Sequence record: SRR20825006_3012
Direction: 5' to 3' (one strand)
DNA length: 49,745 bases
A program made the translations under genes and the position numbers. The stretch's first letter is position 1. Every line of letters starts with the position of its first letter. The notes beneath the pieces were generated by a model. The model worked only from the letters and a program-made list of their open reading frames with translations. It made no database searches and was not told the DNA's origin. Below are positions 1 to 49,745 of the stretch, one piece after another.

Positions 1-646
1 TCAGCTCCGGCACCAGGCCGTGCAATGCACGCTCAAAGGTCTGCCGGGTACCAGAGCCCGACTCACGGACAATCCAGTGCGCTGCGCGTAAATCCTCATC
101 AGTGAGCGCTCCCTTACTCGCCAGCGGATGGTCCGGGCTGCAAAACACCACCAGCTCATCCTCCCGCCAGGGTAGCAGCTCCAGATCAGGGTGATTCAAC
201 TCACCCTCAATCAGTCCCAGATCCAGCTCAAAGGTGAGCACCCGATCCACAATGGAACGGGTGTTAGCCACCTCCAGATGTACCCGCGCCCCCGGCTGCT
301 GAGCCATGTAATCCGCCATGATCGCCACCGCCAGGTAATTGCCGATGGTCAGGGTCGCGCCCACGTTCAGACGCCCCAGATCCCGGTGAGACTGTAGATC
401 CGACTCCAGCTCCCGGGCCTGGGCCAGCAGCGCTTCCGCCCGCGGCCAGAATTGCCGGCCCAGCTCATTGAGCTTCAGCCGCTTGCCGGCCCGCTCGAAA
501 AACTTCACGTCGTAAAGCCCTTCCAGCTCTTTCAACGCCCCGGAGGCCGCCGACTGGGACATGCTCAAGTGATTGGCCGCATGGCTCACATTTTCAAAGT
601 GGGCGATGGCGAGAAAGACTTCCAGTTGCCTGAGGGTGTAGCGCAT
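1..646 (-). CDS. finR: LysR-family regulator FinR (3' end runs off window)
   Basis: Minus-strand ATG at 646 reads MRYTLRQLEVFLAIAHFENVSHAANHLSMSQSAASGALKELE...FERAGKRLKLNELG (LysR HTH); divergent from fpr as in the Pseudomonas finR-fprA locus. Absent from the ORF track because it has no stop in the window. Confidence 0.88.
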   Translation of the reverse strand, partial: MRYTLRQLEVFLAIAHFENVSHAANHLSMSQSAASGALKELEGLYDVKFFERAGKRLKLNELGRQFWPRAEALLAQARELESDLQSHRDLGRLNVGATLTIGNYLAVAIMADYMAQQPGARVHLEVANTRSIVDRVLTFELDLGLIEGELNHPDLELLPWREDELVVFCSPDHPLASKGALTDEDLRAAHWIVRESGSGTRQTFERALHGLVPEL

Positions 647-662
647 GACCACCTATCCATGA

Positions 663-681
663 TTAAATGAGAATCATTATT
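663..681. promoter_or_regulatory. Fur-box-like site in the finR-fpr intergenic region
   Basis: TTAAATGAGAATCATTATT; 14/19 match to GATAATGATAATCATTATC with core AATGAnAATCATT intact. Confidence 0.6.
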
Positions 682-700
682 AACTGTGTGCAGCATTAGA

Positions 701-717
701 TATCGACTTTATCAATA
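701..717. promoter_or_regulatory. Putative LysR (FinR) binding site
   Basis: TATCGA-cttta-TCAATA imperfect palindrome with T-N11-A spacing between divergent finR and fpr. Confidence 0.4.
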
Positions 718-806
718 TCAAATATCGGGATAACCCATTTTACCGATAAATGCCATTCGGTTAAATTTCCACCATCTGGAATTTTGGAATAAGCGCTAAT
801 TTAACT

Positions 807-1583
807 ATGTCTAATTTGAATACCGAAACCGTCAAAAGCGTTCGCCACTGGAACGACACCCTGTTCAGCTTTACCACCAGCCGGGACCCGGGTTTTCGTT
901 TCAAGAACGGACATTTCACCATGATTGGCCTGGAGCAGGACAACGGCCGCCCGTTGCTGCGCGCCTATTCCATTGCCAGCGCCAACTATGAAGAAGAACT
1001 GGAGTTCTTCAGCATCAAGGTGCAGGACGGCCCGCTCACCTCCCAGCTGCAGAACATCCAGCCGGGCGACAAGATCTATGTGAGCCGCAAACCCACCGGC
1101 ACCCTCGTGGCCGACCACCTGCTGCCGGGCAAGAACCTGTGGCTGCTGTCCACCGGCACCGGCCTGGCGCCGTTCATGAGCATCATCAAGGACCCGGAAG
1201 TGTACGAGCAGTACGACCGCGTCATTCTCACCCACGGGGTGCGTCATGTGTCCGAGCTGGCCTACCAGGACACCATCGAGAATGAGCTGCCCAACAACGA
1301 ATTCTTTGGTGAGTTCGTCAACGGCAAACTGCTCTACTACCCCACAGTAACGCGTGAACCGTTCCGTAACGAAGGGCGCCTCACCGACCTGATGACCAGC
1401 GGCAAGATCTTCACGGACCTGGGCCTGCCCAAGCCGAGCCTGGAAAACGACCGTTTCATGCTGTGCGGCAGCCCCGCCATGCTCAAGGACACCACCAAAA
1501 TCCTCGACGATTGGGGCTTCAAGGAAACCCGCGGCGGCGAACTGGGTGAGTACGTGATCGAGCGGGCGTTTGTGGAAAAATAG
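807..1583 (+). CDS. fpr: Ferredoxin--NADP+ reductase (bacterial subclass I)
   Basis: RAYSIAS FAD motif, GPLTSQL, STGTGLAPF, MLCGSPAM, C-terminal ERAFVEK. Confidence 0.96.
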   Translation: MSNLNTETVKSVRHWNDTLFSFTTSRDPGFRFKNGHFTMIGLEQDNGRPLLRAYSIASANYEEELEFFSIKVQDGPLTSQLQNIQPGDKIYVSRKPTGTLVADHLLPGKNLWLLSTGTGLAPFMSIIKDPEVYEQYDRVILTHGVRHVSELAYQDTIENELPNNEFFGEFVNGKLLYYPTVTREPFRNEGRLTDLMTSGKIFTDLGLPKPSLENDRFMLCGSPAMLKDTTKILDDWGFKETRGGELGEYVIERAFVEK

Positions 1584-1616
1584 GCGCAACACGCTTCACG
1601 CTGCATGCAACACGTT

Positions 1617-1643
1617 ACGGGCCGCTTTCGCGGCCCGTTTTTT
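1617..1643 (+). terminator. Rho-independent terminator of fpr
   Basis: ACGGGCCGC-TTTC-GCGGCCCGT followed by a T run. Confidence 0.85.
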
Positions 1644-1716
1644 ATCTCCACCCGGCTCTCGGCGCCCCAGTCTGCTACTCTCCACTAGCCTTTTCGGGGA
1701 AGGGAAAGTTCCAGCC

Positions 1717-2925
1717 GTGCAACCACAATCCATTGCCATTATCGGGGCCGGTACCGCCGGGCTCGCAACTGCCGCGCTGTTGGCCCAGCAGGGCCACGCC
1801 ATCACGCTGATAGAGCGCGCCCCCGCCCTGGAACCGGTGGGTGCCGGCTTGCTGTTACAGCCCGCCGGACTCAGCGTCCTCCACCGCATGGGCCTCTATC
1901 AGGCCATGTGCCGTTACGGCGCGCATATCGATGCCCTGGTGGGACATACCTGTTCCGGCCGCGCCATCATGAACAGCCACTATCGCCCCCTTGGCGAACA
2001 GGCCCACGGTCTGGGCATCCACCGCGCCAGCCTCTGCCATGTACTCGATAGCCACCTGCAAACCCTGCCGCATCAACGGCGCATGGGCTGTACCGTTAGC
2101 GCCGTGGACGCCCAGGCACATCGAACCCTTGTCACCCTGGAAGAAAAGCAGCGCACGGACGTGCTCACCTTCGATGCCGTGCTGATTGCCAACGGCAGCC
2201 ACAGCCAGCTGCGCCCCAGCGACTGGACTCGCTACGACCGCCTTTATCCCTGGGGCGCCATGTGGGCCATGCTGCCCATGGCCGCCCCCTTTGACGTGCC
2301 TCTGCTGCAACAGCGCTATCACCGGGCCAGCACCATGGCCGGCATTCTTCCCACCGGCAGCCGCCCGGACCAGCCGGAGACACCGCTAGCCAGTTTTTTC
2401 TGGAGCCTGCCGGTCACCGAGATCGCCCAATGGCAACAACCGGACTTTGCCGCCGCGCCTTTTGAAAAATGGCGCGGCGCACTGCATACCTTCTGGCCGC
2501 AACTGGACGAGGTGCTGACACCGCTGACCCGGGCGCAACAGCTAACCCCGGCCACCTACCGCGATGTGATCATGTCGAAATGGGGAGACAACCGACTGGG
2601 CGTTATTGGCGACGCCGCCCATGCCATGAGCCCGCAACTGGGCCAGGGCGCAAACATGGCCTTGCTGGACGCCTGGGCCCTTGGCGACGCCATGCAGCAA
2701 TCGGATAACTGGCATCAGGTCTGGACGCATTATCACCAGCATCGCGGCCCGCAGATTCGCTTTTACCAACGCATGAGCCGTTGGCTGACACCGGCTTTCC
2801 AGTCGCACAGCCGCGTCGTCGCCACCGGCCGCGACCTGCTGTTTCCAGTGCTGAACCACCTGCCCTGGATGCGCCTGCAAATGGCAAAAACCATTGCCGG
2901 CCTGAAAACCGGGCTGCTGCGTTAA
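1717..2925 (+). CDS. FAD-dependent monooxygenase (UbiH/salicylate hydroxylase-like)
   Basis: GTG start chosen after the fpr terminator; IIGAGTAG Rossmann motif, ANG, IGDAAHAMSPQLGQGANMAL fingerprint. Confidence 0.88.
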   Translation: MQPQSIAIIGAGTAGLATAALLAQQGHAITLIERAPALEPVGAGLLLQPAGLSVLHRMGLYQAMCRYGAHIDALVGHTCSGRAIMNSHYRPLGEQAHGLGIHRASLCHVLDSHLQTLPHQRRMGCTVSAVDAQAHRTLVTLEEKQRTDVLTFDAVLIANGSHSQLRPSDWTRYDRLYPWGAMWAMLPMAAPFDVPLLQQRYHRASTMAGILPTGSRPDQPETPLASFFWSLPVTEIAQWQQPDFAAAPFEKWRGALHTFWPQLDEVLTPLTRAQQLTPATYRDVIMSKWGDNRLGVIGDAAHAMSPQLGQGANMALLDAWALGDAMQQSDNWHQVWTHYHQHRGPQIRFYQRMSRWLTPAFQSHSRVVATGRDLLFPVLNHLPWMRLQMAKTIAGLKTGLLR

Positions 2926-2972
2926 CGCCCCTTACCGCTTTCCCGAAGCGCCTGGCAATGGCGAGGGCCGAA

Positions 2973-4058
2973 TCAATCCTGGCCCGCCTGCTGATGACGC
3001 CACTGGCTGGGCGTCATGCCCATCCAGCCCTTGAACGCACGGGTAAAATTGGCCGGATCGGCAAACCCCAGCAGCTCGCTGATACGCTGAATTTCCATAT
3101 CGGAACTGGCCAGCAGGTGGCGACTGTCCCGGTGTCGGGCTTCTTCCAGCAACGACTGGAACCCCTGCCCTCGTTCCTGCAACCGGCGACGCAACGTGCG
3201 AGGGGTCAGATGCAGGCGCTCGGCAAGCTGCTCCGGTGCCGGATACCCGTGCGCACCCAGCACCAAAAGCTCACGCACCTGACGCAGCAAGGTATCACCG
3301 GGGGCCGTCAAGGCGCTTTCCCGCTCACACTGTGCCAGAGCCTGACTCAGCGCCTCCGGATTGGCAGTAGGCAGCGGGCTATCCAGCCACTGCACCGCTT
3401 CCGGCGCCCAGATACCTGCCCGTGCCTGGCGATAACGCACTGGCACCGCCCCGTCATCCATGGGCCGGCCAGAGCTGGGCGGCTCGCCCTGCAGCCAGAT
3501 TTCCGGCACCAGCGACAAGTCAGGGAGAATAAACTGCATGCCACTGGCCATACTGCCCAGCATGGAACTGAGCAGCACATCGCGTACCGCAGCGGGCAAC
3601 ACCACTTCCGGCACCAACTCGAAGAACAGCCCGCCGCGCTCCTCCTTTACGCTGAGAACCACACTGCGACCCCGCAGGTGCCAAAATCGCTCCAGCAGAC
3701 CAATGGCCTCGCGGGCACTGCCCGCGCACATGAGCACATAGCCCAGGCTGCCATGGGCCGTGAGCGGCATCCGCTGCCCCACCTCAAGGCCAATGGCCGC
3801 GTCACCGGTCAGCGCGGCAGCAGCCGCAAACACCTGCACCGTCTCCTGCAGGGACACCCGCCCGGAGGGGTCTTCCAGTAATGCTGCCGGCACCTCCGCG
3901 GTGGACAGCAAGGTCTCACGAGAAACACCCCGCTGCGCCGCCACTTCCATAAACATGCGCACATAGGTCACCGCCTGGCTGCGCTGGCGGGTCCAGTCAG
4001 GGAAACGGCTCCAGTCGATCAAGGTGAAGGGTTCAGACAATTTGGCCACCAATGACAA
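2973..4058 (-). CDS. AraC-family transcriptional regulator (OruR/VqsM-like); start uncertain
   Basis: C-terminal double HTH LAERLHLTPRTLRRRL...LGFADPANFTRAFKGWMGMTP; N-terminal HGSLGY ligand-domain motif. Confidence 0.9.
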   Translation of the reverse strand: MSLVAKLSEPFTLIDWSRFPDWTRQRSQAVTYVRMFMEVAAQRGVSRETLLSTAEVPAALLEDPSGRVSLQETVQVFAAAAALTGDAAIGLEVGQRMPLTAHGSLGYVLMCAGSAREAIGLLERFWHLRGRSVVLSVKEERGGLFFELVPEVVLPAAVRDVLLSSMLGSMASGMQFILPDLSLVPEIWLQGEPPSSGRPMDDGAVPVRYRQARAGIWAPEAVQWLDSPLPTANPEALSQALAQCERESALTAPGDTLLRQVRELLVLGAHGYPAPEQLAERLHLTPRTLRRRLQERGQGFQSLLEEARHRDSRHLLASSDMEIQRISELLGFADPANFTRAFKGWMGMTPSQWRHQQAGQD

Positions 4059-4152
4059 GTGCTTTGTCCGCCCAGCATCTCACGCACTCCGGGCACTCAC
4101 CAGTACCGTATGGGCCAAGCGTCAACGTATCCTTTTCGCCAGGAGGCTCAAA

Positions 4153-5013
4153 ATGAATGCACCGGCAAAACACCTTCATAACAATCCGACCGATGCCCGC
4201 CCGGCCATGGTGATTCCCACCGTCCGCCAGCCGGACTTCGACCTGGCCGACGATGTGCCCAAATACTGGTGGGACAATGACCCGCTAAAAACCCTGTTGC
4301 TGGGGGCGCTCTCCGCCAGCTTCCCCGCCGGGGAGCGGTTCTTTATCGATTCCGTACGCCACTTTCAGGACCGCATCGACGATCCGGAACTGAAAAAAGC
4401 CGTGCGTGCCTTTATCGGTCAGGAAGCCCATCACTCCAAGGAGCACAAGCTGCTCAATGGCTATCTGGAAGAGCGCGGGGTTGGCCTTGGCCGTCTGGAT
4501 CGTGAAATTCAGGCTTTCATGAACTGGATGCGCAAGAACCTGTCACCGGAGCGACAACTGGCTCACACCGTGGCGGTGGAACATTTCACCGCACTGATGG
4601 CGGAAGAATTTCTGCTCAAGTATGACGCCCTGGATGAAATGGATCCGCGCATGGCACCGATATGGGCCTGGCATGCCATTGAAGAATCCGAGCACAAAGC
4701 CGTAGCGTTTGATGTGTACAAACACATCGGCGGCAGTGAATTTACCCGCATCACGGAGATGGCCTTCGTGAGTGTTCTTTTCCCGTTCTTTTCTACCTTG
4801 CATCTGACGCAATTAATGAAAGAACAGGGCGAGCTGACCAATGTTAAATCCTGGCTCGGCGGCCTCAATTACATGTGGGGCAAACCCGGCGTATTCCGCA
4901 AGCTGCTACCGTCCTACTTCAAGTTTTACAGCCCGCGCTTCCACCCTTGGCAGCACGATGCCCGCGATCTGGTGGAAAAGGCGAAGAAAAAGTGGCTGGG
5001 CGACTGGGCCTGA
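4153..5013 (+). CDS. Metal-dependent hydrolase (ferritin-like, predicted diiron)
   Basis: AGGAGG RBS at 4141; motifs FPAGERFFI, GQEAHHSKEH, EHFTA, WHAIEESEHKAVAFD, FHPW. Confidence 0.85.
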   Translation: MNAPAKHLHNNPTDARPAMVIPTVRQPDFDLADDVPKYWWDNDPLKTLLLGALSASFPAGERFFIDSVRHFQDRIDDPELKKAVRAFIGQEAHHSKEHKLLNGYLEERGVGLGRLDREIQAFMNWMRKNLSPERQLAHTVAVEHFTALMAEEFLLKYDALDEMDPRMAPIWAWHAIEESEHKAVAFDVYKHIGGSEFTRITEMAFVSVLFPFFSTLHLTQLMKEQGELTNVKSWLGGLNYMWGKPGVFRKLLPSYFKFYSPRFHPWQHDARDLVEKAKKKWLGDWA

Positions 5014-5027
5014 TTTTCAGGCCGGAA

Positions 5028-5092
5028 GCCCCACGCTTGACCAACGCCACCCCCGCAAAGGATTGCGAGGTGGCATCAAGCGTGGGCTCTAC
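5028..5092. repeat. Long GTAG-type REP-like hairpin between convergent genes
   Basis: Nested inverted arms CCCACGCTTGA/TCAAGCGTGGG, GCCACC/GGTGGC, CGCAA/TTGCG; ends in CTCTAC (GTAGAG on the minus strand). Confidence 0.65.
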
Positions 5093-5102
5093 GTATAAAA
5101 AA

Positions 5103-5840
5103 TCATTCCACTTCGACCAGATCAAAACTCTGCTTGATCTTGCCTCCCTCACGAATCGACGTGAGCACATCATCCAGGCGTGTGGGATCGAAAGCCTGGG
5201 TCTGTAACTTGGCGATTTCGATATACAGGTTGGTGGCCGCCAGCACATTACTGGAGATATTCTGGTCACTGTGCACCACACCAAAACTCACATCCGGGCC
5301 TATCAGGTCGATGGTCTTGTTATCCAGCAACATGGTATCGAACTCTGATACCAGGGCGTGGGTCACGGTGTATTTTCCCGCCGGTGTCGTGATCACCTGG
5401 GGCGTTTCAAATTCGATTTTTTCCCGAGATTTAACGTAAGTCCCCGGTGCCGCCACTCCCATGGGCAAGGCAAGCCCGAAGCGTACCGATTTCGCTTTGG
5501 CGGATTTCACGTTGCCCTCTTTGTCGATGACAAATTGCCGCCGCAGGCCCGGCTCCATGCCCAGTGCCATCACTCGCCCGGTTTCATCCTGCCAGGACAA
5601 ACCCACTTCATATCCGTCATCAAATTCCTGCAGCACTTCCCAAATGATGATCTGGTGACCTCGCGCTGGGTTCTTGATAACCGACTTATCGCCCACTTTC
5701 GCATTCTCGTGGATATAGACATGGTCCGGCGCTTTCATTGCCGCCACCATGGGCACTTCCAGCAAAGAGCAGCCCTGCATCAACGCCAGCATAGAAACGC
5801 CTGCCACACAGGCAAATCGACATTGTGTGATTAACCCCAT
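5103..5840 (-). CDS. Hypothetical lipoprotein
   Basis: 245-aa ORF with G-rich RBS; hydrophobic signal ending LMQG-C (lipobox-like); no recognisable domain. Confidence 0.7.
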   Translation of the reverse strand: MGLITQCRFACVAGVSMLALMQGCSLLEVPMVAAMKAPDHVYIHENAKVGDKSVIKNPARGHQIIIWEVLQEFDDGYEVGLSWQDETGRVMALGMEPGLRRQFVIDKEGNVKSAKAKSVRFGLALPMGVAAPGTYVKSREKIEFETPQVITTPAGKYTVTHALVSEFDTMLLDNKTIDLIGPDVSFGVVHSDQNISSNVLAATNLYIEIAKLQTQAFDPTRLDDVLTSIREGGKIKQSFDLVEVE

Positions 5841-5976
5841 CCCTTCCCCCCAGTCTAAAGTGCGCCGCTGCGCTGGAGAGATAACATTACCGTATAATTG
5901 CGCATTGCTGCGTTAATTTTTGGTTCAACTTGTACGGGAAACGGTGAAGGAGCAACATCCACCCAGCGGCAGGCCA

Positions 5977-6000
5977 CCTGACTTAACGTCAGGCACTACA
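5977..6000 (-). repeat. GTAG-type REP (different class)
   Basis: Minus strand TGTAG-TG-CCTGAC-GTTAA-GTCAGG: GTAG tetranucleotide followed by a palindrome. Confidence 0.55.
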
Positions 6001-6075
6001 GGTAATTTCATGGGGTAGCGTCAGAGGGCGACGAAGCGCATTCGCCCTTCGTCCATTGCAGAAACCGGGAACAAT

Positions 6076-6273
6076 CTATTTTTTGGGGCCAGACTGCAGG
6101 GTCACCGGCTGGGCCAATGCATCAGCGGCTTCCGCTGGCTTCTCGTCCAGATCTTTTCGGGCTCCGCAGGCAACACATTCCATCCACTGCTGATCACCGT
6201 CGATGATCCGCTGTATCTTGTCCATCTGCCCACATTCCGGGCAGGTTGCCCCGGCAATAAACTGGCGTTTCAT
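6076..6273 (-). CDS. YheV-family zinc-ribbon protein
   Basis: MKRQFIAGATCPECGQMD...MECVACG; GGAGG RBS; directly downstream of prlC. Confidence 0.88.
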   Translation of the reverse strand: MKRQFIAGATCPECGQMDKIQRIIDGDQQWMECVACGARKDLDEKPAEAADALAQPVTLQSGPKK

Positions 6274-6351
6274 AACATTCCTCCGCTTAACGGCAAACAC
6301 CCGGTGCCGGACACATTGCCGCCAAGCATCGGGCGTTTGTCACCAAGCGTT

Positions 6352-8385
6352 TTATCCATTAATCCCGCAATGACGCAACAACGGTTCCACGCTGGGCTCG
6401 CGGCCACGGAACGCCTTGAACAGCTCCATGGGTTCCTTGCTGCCGCCCTTGGCGAGAATTTCCGTGCGGAACGCGCGGCCGGTTTCTTCGTTGAATTCCC
6501 CTTCTTCTTCGAACCGGGAATAGGCATCCGCAGACAACACTTCGGCCCACTTGTAGCTGTAGTAACCAGCCGCATAACCGCCGGCAAAAATATGCCCGAA
6601 ACTGTTGGGAAAACGGTTGAAGGCCGGTGGCTGAATCACCGCTACCTGTTCACGCACTTCATTCAATACCTGATAAATATCCAGGCCCGGTTGATACTCG
6701 GCGTGGATTCGCATATCGAACAGGGAGAATTCGATTTGCCGTACCATCTGCATGGCACCCTGAAAATTTTTCGCCGCGAGCATCTTTTCCAGTTTTTCTT
6801 TCGGCAACGGTTCACCGGTTTGATAATGACTGGAAATCAATGCAATCCCGTCTTCGGTCCAACACCAGTTTTCCAGGAACTGGCTGGGCAACTCCACCGC
6901 ATCCCAGGCCACGCCATTAATTCCGGAAATACCGGACACGTCCTGCTCGGTCAGCATGTGGTGCAGGCCATGGCCGAATTCATGGAACAGGGTGACCACT
7001 TCATCGTGGGTCAACAGGCCCGGCTTGCCGCCCGCCGGCGGCGCAAAATTACAAGTCAGGTAGGCAACAGGCGTTTGCAGGCTGCCATCTGGCTGGCGAC
7101 GACGAATACGGGCGTCGTCCATCCAGGCGCCACCGCGTTTCCCGGTGCGGGCATACATGTCCAGATAGAAGGCCGCGCGAACACTGCCGTCGTCATCTAC
7201 CAATTCGTAGAAGCGCACATCATCGTGCCAGGTATCCACATCCGTGCGTTGTTTAAACTGAATGCCGAACAACTTGCCGACCACCGAAAACATGCCATTG
7301 ATCACCGTGTCCGCCGGGAACCAGGGGCGCAGCTCTTCTTCGGAAATATCGTAGCGCGCTTCACGCAAACGCTCGCTCCAGAAACCGATATCCCAGGGGT
7401 TTAAATCACCGGCGCCTTGCTCGGCTGCAAAGGCTTTCAGTTCTGCCAGTTCCTGTTCCGCCTGGGGCTTGGCGCGACGGGCCAGGTCTTCGAGAAACTG
7501 TACGACTTCACTCACATCCCGCGCCATTTTGGTGGCCAGGGATTCTTCCGCGTAGTTGGCAAAGCCCAGCAATTGAGCCTGCTTGTGCCGCAACGCAAGG
7601 ATCTCATCCATGATCGCCGCATTATCAAACTGGCCAGCTTGCGGCCCCTGGTCAGAGGCCTTGGTGGTCCAGGCGGTGTACATTTCCTTGCGCAATGCTG
7701 CGTTCTTACAGTGGCTCATCACCGCGATAAATACCGGGGCATCCAGGGTCAGCAACCAGCCGTCTTTTTCGTCGGCTTTTGCGCGATCGGCAGCACCGGC
7801 CTTGGCACTGTCCGGCAGGCCATCGAGCTCGCTTTCATCGGTGATGTGCTTGCTCCACGCCTGAGTCGCATCAAGCGCATTGTCCGAGAATTTACTGGTC
7901 AGTTCAGACAAGCGCTTGGAATTGGCCATGTATTGCGCTTTCTTTTCCTCCGGCAGATCTACCCCGGACAAACGGAAATCACGCAAGGTGTTGTCGATAT
8001 CTTTCTGTTGGGCTTCACTCAGCTTTGGCCATTGCTCGCTATCACGCAGTGCCTGGTAAGCCGCGCAAAGGGCCGCATTCTGTCCCACCTCAGTCCCGTA
8101 TTCGCTAAGCAGGGGCAGGCAACTGTTATAGGCATTACGCAAGGCTTCATTCTGGGCCACGGCATTCAAATGCCCGGCCGGACCAAAGGCTTTACCCAGG
8201 CGGTCATCTTCCTGGTCCAGTGCCTGAACCAGATGCGCGTAGTCGAAGTTTCCCTCCGCCAGCACCTGCTCAATACGGGCACGGCCTTCTGCCACCAGCT
8301 GCTCCACGGCAGGAAGCACGTGCTCGGGCTGAATCTGTGAAAAAGGAGGAAGTGCCGGGTAATCAATCAGCGGGTTGTTGCTCAT
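6352..8385 (-). CDS. prlC: Oligopeptidase A (M3 metallopeptidase)
   Basis: HEFGHGLHH zinc motif, WDAVELPSQFLENW, HIFAGGYAAGYYSYKWAEVL. Confidence 0.96.
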   Translation of the reverse strand: MSNNPLIDYPALPPFSQIQPEHVLPAVEQLVAEGRARIEQVLAEGNFDYAHLVQALDQEDDRLGKAFGPAGHLNAVAQNEALRNAYNSCLPLLSEYGTEVGQNAALCAAYQALRDSEQWPKLSEAQQKDIDNTLRDFRLSGVDLPEEKKAQYMANSKRLSELTSKFSDNALDATQAWSKHITDESELDGLPDSAKAGAADRAKADEKDGWLLTLDAPVFIAVMSHCKNAALRKEMYTAWTTKASDQGPQAGQFDNAAIMDEILALRHKQAQLLGFANYAEESLATKMARDVSEVVQFLEDLARRAKPQAEQELAELKAFAAEQGAGDLNPWDIGFWSERLREARYDISEEELRPWFPADTVINGMFSVVGKLFGIQFKQRTDVDTWHDDVRFYELVDDDGSVRAAFYLDMYARTGKRGGAWMDDARIRRRQPDGSLQTPVAYLTCNFAPPAGGKPGLLTHDEVVTLFHEFGHGLHHMLTEQDVSGISGINGVAWDAVELPSQFLENWCWTEDGIALISSHYQTGEPLPKEKLEKMLAAKNFQGAMQMVRQIEFSLFDMRIHAEYQPGLDIYQVLNEVREQVAVIQPPAFNRFPNSFGHIFAGGYAAGYYSYKWAEVLSADAYSRFEEEGEFNEETGRAFRTEILAKGGSKEPMELFKAFRGREPSVEPLLRHCGING

Positions 8386-8551
8386 GGGTGTCCTGTCCTG
8401 CTCTGGGTTCAGCGTGTGTCTGCGCGGCTGGCAGCCGATGGCGAGCGGTATCGTCCGGCTGCAACAGCGTCTGGAATATCAGCCACTTGCTTAGCAGAAA
8501 AACGCCAAGCAAGATCAATATGGCTATCAGTATACGAGCGGGCGTCTGCAA
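8363..8551 (-). CDS. Possible 62-aa single-pass membrane protein overlapping the prlC start
   Basis: TTG start preceded by AGGGG; MQTPARILIAILILLGVFLLSKWLIF... has one strong hydrophobic helix; fills the prlC-yrdA gap. Confidence 0.4.
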   Translation of the reverse strand: MQTPARILIAILILLGVFLLSKWLIFQTLLQPDDTARHRLPAAQTHAEPRAGQDTHEQQPAD

Positions 8552-8597
8552 AAGGTGCCCCTGTAACCATGAATTTGAACTATCGAGTGTATCAGTG

Positions 8598-9140
8598 ATG
8601 GGGATTCGCCGCTTTGAAGACAAGGCCCCGCAATTGGGGAAACGGGTATATGTGGACGAGGACGCTACGGTGATCGGCGAGGTCACACTGGGCGATGATT
8701 GCTCCGTGTGGCCGAAGGCGGTGGTCCGTGGCGACATGCATGCCATCCGCATTGGCGCCCGGGTCAGCATTCAGGATAACGCTGTGCTGCATATTACCCA
8801 CGACTCCACCTTCAACCCCGGCGGTTTCGGGCTGCAGATCGGCGACGATGTAACCCTCGCTCACCAGGCCATGCTGCACGGCTGCACGCTGGGCAACCGG
8901 GTAATGGTGGGCATGCAGGCGATCATCATGGATGGAGCCATCGTGGAAGACGACGTGATCGTCGCCGCCGGCTCCCTCGTGGGGCCAGGCAAGCGCCTGG
9001 AAAGCGGTTATCTGTATCGCGGTCAGCCTGTGCGACAGGTGCGCCCGCTCACAGAAGAAGAAAAAGAATTTCTTCCCTATGTGGCGGGGAATTATGTGCG
9101 GTTGAAGGATCGGTATCTGGCGGATGGCGAGGATCAATAA
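8598..9140 (+). CDS. yrdA: Gamma carbonic anhydrase family protein (YrdA)
   Basis: Hexapeptide repeats, VRGDMHAIRIG..SIQDNAVLH, LAHQAMLHGC; prlC-yrdA-aroE synteny. Confidence 0.9.
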   Translation: MGIRRFEDKAPQLGKRVYVDEDATVIGEVTLGDDCSVWPKAVVRGDMHAIRIGARVSIQDNAVLHITHDSTFNPGGFGLQIGDDVTLAHQAMLHGCTLGNRVMVGMQAIIMDGAIVEDDVIVAAGSLVGPGKRLESGYLYRGQPVRQVRPLTEEEKEFLPYVAGNYVRLKDRYLADGEDQ

Positions 9141-9183
9141 ATGCTCAATTAGCCTGAGCGTTCCGAGCCCTGTAGGTAGACTG

Positions 9184-9273
9184 TTTCGAGTAACGAGAAG
9201 CGAGTCTCGAAAACCTACCAAGCCTTGAAAATCGGATGTGTGCTTTTGTCTTTCGTTACTCGTCACTCGCTTC
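9184..9273. repeat. Heptamer-periodic inverted-repeat element (CGAG-type)
   Basis: Left arm CGAGTAA-CGAGAAG-CGAGTCT-CGAAAA; right arm TTCGTTA-CTCGTCA-CTCGCTT-CT. Confidence 0.6.
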
Positions 9274-9278
9274 TGCTA

Positions 9279-10259
9279 TTATATCTGCCACATGAAAGAC
9301 ATGTTGCCGAAGCTGAAGGTGTCATCCCTGCTACGCAGAGGAGAGGTGGAACTTTGCAGTGTCAGGGTGAAAGAAAAATTGTCCCAGCGCACACCACCTC
9401 CCACCACCAGAGCCAACACACCATCGCGGGCTTCCACATCGTATTCCTCGGCATGATTTTCCAGGTAGGAATAACCGATATATTCACCGAAGCTGCCCAC
9501 AAACGCTTCCCAGCCAAAACCGCTGCCATCAAACAGGCCGACCAGTGAACCGGCTGTGCCGATACCGGCATAATCGGGGATAAAGTTCCGCGGCAGATTT
9601 CGGCCCAGCCGGAAAAATCCGCCAGCCGTTGCGGTCCCATGGAAATTGTTGGCATCCACACCCCAGGCATAACCCAGCTCACCCTGCAGCCCCGAGCCCC
9701 ACTGAAACTGCTGGAAACGGCGGGCATTGATAAAATACGCGCCGCCGATCAGGTCCGTCCCCAGCTGGTTATCCCAGCCTTGCGGCTCGGTGGAGCCGGT
9801 TATCTTGTGAACCAGTTTCTGGCTTTGCTCCGCCCCGGACTCCGGGCCAACGACCCCCAAACGCGCGCCATAACCAAACAGGCTGTCGCCGTTCCAGCTG
9901 AACAACCCCATCTCCAGATTGCTGTAACCCGCATAAGGCAGATCATTGTAATCCGGGGCGCTCTGGCTGATATCCGCCGGGGTAATCATGACCTGTTCCA
10001 GACTCAGCGTCAGCGCATGCTTTTCATCGTTGAGGCTGATGCCGGGTAAGGGAGACAACGCGCTCGCCAGGCTGCAGGTAACACTGCCATTGCGTTCACA
10101 ATGGTCATGCGCATCACCCACCCAGCTGATCCGCACGCCATTGGTGTACTGCCCATCGGCACCGACGAACAGATCGTTATCCCAGGAAAACCCCAAGGTG
10201 GCAGCCAACACAGGCAGCGGAAAAAAAACGCTTAATAAGAGAAAAAAACGCAGGGACAT
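9279..10259 (-). CDS. Lipid A deacylase LpxR-family outer-membrane beta-barrel
   Basis: Signal peptide; WDNDLF..DGQYTNG, QVMITP, DLPYAG, GVVGPESG, QKLVH, GWDNQL motifs; aromatic C-terminal strand. Confidence 0.85.
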   Translation of the reverse strand: MSLRFFLLLSVFFPLPVLAATLGFSWDNDLFVGADGQYTNGVRISWVGDAHDHCERNGSVTCSLASALSPLPGISLNDEKHALTLSLEQVMITPADISQSAPDYNDLPYAGYSNLEMGLFSWNGDSLFGYGARLGVVGPESGAEQSQKLVHKITGSTEPQGWDNQLGTDLIGGAYFINARRFQQFQWGSGLQGELGYAWGVDANNFHGTATAGGFFRLGRNLPRNFIPDYAGIGTAGSLVGLFDGSGFGWEAFVGSFGEYIGYSYLENHAEEYDVEARDGVLALVVGGGVRWDNFSFTLTLQSSTSPLRSRDDTFSFGNMSFMWQI

Positions 10260-10320
10260 ATTTCACCCAGTGGTAACGGCCCCAAGAGCCCCCAGCACGT
10301 ACGACACCGTCGAAACGTGA

Positions 10321-10749
10321 TTAAAAACGCCAGCGGCGCTGCATAACCAGAAACGCGAACGACGCTGACCAGGTGATGAGTATCAGACCATTCAGGGCTT
10401 CCACCCCGGCGATCAGGCGCAGGGTCCCCACTGGAAACAGGTCCCCCAGACCCAACGACGTATAACACGCCGCGGAAAAATACAGATGATCCAGAAAACT
10501 GCCATTCACGGCGCCACCGATGCTCATGGCGGTGTCCCCCACATCCAGCAGCAGGTACACCCAGGCATAGAGGGTAATTTCCACCATATGGGCGGCAAAC
10601 ATGGCGATAACGACCACCAAGATTTCACCCCGGAAATTCGGCCAGCGCTTGAGCAAGCGGGACAGGCCTGCCAGCGTCCAGTAATGCAGCGTCACGGTGG
10701 TCAGCACCATGGCCAGACTGACCACGGAGGCATACACCACTTCGTACAT
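10321..10749 (-). CDS. Small ion-channel (Ion_trans_2-like) membrane protein
   Basis: LYFSAACYTSLGLGDLFP pore-loop motif flanked by TM helices, EALNGLILITWS. Confidence 0.8.
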   Translation of the reverse strand: MYEVVYASVVSLAMVLTTVTLHYWTLAGLSRLLKRWPNFRGEILVVVIAMFAAHMVEITLYAWVYLLLDVGDTAMSIGGAVNGSFLDHLYFSAACYTSLGLGDLFPVGTLRLIAGVEALNGLILITWSASFAFLVMQRRWRF

Positions 10750-10773
10750 GACTGCGCCCTCTGCCATGACAGG

Positions 10774-13093
<2,320 letters not shown>

Positions 13094-13169
13094 GACGAAG
13101 CCCTGAATGCAAAAGCGGCAAATTACCCTGCACGGGCCGGTGACTCAAGTCTGCCGATCCACAGCCTGC

Positions 13170-14231
13170 TTAAGCTTCGCTGGTCTGGCGTTTCAGATAG
13201 CCGCCCGCTACCCGTTCCACCCAGCCCTCCAGCTCCAGATCCGCCAGCTGCCCGGCCAGCTCCGGCATGGGCATCCCGGTCCGCTGCTGCAATGCATCCA
13301 GCGAATTCAGGCCGCTGGTCAGGTAGGCAAGCAGGGGCGGAGGGTCACAACGAATACCGCTGGCTTCCACGCTACGCTGGAAATCCCCAAAGGCCTGGAA
13401 AATATCATCCACGGACTCCAGCCAGTTGGCGCCATCACGCAACAACTGGTGGCAACCCTTGCTAAGCGGATTATGGATACTGCCCGGAATCGCAAACACC
13501 TCACGGCTCTGGGACAACGCCGTGCGCGCCGTGATCAACGAGCCACTCTTGATCGCCGCCTCCACCACAATGGTGGCCAGGCTGAGCCCACTGATAATGC
13601 GATTACGCATGGGGAATTGAGCAGGCAGCGGGCGCGACCCCGGCGCGAATTCCGACACCAGTGCCCCACCGGTTTCCACAATCTGGCTGGCCAGCAGGCC
13701 ATGGCGCGGCGGGTAGATACAATCCGGGCCACTGCCCATGACCGCCACCGTGCGCCCGGCACTCACCGCACCGCGATGAGCGGCCGCATCAATGCCCAGC
13801 GCCAGGCCGCTGACAATCACAAAGCCGCTACCGGCCAGCTGGCGGGCAAAGCGGCGGCTGTTGTCGAGGCCGTCCGCAGAGGCATTCCTCGCGCCCACCA
13901 TGGCCAGCGAAGGCGCATTCAATGCCTCCACGCTACCGCGCACGGCAATCACGCCGGGCGGGTCGTTGATCTGTGCCAGCAGCGGCGGGTAATCCGCATC
14001 CCCCAGCGCAATCCAGCGCCAGCCCTGCTCACGCAGTTGCTCGAAGTACACGGGCAGCTTGCCAGTATTGTCCAGCAGCCGGGCACGCTCTTTCAGGCCG
14101 GCCGGTAGCAGGGGAAGAAAATCCGATACCGGTGCAGAAGCAATCCGGTGTTGTTGCAGGGCGCGGCCCAGGGCCGCTGACGACGGGGAAAACAACGCCT
14201 GCAATAGCAGGCGTTTAAATTGTCCGTCCAT
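13170..14231 (-). CDS. dprA: DNA-protecting protein DprA
   Basis: YPPLLAQI.DPP, VGARNAS, VSGLALGIDAAAH, FPMRNRIISGLS, EAAIKSGSLITA. Confidence 0.95.
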   Translation of the reverse strand: MDGQFKRLLLQALFSPSSAALGRALQQHRIASAPVSDFLPLLPAGLKERARLLDNTGKLPVYFEQLREQGWRWIALGDADYPPLLAQINDPPGVIAVRGSVEALNAPSLAMVGARNASADGLDNSRRFARQLAGSGFVIVSGLALGIDAAAHRGAVSAGRTVAVMGSGPDCIYPPRHGLLASQIVETGGALVSEFAPGSRPLPAQFPMRNRIISGLSLATIVVEAAIKSGSLITARTALSQSREVFAIPGSIHNPLSKGCHQLLRDGANWLESVDDIFQAFGDFQRSVEASGIRCDPPPLLAYLTSGLNSLDALQQRTGMPMPELAGQLADLELEGWVERVAGGYLKRQTSEA

Positions 14232-14306
14232 TCGCCCACCTCCTTGTGTGCGTTGACGGTTTTGTCGGGCGCCTAAACGCCGGCAGTGAGCGCTACCGCA
14301 GAGAAA

Positions 14307-15380
14307 TCAGTAACTGCCCGCCGGGCTTTCGGCGATATCGTTCATATAGATAGGCCGCATGGACTCCATAATCAAGCCGTAGCTGACCTTGTCGAACACC
14401 CGGAAGATCACCATGGAACCGGTTTTCTCACGGGGCAGCTGAACCATGTCACCTTGCTGACGATCGCGGACCACTTCGCCCTGGCCATAGATATCCAGCA
14501 CGTTGCCTTCTTTCAGGCCGTCACGCAGGCCCTTGTTGATCACCACCACATCGTTACGCGCTACGCTGTTGAGGCGATCGAAGAAGCGAATCACTTTCGC
14601 CTCGATCTTGGTGTCCGGGGCCGACGGGTACAGTACGGCGCGCACGCGGCGATCTTCAGTGGAGAACAGGCGATCATCAATCCGCAGGTCTTCACTGGAG
14701 TCCGTCACCCGCAGGGTAATCATGTCGCCATCGTGGCTGGCCACCCGGCCCAGGCCGATCTGGCGAGCTTCGTAGCCCAGCACTTCATTGGTATCCGGGT
14801 CCACATATTGCTCACCGGTGCGGTAGAAACCGTAACCCTGATCCAGGTCTTCCCATTGGGTAGCGGTATCACGAGCGTAAACGGTATCGCCTTCACCAAA
14901 GATCACACGGCGATCGCGGCCACCCACCAGATAGGGAGCCTCGACGATGTCCTTGCGGTCTACCACCAGACCTTCCTTCAGGTAAGACTGGATCGCACTG
15001 GCAGGAATGGCCGGAATCGCTTCGTCATTGGCAATTTCACGCACCCGCGGGGTGAGTTTCACTGTACCATTGGACATCACGGTCTCTTCCACGCCCCGTT
15101 TTACCGACAGGCGCGGCTCACCGTTAACATAGGAAAGCCGGATTTCGTCGCCGGGATAGATCAAGTGAGGGTTACTGATTTCCTCATTGATCTGCCAGAT
15201 TTCCGGCCACTGCCACGGCTCTTGTAGAAAACGGCCGCTGATATCCCAAAGGGTATCGCCGTTTTTCACGAAATACTTGCTGGGGTGCCCATCTTTGAGC
15301 ACCACCGCTGCGGAGGCCATACCGGACACCGCCAGCACCAGGCCAAAGGTCAAGGCGCGCTGGACCGATTTCATCATCAT
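14307..15380 (-). CDS. LysM peptidoglycan-binding protein (TsaP-like, type IV pilus secretin-associated)
   Basis: Signal peptide, YFVKNGDTLWDIS...PWQWPEIW..N..ISNPHLIYPGD; conserved position between dprA and def. Confidence 0.88.
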   Translation of the reverse strand: MMMKSVQRALTFGLVLAVSGMASAAVVLKDGHPSKYFVKNGDTLWDISGRFLQEPWQWPEIWQINEEISNPHLIYPGDEIRLSYVNGEPRLSVKRGVEETVMSNGTVKLTPRVREIANDEAIPAIPASAIQSYLKEGLVVDRKDIVEAPYLVGGRDRRVIFGEGDTVYARDTATQWEDLDQGYGFYRTGEQYVDPDTNEVLGYEARQIGLGRVASHDGDMITLRVTDSSEDLRIDDRLFSTEDRRVRAVLYPSAPDTKIEAKVIRFFDRLNSVARNDVVVINKGLRDGLKEGNVLDIYGQGEVVRDRQQGDMVQLPREKTGSMVIFRVFDKVSYGLIMESMRPIYMNDIAESPAGSY

Positions 15381-15524
15381 CGGATTCCTTTTATCATTAT
15401 TGGACTCATCCCCGAGAGCGGCCGCGATCCCTTATTGTAGACGCGGTTCCTTTTGGATATTAGCAATGCGATCATATATTTAGCAACCGAAATTCGAGTA
15501 CTACCGCAACTTCCGAGAAGGTAC

Positions 15525-16031
15525 ATGGCTAAACTGGAAATACTGGAATTCCCTGATCCCCGACTACGCACAGTAGCAAAGCCGGTGGAAAAGGTAGATG
15601 ACGAGCTTCGCAAACTGATCGACGACATGATTGAAACCATGTACGCCGCCTCCGGGATTGGCCTGGCGGCCACCCAGATCAACGTGCATATTCAGCTGAT
15701 CGTCATGGACCTGTCCGAAGAGCGCAACGAGCCCAGGGTGTTTATCAATCCGAAAATCACCCCGCTCACCGAGGAAATGGCCCCTTACGAAGAGGGCTGC
15801 CTGTCGGTGCCCGGCTTCTACGAAAAGGTGCCACGCCCGGCGCGTGTGCGCATTAACGCTCTGGACCGTGACGGAAATGCCTTCGAAGAGGAAGCGGACG
15901 AACTGCTCGCCACGTGTATCCAGCACGAAATGGATCATCTGGACGGTAAGCTGTTCGTGGACTACGTCTCCCGGCTCAAGCGCGACCGCATCAAAAAGAA
16001 GCTGGAAAAGATCCACCGCCAGCAGGCGTAA
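15525..16031 (+). CDS. def: Peptide deformylase
   Basis: [23 protein letters not shown]. Confidence 0.97.
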
Positions 16032-16040
16032 AAGAGAGGC

Positions 16041-16186
16041 GAGTTGAAAGTTCAAAGTTGAAAAGCGCGAGACGGCTTCCAGATTAGCGAATCGCCATGC
16101 CAGCCATGCGGCGCGGCCATGGCGTTAGATGTATGGCTCTCCTCAAGGATTCGCGTTTGAACTTTCAACTTTTCACTTTTCAACTC
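16041..16186. repeat. Heptamer-periodic inverted-repeat element (AGTTGAA family), copy 1
   Basis: GAGTTGAAAGTTCAAAGTTGAAAAGCGCGA ... TCGCGTTTGAACTTTCAACTTTTCACTTTTCAACTC between def and fmt. Confidence 0.85.
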
Positions 16187-16226
16187 TCCTCTCTGCCCCA
16201 CCACTTACCGACCCTGAGGCCATTTT

Positions 16227-17219
16227 TTGAAACCCTTACGTCTCGCCTTCGCCGGCACCCCGGACTTTGCCGCTTCCAGCCTGCAGGCCGTGCTGAATAG
16301 CGATCATCAGGTTGTCGCGGTCCTCACCCAGCCCGACCGGGCCGCCGGGCGCGGCAAGAAAGTGCAGCAAAGCCCGGTAAAACAGCTGGCCGCACAGCAT
16401 GACATTCCTGTATTGCAGCCGGAAAACCTGAAAGGCGAAGACACTCGACAGCAATTGCGCGACCTGAACCTGGATGCCTTGGTGGTGGTGGCCTACGGTC
16501 TGATCATCCCCCAGGCGGTGCTGGATATTCCTCGCCTGGGCTGTCTCAACGTGCACGGCTCGCTGCTGCCGCGCTGGCGTGGCGCCGCCCCCATTCAGCG
16601 CGCCATCACCACCGGCGACACCCAAACCGGCAACACCATCATGCAGATGGAAGCGGGGCTCGATACCGGCCCCATGCTGCTCAGTGAAGCCCTGCCCATC
16701 GGCGACACGGAAACCGGCGGCGAACTGCACGACCGCCTGGCCGCCCAGGGCGCGCGCCTGCTGGTCACGGTACTGGCCGATCTGGAGCATTACCTGGCCA
16801 ACGCCACGCCACAACCAGACGAAGGCGTCACCTACGCCCACAAGCTGAGCAAGGCTGAAGCACGGCTGGACTTCCGCCTGCCCACCCGCGCGCTCTACAA
16901 CCGCATCCGCGCCTTCAATCCCTTCCCGGTAAGCTGGGTGCCACTGAATGGCCAGCCCATGCGTATCTGGCAGGCCAGCGAAAGCCCGCAACCGGGGCAG
17001 GAACACGACGAACCGGGGCATATCCTGAGCGTGGACGAGCAGGGCATCCATGTGGCCACCGGCGATGGCAGCCTGATCCTCGAAGAGCTGCAACTCCCAG
17101 GCAAGCGACGCATGAAGGTGTCAGACCTGCTGCGCGGCAACCCCGCCCTGTTCACCATTGGCGAACCGCTGGGCGATGCCATTACCCATGAGTCTGGTGA
17201 TCAATGTGGCAACGCCTGA
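16227..17219 (+). CDS. fmt: Methionyl-tRNA formyltransferase
   Basis: FAGTPDFA, TQPDRAAGRG, NVHGSLLPRWRGAAPIQ, GLDTGP. Confidence 0.97.
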   Translation: MKPLRLAFAGTPDFAASSLQAVLNSDHQVVAVLTQPDRAAGRGKKVQQSPVKQLAAQHDIPVLQPENLKGEDTRQQLRDLNLDALVVVAYGLIIPQAVLDIPRLGCLNVHGSLLPRWRGAAPIQRAITTGDTQTGNTIMQMEAGLDTGPMLLSEALPIGDTETGGELHDRLAAQGARLLVTVLADLEHYLANATPQPDEGVTYAHKLSKAEARLDFRLPTRALYNRIRAFNPFPVSWVPLNGQPMRIWQASESPQPGQEHDEPGHILSVDEQGIHVATGDGSLILEELQLPGKRRMKVSDLLRGNPALFTIGEPLGDAITHESGDQCGNA

Positions 17220-18519
17220 CCCGCGCCGGAGCGCCGTGCGTGCCCTCAACCGGGTGCTCCCCGGCAAGGGCGACGGCGAAAGCCTGCGCGAAGTGCTGCG
17301 CGACTTTCCCCTGCAAGGCAGCGACGGCGGCCAGATGCGCGATATCTGTTTCGGCGTGTGCCGCCACCTGCGCCCCCTCAACCACTGGCTCAACCAGCAA
17401 CTCTCCAAACCCCTCAAGGCCAGCGCCCAACCGGTGCGGCTGGCCTTGCTGGCCGGCCTCTATGAACTGTGGTTCAGCGACCGGCCAGCCCACGCCATCG
17501 TCAACGCCTACCCACAACTGTGCCGCAAGCTCAAAGCCCCCTGGGCCGCCGGCCTCAGCAATGCGGTGCTACGCAAGGCCAGCCAGATTACCCTTGAAGA
17601 GGCCGTGGCCGACGCCCCCGCCAATATCCAGCTGAGCTTGCCAGACTGGCTGTTTAAACGCTGGCAAAAAGATTGGCCCGGCGAGGCCGACGCCATGGCC
17701 CGCGCCAACTTGCAACCGCCGCCGTTCACCCTGCGCGTCAACCGTCAGCAGCAACAACGCAGCGAGGCGCTGGCCGCTCTGGGCGAAGGCGCCCGCGCCG
17801 GCAGCGTTGCTCCTTACAGCATTTACCTACAACCCGCCCGGCCGGTATTTCAGCTGCCCGGTTTTGAGCAAGGCGCCCTGTCCGTGCAGGACGAAGCCGC
17901 CCAGCTACCCGCGGAATTGCTACAGGCGCCGGCCAACGGCCGCATTCTTGATGCCTGCGCCGCCCCCGGAGGTAAAACCGGGCAACTACGCGAAAAGTTT
18001 CCTGCCGCGGACCTCACCGCCCTGGAGCTGGAAGGCAAGCGGCTGACCCGCATCCGCGAGAACCTGGCGAGGCTGGGCACCGACGTCACCCTGCTGCAAG
18101 GCGACGCCAGCGACCCGCACTCCTGGTGGGACGGCACCCCCTTTGATGCCATCCTGCTGGACGCCCCCTGCTCCGCCACCGGCATCCTGCGCCGCCAGCC
18201 GGATGTGAAATGGCACCGCAAAGCCTCGGACATCGCCGCACTGGTTGATTTACAAGCGCGCATGCTGGATGCACTATGGCCGCTGCTCAATCCCGGCGGC
18301 ATGCTGGTATATGCCACCTGTTCGGTACTGCGCGACGAGAACGACCACCAGGTTCGTGACTTCCTGCAGCGCCAGCCGCAGGCCCGGGATGTGACGCCAC
18401 GGCCGGAAGGGGCCACAATGGTGGACGCAGGGTGGCAGCTGTTCCCGGAACAACACGGTCCGGACGGCTTCTACCTGGCTTGCCTGCGTAAAGAATCGGG
18501 GGCCCGACTCAGTTCATGA
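17188..18519 (+). CDS. rsmB: 16S rRNA m5C967 methyltransferase (start at 17188 or GTG 17206)
   Basis: NusB-like N-terminus, [33 protein letters not shown]. Confidence 0.95.
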
Positions 18520-19892
18520 AAATCATTATTCTCGGTGCCGGCCAGGTGGGCGGCACACTGGCCGAGAACCTGGCCAACGAACGCAACGACATCACGGTTA
18601 TCGACACCGATGATGAGCGCCTGCGCGAGCTGGGTGACCGCCTGGATATCGGCACCGTGCGCGGCATGGGCTGCTACCCAGCCGTACTCAAGGAAGCCGG
18701 CGCCGAAGACGCGGACATGCTGATCGCGGTGACCAACTCTGACGAGGTCAACATGATCGCCTGTCAGGTGGCCTACTCCCTGTTCCGCACCCCCTCCAAG
18801 ATTGCCCGCATTCGCACCGCCCACTACACCAGCCGCTCGGAAAAACTGTTCAACGAAAACGCCCTGCCCATTGATGTGATCATCAGCCCTGAACAGGTGG
18901 TGACCGACTACATCAAGCGCCTGATCGAACATCCTGGCGCCCTGCAGGTGGTGAACTTCGCCGGTGGCCGGGTACAGCTGGTGGCAGTGCGCGCCTATTA
19001 CGGTGGCCCGCTGGTGGGCAACGAGCTGCGCGAACTACGCAAGCACATGCCTAATGTGGACACCCGGGTGGCCGCGATTTTCCGCCGTGGCCGTCCCATT
19101 ATCCCGGAAGGCAACACCGTGATCGAAGCCGACGATGAAGTGTTCTTCATCGCCGCCAAGAACGATATCCGCGCGGTCATGAGTGAGCTGCGCCGCCTGG
19201 AACATAACTACAAACGCATCGTTATCGCCGGCGGCGGCAACATCGGTTACCGGCTGGCGAAAACCATTCAGCACCGCTACAACGTCAAGGTGCTGGAACG
19301 CATGCCCAAACGGGCCGAATGGCTGGGCGAGAAACTGCATCAGACCGTGGTCCTGCAAGGTCTGGCGACTGACCGTGACGAACTGCTCAAGGCCAACATC
19401 GAAAACACCGACGTGTTCTGCGCGCTGACCAATGATGACGAAGCCAACATCATGGCTTCCCTGTTGGCCAAACGGCTTGGCGCCCGCAAGGTGATGACCC
19501 TGATTTCCAACCCGGCCTACGTGGATCTGGTGCAGGGGCACGACATCGACATCGCCATCTCGCCCCAGCAATCCACCATCGGCAGCCTGCTCAGCCATGT
19601 GCGCCGGGGCGATGTGGTCAACGTCTATTCCCTGCGTCGTGGTGCGGCGGAAGCCATCGAGGCTATTGCCCACGGCGATGCCAAATCGTCCAAAGTGGTA
19701 GGGCGCGCCATCGATGAAATTGATCTACCGGAAGGCACCACCATCGGCGCTGTCGTACGCGGTGAAAAAGTACTGATTGCCCACGACCACGTGGTGATTG
19801 AACCGGACGATCACGTGATTCTGTTCCTGATCGACAAACGCCGCACCCGGGACGTGGAAAAATTGTTCCAGGTCGGGTTTACGTTTTTTTAG
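18516..19892 (+). CDS. trkA: Trk potassium uptake NAD-binding subunit
   Basis: [12 protein letters not shown], second GGGNIG Rossmann motif, two RCK domains. Confidence 0.97.
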
Positions 19893-19988
19893 GATGAAAC
19901 GCCAGATGCCGGACGCAGCAGGACGCCCGACAAAAAAAACAAAGCGCGCCTTTTCAGCGTCAGGCGCCTCTTCTCCTGAGGGGCTTCC

Positions 19989-21440
19989 ATGCACTTCGCG
20001 CTAATTTCGAAAATTCTCGGCCTGCTGCTGGTGGTCTTCAGCTTTACCATGATGCCGCCGGTAGCCGTGTCCTACTGGTATCAGGAAGGCAGCGAAACTC
20101 CGTTCCTGATCTCCTTTGTCATTACCCTGGCGCTGGGCTTAAGCCTGTGGCTGCCGTTTTTCCGCAACAAAACCGAACTGCAAACCCGCGACGGCTTTCT
20201 GGTCGTTACCCTGTTCTGGTCCGTGCTCGGCGTGATCGGCGCGCTGCCGCTGATTATCAGTGACGATGTTCCGGTGGGCTTCACCGATGCGGTATTCGAA
20301 TCCGTTTCCGGCCTCACCACCACCGGCGCCACCATCCTGTCCGGCATCGACTTTCTGCCCAAATCGGTACTCTTCTACCGCCAGCAATTACAGTGGCTGG
20401 GCGGCATGGGCGTAGTCGTTTTAGCGGTGGCCATTCTGCCCATGCTCGGCATCGGTGGCATGCAGCTCTACAAAGCTGAAATCCCCGGCCCCATGAAAGA
20501 CGCCAAACTCACCCCACGCATCGCCGAAACGGCCAAAGCCCTGTGGTTCATTTACCTGTTCATCACCATTGCCTGCGCCCTGCTCTACTGGGCCTTCGGC
20601 ATGACCCTTTTCGACGCTATCTGCCACAGCTTCAGCACCGTAGCCACCGGCGGTTTTTCCACCCACGATGCTTCCATGGCCTACTGGGACAACCCACTGA
20701 TCGACTGGACCGCCACCCTGTTCATTCTGATTGGCGGGCTTAACTTTGCCCTGCATTTTGCAGTGTGGCGTGGCCGCTCCCTGTTCGCCTACCTTCGTGA
20801 TCCGGAATTTCGCTTTTTTATCAGCCTGTTCCTGATCTACACCGCCATCATCACCGCCGGCCTACTGTTCTTCCATTACGACTTTGAAGTGGACGATGCC
20901 CTGCGCCACTCCGCGTTCCAGGTAGCCTCCTTCAGCACCGGCACCGGGCTAACCAGTACCAATGCGGCTGCCTTCCCCGGATTTATCCCCTATCTGCTGA
21001 TACTGACCAGCTTTATCGGTGGTTGCGCCGGCTCCACTGGCGGCGGCATGAAAGCTGTTCGGGCAGCACTGGTATTCCATCACAGCATTCGCGAACTGCG
21101 CCGTTTGATTTACCCCAACGGTGTATTTGCCCTGCGTTTTGGTCGCCAGTCCATTCCTGACCGGGTACTACAAGCCGTGTGGGGATTCGTCGGCGTTTAC
21201 ATCACCATTTCGGTGATCTTTACCCTGCTGTTCACCATGACCGGCATGGATCTGGCTACCGCGGTGAGCGCCGTGGCCGCCAGCCTCAACAACCTGGGCG
21301 TAGGCATTGGTCAGGTCGGTGGCGGCTTCGCCAACATCACCGACAGCGCCAAGTGGATGATGACGGTATTGATGATTGCCGGACGACTGGAAATCTTTAC
21401 GCTGCTGGTCCTGTTCACGCCGATGTTCTGGAAACAGTGA
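19989..21440 (+). CDS. trkH: Trk potassium uptake membrane subunit
   Basis: FESVSGLTTTGAT, QWLGGMG, TGGFS, GGCAGSTGGGMK, GRLEIFT. Confidence 0.97.
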   Translation: MHFALISKILGLLLVVFSFTMMPPVAVSYWYQEGSETPFLISFVITLALGLSLWLPFFRNKTELQTRDGFLVVTLFWSVLGVIGALPLIISDDVPVGFTDAVFESVSGLTTTGATILSGIDFLPKSVLFYRQQLQWLGGMGVVVLAVAILPMLGIGGMQLYKAEIPGPMKDAKLTPRIAETAKALWFIYLFITIACALLYWAFGMTLFDAICHSFSTVATGGFSTHDASMAYWDNPLIDWTATLFILIGGLNFALHFAVWRGRSLFAYLRDPEFRFFISLFLIYTAIITAGLLFFHYDFEVDDALRHSAFQVASFSTGTGLTSTNAAAFPGFIPYLLILTSFIGGCAGSTGGGMKAVRAALVFHHSIRELRRLIYPNGVFALRFGRQSIPDRVLQAVWGFVGVYITISVIFTLLFTMTGMDLATAVSAVAASLNNLGVGIGQVGGGFANITDSAKWMMTVLMIAGRLEIFTLLVLFTPMFWKQ

Positions 21441-21501
21441 AGCAAGGGGTGACGTGAGGAGGGGAGACCCTGTCATGTCTTACTGCCTCGTGCTTCGCAC
21501 G

Positions 21502-21528
21502 GTTCGTGCCCTGAACAGTGCTCCTACA
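21502..21528 (-). repeat. GTAG-family REP copy (degenerate)
   Basis: GTTCGTGCCCTGAACAGTGCTCCTACA; same frame as copies at 31235 and 32661. Confidence 0.65.
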
Positions 21529-21559
21529 GCCACTTCGTTGAAAGAGTGCTAGCGACCAT

Positions 21560-21591
21560 AAAAAAGCCCCGGCAATGCCGGGGCTTTTTTT
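21560..21591. terminator. Bidirectional terminator between trkH and alkB
   Basis: AAAAAAGCCCCGGC-AAT-GCCGGGGCTTTTTTT. Confidence 0.92.
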
Positions 21592-21618
21592 ACTTTCAAC
21601 TATCCACTGTCAACTATT
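21592..21618 (-). repeat. Single arm of the AGTTGAA heptamer family directly after the alkB stop
   Basis: Minus strand AGTTGAC-AGTGGAT-AGTTGAA-AGT. Confidence 0.55.
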
Positions 21619-21620
21619 CG

Positions 21621-22769
21621 TCAAGCGATATTGTTGACCCGCTTGCTCTCACGGAACAGCTGATCCAGCTCGCCTTCGTAATACGCTTCAACACGCGGGT
21701 TCATTACCTTCTTCCACAGCGGCGGAATCAAGGCCAGTACATACATGGTGGCGTAGCCTGCCGGCAACTGCGGGCTTTCTTCGTAATGACGCAGCACCTG
21801 ATAACGACGCTTGGCATAGGCATGGTGATCGCTGTGGCGCTGCAGCTGAAACAGGGCCAGGTTGGTCAGCAGGTAATTGGAATTCCAGCTGTGCGCCGGG
21901 GTCACCCGCTCGAAGCGACCTTTGTCATTCACACGACGGTGCAGACCGTAGTGCTCGATGTAGTTGATGATTTCCAGTGCCAGCGCCGCAAAGAAACTCT
22001 GCCCCAGGAAGAACACGACACCCTGCCAGCCCCACAGCAGCCCGAAGGTCACCGCGAACAAGGCAGAAATGCTGTACCACCAGATCAGCTCATTGTAGAT
22101 GCTGATATTTTTCTTGCCCTTACGCTCCAGGTATTTCTTTTCCAGGCTCCAGGCGTTGATGAAGTTATGCACGAACGCTTTGGGAAGGAAATTGTAGAGG
22201 CTCTGGTTGTAGCGGCTTGAAGAGGCGTCATCCGGAGTAGAGACGTGCACATGGTGGCCGCGTACGTGCTCCACCTTGAAGCCCGCATAGGTCACGGTAG
22301 ACAGCAGCAGGCCGCCCATCCAGTTTTCTACTTTGGGATCCTTGTGGATCAGCTCATGGCCCAAGTTGATGGCGATAATGCCGCCCACGGTACCGATAGA
22401 CACGATCCAACCAATCTTGCCCAGCAACCCATAGTCATTGGTCATGAAAATGTGGCCGGCATAGAACAGCACCCCAATCCACACAAACCCCATGGCAATG
22501 GCTGACACCCGATAGAAGATTTCCTCACTCATGGTGGGCACCTGTACATCTTCACTGGGGTTGGTCGGGTCTTTCCCCACCAGATAGTCCAGTACCGGGA
22601 TAATTCCGAAAATGAAGACATACATGAACCAGGCCCAATAATCCTGAGTCCCGCTCTCCACGCCGATATAGGCCGAGAAAGGCACAAGCGGCACCATAAC
22701 CGCCCAAAAAGCCAGGTAGCCGTATTTTTTCATTTTTAGCATTACATCAGCATTCATATTCTCGAACAT
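21621..22769 (-). CDS. alkB: Alkane 1-monooxygenase (AlkB2-type)
   Basis: His boxes HELIH, EHVRGHH, NYIEHYGL (HYG), LQRHSDHHA; N-terminal TM helices; divergent GntR. Confidence 0.97.
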   Translation of the reverse strand: MFENMNADVMLKMKKYGYLAFWAVMVPLVPFSAYIGVESGTQDYWAWFMYVFIFGIIPVLDYLVGKDPTNPSEDVQVPTMSEEIFYRVSAIAMGFVWIGVLFYAGHIFMTNDYGLLGKIGWIVSIGTVGGIIAINLGHELIHKDPKVENWMGGLLLSTVTYAGFKVEHVRGHHVHVSTPDDASSSRYNQSLYNFLPKAFVHNFINAWSLEKKYLERKGKKNISIYNELIWWYSISALFAVTFGLLWGWQGVVFFLGQSFFAALALEIINYIEHYGLHRRVNDKGRFERVTPAHSWNSNYLLTNLALFQLQRHSDHHAYAKRRYQVLRHYEESPQLPAGYATMYVLALIPPLWKKVMNPRVEAYYEGELDQLFRESKRVNNIA

Positions 22770-22840
22770 GGCTCACACCTCGCTAGTTCAAGCCAAACAG
22801 TAACAGTCATCAATGTGACGGTGAGACTATCCCTGATTTC

Positions 22841-22861
22841 TTGAATTGTCAAACAACTCAA
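22841..22861. promoter_or_regulatory. Putative GntR operator between alkB and gntR
   Basis: TTGAATTGT-CAA-ACAACTCAA near-perfect palindrome with TTGT-N3-ACAA core typical of GntR/FadR operators. Confidence 0.65.
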
Positions 22862-22937
22862 TTAATGAGATATTAGAGCCCTATGACGGAGAGTGGCCAC
22901 ATGCCACCGAGCCCACCATCCCCACCAAGGACCCTCC

Positions 22938-23603
22938 ATGTCGTTACAAGCGGTCAGCCTCAGCGAGCAAATCGCCCGACACCTGGGCGAGCAGATCATT
23001 ACCGGTGAGCTCGCCCCCGGCAGTCGCCTGCCGGAAAACGAACTGGCCAAGCAGCTTGATGTAAGTACCAACTCACTCCGGGAAGCTTTCAGACTGCTGG
23101 AAAAGCAACACATGATCGAATTGCAGCCGCGCAAGGGAGCCCGCGTTTGTGAGGTCACCGACGAGCAAGTGCGCGACCTTTACGAATTCCTGTTCATGCT
23201 GTTGTCACGACTGGCCGGCCAGGCCGCTGCCCGCTGGCAACCCGGCGATATCGAAGATTTGGTGGAAATGCTGCCCCAGCTGGAGCAGCACTTTGTGAAT
23301 GACGACCTGCGCTCTGCGCACCAACTGGCGTTCCGGTTTGTAGAAATCGCCACCGTGCGCTTCGCCCATAACCGATACCTGACCACCGACATTCAGGACC
23401 TGATTCCCCTGCTCAAACGCTATTCGTTTATCGCCTTGCAGGAAGACACCTCGGAATTCGACGTGTCCCTGCAGATTTTCAAGCGCCTGCTGGTGAATGT
23501 GGTTGGTCGCAACGTGGCTGATGCCGAAGCGGACATCCGCGAATACGGCGAAAACCAGTGCCAGATCGTCCTGCGCGCCATCGCCAAACGCAGCGCGGCG
23601 TAA
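22938..23603 (+). CDS. GntR-family regulator (FadR/FCD type)
   Basis: GELAPGSRLPENELAKQLDVSTNSLREAFRLL winged HTH; AAGGA RBS before ATG 22938. Confidence 0.92.
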   Translation: MSLQAVSLSEQIARHLGEQIITGELAPGSRLPENELAKQLDVSTNSLREAFRLLEKQHMIELQPRKGARVCEVTDEQVRDLYEFLFMLLSRLAGQAAARWQPGDIEDLVEMLPQLEQHFVNDDLRSAHQLAFRFVEIATVRFAHNRYLTTDIQDLIPLLKRYSFIALQEDTSEFDVSLQIFKRLLVNVVGRNVADAEADIREYGENQCQIVLRAIAKRSAA

Positions 23604-23607
23604 AAGC

Positions 23608-23785
23608 AGTTCCGAGTTGAACGTTCAAAGTTGAAAAGGGAAAACAGAGCGTAATGTCAGACAGGCGAACCAGTCGCCATCATGGTTAGATACTGCAATT
23701 GGGGCCATCCAGCGCGGACGCCCACGGCAAGTTTCACCGCCAGACCTTGCTCGCGTTTTAACTTTAAACTTTCCACCTTCAACTC
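23608..23785. repeat. Heptamer-periodic inverted-repeat element (AGTTGAA family), copy 2
   Basis: AGTTCCGAGTTGAACGTTCAAAGTTGAAAAG ... TCGCGTTTTAACTTTAAACTTTCCACCTTCAACTC, starting 4 nt after the gntR stop. Confidence 0.82.
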
Positions 23786-23859
23786 TCTTTCCCCCACACA
23801 ATCCCCATAAAGCACCCTCATCCCCTTGCCATGCTGGCCCCCATCACAAGGAGGCCACC

Positions 23860-25833
23860 ATGAAAATCACTCTTTTCTTCTCACTACTGCTACTGACGCT
23901 CACCGCCCAGGCAAACGGGCAACGTTGGCAGGACGAGGCTGCCACCGGCGCCTTGCTGCTGGCCGATGATCATGGCCAGATTCACCCCGCCACCCTGCTG
24001 GACACCGACGCCCACATTACCGTCAGCGGCCCAGTGGCAGAGGTCACGCTGACCCAGCGTTTTCACAATTCCAGCCAGCAGTTTCGCGAAGGGCGCTACC
24101 TGTTTCCGCTGCCGGAAAACGCCGCCGTGGACGGCATGGTGCTGACCATCGGAGACAGGCGAATTGTCGGCCGCATCGACGAGAAGGCCGAAGCTGAAAA
24201 GACCTACCGACAGGCCCGCGCCAGCGGCAAGAAGGCCAGCCTGGTCAGCCAGCAACGCCCCAACCTGTTTACCACCGCTGTGGCCAACATCGCCCCCGGC
24301 GAAACGGTGCAGGTAGAGCTGCATTACCAGCAGACCCTGCACGTGGATGGCCACCGCTTCCAGCTGCGCCTGCCCCTCACCCTGACGCCGCGCTTCACTC
24401 CGCCCACGGAGGCACCCCACACACTGGATTCCCTGCTACGCAACACCGTGGCAGCCCCCGGCGGCACGGCCGATGCCGGCACCGCGTCCATCCACATCGA
24501 CCTGGACGCCGGTGCGCGGCTGGCCACGCTGGGCAGCCCCAGCCATGCCATCCGCTACCAACGGCACGGACGGCGCTACACCATTACCCCAAAAGCCGGC
24601 GCCATCGCCATGGACCGGGATCTGCTGCTCAATTGGGAACTGGAAGACACTGGCGAACCACTGGTGGCCAGCTTCCACGAAAGCATCGACGGCGAGCACT
24701 ATGCGCTGTTGATGGTGGTTCCGCCGGAAGCCGGCCAGTCGACCACCCTGCCACGGGAAACCCTGTTCATCATCGACAGTTCCGGCTCCATGGGCGGTGC
24801 GCCCATGCGCCAGGCTAAGGCCAGCCTGCAACTGGCCCTCCAGCGCCTGAAGCCCGGCGACCGTTTCAACATCACCGACTTCGACAGCCAGCACACCCTG
24901 CTGTTTGAAACGCCGGCCACCGTCAGCGACAACAGTCGCCAACAAGCACAACAATTCGTGGCGGGCCTTCAAGCCAGTGGCGGCACTCATATGCTGCCCG
25001 CCCTCAGCGCCACCCTGAGCCAGCCCGCCAGCGACGGCTACCTGCGCCAGGTAATCTTTATCACCGACGGTGCGGTGGGCAACGAGCACGGCATCTTCCA
25101 GGCCCTGCACCAGCAACTCGGTGAAGCCCGCCTGTTTACCGTGGGTATCGGTTCCGCCCCCAACAGCCATTTCATGACCCGCGCCGCCCAGTTTGGGCGC
25201 GGCAGCTTTACCTATATCAACGACCAGAACCAGGTGCAGCAGGGCATGGACACCCTGTTTCGCCGCCTGGAATCACCGCTGATGCGCAACCTGCAGGTGC
25301 AACTCCCGAACGGCATCGTCGCCGAACGTTGGCCGCAAAAGCTGCCAGACTTGTATGCCGGTGAGCCCTTGCTGGTGGCCATGAAACTGTCCGCACCAAC
25401 GGAACACATCACCGTCAGCGGCTACAACACCCGACACTGGCAACAGCCGGTCACCTTGCCCACCGACAGCAACCACCCGGGCACCGCGAGCCTGTGGGCC
25501 CGGCGCAAGATCGCCGACCTGATGGACCGCATCACCCTGGGTGCCGCGGAAACGGATATCGCCCCACTGGTCACCGACGTGGCCCTGCGTCACCAGCTGG
25601 TCAGCCGCTACACCAGCTTTATCGCCGTAGAAGAGACCGTCTCCCGGCCCGCCCATGAGCCGCTGCTGCACGACACCGTTCGCAACCAGGCACCGCACGG
25701 CACGCAACGCGCTGCGGCCTGGCCCAGCACCGCTACACCGGCGCCACTATTGTGGCGGCTGGCTGGCGTGCTGCTGATCGTCTGTTTGCTGCTCTGGCTT
25801 CACCAGCGGAGGGCGAACCATGGTACGGCTTGA
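23860..25833 (+). CDS. Marine proteobacterial sortase target protein (VIT + vWA domains)
   Basis: GGAGG RBS; signal peptide; VIT (YLFPLPENAAV, QQRPNLFT); vWA MIDAS DSSGSM, GGT, ITDG; C-terminal WPSTAT + TM helix + RR. Confidence 0.9.
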   Translation: MKITLFFSLLLLTLTAQANGQRWQDEAATGALLLADDHGQIHPATLLDTDAHITVSGPVAEVTLTQRFHNSSQQFREGRYLFPLPENAAVDGMVLTIGDRRIVGRIDEKAEAEKTYRQARASGKKASLVSQQRPNLFTTAVANIAPGETVQVELHYQQTLHVDGHRFQLRLPLTLTPRFTPPTEAPHTLDSLLRNTVAAPGGTADAGTASIHIDLDAGARLATLGSPSHAIRYQRHGRRYTITPKAGAIAMDRDLLLNWELEDTGEPLVASFHESIDGEHYALLMVVPPEAGQSTTLPRETLFIIDSSGSMGGAPMRQAKASLQLALQRLKPGDRFNITDFDSQHTLLFETPATVSDNSRQQAQQFVAGLQASGGTHMLPALSATLSQPASDGYLRQVIFITDGAVGNEHGIFQALHQQLGEARLFTVGIGSAPNSHFMTRAAQFGRGSFTYINDQNQVQQGMDTLFRRLESPLMRNLQVQLPNGIVAERWPQKLPDLYAGEPLLVAMKLSAPTEHITVSGYNTRHWQQPVTLPTDSNHPGTASLWARRKIADLMDRITLGAAETDIAPLVTDVALRHQLVSRYTSFIAVEETVSRPAHEPLLHDTVRNQAPHGTQRAAAWPSTATPAPLLWRLAGVLLIVCLLLWLHQRRANHGTA

Positions 25834-26413
25834 ACGACGGCTGCTGGCTTTCAGCTTGGCAGCGCTGCTGGGGCTGGCAGGCTGGGCCAGCTGGCTGGAT
25901 GGCAAGGCCTGGCTGGCCCAGCACTTGATCGCCCACGCCTGGCAAACCACGCTTGCACAAGGTGCCCCCCAACGCCCCTGGCCCTGGGCAGACACCTGGC
26001 CGGTAGCGCGCCTCACCACCCCCGCCGGGGAAACTTTCTATGTGCTGGAAAGTACCAGTGGTGAAGCCCTGGCTTTCGGGCCCGGCCGGCTGGCCGGCGG
26101 CATCGGCAGCGACCAGGCCCTCACCCTGGCCGGCCACCGCGACACCCACTTCGCCTTTCTGGAAACGCTCGACGCTGGCCAGCCCCTCACTGTGCAATTG
26201 GCCAACGGTTCACAGAAACATTTTCAGATCAGCAGACAGCAAGTCATCAACAGCCAACAACACCCCCTACACATCCCTCGGGACGACCAACAGCTAATAC
26301 TGATCACCTGCTACCCCTTCGGTGCCCTTACTCCCGGCGGGCCCCTGCGCTACGTGGTCACCGCCACATCGGCACCCACCAGCAACACGGAAAATAACCA
26401 GACGGAACGATGA
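25820..26413 (+). CDS. Class GN (marine proteobacterial) sortase
   Basis: KAWLAQHLI, PWPWADTWPVARL, LAFGPG, catalytic H (AGHRDTHF), C (LITCYPF), R (LRY). Confidence 0.92.
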   Translation: MVRLERRLLAFSLAALLGLAGWASWLDGKAWLAQHLIAHAWQTTLAQGAPQRPWPWADTWPVARLTTPAGETFYVLESTSGEALAFGPGRLAGGIGSDQALTLAGHRDTHFAFLETLDAGQPLTVQLANGSQKHFQISRQQVINSQQHPLHIPRDDQQLILITCYPFGALTPGGPLRYVVTATSAPTSNTENNQTER

Positions 26414-26485
26414 ACAAGCAAGGAAAAAGGGAGAAAGGGAAAAGCAGAAAGGAACAGGCCGAATGGCCAGCAAGGAAGGTATCAG

Positions 26486-26815
26486 TCAGGCGCGAGGCGC
26501 GAACATGATGATGGCCATCCCCAACAGTGCCACACCGGAACCCAGCAAATCCCATGCCGTCGGGCGGATACCGTCCACCGCCCACAACCAGAAAACCGCC
26601 ATAAAAATATAAACGCCCCCGTAAGCGGCATACACTCGACCCGCAGCAGTGGGGTGCAAGGAAAGCAACCAGGCAAACAGCGCCAGGCTTAGCGCCGCAG
26701 GCACCAGTAACCAGACTGACTTGCCTTCACGCAACCACAGGTACGGCAAGTAACAGCCCACGATCTCCGCCAGCGCCGTAATCACAAACAGCGCAAACGT
26801 CTTTATTTCCGGCAC
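26486..26815 (-). CDS. ynfA: YnfA-family small membrane protein
   Basis: [38 protein letters not shown] start inferred. Confidence 0.92.
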
Positions 26816-26874
26816 AGTCCAGCCCTTTCTCTGCTCATCCATTCACCCTTGGGAACAACAATCCACATTCCACC

Positions 26875-27303
26875 TCATGAGGCATTCCGGCAAACAGCCA
26901 GCTTCGCCTGCACAAGGTAATCGCAGAACGCAACTACATCCGGATTACTAAACTCACTGGAAATGAACTCACCCGGTATCAGCCCTTCATCCCAGCGGGT
27001 CGTCACCAACAGAGGGTTGCCCCCATCATCGCCCGGGAAAATCTCCACCACCGCATGAGTCTGGTGAATATAGACATCACGGAGATCTTTACGGCAGCGA
27101 AAATCCTCCGTATCAGAAGCCAACTTGCACTGGTAGCCCGCGTCAGAAAAGAAATTATTAGCCTCGGAAAGCAGCGCCACATAGTTGACGGGAGGATCAG
27201 ACAAAGGCTCCAGCGTCTTGATGACATCACCTGAAACGTTGGTACAAGAGGAAAAAAACGGCAAGGAAAAAATGAATAGAAGGTGCATTACTCTTTTGGA
27301 CAT
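26875..27303 (-). CDS. Hypothetical lipoprotein
   Basis: Signal peptide ending FSS-C; 142-aa ORF at the edge of the AT-rich island. Confidence 0.65.
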   Translation of the reverse strand: MSKRVMHLLFIFSLPFFSSCTNVSGDVIKTLEPLSDPPVNYVALLSEANNFFSDAGYQCKLASDTEDFRCRKDLRDVYIHQTHAVVEIFPGDDGGNPLLVTTRWDEGLIPGEFISSEFSNPDVVAFCDYLVQAKLAVCRNAS

Positions 27304-27362
27304 AGAATATCCGCAACTGACAGAAAAAAATAAAAAGAATGGCCGACGCTTCAACCTGCACA

Positions 27363-27704
27363 TTACTGGGAGTTCTCATCTTCCCTTTTTTTCGCCTTAA
27401 TAGTGGAACCAAGCGTGAAAACAGCCGCCATGTAACCAAAGACAAAGAAAAACAGAGAAGCAATCAGGCTAATAATCACATTGCCACTGGATACAACACC
27501 ATTAGCGGCACACAAGATAAGGCATACAAAAGAAAAAGGCACAGAAATAGCGAGCAGGAAAACGCTAGCCATAACAATATCATCACTATGCACAGGAAAA
27601 TTGGAGTCGAACGCAATCCTGAGGCTTATCCCGACAAAGAAAACCAGAAGAGAGGCCAATATAAAAGACACTGCCACCCTGTGGGTTATCGTTATTGATT
27701 TCAC
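27363..27704 (-). CDS. Hypothetical 3-TM membrane protein (cassette-like)
   Basis: AT-rich 113-aa ORF with three hydrophobic stretches; GTG start overlaps a degenerate core site GCTAGGT. Confidence 0.65.
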   Translation of the reverse strand: MKSITITHRVAVSFILASLLVFFVGISLRIAFDSNFPVHSDDIVMASVFLLAISVPFSFVCLILCAANGVVSSGNVIISLIASLFFFVFGYMAAVFTLGSTIKAKKREDENSQ

Positions 27705-27735
27705 CTAGCACCATTTTTATACGAATAATTCGACA
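27702..27735 (-). mobile_element. Degenerate second copy of the attI-like site
   Basis: 23/34 ungapped identity to 30953-30986, including CGAA-N3-TTCG and a G(C)TAGGT core box. Confidence 0.5.
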
Positions 27736-27827
27736 GATAAAGGCCCGATTTTATATAAAAAGAATAAAGAGCGCCGATCAGTCTATCGAAAATAGAAGAT
27801 ATGGCGCCCCTTATTCCTATCGATTAA

Positions 27828-28157
27828 TTACTTATTCAGCTTAACGACATCACCAGAGACAGTGGTTTTATAACCGTTCAACACATAAGCCCAGAACCAG
27901 TTTTCCTGAACCTGTGTGTTAATCATTGCATCACCATTTTTGGATTCAATGGCCGCTTTTTGCGCCCGCACAAAACGGCTATTTTGCTGAATCGGAATAA
28001 AGTTAAACAGCATGATCCCGGTAGCAGTCGCTTCACCGTGACCGACAACAGTGTATTCATCACTGTTAAGTTGCTGTGTTTTCATTGGTGTTCCAGCACA
28101 ACCCGACAAAATTGCAGCTGCAAGAAAAGCGCCAGCCGTGAATTTCATTTTTTTCAT
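27828..28157 (-). CDS. Small lipoprotein (TRL/Bor-like)
   Basis: GAGGGG RBS; MKKMKFTAGAFLAAAILSG-C lipobox; G.ATA.GI.LF...AIESKNGDAMIN...V.G.VV pattern. Confidence 0.75.
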   Translation of the reverse strand: MKKMKFTAGAFLAAAILSGCAGTPMKTQQLNSDEYTVVGHGEATATGIMLFNFIPIQQNSRFVRAQKAAIESKNGDAMINTQVQENWFWAYVLNGYKTTVSGDVVKLNK

Positions 28158-28323
28158 TTGAGTCCCCTCATAATGTGATATTGAATGACAGCCTAAGCTG
28201 CGTTGATCACCCAACGAATGGGTCGGGCAAAGTGGCAATACGCAAAGGGACCACTATCAACCTGGTCTTTTAATCCCTTTGCTTATAGATATTTTTCATG
28301 AAACTGGGAATCATCCCCTTAAC

Positions 28324-28385
28324 AGCTAACGCTTATTAAAACCGCTGACACTACCCTCTCAGGCATTAGCCAGCCCTTGTTAGCT
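28324..28385 (-). mobile_element. attC-like site (partly degenerate)
   Basis: Minus strand AGCTAAC-AAGG-GCTGGCTA...TGTCAGC...GC-GTTAGCT, 3 nt after the stop of the 28389-28883 gene; right spacer longer than canonical. Confidence 0.65.
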
Positions 28386-28388
28386 TTT

Positions 28389-28883
28389 TCAATTTGGAAA
28401 ATGGAACACGGGAGCATCCTTACTATGACAATCACCGTAGTATCGGATATTGACACCCCCACCGTTTGGAAGCTGTGTCATCACAACGGAAAGACCCGAT
28501 TTATTATCGGTGCGCTTTGATAGAGGGTCATTAAATACCCAAACCTCATAAAACACTGGGGCGTCGTGCTTCACTATACGAGTTTCAGTCAATGCAGAAG
28601 ATTGAAGGCCACAATTCTTCATGATGGCGCCAAATATGTCCCGCCTGACCTGAGGCGCTAGCTCAGATATGCTTTTCCCGGGCACCCCTGCCCACTCAAC
28701 ATTTGCCACTGACCTCCCACCATCAGATGGCGTCACCACATATCGAAAGGGCGAAAATTGATTTTCCAGCGCCTGATTGGCCGAGCGTAAAGCTGTATCA
28801 CCAGTCGGATTTCCAGCACACCCTGAAAAAAACATCGCAGCAAATAGTACTATTGATAAATATCTGGTCATTAATAAATCCAT
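28389..28883 (-). CDS. Hypothetical lipoprotein (cassette gene)
   Basis: Signal peptide ending FFSG-C; followed by an attC-like site. Confidence 0.75.
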   Translation of the reverse strand: MDLLMTRYLSIVLFAAMFFSGCAGNPTGDTALRSANQALENQFSPFRYVVTPSDGGRSVANVEWAGVPGKSISELAPQVRRDIFGAIMKNCGLQSSALTETRIVKHDAPVFYEVWVFNDPLSKRTDNKSGLSVVMTQLPNGGGVNIRYYGDCHSKDAPVFHFPN

Positions 28884-28989
28884 CTTTAATTTTAATTCAG
28901 GGCCAGCGGATTAATACCTTATTTTTACCATTGAAACACGAGGCAAGCCCTGACCCTGAGTCCTTGCTTCCGCATAAATTGCACAAAGT

Positions 28990-29017
28990 TGACCGCCGAC
29001 TTGCAGCGCTTTTATAC
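28990..29017 (-). mobile_element. Broken attC (left half only)
   Basis: Minus strand GTATAA[lost C]AAGCGCTGCAAG 4 nt after the stop; GTATAAC is the R'' predicted from this cassette's GTTATAC start; no matching R' seen. Confidence 0.55.
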
Positions 29018-29021
29018 GCTC

Positions 29022-29483
29022 TCACTTCCAGAACTCCCAGAACCGCTTACTATTTCGCTTTTTCCATTCTATATACCTTCGCGAAACCCTCTGACTTATA
29101 ATTTTTTGGTTTTCCCATGTGTAGGGAACATGAAATTCTGAAGGTAACTTCTTAACCAATAACTCTGAGTAATCGGAAATATATTTTCCCTTATCGAAAT
29201 CGAAGTAATCTGAGGCAAACGCGTTAGCTTCTTCTGAGAGCATTTCGCCCATTAAACATCGGTCCCACCACTCATAGACATCGATAGCAGTTTTAGCCTG
29301 AGACTTGTATTTGTTGATCAGGTCCGAGCTTTCATATTCAAACTCATCACTGCATAAGTCATTTTCAATAAGCCAGCCAAGAAAAAAAGCCGTGTGAACA
29401 GAGGCTCTCTCTTCTGGAAGACCGCTATTCATCACAGTTTCATCATGATACTTCGCTTTGTCGTAGACAATGGAATTCCCCAT
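29022..29483 (-). CDS. Cassette 5 gene: hypothetical protein (YDKAKYH...HTAFFLGW motif)
   Basis: GAGG RBS just after the GTTATAC core; acidic 153-aa protein ending KRFWEFWK. Confidence 0.82.
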   Translation of the reverse strand: MGNSIVYDKAKYHDETVMNSGLPEERASVHTAFFLGWLIENDLCSDEFEYESSDLINKYKSQAKTAIDVYEWWDRCLMGEMLSEEANAFASDYFDFDKGKYISDYSELLVKKLPSEFHVPYTWENQKIISQRVSRRYIEWKKRNSKRFWEFWK

Positions 29484-29492
29484 CTTTACCTC

Positions 29493-29544
29493 GTATAACG
29501 CCCAGCACAGCCGCCGAAGGTCGGCCTGCTGCTACTTGTTATGT
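29493..29544 (-). mobile_element. attC site (52 bp)
   Basis: ACATAAC-AAGTA-GCA(G)CAG...CTGTGC-TGGGC-GTTATAC: R''/L''/L'/R' boxes, 5-nt spacers, extrahelical base. Confidence 0.92.
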
Positions 29545-29858
29545 TTATTCAGGCGCCTAAATAACGCCCTTAAATTTAATCCAAACCCAAAGAAATTTGG
29601 TTTTAGTTCGACTATATCTTCCGACTCACCTTTATCCTCGGTACTTTCTTGAGCTGCAAGCCACTCTCTACCCAGCATAGTTATTCTGGGCCCCAAATAG
29701 CACAAGCCATCATCGCTACAGGCATCAGCAGCTTCAACATAACCTATGTCATAAAGCTCTTTTAGTATCCGAACATCAACTTCACCAGAAGACTCACTCA
29801 CAATTGAAATGTTCGGATTAGAAATCAAGTATCTCAGCAAGGAAGAATGCTCACTCAA
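29532..29858 (-). CDS. Cassette 4 gene: hypothetical protein, possible winged-helix
   Basis: AAGGGG RBS + TTG; LKELYDIGYV...ITMLGREWL wing-like motif; C-terminal ELKPNFFGFGLNL; stop lies inside attC. Confidence 0.78.
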   Translation of the reverse strand: MSEHSSLLRYLISNPNISIVSESSGEVDVRILKELYDIGYVEAADACSDDGLCYLGPRITMLGREWLAAQESTEDKGESEDIVELKPNFFGFGLNLRALFRRLNKHNK

Positions 29859-29875
29859 TATGATTCCCCTTTAAA

Positions 29876-29951
29876 ACATAACGCCTTGCGCAGCGGCGCG
29901 AGGAACGAGCGTCCGGCCCAGAAGGGGCTTTACTGCTGCTATTTGTTATAT
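29876..29951 (-). mobile_element. attC site (76 bp)
   Basis: ATATAAC-AAATA-GCAGCAG...CTGCGC-AAGGC-GTTATGT. Confidence 0.92.
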
Positions 29952-30241
29952 TTTTTTCTCGAAACTATTACATCTATGATAATGGATGCTCCTGCAGCAC
30001 CAAACATAGCCCAAAGTATATGCGTAAACCTGCCTGACCACCCTGGAATATCCGTCAACAAAACTTCCTTAAAGGAAACACCTGCACCATAGGAGATAAA
30101 AAGCGCTACTAGAAGGAAAACACACGCTGCCAAGCAATACCCAACCGTATAAATTCTCTCTTCGTTTCCAGATGCTCGCTGCCAAACCAAAAGCAGTCCA
30201 CCAAGAAATACGCTAAACCACAAATCACCCAAGACCCTCAT
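29939..30241 (-). CDS. Cassette 3 gene: 3-TM hypothetical membrane protein
   Basis: ATG 7 nt after the GTTATAT core; three hydrophobic segments; stop inside attC. Confidence 0.75.
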   Translation of the reverse strand: MRVLGDLWFSVFLGGLLLVWQRASGNEERIYTVGYCLAACVFLLVALFISYGAGVSFKEVLLTDIPGWSGRFTHILWAMFGAAGASIIIDVIVSRKKYNK

Positions 30242-30248
30242 CCCCAAA

Positions 30249-30299
30249 ATATAACGCCGCAAGCAGCGGCCGCAGCTCCGATGCCTTGCCTTGTTACGG
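30249..30299 (-). mobile_element. attC site (51 bp)
   Basis: CCGTAAC-AAGGC-AAG(G)CAT-CGG...CCG-CTGCTT-GCGGC-GTTATAT. Confidence 0.9.
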
Positions 30300-30611
30300 T
30301 TTCTCACCACTCTTTATTTCCACGGTAAAGCCAATACCATTCCTCGTCTTTACACCTGAAAGAGAGAGCCCCATTTTTTGCAACTCTTCATCTTCTGAAC
30401 AAGTGAAAACCTCGCTCTCTGAGCACCAAAGCCTGAATGCCACAAGCTTTGCTCCTTCATGATCCTGAGTGCAGCGCCATAGCTTTCCATGCTCATCTTC
30501 CACTGCATATACCGGGTAGGCTCTTTTAACTACAGCTGGATCTATATACATGGAAATTTCCATGCCTTCATAAGTAATGTCGTTTCCTAGAACTCTTACT
30601 GGGTTTTGCAT
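30294..30611 (-). CDS. Cassette 2 gene: hypothetical protein
   Basis: GGTGG RBS + ATG after the GTTACGG core; TAA stop is part of R'' (CCGTAAC). Confidence 0.75.
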   Translation of the reverse strand: MQNPVRVLGNDITYEGMEISMYIDPAVVKRAYPVYAVEDEHGKLWRCTQDHEGAKLVAFRLWCSESEVFTCSEDEELQKMGLSLSGVKTRNGIGFTVEIKSGEKP

Positions 30612-30628
30612 AAACCACCATTTTGTAT

Positions 30629-30676
30629 CCGTAACGCTCTGGTCACGCGCTCGTCGCGTGCACCTTCTTGTTAAGT
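30629..30676 (-). mobile_element. attC site (48 bp)
   Basis: ACTTAAC-AAGAA-GGT(G)CAC-GCG-ACGAG-CGC-GTGACC-AGAGC-GTTACGG. Confidence 0.9.
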
Positions 30677-30949
30677 ACCTTCTGAGCCAGCACTCAACCT
30701 CTGAATCAGTTCTACGCAGCAAATAGTGGTAAACATATAGCGCCCTGCTTCGGAAGCCACCTCTACCACCACCCCTTCACTATCTAGAACCTTGTCTGCG
30801 ACAACCCAATCTAGGAGTTTTTGCTCCAATTTAAGGTGAGAAAAATCTTCACCGAGCATGACCACTTTGGCCGACACGTACTGATTTGGGCCAGAATCAA
30901 ACCTGACCGTGTCGCCCAACAATATTCGCTCACCCGATTCATAGTTCAT
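30671..30949 (-). CDS. Cassette 1 gene: hypothetical protein (SH3-like beta-barrel pattern)
   Basis: MNYESGERILLGDTVRF...AKVV...GVVVE; TAA stop is part of R'' (ACTTAAC). Confidence 0.75.
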   Translation of the reverse strand: MNYESGERILLGDTVRFDSGPNQYVSAKVVMLGEDFSHLKLEQKLLDWVVADKVLDSEGVVVEVASEAGRYMFTTICCVELIQRLSAGSEGT

Positions 30950-30952
30950 AAG

Positions 30953-30989
30953 CACTTAACAGCGTATTCAGTCGAACGGTTCGACATAA
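30953..30989 (-). mobile_element. attI-like site heading the cassette array
   Basis: G|TTAAGT core (complement of cassette 1 R'' ACTTAAC) with no upstream attC hairpin; instead preceded by TTATGTCGAACCGTTCGAC. Confidence 0.7.
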
Positions 30990-31141
30990 TTCTTAACCAG
31001 GCAGCACTCAGATCAACCAAAATATCCAGCATGAACAATGATATGGAGCACCGTCGAGAATTTATCTCGTCTGACAAAAGTCGACATAACGGGTTATTTC
31101 CTGAGTGAACTTGGTTCCCCTTATCCCTGGAAATCACTTTA

Positions 31142-31154
31142 TATCAACCGCTTA
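31142..31154 (+). promoter_or_regulatory. IHF-binding consensus
   Basis: TATCAA-CCGC-TTA exactly matches WATCAANNNNTTR, ~180 bp upstream of the attI-like core. Confidence 0.5.
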
Positions 31155-31234
31155 GATTTTTATGTAAGCCATATCCTACAAATTCGCACCCGATTCTGTT
31201 GAGCACGGGCTGGTCAGGATTTGGCTGCACCAAG

Positions 31235-31261
31235 GTTCGCACCTCAAGAGGTACTCCTACA
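31235..31261 (-). repeat. GTAG-family REP copy
   Basis: GTTCGCACCTCAAGAGGTACTCCTACA. Confidence 0.7.
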
Positions 31262-31274
31262 GAAAAGCAGGGAC

Positions 31275-31303
31275 AAAAAAACGCGGCCTTGGCCGCGTTT
31301 TTT
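31275..31303. terminator. Bidirectional terminator after acyl-CoA dehydrogenase
   Basis: AAAAAAACGCGGCC-TT-GGCCGCGTTTTTT. Confidence 0.9.
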
Positions 31304-31324
31304 GTGAAACATGAAAGGAAGCGA

Positions 31325-32464
31325 TTAACGCCCGATAATGTCCCGGGAGATAATTTCTTTCATGATTTCGCTGGTGCCGCCGTAGATACGCTGGATGCGG
31401 GCGTCCACGTAATCGCGGGAGATGGGGTATTCCTGCATGTAGCCGTAACCACCGAACAGTTGCAGACATTTGTCGGCGACCACGCCTTGCAGCTCGGTGG
31501 TGGTGAGCTTGGCGATGGAGGCGTTGGTGGCGGTGAGTTCGTTGCGATCGTACTGGTCGATGCACTGCTCACCGTAGGCGCGGTTAACCACGACCTGTGC
31601 GTGCAGGTCCGCCAGCACGAAGCGGGTGTTTTGCAGGCTGGAGATCGGCTTGCCAAACGCCATGCGCTCCTTGGTGTATTCGATGGTGCGCTCGATCATG
31701 CCTTCGCAAGCAGCGATGGCGCCCAGGGCCAGGATCAGGCGTTCGCGGGGCAGTTCGTTCATCAGGTTGGCGAAGCCTTTGCCTTCACCACCAAGAATCT
31801 GGTCGGCGCCGACTTTCACGTTTTCGAAGAACAGCTCGGAGGTATCCGCCGCGTGGTGGCCCATTTTTTCCAGGTTGCGGCCACGGGCAAAGCCGTCCAG
31901 GGCGCAATCCACGGTGAACAGGGTCATGCCTTTGGAACCGGCATTGGGGTCGGTCTTGGTGGCGAGCACGATCACGTCGCAGTGCTGGCCGTTGGTGATG
32001 AAGGTTTTCTGGCCGCTGATACTGTAGCCATCGCCGTCCTTGTCGGCACGGGTTTTCATGCCCTGCAGGTCAGAACCGGCACCAGGTTCGGTCATGCCGA
32101 TGGCGCCTACGGCTTCACCGGTCACCATTTTCGGCAACCAGGCTTGTTTCTGCTCTTCGTTGCCCAGGTGCAGGATGTAAGGAGCGACGATGTCGGAGTG
32201 CACGGAAATGTTAGACGCCAATGCACCAAAACCGGCGCGGGAGGCTTCTTCCACAATCACCGCAGACAGGCGGAAGTTGGCGCCGAAGCCGCCGTATTCT
32301 TCCGGGACGTCCACACACAGCAGGCCATTTTCGCCCATCTTGTTCCACAGCTCGCGGGGGAACATTTCGGCTTTTTCCCACTGGTCGTAGTGAGGAGCGA
32401 CTTCGTTTTCGAGGAATTTTTTGACGTTATCGCGAAACAGTTCGATTTCGTTCTGATCAAGCAT
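31325..32464 (-). CDS. Acyl-CoA dehydrogenase (long-chain type)
   Basis: IGMTEPGAGSDL, GQKTFITNG, DTSELFF, QLFGGYGYMQEY, IYGGTSEIMK. Confidence 0.95.
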   Translation of the reverse strand: MLDQNEIELFRDNVKKFLENEVAPHYDQWEKAEMFPRELWNKMGENGLLCVDVPEEYGGFGANFRLSAVIVEEASRAGFGALASNISVHSDIVAPYILHLGNEEQKQAWLPKMVTGEAVGAIGMTEPGAGSDLQGMKTRADKDGDGYSISGQKTFITNGQHCDVIVLATKTDPNAGSKGMTLFTVDCALDGFARGRNLEKMGHHAADTSELFFENVKVGADQILGGEGKGFANLMNELPRERLILALGAIAACEGMIERTIEYTKERMAFGKPISSLQNTRFVLADLHAQVVVNRAYGEQCIDQYDRNELTATNASIAKLTTTELQGVVADKCLQLFGGYGYMQEYPISRDYVDARIQRIYGGTSEIMKEIISRDIIGR

Positions 32465-32660
32465 GTTGGCTAGTCCTGTGGGTGAACGGCAACGACCCAC
32501 GCAGGGGGGGCCGCGAAACAATGGTCCACATTCTAGCCATAAGGCGTGACGGTCACATCACTGCCGGGTGACTGTCCGGTCTCGACGGGTGAGGCGAATC
32601 GACGCCTTTGGCTTGCGCCAGTGAATCTGGAGTTTGGGTGTTTACGATTGGCGTGCGGGG

Positions 32661-32688
32661 GTTCGCGCCCTGGAAGGGCGCTCCTACA
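32661..32688 (-). repeat. GTAG-family REP copy (best preserved)
   Basis: Minus strand TGTAGGA-GCGCCCT-TCC-AGGGCGC-GAAC. Confidence 0.8.
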
Positions 32689-32720
32689 GAATCCGTCAGG
32701 TTTGAGGGAAACCCGATCGG

Positions 32721-33170
32721 CTAGGTTGGCTCTATGCGCACGTCCGCCTTCAAGGAATTGGCCACGAAGCAGTTTCGATGGGCGCTGTCGTGGAGTTTTT
32801 CCAGAGCTCCGCCATCCGGTTCTTCACCATCAAACACCACCCGGGGACGCAGCACGATCCGGGTGATTGCCATGCGGCCTTCCGGGTTCTTTTCTACTGT
32901 GCCTACCGGCTGGTCGATATAGCTGAGGACGTTGAGGCCACGCTTGGCGGCGATGGACAGGAAGGTCAGCATATGACAGCTGGCCGTGGCGGCAATGACA
33001 GCTTCGTCCGGGTTCACCCGGTTGGCGCAGCCGTAAAACTCCGGGGACCCGGAGGCCTGCACCACTTCGCCGCCGGCGAAGGTCCATTCGTGGTCCCGGT
33101 TAAAGTGTTCATAATCGAATTCAGTGCCCCGCTGCAGGTGCCAGGCCACTGTTGCGCCGTACTCACTCAT
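32721..33170 (-). CDS. OsmC/Ohr-family protein
   Basis: NPDEAVIAATASCHMLTFL and AHRNCFVANS two-Cys motifs; GAGGAG RBS. Confidence 0.92.
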   Translation of the reverse strand: MSEYGATVAWHLQRGTEFDYEHFNRDHEWTFAGGEVVQASGSPEFYGCANRVNPDEAVIAATASCHMLTFLSIAAKRGLNVLSYIDQPVGTVEKNPEGRMAITRIVLRPRVVFDGEEPDGGALEKLHDSAHRNCFVANSLKADVRIEPT

Positions 33171-33254
33171 GATCGAACTCCCTCTCTCGCGTTTTCACTT
33201 TCACCATGATCCGGCAAGAGAGGAAAGGCAACCATGCTGCAGATCAATATCTGA

Positions 33255-34109
33255 TCAGCTGCCCTTGATCGGGGCCAGAAGGCAACGCTCAACCTGATCC
33301 ATCACCCGCGTGCTGTACAGCAACGCGCAATGGCCCAGATACGGAACATGGATATTTTCTTCGGCACCGTGCAATACCGCCGTGGACACCGGCAGCACAA
33401 AATTATCCATGTTTGAAAAGACGGAAAAGTACCGCGCGCCACCGGGGCAGGTTTCTTCGCTAGCCAGCTCCCGGATAAAAGGACTCTGGTAACGCAACTG
33501 GGCGGCAGCCCCTAATGGCGGGAACAGGCCAGCCACCCGCGAACCATAGTGCGGGCTGCCCAGGGTGATCACCCGATCGACCTTGCCGGCCAGGCCCAGG
33601 TTTTTCAGGGCGTAACGGGTCAGGGGGCCGCCCATGGAGTGGCAAATCAGGTGGGCTTTTTCCGCGCCCGTGGCTGCCAGGATACGCTCCACATGATCCA
33701 CCACCTGCTGGGATAACTTGCGGGCATTGATATGCGGCGGCGTATAACTCACGGAATAAACATTAGACCAGCCGCGCCATTTCAGGCGCCATTGCATGAA
33801 CAGGAAGTTGGCACTGTTGCCGCCATAGCCATGGACCAGAATCACCGGTGGCTCACCGTGATGGCGGCTGCGCGCCGGGGCCGTATCGTGGATCAACCGC
33901 AGCGGGTAGCTAGCCACCAGCAGTGTTAGCGCCGCCGCTTCCTTGGCGACACCAAGCAGCACGGCCAGCAGCCGCAAGGGCTGCTCGCCGGGCAATACCG
34001 ACTGCTCCGGAAAACTGCGGCGGTCGTAGTACCAGCACAGGTAAAACACCAGGGTGATAGACACCGTGGTAAGCACCAACAGTGCCAGCAAAAAAAGAAT
34101 CAGACCCAT
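33255..34109 (-). CDS. Membrane-anchored alpha/beta hydrolase (lipase/esterase)
   Basis: N-terminal TM; PVILVHGY, CHSMGG nucleophile, ITLGSPHYGS, D..V.P, GH. Confidence 0.85.
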   Translation of the reverse strand: MGLILFLLALLVLTTVSITLVFYLCWYYDRRSFPEQSVLPGEQPLRLLAVLLGVAKEAAALTLLVASYPLRLIHDTAPARSRHHGEPPVILVHGYGGNSANFLFMQWRLKWRGWSNVYSVSYTPPHINARKLSQQVVDHVERILAATGAEKAHLICHSMGGPLTRYALKNLGLAGKVDRVITLGSPHYGSRVAGLFPPLGAAAQLRYQSPFIRELASEETCPGGARYFSVFSNMDNFVLPVSTAVLHGAEENIHVPYLGHCALLYSTRVMDQVERCLLAPIKGS

Positions 34110-34306
34110 CCCGTCATTACTCCGTTGTTATTTTTACCGACGCTAGGCCAGTGCCGGTGAGGATAAAGCGCGGCTGGTATGACTGTCGGACAAAGCGTAA
34201 AGAGAATTCACAATTGACTGCGACAACGCTGCGGAAAGTAATCACCCACACCGCTCCCGCCTGCCTCCACACCGCCCCAGGAAACCTCTGAAAACGCCTT
34301 ACACGC

Positions 34307-35485
34307 TCAGTTTTCAGAGGCTCCCTCGTTCAGACCCTGCTCTTTTAGCCAGGCGGTGCAGTGCTCTACCGCTTCAGCCAGTTTGTCGTTTTGGCCAAAG
34401 TAATAATGATTGGCACCGGCCACTTCGCGCAGGGTGGCTTGCCCTGATTGGAAGCCATCGAAAAGCCGCTGGGTATGGCTGGGGGTACAAGCGTTGTCGG
34501 CAGTGTTGCCGATGACCAGGGCTGGCACCTTGATGCGCCCGGCACAGGCCGGGCCGTTGGCGCGGGAGTCATCGAAACTCCACTGACTCAACCAGCCGCG
34601 CAAGGTATTGAAACGCGCCAGCGCCACCGGACCGTTGTTCACGGTTTCCGGGTCACCCAGGTAACAGGTGCCGGGGGCACGCTCGTTGCTGTCCTGCTGT
34701 GGATCCAGCCAGCGCACATCGCACATGGTGCGGTGCACGATGAAGCCGTACTCCTCGGTGTGCAGGCCCCTGGCGTGGAAATCCGCCAACTTGCCTTTCA
34801 CCCAGTCGGAAATACGACGATTACGGTCGATCTGGGCCTGGCGGAAACGGGCCACAAAATCGGCACTGTAGGGCGGCTGATTGGGACAATCCGGATGGTA
34901 GATATCCAGCTCCCGGTCACGATCCTCCGGGTTGTTCTCGTCCTTCACGGACGGGTCCAGCCATTCGGTCATGGTGATGGCGCGAGACACATGGGCCGCC
35001 AGCAGCATGATGCCGTCCGCCGGAATCAGCTTCTGCGCGGTAAGGTCATATGGATCACCCGCCGGGGTGTGGGTAATCTTCGGGTCTTCGGCTTCTGCCT
35101 GATACAGCAGGCTCAGGGAGCCACCACCGGACCAGCCCGCCAGCACCACTTTTTCGAAACCCAGCCGTTCTTTGGCATCGCGCACACAGGCGCCCAGATC
35201 CGCCACGACTTTTTCCATTAACAAGGCGCTGTCGGCGCCACGGTACCGGCTATTGCAGTAGATGACCGACAAGCCGGCCCTGGCCAAGGCGGAAACCATG
35301 GGCAGGTACGCCCCGCCGCCTACCGGGTGCATGAAAATCACCACGGTCTTGCTGGCGCCTGCTTTTGGGGTAAGCAGATGCGACTCCAGCGCCACCAGAT
35401 CCATGGGGCCGGCGTAGGTGTCCTTGAAGCTGGATTGCTCCATGAAGGTCACCAGGTACGGGGTGCGATCGTAATGCTTGCTCAT
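34307..35485 (-). CDS. Alpha/beta hydrolase of unknown substrate
   Basis: FMHP, GWSGGG nucleophile elbow, ADNAC, GANHYY; overlaps the stop of the upstream VOC gene (ATGA). Confidence 0.82.
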   Translation of the reverse strand: MSKHYDRTPYLVTFMEQSSFKDTYAGPMDLVALESHLLTPKAGASKTVVIFMHPVGGGAYLPMVSALARAGLSVIYCNSRYRGADSALLMEKVVADLGACVRDAKERLGFEKVVLAGWSGGGSLSLLYQAEAEDPKITHTPAGDPYDLTAQKLIPADGIMLLAAHVSRAITMTEWLDPSVKDENNPEDRDRELDIYHPDCPNQPPYSADFVARFRQAQIDRNRRISDWVKGKLADFHARGLHTEEYGFIVHRTMCDVRWLDPQQDSNERAPGTCYLGDPETVNNGPVALARFNTLRGWLSQWSFDDSRANGPACAGRIKVPALVIGNTADNACTPSHTQRLFDGFQSGQATLREVAGANHYYFGQNDKLAEAVEHCTAWLKEQGLNEGASEN

Positions 35486-36138
35486 TGGGGAGCGTCCTTT
35501 TGTTCTTCTTTTGGTTTGCCCTTCTGCTGGTCCATGGCGCCCTTCACTTTCGAGAAGTCAGTCTTGCTCATGTCCAGGCCGCGCATGTCCAGGGCCTCAG
35601 CACCAAAATTCTCTTCTTTCAGCGCGCGGGTCTTTTGGGTCCATGCCTTCAGCACCCCATGGGCGTTGGCCGCATCTTCCGCCACCACGGCATCGTAACT
35701 GGCATCCTTGATGGTGATTTCCAGTGGAATGCCGTTGGGGTCGAAGAAATAGATGGAATGAATAAACTCGTGGTCGATGGGGCCGAAGCAGGGGCGGCCC
35801 GCCTTGTTGATACGGCGGCGCCAGTCCTTCAGTTCTTCGCGGGTATCCACTTCAAAAGCCAGATGCAGGTCAAAGGCACTGCGCGGGCGGAACATTTTTT
35901 CATCCGCCCCATCCGGGGCATCGAAGAAGGCAATGAAGTTGTCATCGCCCATCTTGAAGAACAAATGCATGTAATCGATCTTGCGGCCGGTGCCAGGTTC
36001 CTCATCGAATACCATGGCCATGGTGAGCGGCAGGCCCAGCACATCTTCATAGAACCAGCGGGTCTGTTCAGCGTCGCGGCAGCGGTAGGCGCTGTGGTGC
36101 ACATGTTTAAGCGTGGCACAGGGAGGCAGGCTGCTCAT
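35482..36138 (-). CDS. VOC/glyoxalase-family protein
   Basis: VHHSAYRC.D...FYEDVLGL, HLAFEV, SIYFFDPNGIPLEI; AGGAG RBS. Confidence 0.9.
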   Translation of the reverse strand: MSSLPPCATLKHVHHSAYRCRDAEQTRWFYEDVLGLPLTMAMVFDEEPGTGRKIDYMHLFFKMGDDNFIAFFDAPDGADEKMFRPRSAFDLHLAFEVDTREELKDWRRRINKAGRPCFGPIDHEFIHSIYFFDPNGIPLEITIKDASYDAVVAEDAANAHGVLKAWTQKTRALKEENFGAEALDMRGLDMSKTDFSKVKGAMDQQKGKPKEEQKDAPQ

Positions 36139-36342
36139 GGTTAGCTCCTGTTATTGTTAGTGGCGGCAATGATGCTCTTTATCCCCAAGATTGCCGCAGA
36201 CGCCGCCACCAAGGAAAACCGAAACCACCAAGAACCTGTCAGTTCTGGCCACCCTGCCAAACCACCGTCTGTCCGCCCAGGGTGCACAAAGCCAGCACCG
36301 ATGGCACACTTGCGGGCCCTTTTCGGTACGACGGCAAGCACC

Positions 36343-37278
36343 ATGACAGACCAGGCAATCATCAACGAAGTGGGGCTGCGCGACGGCCTTCAGAATCAAC
36401 CGGTAACCGTGGACACGGCCACCAAGGCGAAGCTGGCCCAGTTACTGGTCGACGCAGGCATGCGCTACCTGGAACCGGTGAGCTTTGTGAGCCCCAAGGC
36501 CATTCCGCAGATGGCCGATGCCGCCGCCCTCACGCCACTGCTGCCCAAAGGGGACAACCTGCATTTCCCTCTACACTACACGGCCCTGGTCCCCAATCTG
36601 AAGGGCTACCAGCTGGCGCGGGATGCGGGGTACCCCACAGTGGCCCTGGTGCTGTCCACCACCGATTCGTTCAACGAGCGCAACCTGCGCATGAGCCTGG
36701 AGCAGGCCGCGCAGAGCTGTGAGGCGATCATTGCCGCCGCGCGCGCCGATGGCATTGCTACCCGCACCTATATCTCTGGCGCTTTTGCCTGCCCCTACGA
36801 CGGGCCAGTGCCCGTCACCCTGCCGCAACAACTGAGCGAGCGCATGTTTGCCGCCGGGTCCGACGAAGTGGCCATCGCCGACACCATTGGCGCCGGCAAC
36901 CCGCAGCAGATGAAAGACATCATGGCGCCGCTGATTCGGGAATTCGGCGCAGAGAAATTCTACGTACACCTGCACGACACCCGCGGGCTGGCCGCGGCCA
37001 TGGCCTGGGCGGCGGCCGATCTGGGAGTACGCCGTTTTGATGCCTCCGTGGGCGGCCTGGGCGGCTGCCCGTTTGCGCCGGGCGCTACCGGCAACATGGC
37101 CACAGAGGATCTGGTGTACTTGCTGGAAAGTGCCGGCCTGAAAACCGGCATTGATGTGGAAAAGCTGCGCGCCGCGGTAGCACTGGCGCAGGAAGCCACC
37201 CAACGGCCACTGGGGGGGCGCATCCTTAGCTGGATGGCATCCCAGGAGAAACAGGGCAAAACGCCCTGCCTGTGGTAA
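36343..37278 (+). CDS. Hydroxymethylglutaryl-CoA lyase family protein
   Basis: EVGLRDGLQN, SFVSPKAIPQMAD, ADTIG, HLHDTRG, GGLGGCPFAPGATGN. Confidence 0.92.
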   Translation: MTDQAIINEVGLRDGLQNQPVTVDTATKAKLAQLLVDAGMRYLEPVSFVSPKAIPQMADAAALTPLLPKGDNLHFPLHYTALVPNLKGYQLARDAGYPTVALVLSTTDSFNERNLRMSLEQAAQSCEAIIAAARADGIATRTYISGAFACPYDGPVPVTLPQQLSERMFAAGSDEVAIADTIGAGNPQQMKDIMAPLIREFGAEKFYVHLHDTRGLAAAMAWAAADLGVRRFDASVGGLGGCPFAPGATGNMATEDLVYLLESAGLKTGIDVEKLRAAVALAQEATQRPLGGRILSWMASQEKQGKTPCLW

Positions 37279-37327
37279 TCGGCGTAACAACGCTCGACAC
37301 CACACACTTTTTTTTACCCAAAATCGA

Positions 37328-37358
37328 AAACACCGGGCAGCAACGCTGCCCGGTGTTC
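37328..37358. terminator. Hairpin/terminator between convergent genes
   Basis: AACACCGGGCAGC-AAC-GCTGCCCGGTGTT; T run on the minus strand. Confidence 0.75.
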
Positions 37359-37394
37359 ACGGCCACCTTCTACGGGACCACGGGTAGGTCTCTA

Positions 37395-39929
37395 TCAGGG
37401 TGCCGGCGTATAGGGATAACGGAAGCTGCCAGACACCGAGATCGCCCCGTCATTATCTGGCAACACCGACCCCATATTCCTGGCCACCAAGGTTGCGATA
37501 TAAGTGCCTTCTACCAGGCCATCGCTCACGCTAGTCACATTGAGGGTACAGCTCGCTCCCGCGGTCAGGTTCTGCGTGCCGGACTGATAGTAAGCCGTGC
37601 CGTACGGGATATCTGCCGGCGTTGCCAGTGACATGGATGGCTTCAGCCCCCCGGTATCCTCATGACAATCAAAACTGCCGACTTGCATGGGAATGTCACT
37701 CCAGGTCATCCGCATTTGATGATTCGGTGTGTCCATATCCTCAAAGTTCCGGAAGAAATAAGCCTGGCTCCCGTTTGAATAGACTTCCGATTCAAGCAGG
37801 AAACGTTCACCGGCCGCGAAATGAGTACTGCCATCATCGATGGTCATGCTGATCCCTTGCGCGTCATCACCCAGTGCACCATCGTCGCCGTTGTTGTCGG
37901 CATGGAAGGTCTGGGTGGTGAAGTTACGGAACTTGCCATGCACCACCAGGGTTCGCTCGGCTTCTGGCAATTCAATATCGCCGGTGCCCAACCCGGAGCC
38001 GAAAGCGGCACCGCCACCATTACTCGGCCCCATCAGGGTGGCCGTGTAACTCCCTACATATTTACCGCCAGCATTCTTTTCTATGGTGACGGTGCAGTCG
38101 CCGCCATTGGCGCTCTGGAACTTGAACAACGGGTCGCTGACGGTGATCCAGCCCATCTTCAGGGTCACTTCGGTATCTCCATCGTCGCAGCTGTATTCTC
38201 CTGCCGCCGGGCTACGGCTGCTGCCGGCCTGAATCTCGAATTTCAGCCTGTGCTCCGGGTGTGAGCCATCCAGCAATGGCCGGCCACCCAGGAAATGGCC
38301 GGAGCGCATTTCGCGAGTACCGCTATCAATGGTCATGTCCCAAAGGATTTCATCGGCCAGCGCCGGCGCTTCACCCTTGGTGCCGGTATGGATGAAAATA
38401 CGGAACTGGCCACCAGTCAGTGTGATTTGCTCATCATCCTTGTCGTTGCCCAGCGTGGCGCTGATGATGCGGCCTTCCGTGGCGCCATTGCTGAAGTGGT
38501 AATCCACGTACAGTTCGCACTCCGTGGCTGCCCAGGTTTTCTGCACCGCCGGGCTAGCGGCATAGTCCACTGTGAGCAGTGAGATACCGGTACTCTGGCC
38601 ACACAACTGGGTGCCCAGATTGCCATGGGCCACGTTCACCTGGGCCCAGGCCAGATCATCGCCATTGAACGGCGTCGTATCGATGGTGTTGTAATCACTG
38701 TCATAGTTGTGGGCACGAATCTGGCGCTTGGCCGTGGTGGCCATGAACGATTCAATAAACGGCTGTTCCAGGGCCCAGACCTTGCCATCGTGCACAATCG
38801 CCACACCGTTGCGCATATCCAGCAACTCTTTACCCGGCTGTGGATCAGGGTCTGTGCTGTCTTCCTGAATCAGGGCGCGCGTGGTGCTGCCCTGGCCATC
38901 GTCGTGCACAATTTCCATGACGTCACCGGCCGCATTGAGGTACACCCGCACACGCTCATCACTGTCGGACTGGCCATAATTCACCGCGACACGACGGTCT
39001 GTGGCTACAGAGGTGCGGTCATAAATTTCAACAATATCCGCCGCGGTAAACCCGATATCGGTGTCGAAATCGATATCGCCCTGGTCAGAAATAATCACGG
39101 TGCCGCGGGCATGGTCACGGGTGGCGGTGCCGCAGCTTGCGCAGTAACCGGGGTCACCTTCGCCGTTGCCAATCACCGTGTAGGTACCGGCATAGTCGGT
39201 GAGCACATCCAGGTTCGCCGGCAGTTCAGGGTCAACCGGTTCTTCGTCTTCCGGCGCGTCCGGGAACTGGTTGAGGTTGCCGTCTTTGACCAGATTCAGC
39301 AGGGCGTCGTAATCGGCAATGGACGGGTCATCATCAATGGCCTCCTGGATCGCATCCAGCACCTGATCCCAGGCATCGCCGATCACCAGCGCTGTGCTGA
39401 ACGGATCCCCACCAGGCAGCGAAAAGCCGGCATTGGTCATGGCGGTGAGCAGCTCGGTTTTCTTGCTGGCAATGGTGCTGGCCTCTGGCCAGTTGGCCGG
39501 GGTAGCAATCCAGCTACCGTCTGCCAGGCCCGTGGCGAGCGCCAGCACCATGTCGGTGATCGGGGTGATGTTGATGGTGCCCGACTGGCTGGCATAGCTG
39601 CGCAGAGTCACTGCCGGGGTGCCGCCGGTCACGGTCAGCACGCAGGGTAACGCCGTATTGGCCACATTGCCGCTCCAGCTGCCGTCAGCCTTGGTGGTCA
39701 CCGTGGAGGTGAACCCACTGCCATCGGCACACTCGGCCGTCACGGTGCCTGTCTGGATGGCCGCGCCCACCGCCGCGGTGCCGCCCAACCGTGAGGATGA
39801 CGGCGCTGCCCCTCCGCCCTCCGCACCCGCGTTATTATCCCTGTCGCTGTCACCGCCACAGCCGGCGACGGCCAGGAAAACCCCGAGCAGTCCGGCTCGC
39901 AAGATTAATGTCCCTTTGATTGGCTGCAT
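37395..39929 (-). CDS. Large (844 aa) surface lipoprotein with repeated beta-domains
   Basis: Lipobox LAVAG-C, Gly/Ser linker, GTAAVGAAI..G.V...C domain, D/G/T-rich, three C-terminal repeats ending G.FR. Confidence 0.82.
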   Translation of the reverse strand: MQPIKGTLILRAGLLGVFLAVAGCGGDSDRDNNAGAEGGGAAPSSSRLGGTAAVGAAIQTGTVTAECADGSGFTSTVTTKADGSWSGNVANTALPCVLTVTGGTPAVTLRSYASQSGTINITPITDMVLALATGLADGSWIATPANWPEASTIASKKTELLTAMTNAGFSLPGGDPFSTALVIGDAWDQVLDAIQEAIDDDPSIADYDALLNLVKDGNLNQFPDAPEDEEPVDPELPANLDVLTDYAGTYTVIGNGEGDPGYCASCGTATRDHARGTVIISDQGDIDFDTDIGFTAADIVEIYDRTSVATDRRVAVNYGQSDSDERVRVYLNAAGDVMEIVHDDGQGSTTRALIQEDSTDPDPQPGKELLDMRNGVAIVHDGKVWALEQPFIESFMATTAKRQIRAHNYDSDYNTIDTTPFNGDDLAWAQVNVAHGNLGTQLCGQSTGISLLTVDYAASPAVQKTWAATECELYVDYHFSNGATEGRIISATLGNDKDDEQITLTGGQFRIFIHTGTKGEAPALADEILWDMTIDSGTREMRSGHFLGGRPLLDGSHPEHRLKFEIQAGSSRSPAAGEYSCDDGDTEVTLKMGWITVSDPLFKFQSANGGDCTVTIEKNAGGKYVGSYTATLMGPSNGGGAAFGSGLGTGDIELPEAERTLVVHGKFRNFTTQTFHADNNGDDGALGDDAQGISMTIDDGSTHFAAGERFLLESEVYSNGSQAYFFRNFEDMDTPNHQMRMTWSDIPMQVGSFDCHEDTGGLKPSMSLATPADIPYGTAYYQSGTQNLTAGASCTLNVTSVSDGLVEGTYIATLVARNMGSVLPDNDGAISVSGSFRYPYTPAP

Positions 39930-39996
39930 ACCCGTTCCCCACGCTGCCTGATTGAAATGGATACTCGCAGCATAAAAGGGGCGGATGATTTTCAGC

Positions 39997-40014
39997 ACCC
40001 CTCAAACAGGGGGG
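39997..40014. promoter_or_regulatory. CCCC-N5-CAGGGG box 1 (upstream of the large lipoprotein)
   Basis: ACCCCTCAAACAGGGGGG, running into a G10 tract. Confidence 0.6.
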
Positions 40015-40029
40015 GGGGAAAGAGGAAGA

Positions 40030-40674
40030 TCAGGAAGGGTTCACCAGCCCCATATGAATCGCCTTAAGCGTGGCCTCGGCACGGGTGTTGACCTGCAACT
40101 TGGCATACACATTTTTCATGTAACCGGCAGCCGTATAATGAGAGATGCCCAGCTTTTCTGCCGCATTTTTTACACTCAAGCCCTTGGCAATCAGGGTCAG
40201 AATGTCTTGCTCCCGGCCGGTAAGCGTGGCTTCTTTTTCCCCAAACACCGGATGGAATTGCTCCAGTAATCGCCGCGCAATGGACGCCGACAATGGCGGG
40301 CGGCCCGCCACAATACCAGCCAGCTGCTCAGCAAATTCCGCCTCGGTATCGTCCTTGAGCAAATACCCGTCGGCCCCGGCCCGCAATGAGCCAAACAGGT
40401 GCTCGGCATCATCAAAAATAGTGGTTACCACACACAACGCTTCGGGGTTGGCTTCCTTGAAAGGGCGCACCAGTGCGACGCCATTCCCGTCCGGCAAACC
40501 CAGGTCCATAAGGGCCAGATCATAGCTGCCGGTTTCAAGGCAGGCCTGCCCCTCTGCCAGAGTAGCCGCCAGCTCAATGGCGGTTGGCGCCAACAGGGCT
40601 GCCACCTGCGTCCGCAGCCAATCAGCCACATCAGGTAAATCTTCCACAATCAATACCTGCCTGATTGCACCCAT
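40030..40674 (-). CDS. NarL/LuxR-family response regulator
   Basis: LIVED, LMDLGLPDGNG (phospho-Asp), GADGYLLK, LTGREQDIL...KLQVNTRAEA. Confidence 0.93.
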   Translation of the reverse strand: MGAIRQVLIVEDLPDVADWLRTQVAALLAPTAIELAATLAEGQACLETGSYDLALMDLGLPDGNGVALVRPFKEANPEALCVVTTIFDDAEHLFGSLRAGADGYLLKDDTEAEFAEQLAGIVAGRPPLSASIARRLLEQFHPVFGEKEATLTGREQDILTLIAKGLSVKNAAEKLGISHYTAAGYMKNVYAKLQVNTRAEATLKAIHMGLVNPS

Positions 40675-40800
40675 GCTGCTCTCCCATCCCTGCCAAGACC
40701 AAAAATGTGACTCAATCCACAAAAATAATATAATCTTCACCAGCGCTACGAAAGGCTGCCTGAAGAGGGCCAGTAGTAGGTGTTGTCGCTCCATGGATCA

Positions 40801-40817
40801 ACCCCTGAAACAGGGGT
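40801..40817. promoter_or_regulatory. CCCC-N5-CAGGGG box 2 (between divergent RR and HK)
   Basis: Perfect palindrome ACCCCTG-AAA-CAGGGGT. Confidence 0.65.
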
Positions 40818-40848
40818 GGAGCTATCTCATTGCCGATAGGGAAGATGC

Positions 40849-42954
40849 ATGTTTTCGCTTAAGATGCGCATTGTCGCCGGGCTTACCCTGGTGGCGCTCT
40901 ATGGGGTTATGGCTATCGTAATGGCCCTCAACCTGCCCGCCAGTAACACCACATTCCGTGCCGAGGGCGACAAACTCCTGGCCCAGGTCGCCGGGGTTGG
41001 CACCATTACGGTGTCGACCTTTACTAACGGCCATCAACAACAACCGGCAATCCCTGCATTGTTGCTGGAAGAGCCCGATGTACTGCCCACCTACACCGAC
41101 CTCAACGCCTTTTTCGACAGCCACTCCCGGCTTGCCAGCTGGCTTTCCGAGGGCACGCTGCGTGTTGTTGATGAGTATGGTCATGACTACCCGGTACTGG
41201 CCGAGCAACGCTCACTGACACAACTGCCCGGCCTGTTCTGGTTACAACTGATCTGCGGGCTTGCCGGGATGGTAATCTGTGTTCTCGTCTGGGTGCCGGC
41301 AAAACAGGAAGTGGCGATCTATTCGTTTGCCATCACCGGATTAAGTTATGTGCTGTTCTCTTCCGCCGCGGCGATCTACAGCACCCGCGACCTGTTTCTT
41401 CAGGGCGATTTGTTCCGGCTGCTGTCAGGGGTGAATCATTTTGGGGCGCTACTGTTTTCAGCCTCTCTCGCGGTGTTCCTGTGGCATTACCCCCGCAAGA
41501 TAAACTCTCGCTGGCTGGCAACCGGTTTTTACCTTGCGTTTATGGTCGCCATCGCCATTGACCAGATGCAATGGGCCCCCGGCCCGGTTGAGGGTTTCCA
41601 CTCCTGGGTGATGGGCATTTTTCTGCTCGGCCTGCTTGGCGCAGGTTGGCAATGGCGACACACCCGGCAACAGCCGGAATACCGCGCGGCACTACGCTGG
41701 GTGGTCACTTCCATTCTGGCCGGCACCGCTTTTTTTGCCGGCGGCATGATTTTGCCGGCCATGTTACAAGCCGCTCAACCAGCGTCCCAAGGGCTACTGT
41801 TCACCACCTTTCTGCTAATGTATCTGGGCATGGCGCTGGGGGTAGTACGCCATCGCCTTTTTGATCTGGAACCCTGGTGGTTTTCATTATGGTCATGGTT
41901 GCTTGGTGGGTTGTTTATTCTACTTACTGACCTGGTGCTGGCCATGGTGCTGAGCTTTTCCGGGCCGGTAACACTGACCTTGTCGGTGGCCCTGATTGGC
42001 TGGCTATATTTCCCGCTTCGCCAGTTTCTCTGGAAGCGCCTGTTTCTTGGCCGCCGTCAGGAACTGGAAGAATGGCTGGCGCAGGCTCTGCCGGCCCTGC
42101 TGGATGCCCAGCGCCAGACCACCCTGTCTTCTTCCGGCATAGAAGAGGCACTGCGGGCGGTTTTCCAGCCCTTGGCCATCACCGCCCAACCCCTCACCGA
42201 CAGCGCCATTACCGTTACTGGAAAAGGGCAATACCTGAACATCCCTGAAGTCGCTGCACAACGCAGCTGGCGGCTACAACACGCCCAACAGGGGGAACGC
42301 CTTTTTCAACGCCAGGATATCCGCATTGCCGGCCTGGTGTTGTCTCTGCACCAATTGGTCAACCAGGCGCAAATGGCCCATGCCAAAGGGGCAAGAGAAG
42401 AGCGGTTGCGCATTCGCCGCGATATGCATGACGATTTGGGCGCCAAGCTCCTCCAGCTGTTGCACCGCTCAACTGACACCGCCAAACCTCTGGTGCGCGA
42501 AGCCATTCAGGACCTTCGGGATTTGCTGAAAGATATGGAAGGTGATGCCCTGTCGCTGGACGCGGCGATCCTGCAGTGGCATGAAGAAACCCAGCAACGC
42601 TGTGATGATCATGGTGCAAGCCTGACATGGCAAGCCGGGGCATCCCGCATTCTGCTCAATGCCAATGAATTCAGCGAGCTGACCCGGATTCTTCGTGAAG
42701 CGGTGACTAATGCACTAAAACACGCAACAACCCGCTCTCTGGTGGTAACACTGGATTGTCAGGCCTCCACCTTCACAGTGATTGTTGAAAATGACGGGGT
42801 AAACCATGAGCGCCCCGCAGGGACCGTGCGTGGCCTTGAAATCATGGCGGGAAGAGCCCGCAAACTGGGGGGAACCTGCCAATCGATGAGCGCAGAAGGT
42901 CGCTGGCAAATGGAATTGGAGGTGCCGCTTTCAGGCACCAACGGGCAAGCGTGA
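40849..42954 (+). CDS. Multi-TM sensor histidine kinase (HisKA_3 type)
   Basis: Many TM helices; EERLRIRRDMHDDLGAKL H-box; REAVTNALKH N-box; ENDG; GLEIM..RA..LGG. Confidence 0.92.
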   Translation: MFSLKMRIVAGLTLVALYGVMAIVMALNLPASNTTFRAEGDKLLAQVAGVGTITVSTFTNGHQQQPAIPALLLEEPDVLPTYTDLNAFFDSHSRLASWLSEGTLRVVDEYGHDYPVLAEQRSLTQLPGLFWLQLICGLAGMVICVLVWVPAKQEVAIYSFAITGLSYVLFSSAAAIYSTRDLFLQGDLFRLLSGVNHFGALLFSASLAVFLWHYPRKINSRWLATGFYLAFMVAIAIDQMQWAPGPVEGFHSWVMGIFLLGLLGAGWQWRHTRQQPEYRAALRWVVTSILAGTAFFAGGMILPAMLQAAQPASQGLLFTTFLLMYLGMALGVVRHRLFDLEPWWFSLWSWLLGGLFILLTDLVLAMVLSFSGPVTLTLSVALIGWLYFPLRQFLWKRLFLGRRQELEEWLAQALPALLDAQRQTTLSSSGIEEALRAVFQPLAITAQPLTDSAITVTGKGQYLNIPEVAAQRSWRLQHAQQGERLFQRQDIRIAGLVLSLHQLVNQAQMAHAKGAREERLRIRRDMHDDLGAKLLQLLHRSTDTAKPLVREAIQDLRDLLKDMEGDALSLDAAILQWHEETQQRCDDHGASLTWQAGASRILLNANEFSELTRILREAVTNALKHATTRSLVVTLDCQASTFTVIVENDGVNHERPAGTVRGLEIMAGRARKLGGTCQSMSAEGRWQMELEVPLSGTNGQA

Positions 42955-43000
42955 GTCGATAATACAGCGGGCCGCGAGGCGGCCCACTGCTTCACTTCAG

Positions 43001-44140
43001 TTACTGACGTGCCGACGCAGCCTTCGCGGCGGCCATACCCATCAGCCCGCGGGACAGGTTCTGGCTTTCAGACTCATACGCGGCGGGGATCAGGTTCACC
43101 TGATAACGGGTGATATCTGTTGCCGTAGAGCTGGAGGTGCCCCCCATAGCACTGAGGAAACCCAGCGTTTTTGTAATGCCGGAGGTCAATTTGTCAGTCG
43201 TGGTGGTGACATCCTCAATGCTGCTATAGAAGGTGCTGGCCGTGACCAGAGCATTGCTCGTGCTAAAAACAGGCATGTGGTTGGGCTTTATCATGCACTC
43301 TTCCTTGCCAAACCGAGACCAGCATTTTTGCTCTGTCAACGGCTGAAAGCGAACATCGCCGCGTGCGGTCAGCTGAATCGTCGCATCTACACTGGCAGAG
43401 TCCTTGTTGGCAAAACCACCAAAGCTGCTGTGACCGTCGGATTCGAGCTGTGCGAAATCAATCAGGATATTCACGTTTACCCCGGTCAGCCCCAGATCTT
43501 TGATCAAACGCCCTTCATGCTGCTGAGCCGAACTGCCGCCAGCCGCCTTAAAAGCCTGCCCGAGACCGCTTGCCGTACCGATATACCGCGGGTCAGAAAT
43601 GGTTTCCCCATCACGGCCTACCACCAAGTACCGGGTACCAGCACTACCTTTGTATTCAAAGGGGCTTTCACGCCCTTCTGCATGCATTGCCTGATAGTGA
43701 GGAGTGGCTTTAATAGTGGCGTGGGGAACAACCTGAAAACCGGCATCCGCCAATTGCGCTTCAGCACTGTTGCAGGCCTGGTTGGCAATATCCTGCATCT
43801 GCGCTTCAGAAACCCCCTTGGCAGCATAGGTCACCGTTACCTTCACATCCGAACGGCGTGTGGTCCCGGTGGCACGCGCGGCATCAGAGCGAAAACCACC
43901 GCTGGTTGACGCGGATGCCCCGCTGTTTACCCCGAACATCACATTGCATGACAACACTCCCACCTTGTCTACGCCAGCCATGTACTTTTCGTTTTCGGCC
44001 TCAATAAAACGCTCGGCCTGGCTGGCAGCCGAAGCCTTGGCATCATACGCCGGCGCCTCAATGGCGCCGGTGGCGCAGCCCGCCATCAATGCGGCCAGAG
44101 TAATGACCGGTACTGCCTTGTTCCCTGTGCTGATATTCAT
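43001..44140 (-). CDS. Hypothetical lipoprotein (379 aa)
   Basis: Lipobox LMAG-C; Ser/Thr/Ala-rich; no recognisable domain. Confidence 0.78.
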   Translation of the reverse strand: MNISTGNKAVPVITLAALMAGCATGAIEAPAYDAKASAASQAERFIEAENEKYMAGVDKVGVLSCNVMFGVNSGASASTSGGFRSDAARATGTTRRSDVKVTVTYAAKGVSEAQMQDIANQACNSAEAQLADAGFQVVPHATIKATPHYQAMHAEGRESPFEYKGSAGTRYLVVGRDGETISDPRYIGTASGLGQAFKAAGGSSAQQHEGRLIKDLGLTGVNVNILIDFAQLESDGHSSFGGFANKDSASVDATIQLTARGDVRFQPLTEQKCWSRFGKEECMIKPNHMPVFSTSNALVTASTFYSSIEDVTTTTDKLTSGITKTLGFLSAMGGTSSSTATDITRYQVNLIPAAYESESQNLSRGLMGMAAAKAASARQ

Positions 44141-44421
44141 CACGTTCCCCATGCATAGTGTGCTTACGTTACCTGCGGGCTCGCCTTGCTCGGGGCACAA
44201 CCCACAGTGGAACTGCGTTTCCCTTTAGCAATCGCAATGCAAGGCGTTCGCACAATCGTTGTTTGACTGGATCATCCGATCCCAGAGAGGAGGTGATGTG
44301 TGAGGGTAAGAGCAGGTCGGCATCCTTGCCGGCCAGGTGCATGCCCAACAATCCCTTGCTGTGACCCACTTCTCTGGGACGAGAAGCCAATCACATCCTA
44401 CGGCGCAGATCGCAAGGTGTG

Positions 44422-44441
44422 ACCCCCCTGAACAGGGGGGG
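44422..44441. promoter_or_regulatory. CCCC-N5-CAGGGG box 3 (upstream of the second lipoprotein)
   Basis: ACCCCCCTGAACAGGGGGGG. Confidence 0.6.
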
Positions 44442-44463
44442 AGGGGTAGTCAGTAAGCTCGGT

Positions 44464-44907
44464 TCAGCGTGGCGAAATAATCATGCAAGTACAGGTGGCA
44501 TGGGCGTAGAGTTTGCCTTCATCGTCGACAATGCGCCCTTCCGAGATCACCAGATTACGCCCACGGTTAATCACTTTCCCTTCTGCGCGGTAAGCCTTAT
44601 CGAAGGTCAGCGGCCGGCACATCTTGATGTTCAGATCCGTGGTGCCATAGCTCTCGCCGGCGGCCAGTACCGTGTGGGTGGCGCAGCCAGTAACGGAATC
44701 GAGCACCGTGGCAGCAAAACCGCCATGCACTCCACCCAGCGGGTTGGTGTGGCGCTTGTCCGGAGTCGCGATAAAGACCACACGGCCCTCTTCCACGGTA
44801 TCCGGGTCCATGGGGATGGTGTCAGAAATGGGGGCACGGGGAATCTTGCCGGCGGCGAAGGCCTGCATGATTTCCAGGCCGGTCATGGTCGCAGGGTTCA
44901 TGGTCAT
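44464..44907 (-). CDS. PaaI-family thioesterase (start uncertain)
   Basis: HTNPLGGVHGGFAATVLDSVTGCA hotdog motif. Confidence 0.92.
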   Translation of the reverse strand: MTMNPATMTGLEIMQAFAAGKIPRAPISDTIPMDPDTVEEGRVVFIATPDKRHTNPLGGVHGGFAATVLDSVTGCATHTVLAAGESYGTTDLNIKMCRPLTFDKAYRAEGKVINRGRNLVISEGRIVDDEGKLYAHATCTCMIISPR

Positions 44908-45011
44908 TCTCTGGGGTAATGGCGTTGCCTGCATTATAGGTTCCAATTAGGAACTTACAACTTGAGCATCGCCATTTCCGACCCTGCCATAAAAGACACG
45001 CCTTGACCGCG

Positions 45012-46475
45012 CTACAGCAACGCCGCACGAACGCGGTTACGGCCGGCTTCCTTGGCAGCGTAGAGCGCCTGATCCGCCGCGCTTAGCAGTGCTTCCGGGT
45101 CCTTCGCTTCATCCGCCTCGCCGCAGGGCAAGAGCGTTGCCACTCCTACGCTCAGGCTCACCGGCGCGCTGAGCGAAGCAATGCCAGCCACGGCACGGCG
45201 ACAGCGTTCCGCCACACCCTCTGCCGCTTGCACATTGGCAGTGGGCAGCAAGGCAACGAACTCTTCGCCCCCGTAACGCGCCAGCACATCGGTATCACGG
45301 ATCACCGGGCGCAACGCCGCCGCCACGGCCTGCAGCGCCACATCCCCTTCCATGTGCCCGTAGGTATCGTTGTAGTGCTTGAAGTAATCCACATCCATGA
45401 ACACCACAGAAATTGGCTCACGGCTGCGCTCACAACGGCGGAATTCCTGACGCAGATTTTCCATCAGCACCAGCCGGTTATTCAGCCCGGTAAGCGGGTC
45501 GGTGCGGGCCATGTCAGCCAGCTCCTGATTGAGCTGCTCCAGTTCGTCCTGTTTCTGACGCAAAGCACGCTCTGCGGTGACTTGAGCGGACACATCTTCA
45601 ATCTGCGAAAGAAAATACCGGGGCGTGCCATCTGCATTACGGACAATAGACACCGCCAGCAATACCCAGACGATATGACCGTCCTGGTGAAAATACCGTT
45701 TCTTCATCCAGTAACTGTTGCGCTTGCCCGCCAACAGCGCCTGCACGTGGTTCAGGTCCTTTTCCAGGTCGTCCGGGTGGGTAATGGTCTGAAAATCACT
45801 TGCCAGCAAGGCCTGTTCGTCATAGCCCAGAATGTTGCACAGCGCCGGATTCACCCGCATCCAACCCCCTTCCGGGGACACAATGGCCATGCCAATGGCC
45901 GCATGACGGAACGCGCCCTCGAACAGGGCCATGTTCTCTTCCATCTTGTTGACGGCCAATTGCCGCTGCTGATTCAGGTGGTCCTGCTCCAGCGCCTGGC
46001 CAAGGGACTTGCCCATCAACTCCAGAAATTCCATTTCTTCGATGCCGAACGGCTCGTGGCGGGGTACCGGATCACTGAAATTGAGGGTGCCAAAAATCTC
46101 GCCCTGCACATAAAGCGGCACGGCCATGTAGGACTCCAGCTTCATCCCCACATAAACCGGGTGCGAGCGCATTTCTTCCAGCTCGCCCACATGGTGTAAC
46201 GCCACCGACCCCTGTTTGCTGACCACGGTAGAACAATAGGTATCACCCAGCGGGAAATGATCGCCAGTGCTGATTCCCCCATCGCCCGGCTGCACCGCGA
46301 GGACTTCGTAGTCTCCGTCTTTAATACGGCTGACAATACCAATGGACAGGCCCAGCAGACGACGCCCCACCTCCAGATAAGCGGCATACAATTGCGCAAA
46401 GTCACGACCAGACAGCAACGACAGGTGGTGTAACTCTCTCAGCCCGATCAGACTGAAATCTGCACGGTTTTCCAT
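45012..46475 (-). CDS. GAF-PAS-GGDEF diguanylate cyclase
   Basis: GAF (TYC...SY.AVPL..GTLNF), PAS (ITHPDD, KRYFHQDG), DVDYFKHYNDTYGH, I-site RDTD, RYGGEEF. Confidence 0.92.
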   Translation of the reverse strand: MENRADFSLIGLRELHHLSLLSGRDFAQLYAAYLEVGRRLLGLSIGIVSRIKDGDYEVLAVQPGDGGISTGDHFPLGDTYCSTVVSKQGSVALHHVGELEEMRSHPVYVGMKLESYMAVPLYVQGEIFGTLNFSDPVPRHEPFGIEEMEFLELMGKSLGQALEQDHLNQQRQLAVNKMEENMALFEGAFRHAAIGMAIVSPEGGWMRVNPALCNILGYDEQALLASDFQTITHPDDLEKDLNHVQALLAGKRNSYWMKKRYFHQDGHIVWVLLAVSIVRNADGTPRYFLSQIEDVSAQVTAERALRQKQDELEQLNQELADMARTDPLTGLNNRLVLMENLRQEFRRCERSREPISVVFMDVDYFKHYNDTYGHMEGDVALQAVAAALRPVIRDTDVLARYGGEEFVALLPTANVQAAEGVAERCRRAVAGIASLSAPVSLSVGVATLLPCGEADEAKDPEALLSAADQALYAAKEAGRNRVRAALL

Positions 46476-46610
46476 CTTTTTCCCCGGGATTAGCGCCCAA
46501 CGCGGTACGCCGTTGTTATTTCTCTTTTGTAACCAAAGCCGCTGGGCAAGTAAAAACCCTTGCAACGTTTTGCACCAGAAAAAGGCCGGTTTTTGGGTAC
46601 CACTGAAACA

Positions 46611-46637
46611 AAAAAAGGCGCCATACGGCGCCTTTTT
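46611..46637. terminator. Rho-independent terminator of the yggS-proC-yggT operon
   Basis: AAAAAAGGCGCC-ATAC-GGCGCCTTTTT. Confidence 0.88.
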
Positions 46638-46650
46638 GCTATTTGGCAGA

Positions 46651-47199
46651 TTAATGCAGTTTGAACAAAATCTGCAGGAGCTGGATGCCCAACAGCACAA
46701 TCAGCGGGCTCAAATCAAACCCGCCCATGGGCGGCAGCAGTTTGCGAATCGGTGCCATGATCGGCTCGGTCACCTGCACAATGACCCGTACCACCGGGTT
46801 ATACGGGTCCGGGGCGACCCAACTGAGAATCACCCGAATCAGCACCGCCCAGAACACATAGTTGAGGATCAGGCTGGCCAGCTCCTGCAGGCTGTAGATT
46901 ACCAACTGCCCACCGATACCGGCCGGGAAGCCACCCACCTGGATGCCGAGAATCAGCACCGCCTTGAGCATGATCAGCACCACTACCAACACCAGGGACG
47001 CCACATCCAGCCCACCGTAGCCAGGAATGATCCGGCGCAGAGGCTTGAGTAGCGGGTTGGTAGCCTTGAGCACGAACTGGGAGATCGGATTATAAAAATC
47101 CGCACGGGCCAGTTGCAGCACGAAGCGAGTCAGTACGATGAAAATGTAGGCGCTGAACGCAAAATCCAGCAGAAAAACCAGGGCACCCTGCGGGTTCAT
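46651..47199 (-). CDS. yggT: YggT-family membrane protein
   Basis: ADFYNPISQF..KATNP...PLRRIIP...GLD duplicated YGGT repeats; synteny with proC. Confidence 0.93.
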   Translation of the reverse strand: MNPQGALVFLLDFAFSAYIFIVLTRFVLQLARADFYNPISQFVLKATNPLLKPLRRIIPGYGGLDVASLVLVVVLIMLKAVLILGIQVGGFPAGIGGQLVIYSLQELASLILNYVFWAVLIRVILSWVAPDPYNPVVRVIVQVTEPIMAPIRKLLPPMGGFDLSPLIVLLGIQLLQILFKLH

Positions 47200-47291
47200 G
47201 GATCACTCCGTTGCGATGTCTTGACCGGCATTTAGCCAGAAGCTGGGACAGAGTTTGGGGCAATGGGGGCAAATTTCAAAGGGGGACGATC

Positions 47292-47392
47292 AGTTGAAAG
47301 TGAAAAGTTCAAAGTTGAAACGCGGACCAAGCTTTTCTGTTTAGCGGTCACTGCAGCCGCGCCTTTGAACTTTCAACTTTAAACTTTCAACT
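47292..47392. repeat. Heptamer-periodic inverted-repeat element (AGTTGAA family), copy 3
   Basis: AGTTGAAAGTGAAAAGTTCAAAGTTGAAACGCGG ... CCGCGCCTTTGAACTTTCAACTTTAAACTTTCAACT, 5 nt past the proC stop. Confidence 0.87.
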
Positions 47393-47397
47393 CGTTT

Positions 47398-48207
47398 TTA
47401 CCCCGCCAGCTCTTCCGAGCGCTCCCGGGCAGCAGCGACGGCCGCCTGCACCTGCTCGCGGAAACCGGCTTCTTCGAACACATTCAGCGCGGCAGCGGTG
47501 GTGCCACCGGGGCTGGTGACTTGCTGGCGCAGTACATCCGGGCCGGCTTCGCTGGTAATCGCCAACTGGGCGGCGCCCCAGGCGGTTTGCAGCACCATCT
47601 GACGGGCGGTGGCGGCATCCAGCCCCTGGGCTTTGGCCGCTTCGATCAGCGATTCCATCAGCAGGAAGAAGTAGGCCGGGCCGGAGCCAGACACCGCGGT
47701 GACCGCATCCAGTTCTTTCTCTTCGTCGAACCAGAAAGCAATGCCCACAGAGCCCAGGATCTCCCTGGCCATGGCTTTTTGTGCATCGCTCACGTCATCG
47801 GCGGCATACAAGCCAGTGGCACCGGCCTGAACCAGCGACGGCGTATTGGGCATGCAACGCACAATCGGGGTGCTACCCAGCCAGTTGCGCAGGTTGCCCA
47901 CCGTCACACCGGCAGCGATGGAGATCACCAGCGGCTGACGCTCAGCGATCAGGTCACGCAGGTCGGTACACACCTGCTCCATCATCTGCGGCTTCACCGC
48001 CAGCACCAACACATCGACCCGACCCGCCACATCACGGTTTTCGGTGCTCACATGCACCCGGTGCAGCTGGGCCACTTCGTCCAGGCGGTCTTTGGAGGGA
48101 TCGCTCATCCAGATACGGGCCGGGCGAATTCCTTTCGCCACCATGCCGCCGGCCAGGCTGGTTGCCATATTGCCGGCGCCGATAAATCCAATTAGTTGTT
48201 GTGCCAT
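47398..48207 (-). CDS. proC: Pyrroline-5-carboxylate reductase
   Basis: FIGAGNMA, LAVKPQ, RCMPNTP, SGSGPAY, VTSPGGTT. Confidence 0.97.
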   Translation of the reverse strand: MAQQLIGFIGAGNMATSLAGGMVAKGIRPARIWMSDPSKDRLDEVAQLHRVHVSTENRDVAGRVDVLVLAVKPQMMEQVCTDLRDLIAERQPLVISIAAGVTVGNLRNWLGSTPIVRCMPNTPSLVQAGATGLYAADDVSDAQKAMAREILGSVGIAFWFDEEKELDAVTAVSGSGPAYFFLLMESLIEAAKAQGLDAATARQMVLQTAWGAAQLAITSEAGPDVLRQQVTSPGGTTAAALNVFEEAGFREQVQAAVAAARERSEELAG

Positions 48208-48226
48208 AACTGCGCAGTCCTTGTTG

Positions 48227-48916
48227 TCAGGCCTTGGGCGGGCGCGGGCCGAACAGGGCGGTGCCCAGCCGGATTACGGTGGCGCCTTCTTCAATGGCCA
48301 CCGAATAGTCCGCGCTCATGCCCATGGAGAGCGTATCGAGGGCGGGCATTGTATTGCGCAATTGTGACAGTGTCATGGCGAGCTGTCGGAAGGCGGCGCG
48401 GTTGCCGTCCTCATTGTCTGCCCGGGGAATGGCCATCAGCCCCCGCAGGCGCAGGTTGGGCAGTGATTCCATCGCAGCGGCCAGCTCGGCCACACCCGCC
48501 AGGGGCACCCCACTCTTGCTGGCCTCATCATCCACATTGACCTGTATACACACATTCAACGGCGGTAGATCCGCCCCGCGCTGCTCGCCAAGACGCCGGG
48601 CCACCTTCAGCCGATCGACTGAGTGCACCCAATCAAAGTGGGCGGCGATATCACGGGTCTTGTTGGACTGGATCGGCCCGATGAAGTGCCACACCAGCCC
48701 TCGCCCCTGCAGAGCGTTGATCTTGTCCAATGCCTCCTGCAGGTAGTTTTCCCCAAAATGGCGCTGCCCCTGGTCTGCCAGTTGGGCCAGTTCGTCTGCG
48801 GTGCGGGTCTTGCTGACCGCCAGAAGCTGCACACTGTGCGGATCGCGCCCTGAGCGCGCGCAAAGTGCATTTATTTGCTCATCAATGTGCAGCAGTGGTG
48901 ATTTGACGTCAGACAT
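48227..48916 (-). CDS. yggS: PLP homeostasis protein YggS
   Basis: LLAVSKT, FGENYLQE, WHFIGPIQSNK, LSMGMSADY, RLGTALFG. Confidence 0.95.
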   Translation of the reverse strand: MSDVKSPLLHIDEQINALCARSGRDPHSVQLLAVSKTRTADELAQLADQGQRHFGENYLQEALDKINALQGRGLVWHFIGPIQSNKTRDIAAHFDWVHSVDRLKVARRLGEQRGADLPPLNVCIQVNVDDEASKSGVPLAGVAELAAAMESLPNLRLRGLMAIPRADNEDGNRAAFRQLAMTLSQLRNTMPALDTLSMGMSADYSVAIEEGATVIRLGTALFGPRPPKA

Positions 48917-49052
48917 TATTGAACGGCTCAAGAGGTCGGGTTACTTTAGGCATGCGACGATTTTCTGAGGGGCCCGCTAGCAGGCCCCCAACATAATAAC
49001 AAAGGGCTGTCCCTTGGCGGCTCTTTCCAAGCCATAACAGCAAGTATAAATC

Positions 49053-49745
49053 ATGGATATTACCGAGCTGCTCGCTTTCAGCGCCAAAAACGGCGCCTCT
49101 GACCTTCACTTGTCCGCCGGCCTGCCCCCGATGATCCGGGTGGATGGCGACGTGCGCCGCATTAACCTGCCGGCCATGGAGCACAAGGAAGTCCATTCAT
49201 TGATCTATGACATCATGAATGACAAGCAGCGTAAGGATTTCGAGGAATTCTACGAGACCGATTTCTCCTTCGAGGTACCCGGCGTGGCCCGTTTCCGGGT
49301 AAACGCCTTTAACCACAACCGCGGTGCCGGTGCGGTATTCCGGACCATTCCCTCGAAAGTGCTGACCATGGAAGACCTGGGCATGGGCAAGGTCTTCCAG
49401 AAGATCTCCGAGATGCCGCGGGGGATTGTTCTGGTCACCGGGCCCACCGGTTCCGGTAAGTCCACCACCTTGGCGGCGATGATCGATTACATCAACGATT
49501 CCCGCTACGAGCACATCCTCACCATCGAGGATCCCATCGAATTCGTACACGAATCGAAAAAGTGCCTGGTCAACCAGCGGGAAGTCCACCGCGACACCCT
49601 GGGCTTCTCCGAAGCCCTGCGCTCGGCCCTGCGGGAAGACCCGGACATCATTCTGGTGGGTGAGCTGCGGGATCTGGAAACCATCCGCCTGGCACTGACT
49701 GCGGCAGAAACCGGCCACCTGGTGTTCGGCACCCTGCACACCACC
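49053..49745 (+). CDS. pilT: Type IV pilus retraction ATPase PilT (3' end runs off window)
   Basis: MDITELLAFSAKNGASDLHL..., GPTGSGKSTT Walker A, TIEDPIE, ALREDPD, GHLVFGTLHT; divergent from yggS. Confidence 0.96.
   Translation, partial: MDITELLAFSAKNGASDLHLSAGLPPMIRVDGDVRRINLPAMEHKEVHSLIYDIMNDKQRKDFEEFYETDFSFEVPGVARFRVNAFNHNRGAGAVFRTIPSKVLTMEDLGMGKVFQKISEMPRGIVLVTGPTGSGKSTTLAAMIDYINDSRYEHILTIEDPIEFVHESKKCLVNQREVHRDTLGFSEALRSALREDPDIILVGELRDLETIRLALTAAETGHLVFGTLHTT

Follow-up and report, generated by a model that had tools for sequence, protein, structure and literature searches.

Why does a short array of gene cassettes, with no integron integrase near it, begin with what looks like an attachment site, and does a second such site lie within the same array? 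These questions arise in a stretch of DNA of 49,745 nucleotides (hereafter the window), for which an earlier note had proposed two attI-like sites in tandem, belonging to an undescribed class of integrase-free landing site and served in trans by an IntI or another tyrosine recombinase. The array head proves to be a real landing site with no integrase adjoining it, plausibly served in trans; the second site does not share this standing.

An attC array headed by an Alcanivorax attI

To locate attC sites we used a covariance model (R1), which replaced a finder that combined an AAC..GTT pattern with DNA folding; the 29–31 matches that this finder returned on each strand lay mostly in GC-rich host genes and included a single real site. 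Among the 12 consensus pairs of R1, seven show compensatory changes, and its L stem includes a bulged column. Its five matches in the window at E ≤ 2e-5 (next best, E = 0.24) are imperfect palindromes with paired R and L boxes in which structure is conserved over sequence, as in attC sites generally. Searches with three IntI types (tblastn) returned no match in the 49.7-kb window. With no intI adjacent to attI the locus is not a complete integron; with five attC sites and no IntI match in the window, it falls among the attC-site clusters that have no integron integrase (CALINs).

The cassettes all lie on the minus strand. Cassette 1 (30635–30959; attC 30629–30676, R1 45.4 bits) encodes a 92-aa protein (ORF 30671–30949) without a Pfam family and is not present in the sister strain G001. 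It is followed by cassette 2 (30255–30634; ORF 30294–30611; attC 30249–30299, 46.8 bits), cassette 3 (29882–30254; membrane-like ORF 29939–30241; attC 29876–29951, 43.8 bits) and cassette 4 (29499–29881; ORF 29532–29858; attC 29493–29544, 56.8 bits). Cassette 4 is the last strain-specific one, and similarity to G001 returns at 29503. Next comes a fused double cassette (28330–29498; attC 28324–28385, 28.1 bits) with a DUF7832 ORF (29022–29483, Pfam) and a lipoprotein-like ORF (28389–28883). Between these ORFs is a decayed attC (~28890–29020) whose TTGTTA box reads TTTTATA, and of which 28973–29012 is 88% identical to an attC interior in the intI-linked array of G001. At the far end of the array, a conserved lipoprotein-like ORF (26875–27303, minus strand) has nucleotide matches of 69–86%, likewise at the far array end, in 15 of 20 other genomes besides G001.

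The head of the array, 30954–31208, is the type-A attI of Alcanivorax, a genus of marine bacteria, together with the entire attI-to-intI leader of ~250 bp, with intI itself absent. The identical attI adjoins intI in seven genomes (L110, L111, L112, L113, L114, L115 and L120), where TAACAGCGTATTCAGTCGAA..TTCGACATATCTTTTTTCGACATA lies ~250–330 bp upstream of a full-length gene (TIGR02249, 388–398 bits), and the intI-linked stretch up to GTTGAGCACGG can be aligned over its whole length with the module in the window. The head is therefore an ordinary attI of the genus and not an unusual site class. A model built from 44 distinct attI sequences (R2) scores its short form (30957–30999, minus strand) at 41.6 bits (E = 5e-12), and nhmmer gives 40.4 bits. 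The site comprises a simple site (AATAC-GCT-GTTA), a palindrome (GTCGAAC-G-GTTCGAC, 30971–30985) and one TTCGACATA repeat. It lacks a 15-bp stretch, with the second direct repeat, that nearly all other copies in the alignment have; among the aligned modules, this deletion occurs in the window and L051 only.

The junction has the anatomy of cassette insertion by an integron integrase. Identity to G001 and to 27 other modules begins exactly at the TAAC of the R-box core GTTAAGT (30954–30960, minus strand), which places the crossover between 30959 and 30960. The attC that belongs to cassette 1 has a box, ACTTAAC (30670–30676), to which this core is exactly complementary. Likewise, the G001 head junction GTTAGGC complements the GCCTAAC box of its own first cassette, and the cassette 2 junction G|TTACGG pairs with that cassette's CCGTAAC box. 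The crossover thus falls at G|TT, and the junction half matches the first cassette's own attC box.

These junctions bear on the proposal that some other tyrosine recombinase, for example XerCD, acts at the site instead of IntI. Its attraction is that TTATGTCGAA resembles the XerD arm of dif, and that an IntI of the matching type is not seen in G001. A Xer/dif site, however, has two inverted 11-bp arms around a central region of 6–8 bases, and the palindrome arms here are one base apart, so the head does not have this layout. The R box pairs with attC boxes and has its crossovers within GTT, as at IntI-linked sites, and the copies beside intI are identical to this one. We regard service by such a recombinase as extremely improbable.

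Opposite the cassettes, the module directly adjoins the terminator of a housekeeping gene for acyl-CoA dehydrogenase (31325–32464, minus strand; identified by Pfam and synteny), its chromosomal anchor. Among the 19 modules next to this gene, mean pairwise column identity is 0.78–0.95 in attI and a distal box and 0.64–0.72 in a middle box, versus 0.37–0.46 around and between them. The middle box (TCTGACAAAAGTCGACATAACGGGTTATTTCCTG; 31070–31103, minus strand) is also found in intI-linked leaders and contains the second of two copies of TCGACATAA (30981–30989 and 31081–31089), which, as first noticed, are spaced exactly 100 bp apart. In the distal box (31131–31185, minus strand), TATCAACCGCTTA at 31142–31154 matches the IHF consensus WATCAANNNNTTR, again as had been reported, and this consensus is present in all 28 aligned modules. 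On the minus strand, TGATATAAA (31146–31138) is a candidate extended −10 element aimed at the cassettes; its pattern, TGnTATARA, occurs in 23 of the 28, and its promoter role is putative. A consensus scan of the module for sigma-70 sites found none. Together with the missing direct repeat of the window attI, this null result counts against the platform reading.

The leader closes with an end box, TTCTGTTGAGCACGG (31194–31208, plus strand), just beyond which paralogous modules diverge; where intI is linked, its start codon lies ~50 bp past this box. The right end of the module (GTTGAGC) was considered as a crossover point and rejected because paralogues share conserved sequence on the right of its G|TT. 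No Rfam family matches 26400–31500 at E ≤ 1. RNA-library contigs from four runs, compared with 30300–31350, cover 31075–31303 and portions of cassettes 1 and 2; their start and strand cannot be read and they may derive from DNA, and attI copies of other organisms occur among the same contigs.

The proposed second site at 27702–27735

The second proposed site (27702–27735, minus strand) is an AT-rich spacer with the palindrome CGAAT-T-ATTCG that precedes the ORF at 27363–27704. Much of what had been reported about its likeness to the head was reproduced. On the minus strand, 30953–30986 and 27702–27735 align without gaps at 23 of 34 positions, the best match of this kind within the window. Mononucleotide shuffling of the 4066-bp island attained this score once in 300 trials; resemblance to this single copy is therefore unusual. 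TGTCGAA, the CGAA-N3-TTCG palindrome and its spacing are shared, and each site stands directly before a minus-strand ORF (ATG at 30949; GTG at 27704). The shared core box, by contrast, is missing: 27702–27735 reads GCTAGGT instead of GTTRRRY, fits the motif only with one mismatch and therefore lacks the GTT crossover triplet. That the 34-mer motif has a chance expectation of zero is circular because the motif was derived from both sites.

Models of the attI family do not recover this site above chance. An nhmmer search with the 28 aligned modules has no match to it at E ≤ 10, and R2 gives 4.6 bits (E = 1.8), covering the palindrome part only (27716–27735) and ranking below two matches within host genes. 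No leader or distal box lies beside it, and R1 detects no attC between 26875 and 28324. The 1031-bp segment that carries it occurs in one of 24 genomes, the sister strain; the site therefore never recurs ahead of cassettes. On its sequence, 27702–27735 is no platform and lies outside the integron system. The site could represent 34 bp left over from an attI, but two integrase-free platforms in tandem, with this one as the older landing site, strike us as very unlikely.

Solo attI copies and cassette turnover in the genus

The head recurs at many loci ahead of attC cassettes. Strong type-A attI (attI-A) matches number 65 in 22 of 24 genomes; seven are intI-linked, and the 58 others, in 22 genomes, lie at positions without an intI match. 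At the loci examined (59 unique sites), we found seven with full IntI, three with intI remnants or a truncated end, 47 solo and two undetermined. Relative to complete integrons, solo platforms in the genus stand at ~8 to 1. No recombinase domain was found in the 52 flanking ORFs scanned (of 79 candidates). At least one attC lies on the cassette side in 23 of the 27 other solo modules inspected, three of these 27 loci having contributed seeds to the attC model. All 46 attC sites have the expected orientation, and the other side holds none in 47,337 bp.

This fixed polarity speaks against a scattered repeat of regulatory or mobile kind (a promoter cassette or MITE) whose place near cassette arrays is incidental. 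Such a repeat would be in keeping with the many copies per genome, the sharp right end after GTTGAGCACGG and a distal box that, alone, is commoner than the attI part. The module is nevertheless homologous lengthwise to the attI–intI intergenic region, and no inverted repeat brackets 30953–31212 among the 25 longest of 87 pairs, so that within this set the terminal repeats of a MITE or insertion sequence are absent. We give this explanation almost no credence.

The same acyl-CoA dehydrogenase gene adjoins attI-A in 19 of 22 sequences, with 0–11 attC sites, and the cassettes at this platform are species-specific. At a second locus of G001, the orthologous places in G020, G002 and G021 hold ~2.3 kb of other DNA free of attC and attI-A. 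None of the three is an empty site that would define insertion boundaries or target duplications.

Cassettes also differ between close relatives. In the window, G001 and the metagenome contigs L156/L158, the module and flank are 96–98% identical, and the three cassette sets are different, diverging exactly at the core TAAC. Within G001, a 98-base stretch from the end of a cassette is found both directly beside an attC, on one contig, and directly beside a solo type-B attI, on a different contig. The only intI of G001 is of type B, 67% identical to type A, and is frameshifted by a 5-bp insertion, which could be an assembly error since G001 may be a metagenome assembly.

Could the platform instead be a fossil, its intI lost long ago and the site now inert, conserved through gene conversion or recent spread, with arrays exchanged by homologous recombination? 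The earlier note had named an attI of a deleted intI, with no independent activity, as one outcome that would undo its reading. This clause fails in its second half, since the cassettes at the solo site go on changing. Several observations do fit a fossil: the frameshifted intI of G001; the four of 27 modules that are attC-free, three of them with mutated cores; and fresh copies in G021 with a truncated intI, so intI loss does occur. G002, a single contig rated 100% complete, also keeps five well-conserved solo type-A sites and no intI; there at least, the platforms are therefore idle at present. Homologous recombination, acting on the module and on cassettes common to the strains, could have brought in the strain differences. 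Against this, the site is kept beside the same gene with a conserved footprint limited to attI and two boxes, near-identical strains hold three cassette sets that break exactly at the core, and imported arrays must themselves originate at such a site. A fossil therefore seems to us unlikely, though less so than the alternatives considered above.

Service in trans and comparison with known systems

We consider it likely that 30954–31208 is an integron platform that has no integrase of its own and that an IntI encoded at another place serves it in trans. An integron integrase from elsewhere in the genome, or one brought in, would bind the solo type-A attI and, at the G|TT of GCTG|TTA, insert circular cassettes, and cassettes would be removed by attC × attC or attI × attC recombination. 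The conserved distal box may act as a promoter, perhaps IHF-dependent, and each small array would therefore have its expression driven from its own head. On this reading the genus has a "distributed" integron, in most cases with no more than one intI per genome and with several docking platforms at fixed chromosomal anchors. Where solo type-A sites occur, the genome mostly has an intI of type B or type C, or none, and attI sites are described, in the abstract of PMC2095811, as recognized by their cognate integrase only; this combination counts against service in trans.

The array itself is best read, from the features of its head, as a CALIN that retains its own attI and leader. CALINs are groups of attC sites with no integron integrase present (Cury et al. 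2016, PMC4889954), their cassettes are expected to be mobilized in trans (PMC12444791), and their definition takes no account of attI, since for most integrons this site is unknown (PMC4889954, PMC9024848). The window array shares the attC cluster and the missing integrase, but differs in its complete attI, conserved leader and chromosomal anchor fixed across the genus. In the split-array scenario, common for CALINs, the Pc promoter is absent. CALINs are common, yet regarded as debris or silent stores, partly since attI is known in few classes. A literature search outside subscription journals found nothing on Alcanivorax integrons or attI-bearing CALINs.

The usual picture of an integron is one integrase, one attI and one array, of which only the promoter-near cassettes are expressed. 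In Alcanivorax, where attI is recognizable, most docking sites genus-wide are integrase-less, and solo sites have been kept at fixed loci through speciation with cassettes still changing between strains. Should an integrase act on these sites in trans, many first-position cassettes would be expressible at once per genome. We speculate, tentatively and with more doubt than confidence, that Alcanivorax maintains its "distributed integron" by selection, and that one integrase, of any of the three types or visiting, serves several attI-plus-promoter stations at fixed anchors next to the genes for acyl-CoA dehydrogenase, haem peroxidase, DUF5924 protein, GlmS and IlvD. In place of a single long array, silent for the most part, many short ones would then be expressed. 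The platform unit may also be a discrete self-copying module that ends at the GTTRRRY-like box GTTGAGC. If service in trans is true, attI specificity is directly testable because type-A sites persist in genomes with only type-B or type-C intI.

Insertion of cassettes at non-classical attG sites (preprint 10.1101/2022.09.11.507474) likewise places them in the chromosome away from an integron; the platform target differs in being a full attI plus leader that recurs at conserved loci, rather than a minimal, scattered site.

The attI1 of class 1 integrons consists of a simple site (L + R) and the direct repeats DR1 and DR2. Type-A attI is similarly built, with an R box containing G|TT, a weak inverted L box three bases off and two direct repeats further upstream (TATGTCGAA, twice). 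The two share sequence only at GTTA, and type A, a putative IntI-binding site, has in addition the perfect palindrome GTCGAAC-G-GTTCGAC and a third repeat ~100 bp upstream. Also close is the sedentary type-A chromosomal integron of Alcanivorax (intI-attI-Pc), which has the same attI, leader blocks and orientation to the cassettes and differs from the window platform in its intI. The distal box differs as well, old solo copies reading ..TGTAAGCCATATCCTACAA and intI-linked ones ..TTTTAAGAGATCTCTTACAA.

Cassette array and attC sites

The low-GC island at 26875-31270 (GC 0.39-0.53 versus 0.57-0.69 in its flanks) forms a cassette array that reads along the minus strand, where all of its small ORFs lie, with its head at the right end. 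It is bordered on the left by genes for a VWA protein, a sortase and a YnfA-family protein, and on the right by an acyl-CoA dehydrogenase gene and its terminator. Using a covariance model built from 18 attC-like seed sites of the window and the nearest compared genome, that of its sister strain G001 (12 consensus pairs, compensatory changes in 7, and a bulged column in the L stem), we placed five attC sites in the window, at 28324-28385, 29493-29544, 29876-29951, 30249-30299 and 30629-30676, and found nothing better than E=0.24 in the rest of its 49.7 kb. Because these five are themselves model seeds, the informative part of this result is the silence elsewhere in the window. DUF7832 is the only clear score among the cassette ORFs, which are short and have no known function. 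The array fits the definition of a CALIN, an attC cluster lacking an integron integrase.

A decayed attC lies between two ORFs at 28890-29020, its inner part 88% like an attC of the intI-linked array of G001. Both of its outer boxes are mutated, and two cassettes are therefore fused into one 1169-bp unit. Only the window's subclade (G001, G009, G011, G019) has the YnfA-family gene (26486-26842) in this position, and a match sits elsewhere in at least five other genomes (G004, G005, G013, G023, G024); as the gene lies on the cassette strand, it may be an old fixed insertion.

The attI head and its relation to intI-linked sites

The window and G001 are 97-99% identical on both sides of a swapped segment, in which 1453 bp of the window (29504-30956) correspond to 394 bp in G001. 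One breakpoint falls inside an attC and the other exactly at the core ACTTAAC (30954-30960). At the window's head the minus-strand junction reads GCTG/TTAAGT, in which TTAAGT complements ACTTAA of cassette 1's own attC; the G001 junction is G/TTAGGC, and GCCTAAC is carried by the G001 cassette. Junction halves that match each cassette's own attC box are the signature of attI x attC insertion.

Approximately 255 bp to the right of the core (to 31208) are repeated at other G001 loci, with cassettes after each copy. When 28 such modules are aligned, likeness starts exactly at TAAC and first covers an attI part that hardly varies, TAACAGCGTATTCAGTCGAACGRTTCGACATATCTTTTTTCGACATAATTCTT. A segment of variable sequence comes next, then a middle box and a distal box that is strongly conserved, and the likeness ends with TTCTGTTGAGCACGG; the window's attI is short by 15 bp, including one of two TTCGACATA repeats. 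The distal box contains TGATATAAA on the minus strand; 23 of 28 modules have TGnTATARA there, and all 28 have an IHF consensus, which in the window is the match at 31142-31154 pointed out in the earlier note. The distal box is a candidate promoter that would drive array expression, although a consensus promoter scan returned no promoter in the module.

The sharp right end of the module contains a perfect plus-strand GTTRRRY word, GTTGAGC (31198-31204), and all old solo modules (those without intI beside them) stop just past it. A 29-32-base repeat beginning GGTTCGCACCTCAAG, at 31231-31265, has over 20 copies in G001, often arranged in REP/BIME-like inverted pairs about 100 bp apart, and no other part of the stretch is covered more deeply by RNA-library contigs.

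Of the 24 Alcanivorax genomes, 21 have an intI match at E<=1e-25, and in 18 of those it is the only one. Upstream regions were aligned for 21 intI loci, 19 of which sort into three types. In the 7 genomes of type A, the site next to intI has the same sequence as the solo heads, and its leader is homologous to the solo module throughout, up to GTTGAGCACGG, which lies some 50 bp short of the intI start. By homology, then, the array head is the genus's own attI, and an integrase-less, attI-headed array is real and well supported. Type B (7 loci, the only intI of G001 among them) has TAACAGCGTATT and the same layout as type A: two direct repeats, a GAAC-GTTC palindrome and a CTGT-N8-ACAG box, which we take to be LexA-site-like. 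Type C (5 loci) is more distant; IntI identity is 67% between A and B and 45% between A and C.

The earlier note had paired the head (30953-30986) with a second attI-like site at 27702-27735. The likeness it described is there: without gaps the two 34-mers agree at 23/34 positions, the best match in the window and a level reached by one of 300 island shuffles, and two copies of TCGACATAA do lie 100 bp apart. As a second platform, the site was rejected. It reads GCTAGGT where the GTTRRRY motif was proposed and so has no GTT core; neither leader nor distal box adjoins it; and no attC lies between it and the conserved distal ORF (26875-27303). Models score it at chance: nhmmer gives no hit at E<=10, and with R2, our sequence model from 44 distinct type-A attI sites, it reaches 4.6 bits (E=1.8) and is outranked by two hits inside host genes. 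It is also local, the 1-kb segment that holds it being found in one of 24 genomes. A 34-bp relic is one possible explanation of the site; a palindrome that arose by chance in the 5' spacer of a cassette is another.

Solo platforms across the genus

A 271-bp module query matches 22 of the 24 genomes, at 4-13 places per genome, and R2 gives 65 strong hits (>=35 bits) in 22 genomes. By position, 7 of these are linked to intI; the other 58 sit where intI gives no match. The model also returns 26 weak hits of 21-28 bits, among which are the 8 type-B sites beside intI. Of 58 public hits to an attI pattern, 36 are titled Alcanivorax or Alloalcanivorax. The other 22 are mostly single matches in unrelated taxa, close in number to the 17 that chance predicts for 18 fixed bases, together with a few loosely labelled proteobacterial assemblies with attC arrays, which may be Alcanivorax-like DNA.

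The fetched loci hold 59 unique type-A sites. Seven have a full IntI; at 47, where at least 1300 bp of flank is present, IntI is absent within 900 bp on the module side; and at two the flank is too short to judge. The remaining three (L052, L102, L054) are young copies, all in G021, of the type-A platform that this genome itself carries. Two have retained 30-45 codons from the start of intI and one breaks just past the end box, with a different break point in each. These copies are snapshots of how solo platforms arise. Recurrent anchors of solo platforms are genes for acyl-CoA dehydrogenase, haem peroxidase, DUF5924/DUF2914, GlmS and IlvD. No recombinase domain was found in 52 scanned flanking ORFs of 79 candidates, a set that omits dehydrogenase-group repeats and most third-ranked ORFs.

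The ilvD anchor occurs at L031 (G012) and L038 (G007), and ilvD is also a reported neighbour of Xanthomonas integrons (PMC12444791); this could be coincidental or could reflect a preference common to both. Next to one module (L016 2954-3189, G001 contig 11) lies a noncoding element of some 235 bases; it occurs in at least 14 genomes, twice on that contig, and matches no Rfam family at gathering score.

Cassette turnover and proposed service in trans

At least one attC lies on the cassette side of 23 of 27 other solo modules (1.3-7.5 kb of flank examined), three of the 27 loci having supplied model seeds. All 46 of these attC sites have the expected orientation, and the other side of the modules contains none in 47,337 bp. 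The core is mutated in three of the four modules that lack attC.

Of 22 sequences compared at the dehydrogenase gene, 19 have a type-A attI beside it: the window, G001 and 17 of the 20 remaining genomes. The three exceptions are G003 and G021, which lack it, and G002, where a remnant of the distal box is all that is left. Between attI and the distal ORF there are 0-11 attC sites, with cassettes that differ among species. Mean column identity across the 19 orthologous modules is 0.78-0.95 in the attI part and distal box versus 0.37-0.46 between them. The window's 32-mer also occurs on four metagenome contigs, two with the window's form and two with a third array bearing three attC sites, 96.7-98.2% like the window and G001 from the module rightwards, with likeness ending at TAAC. 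The dehydrogenase-locus platform is old and probably still in use.

The sequences themselves show homology, anatomy, recurrence and turnover at the core; we infer that an IntI encoded elsewhere would insert and remove cassettes at solo attI sites. Conserved CALIN positions and mobilisation in trans are noted in the Xanthomonas study (PMC12444791); a literature search, in part weakly targeted, returned nothing on Alcanivorax integrons or attI-keeping CALINs. Against service in trans, intI is missing from G002, which carries five solo sites, and the only intI of G001 is type B and frame-shifted. Ready-made arrays could instead have moved between strains by homologous recombination.

The G001 intI (L015, contig 3, 3878-4868) carries a 5-bp insertion, a duplicated GCTGC, relative to the intact G009 gene, with a frameshift near codon 185 that marks either a pseudogene or a mistake in the assembly. 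An identical 98-base cassette end adjoins an attC on G001 contig 9 and, on contig 18, a solo type-B attI. Both lie at contig starts and may thus reflect two copies or two population variants. Two of the weak R2 hits outside the 8 sites beside intI, on inspection, are the solo type-B platforms on these contigs (L153, contig 9, 481-700; L154, contig 18, 96-300), each with attI and, about 150 bp away, a second, inverted copy of the repeat-palindrome, without intI; both attI types therefore have integrase-less copies in one genome.

Follow-up and report, generated by a model that had tools for sequence, protein, structure and literature searches.

A cassette array without an integrase in Alcanivorax starts at the attI of the genus and probably serves a multi-locus integron as a satellite platform

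Integron cassette arrays without an integrase (CALINs) are common, and one of them was predicted in a 49,745-nt stretch of DNA (SRR20825006_3012; hereafter, the window) whose relatives lie in Alcanivorax, a genus of marine oil-degrading bacteria. The question raised by this locus is whether such an array is an orphan fragment or a site at which cassettes are still inserted. Genome-wide statements below are drawn from the nearest genome (G001) and other relatives. As defined in the available text of Cury et al. (2016, PMC4889954), a CALIN has two or more attC sites and no nearby intI. The window contained four intact attC sites, one half site and one decayed site, with no intI in the approximately 18.8 kb that precede the array or the 28 kb that follow it. 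A tblastn search with 40 IntI queries gave no match (E ≤ 0.01) in the 49.7-kb window, and no intI remnant was found at the locus; the original prediction was right in this respect, and the intI that adjoins attI in a complete integron is lacking here. The CALIN label holds within the window; however, the array cannot be called an orphan fragment, because the attI of the genus, with the region upstream of it, stands at its head.

The array lies on the minus strand. Cassette 1 (30635..30959) consisted of a 92-aa ORF (30671-30949) and a 48-bp attC (30629-30676), cassette 2 (30255..30634) of a 105-aa ORF (30294-30611) and a 51-bp attC (30249-30299), cassette 3 (29882..30254) of a 100-aa hydrophobic ORF (29939-30241) and a 76-bp attC (29876-29951), and cassette 4 (29499..29881) of a 108-aa ORF (29532-29858) and a 52-bp attC (29493-29544). 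Cassette 5 (28970..29498), with a DUF7832 ORF (29022-29483; Pfam PF25191, E 1e-33) and a half attC (28970-29017), is the fixed end of the variable block and was kept in G001, L240 and L242. All five predicted pairs of opening and closing cores were found in place on this strand, with 7/7 pairing in cassettes 1-4 and the half attC closing cassette 5. The predicted range of 28324..30960 does span these five cassettes; it also contains a sixth ORF of 164 aa (28389-28883), lipoprotein-like, which with a decayed 62-bp attC-like site (28324-28385) that folds poorly (-5.3 kcal/mol) probably represents an old cassette 6 (28324..28883, minus strand). Two more low-GC ORFs on the same strand (27828-28157 and 27363-27704, together 27363..28157; GC 0.44 vs 0.59) are possibly older cassettes; no attC was found for either, and among the loci compared they recurred only in G001. 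The gene that follows (26875..27363, minus strand) is a conserved downstream flank, with 45-56% homologs in seven other genomes, again downstream of the array. No family could be assigned to cassette proteins 1-4 and 6 in Pfam, NCBIfam or PADLOC, and cassette 5 had no relative among viral contigs. Cassette genes 1-4 were unmatched in 24 genus genomes except for one 73% fragment of cassette 1, found in G019, the remaining matches of these cassettes being attC only. Rfam returned four chance-level matches on the window and no RNA family.

When the opening cores of 268 cassettes from related loci were permuted, the chance of pairing per cassette was 0.064, so that four consecutive 7/7 pairings would arise by chance at about 1.6e-5; in these related arrays the opening core was complementary to the closing core in 229/268 cassettes against a permutation mean of 17. 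For attC1-4, bottom-strand folding gave hairpins of -9.2 to -14.3 kcal/mol, as the original prediction required, with the L-box pairing and extrahelical base of an attC, although folding energy alone is weak evidence because the z-scores against shuffles were modest (-0.8 to -2.1). The stems covary in the 48-bp attC family, in which 25 distinct sites had 99.7% of cells paired (slid controls 24-63%) and two-sided changes at 7/9 stem pairs, with a search pattern that fixed the cores, bulged base and length and left the stem letters free. At the close of cassette 5, the site matches (86-88% over 40-42 nt) the 5' half of an attC family of 118 bp that two other loci contain. Three of the four intact attC sites (48, 51 and 52 bp) fall below the published length of 57-141 bp (PMC3053210); sites of 48-52 bp were also present in intI-linked arrays, and 47/176 called attC sites were under 55 bp. 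These calls come from a stricter scan that replaced a looser one giving many false calls, and no attC was called at 20/100 typed sites in the DNA examined. An attC of 48 bp sets a tighter bound on the minimal structure that IntI may need, and length-bound scans may miss such sites. A mixed origin of the attC sites, which had been suggested, was not supported in that form, given the recurrence of the 48-, 51/52- and 75/76-bp types across Alcanivorax arrays, both intI-linked and intI-less.

The 360 bp upstream of the array had been described as ending at a REP and a terminator. Both were correctly placed: a terminator-like hairpin (31275..31303, minus strand) stands 3' of an acyl-CoA dehydrogenase gene (31325..32464, minus strand; Pfam Acyl-CoA_dh domains), the conserved upstream flank of this locus (loc2), and a repeat at 31237..31261 (minus strand) with many short matches in G001 is what we take to be a REP. 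This flank gene was found beside 20 modules, and a similar hairpin follows it in relatives with and without the module. The region is, however, not empty, since it holds a non-coding module of about 260 bp that ends in attI and excludes the REP-like repeat. The left edge of the module, placed at 31196..31208 (minus strand) by alignment of 37 upstream regions, lies about 40-50 bp ahead of the intI start in intI-linked copies and is a candidate -35 for the integrase promoter. A second crossover at the left-edge GTTGAGC was considered and rejected because conservation extends beyond GTTGAGC. A REP-mobilised or MITE-like element was not supported, as some copies have no REP-like repeat ahead of them and a similar repeat persists in G022 despite a decayed module.

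According to the available text of PMC12901181, an attI has an R box (GTTRRRY), an L box and upstream direct repeats. At 30954..30972 (minus strand) the window has a simple site of this anatomy, with a degenerate L box, a 5-bp spacer and the R box GTTAAGT, and the crossover G|TT falls at 30960/30959. A direct repeat plus palindrome adjoins it at 30971..30992 (minus strand), this allele holding one of the two 16-bp-spaced proximal repeats known from relatives; the one-repeat allele was also seen in L239, L241 and runs X1 and X12. A conserved block with a third GTTRRRY-like repeat lies 130 bp upstream of the crossover (31080..31101, minus strand). In all relatives the sequence diverges directly past the GTTA of attI. 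The same attI 51-mer was found about 300 bp upstream of intI, and divergent from it, in 7/7 clade-A Alcanivorax loci, where it stands ahead of the first cassette, the clade-A IntI scoring above the TIGR02249 cut-off. This type-A attI is missing beside clade-B and clade-C intI, where other attI types stand, and its pattern gave no match in viral contigs.

Multiple attI copies per genome could be recognized across the genus. An attI model built from 31 of the sites that it finds gave 65 matches at E<1e-7 in 22/24 genus genomes, which as kin are not independent; 7 of the copies adjoin an intact intI and 58 do not. The attI core 12-mer occurred 135 times in the 24 genomes compared to 2 for its reversed control. 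Four single-contig genomes had 0, 0 (IS-split), 1 and 1 intact intI with 5, 9, 7 and 8 attI cores, respectively. A master intI locus at gcvPB was conserved in 21 genomes, and three intI clades with differing attI types alternate at this one locus. The sole intI of G001 is a frameshifted clade-B gene and not the clade-A enzyme that accompanies the attI type of the window. Since genomes with clade-B or clade-C intI also hold loaded type-A and type-D satellites, a model of action in trans would need cross-recognition. Outside the genus, 30 core-pattern loci occurred in five genomes, with repeated attI-like heads in G033 and G054 and one or two possible ones in G057; most matches in G043, G053 and G057 look like chance.

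Cassette turnover was evident at the crossover. Comparison of cassette order across strains, as the original prediction had proposed, revealed that the order is not invariant. Close relatives with flanks 97-98% identical exchange the whole block exactly at G|TT, which supports the predicted IntI-type crossovers: in the interval from this G|TT to cassette 5, G001 carries one other cassette, and L240 and L242 carry five others. Loose ends at crossovers were found in three metagenome runs. The first cassettes paired 7/7 with the closing core at 71/80 sites. Further, cassettes are shared between loci, with 96.6-97.9% identity between satellite and intI-linked arrays of different genomes.

Regulatory sequences of the module were also assessed. 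A scan for sigma-70 consensus promoters gave 5 matches against 6.7 expected, none of which was both on the cassette strand and ahead of attI. A palindromic box at 31163..31180 (minus strand) fits 11/12 specified positions of the UvrY/GacA consensus TGTAAG-N6-CTTACA, which appears in the available text of PMC4682653. The box was present with at most one mismatch in 31/41 type-A modules and in none of the shuffles. Downstream of it, at 31142..31154 (plus strand), lies an exact match to WATCAANNNNTTR, which we take to be the IHF consensus; such an IHF-like site occurred in 28/41 type-A modules and 1.8% of shuffles. This arrangement is that expected of a GacA/UvrY-controlled promoter, and G001 encodes a UvrY/SirA/GacA equivalog upstream of uvrC (300.5 bits, cut-off 280). 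The UvrY/GacA-activated csrB promoter, as far as PMC4682653 describes it in the available text, similarly has an 18-bp inverted repeat far upstream with the IHF site downstream of it; by contrast, the GacA/UvrY-like box of the module precedes attI and cassettes in place of an sRNA. Box-only matches were considered as sRNA genes and set aside, many of the matches listed having headed attI type D or decayed modules. Six RNA runs contained only 5-9% of the words of the stretch; run X1, which may be RNA, may also be the source of the window. Expression, a cassette promoter (Pc) and control by GacA and IHF are predicted, and a GacA-type box would link cassette control to a lifestyle regulator, not to SOS.

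By definition the window array is a CALIN, yet its sequence marks it as a putative insertion-competent satellite attI of a multi-locus integron. We consider it probable that the array is a satellite platform and that IntI acts in trans on satellite attI sites, and the several sites per genome with different cassettes suggest that one distant enzyme serves all. Alcanivorax would keep, as a rule, at most one integron integrase, at gcvPB, together with several copies of attI plus the DNA upstream of it, which lack intI and occupy conserved intergenic positions behind housekeeping genes. IntI from the master locus, or transiently brought in, would excise cassettes via folded attC bottom strands and insert them at the G|TT of any attI copy; each satellite would therefore be a recipient and probably an expression slot, beyond a mere store. 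To give rise to the satellites, the master platform would have been copied and the copies would then have lost intI; the satellites look like such copies because some keep intI fragments.

These fragments may also be read differently, with the satellites as relics of once-complete integrons whose arrays were built beside intI and now vary only by homologous replacement or deletion, without IntI in trans. Three satellite loci in G009 and G022 nest within the intI-linked clade and retain 103-135 bp of intI, the intI at the G022 master locus is internally deleted, and G022, without an intact intI, nevertheless has loaded arrays. On the tree, modules also group according to their locus, with 15 changes against 35.7 after shuffling. 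However, the intI-less module is common to 14/17 genus genomes examined at the window locus and the first cassette there differs in 17/17 other genomes, whole cassette sets ending at G|TT differ between close relatives, and 100%-identical cassettes stand in first position at different satellites of G009; relics of this kind are accordingly judged improbable. An even smaller likelihood is given to the view implied by the original prediction, that cassettes accumulated at a secondary site in the genome (the attG route, SALIN/CALIN) without any attI. The window has no intI, and the attG route is demonstrated for IntI1 in the available text of 10.1101/2022.09.11.507474; this view is, however, contradicted by the entry site, which is the same 51-mer that flanks intI, inside the conserved 260-bp module, and the attG sites described in that text are unlike attI.

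A weightier alternative, compatible with the satellite-platform explanation at the genus level, concerns the window itself: the platform type would be real and active in the genus, and cassettes 1-4 would be frozen by repeat loss and want of a working integrase. The window allele may indeed be dormant, because one direct repeat is absent and the identical four cassettes occur with the one-repeat allele in L239 and L241. Moreover, among the runs listed, 11 hold at least 80% of the words of the stretch, and the intI of G001 is frameshifted as noted. Against this, the allele retains an intact simple site and an intact repeat 30 bp upstream, and identical arrays may only mirror one recent, widespread clone. 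Dormancy of this allele is a serious possibility that falls somewhat short of even. Slightly more doubtful is the full extension of the satellite-platform explanation to a distributed integron, in which one replaceable master integrase would feed 5-10 attI platforms as separate first-position slots with minimal 48-52-bp attC sites, types A and D being under GacS/GacA and IHF and the clade-A integrase lacking the usual LexA box.

The satellite platforms resemble several known systems. With the CALINs of Cury et al. (2016, PMC4889954), as far as the available text goes, the window shares two or more attC sites, the lack of an intI close by, a short array, cassette genes without known function and a possible link to a distant IntI. 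In that text the attI search was confined to classes 1-3 and split CALINs were seen as cassette donors cut off from Pc, whereas the Alcanivorax array comes with an attI and upstream region of its own, behaves as a recipient and has several copies per genome. The attI anatomy, the conserved master locus and genus-typical attC families are those of a sedentary chromosomal integron, in contrast to which satellites lack an adjacent intI, attI sites are many per genome, and three intI clades with different attI types occupy one master locus. Xanthomonas likewise has one master intI locus and CALINs at a few conserved spots (10.1101/2025.06.18.660453); the available part of that source describes no attI there and reads them as traces of ancestral activity. 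In SALIN/attG insertions, too, cassettes distant from intI are placed by IntI in trans, yet the attG sites in the available text (10.1101/2022.09.11.507474) are scattered and not attI copies, the Alcanivorax target being an attI module that is conserved. In mobile integrons, delta-attI-type cassettes also provide extra attI pieces as IntI substrates, as cassette ends inside class 1/2 arrays in the text available (PMC12901181), whereas the Alcanivorax copies head separate, distant chromosomal arrays. A literature search with most subscription journals outside its scope yielded no description of Alcanivorax integrons or of multi-locus intI-less attI platforms; these loci may figure as CALINs in IntegronFinder tables.

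A CALIN with a recognizable attI and turnover at the crossover allows a direct test, in a genus that is cultivable and non-pathogenic, of whether IntI acts in trans on an attI far from its gene. If the distributed-integron reading is true, many CALINs elsewhere would be active satellite platforms whose attI nobody looked for. Furthermore, several attI sites per genome would let one cell hold several cassettes in first position together.

The interval 28324–30960 of the window had a G+C content of 0.45, compared with 0.59 outside this island, and consisted of small minus-strand ORFs with TAAC...GCGTTA elements between them. Four intact attC sites could be located on the minus strand, at 30629–30676 (48 bp), 30249–30299 (51 bp), 29876–29951 (76 bp) and 29493–29544 (52 bp). 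The original prediction had described five consecutive one-gene cassettes with paired core boxes as an integron cassette array without an integrase (CALIN). The pairing was exact in each of the four cassettes with an intact attC, where the opening core was the complement of the closing core; the chance of four consecutive matches, estimated from shuffled opening cores, was about 1.6e-5. Among 268 cassettes from related loci, a set in which one four-cassette array was entered twice, 229 matches of 7/7 were observed against a mean of 17 after shuffling the opening cores. The fifth cassette, encoding a DUF7832 protein, was closed at its 3' end by only half an attC, the 5' part of a site from a 118-bp family, and a sixth ORF closed with a decayed site at 28324–28385. 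The attC bottom strands fold into hairpins, although their z-scores were modest, and 40 IntI queries found no homology across the window. The observation was confirmed. Cassette proteins 1–4 and 6 gave no family matches. Elsewhere in the window, a marine proteobacterial sortase target protein (TIGR03788) and a class GN sortase (TIGR03784) formed a gene pair at 23860–26413. The 382-amino-acid ORF at 21621–22769 carried histidine motifs and had no NCBIfam match at E<=1e-10; we take it to resemble AlkB alkane hydroxylase.

The DNA upstream of the array is, by its sequence, an attI module, which the original prediction had not seen. Its interpretation was thus partly supported; the array falls within the CALIN definition, yet it is headed by an attI. 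Matches to the region 30940–31240 were present in 22 of 24 genus genomes, frequently in more than one place. Module conservation spanned about 260 bp with a sharp left edge at 31208, located 40–50 bp ahead of the intI start in intI-linked copies. The terminal ~50 bp were almost unchanged as far as G|TTA, beyond which all copies differed. This same end sequence, a 51-mer, lay about 300 bp upstream of intI, pointing away from it, at all seven loci of integrase clade A, and the one clade-A IntI protein tested exceeded the TIGR02249 cut-off. Its anatomy matches that described for attI1 (PMC12901181), with an R box, a 5-bp spacer and a degenerate L box preceded by direct repeats. In the window, one of the two proximal repeats was lost; this is no assembly slip, because the one-repeat allele recurs in loci L239 and L241 and in sequencing runs X1 and X12, of which X1 may be the source of the window.

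An attI model built from 31 sites revealed 65 matches at E<1e-7 in 22 of the 24 genomes, seven of them adjoining an intact intI. Summed over these genomes, a shared core 12-mer occurred 135 times compared with 2 for its reversed control; of 26 core matches inspected in genomes G001, G007 and G019, two were chance-like and three unclassified or decayed. Among single-contig genomes, G022 had five cores and no intact intI, G007 nine and an IS-split intI, and G019 and G013 seven and eight, respectively, with one intact intI each. Weak model matches and box-only matches uncovered attI types beyond type A, that of the window: type B lies beside clade-B integrases and type C beside clade-C ones, and type D was likened by eye to the attI of a further intI clade in G033. 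Across 21 genomes, the master locus behind gcvPB houses all three intI clades; at L067–L086 these alternate (67% identity between A and B, about 46% for C), and the attI type differs with the clade. Satellites, the intI-less attI copies away from this locus, recur at set spots; examples are the positions behind the acyl-CoA dehydrogenase gene of the window, glmS and ureG, and one near oadB. The glmS hot spot, just behind the 3' end of the gene in L115, L033, L123 and L230, is known as the Tn7 target. The module behind acyl-CoA dehydrogenase (31325–32464, minus strand), here loc2, was present in 14 of 17 genus genomes, a decayed relic in G022, and absent from G009 and G005; in the sister genus, 4 of 11 genomes carried a type-C-like attI there instead, judged by eye.

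An exact entry-site pattern matched 27 times among 185,579 species genomes, and all titles were Alcanivorax or Alloalcanivorax except one unclassified record. With the type-A model, 3 of the 13 other genomes of the family gave weak matches, and a further 24 from the order gave none. Comparable attI-like heads at a distance from intI recurred in another family and another genus, at L297, L302 and L312 of G054 and at L298, L303, L308, L313, L318 and L322 of G033.

A UvrY-like palindrome at 31163–31180 (minus strand) agreed with 11 of the 12 positions of TGTAAG-N6-CTTACA and was followed by an IHF-like site. Such a box with at most one mismatch occurred in 31/41 type A, 7/8 type D, 1/31 type C and 0/20 type B modules and in no shuffled sequence, and G001 encodes a UvrY/GacA equivalog. 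The same arrangement of UvrY box and then IHF site is found at E. coli csrB (PMC4682653). GacA/UvrY-type control of the module is thus a candidate; however, the promoter scan found no sigma-70 promoter upstream of the attI on the cassette strand, the box is more degenerate in intI-linked type-A copies, and another regulator could bind the palindrome. A LexA-like box lay ahead of intI in clades B (5/5) and C (5/5) and in 0/7 of clade A. At L182 of G022, a short region rich in hairpins, together with a terminator-like run, follows a near-perfect GacA/UvrY-like box; this region, about 100–250 bp downstream of the box, is a candidate small RNA.

Of 176 called attC sites, 47 were below 55 bp, in both intI-linked and satellite arrays, shorter than the published 57–141 bp (PMC3053210). 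In 25 distinct 48-bp sites, a nine-pair stem was about 99.6% paired, with two-sided changes at 7/9 pairs, compared with 24–63% pairing in slid controls. The fold has one bulged C, then six pairs, then a loop with T as the adjacent base, and this loop seems to incorporate what is usually a second extrahelical T. The 48-bp site pattern had matches in 30 of the 301 genomes from the order; several of these, for the most part from other families, do not resemble hairpins.

The first cassette at loc2 was different in 17/17 genomes. In G001, the nearest genome (flanks 97–98% identical), a single different cassette replaced cassettes 1–4, and five different cassettes did so in L240 and L242. Every replacement was bounded by the attI G|TT on one side and by the core that opens cassette 5 on the other; cassette 5 would be fixed in place by its broken attC. 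Loose ends in metagenome runs X11–X13 fell at the crossover points 30957, 29496/7, 30253 and 30296. Of 100 typed attI sites of all types, 80 had an attC called downstream, and at 71 of them the first cassette had a 7/7 core match; the other 20 had none in the available sequence, in some cases because the locus was short or the contig ended. In G009, whose clade-A intI is intact, 100%-identical cassettes occurred at two pairs of different satellites, possibly as assembly artefacts; satellite cassettes of G013 and G004 were 96.6–97.9% identical to those in intI-linked arrays of other genomes. A ~294-bp cassette family with a 57–58-bp attC was repeated up to six times per array at 78–97% identity in L080 (G010), L083 (G005) and L231 (G007). 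The first cassette of the G014 integron (L069:5027–6193) is a 388-amino-acid ORF with a CxxxCxxC motif, which we take to be radical-SAM-like; an IS3 element lies directly after it.

A tree of 58 type-A modules, from which types B–D and modules with <300 bp of upstream DNA were left out, grouped by locus (15 changes against 35.7 shuffled), with loci not forming single clades; loc2 required six changes and retained no intI remnant. Three satellite loci of G009/G022 nested within intI-linked modules and retained 103–135 bp of intI, so these three, at a minimum, were copied recently from the master platform. One fragment adjoins an IS3-family end, and at this locus IS-assisted transfer may have been the copying mechanism. 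Tandem platforms upstream of type-A attI were seen at L090 (G022) and L113 (G009), in the order older type-C attI with GacA-like box, cassette remnant, IS3-like end, intI 5' fragment and newer type-A module.

Cury et al. regarded attI as known for few integrons and not searchable, and split CALINs as severed from Pc and as donors (PMC4889954); cassette capture from CALINs in trans has been noted (PMC9668308). The nearest published pattern is that of Xanthomonas CALINs at conserved loci, for which the available part of the report describes no attI (10.1101/2025.06.18.660453). The attG route (10.1101/2022.09.11.507474) does not fit, as the target here is attI. In a literature search of limited coverage, no description was found of Alcanivorax integrons or of intI-less multi-locus attI platforms.

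Because cassettes turn over at satellites and are shared between loci, IntI probably acts there in trans. Against this, the only intI in G001 is a frameshifted clade B, and putative cross-use among attI types would be required; the one-repeat allele of the window may also be dormant. Excision via attC bottom strands and insertion at attI are established integron chemistry. Under action in trans, IntI from the master locus, or an IntI passing through, would excise cassettes as bottom-strand substrates, and these would enter any resident attI, the window satellite included. The satellite would contribute the docking site and probably a promoter, and this is the most likely working of satellite attI.
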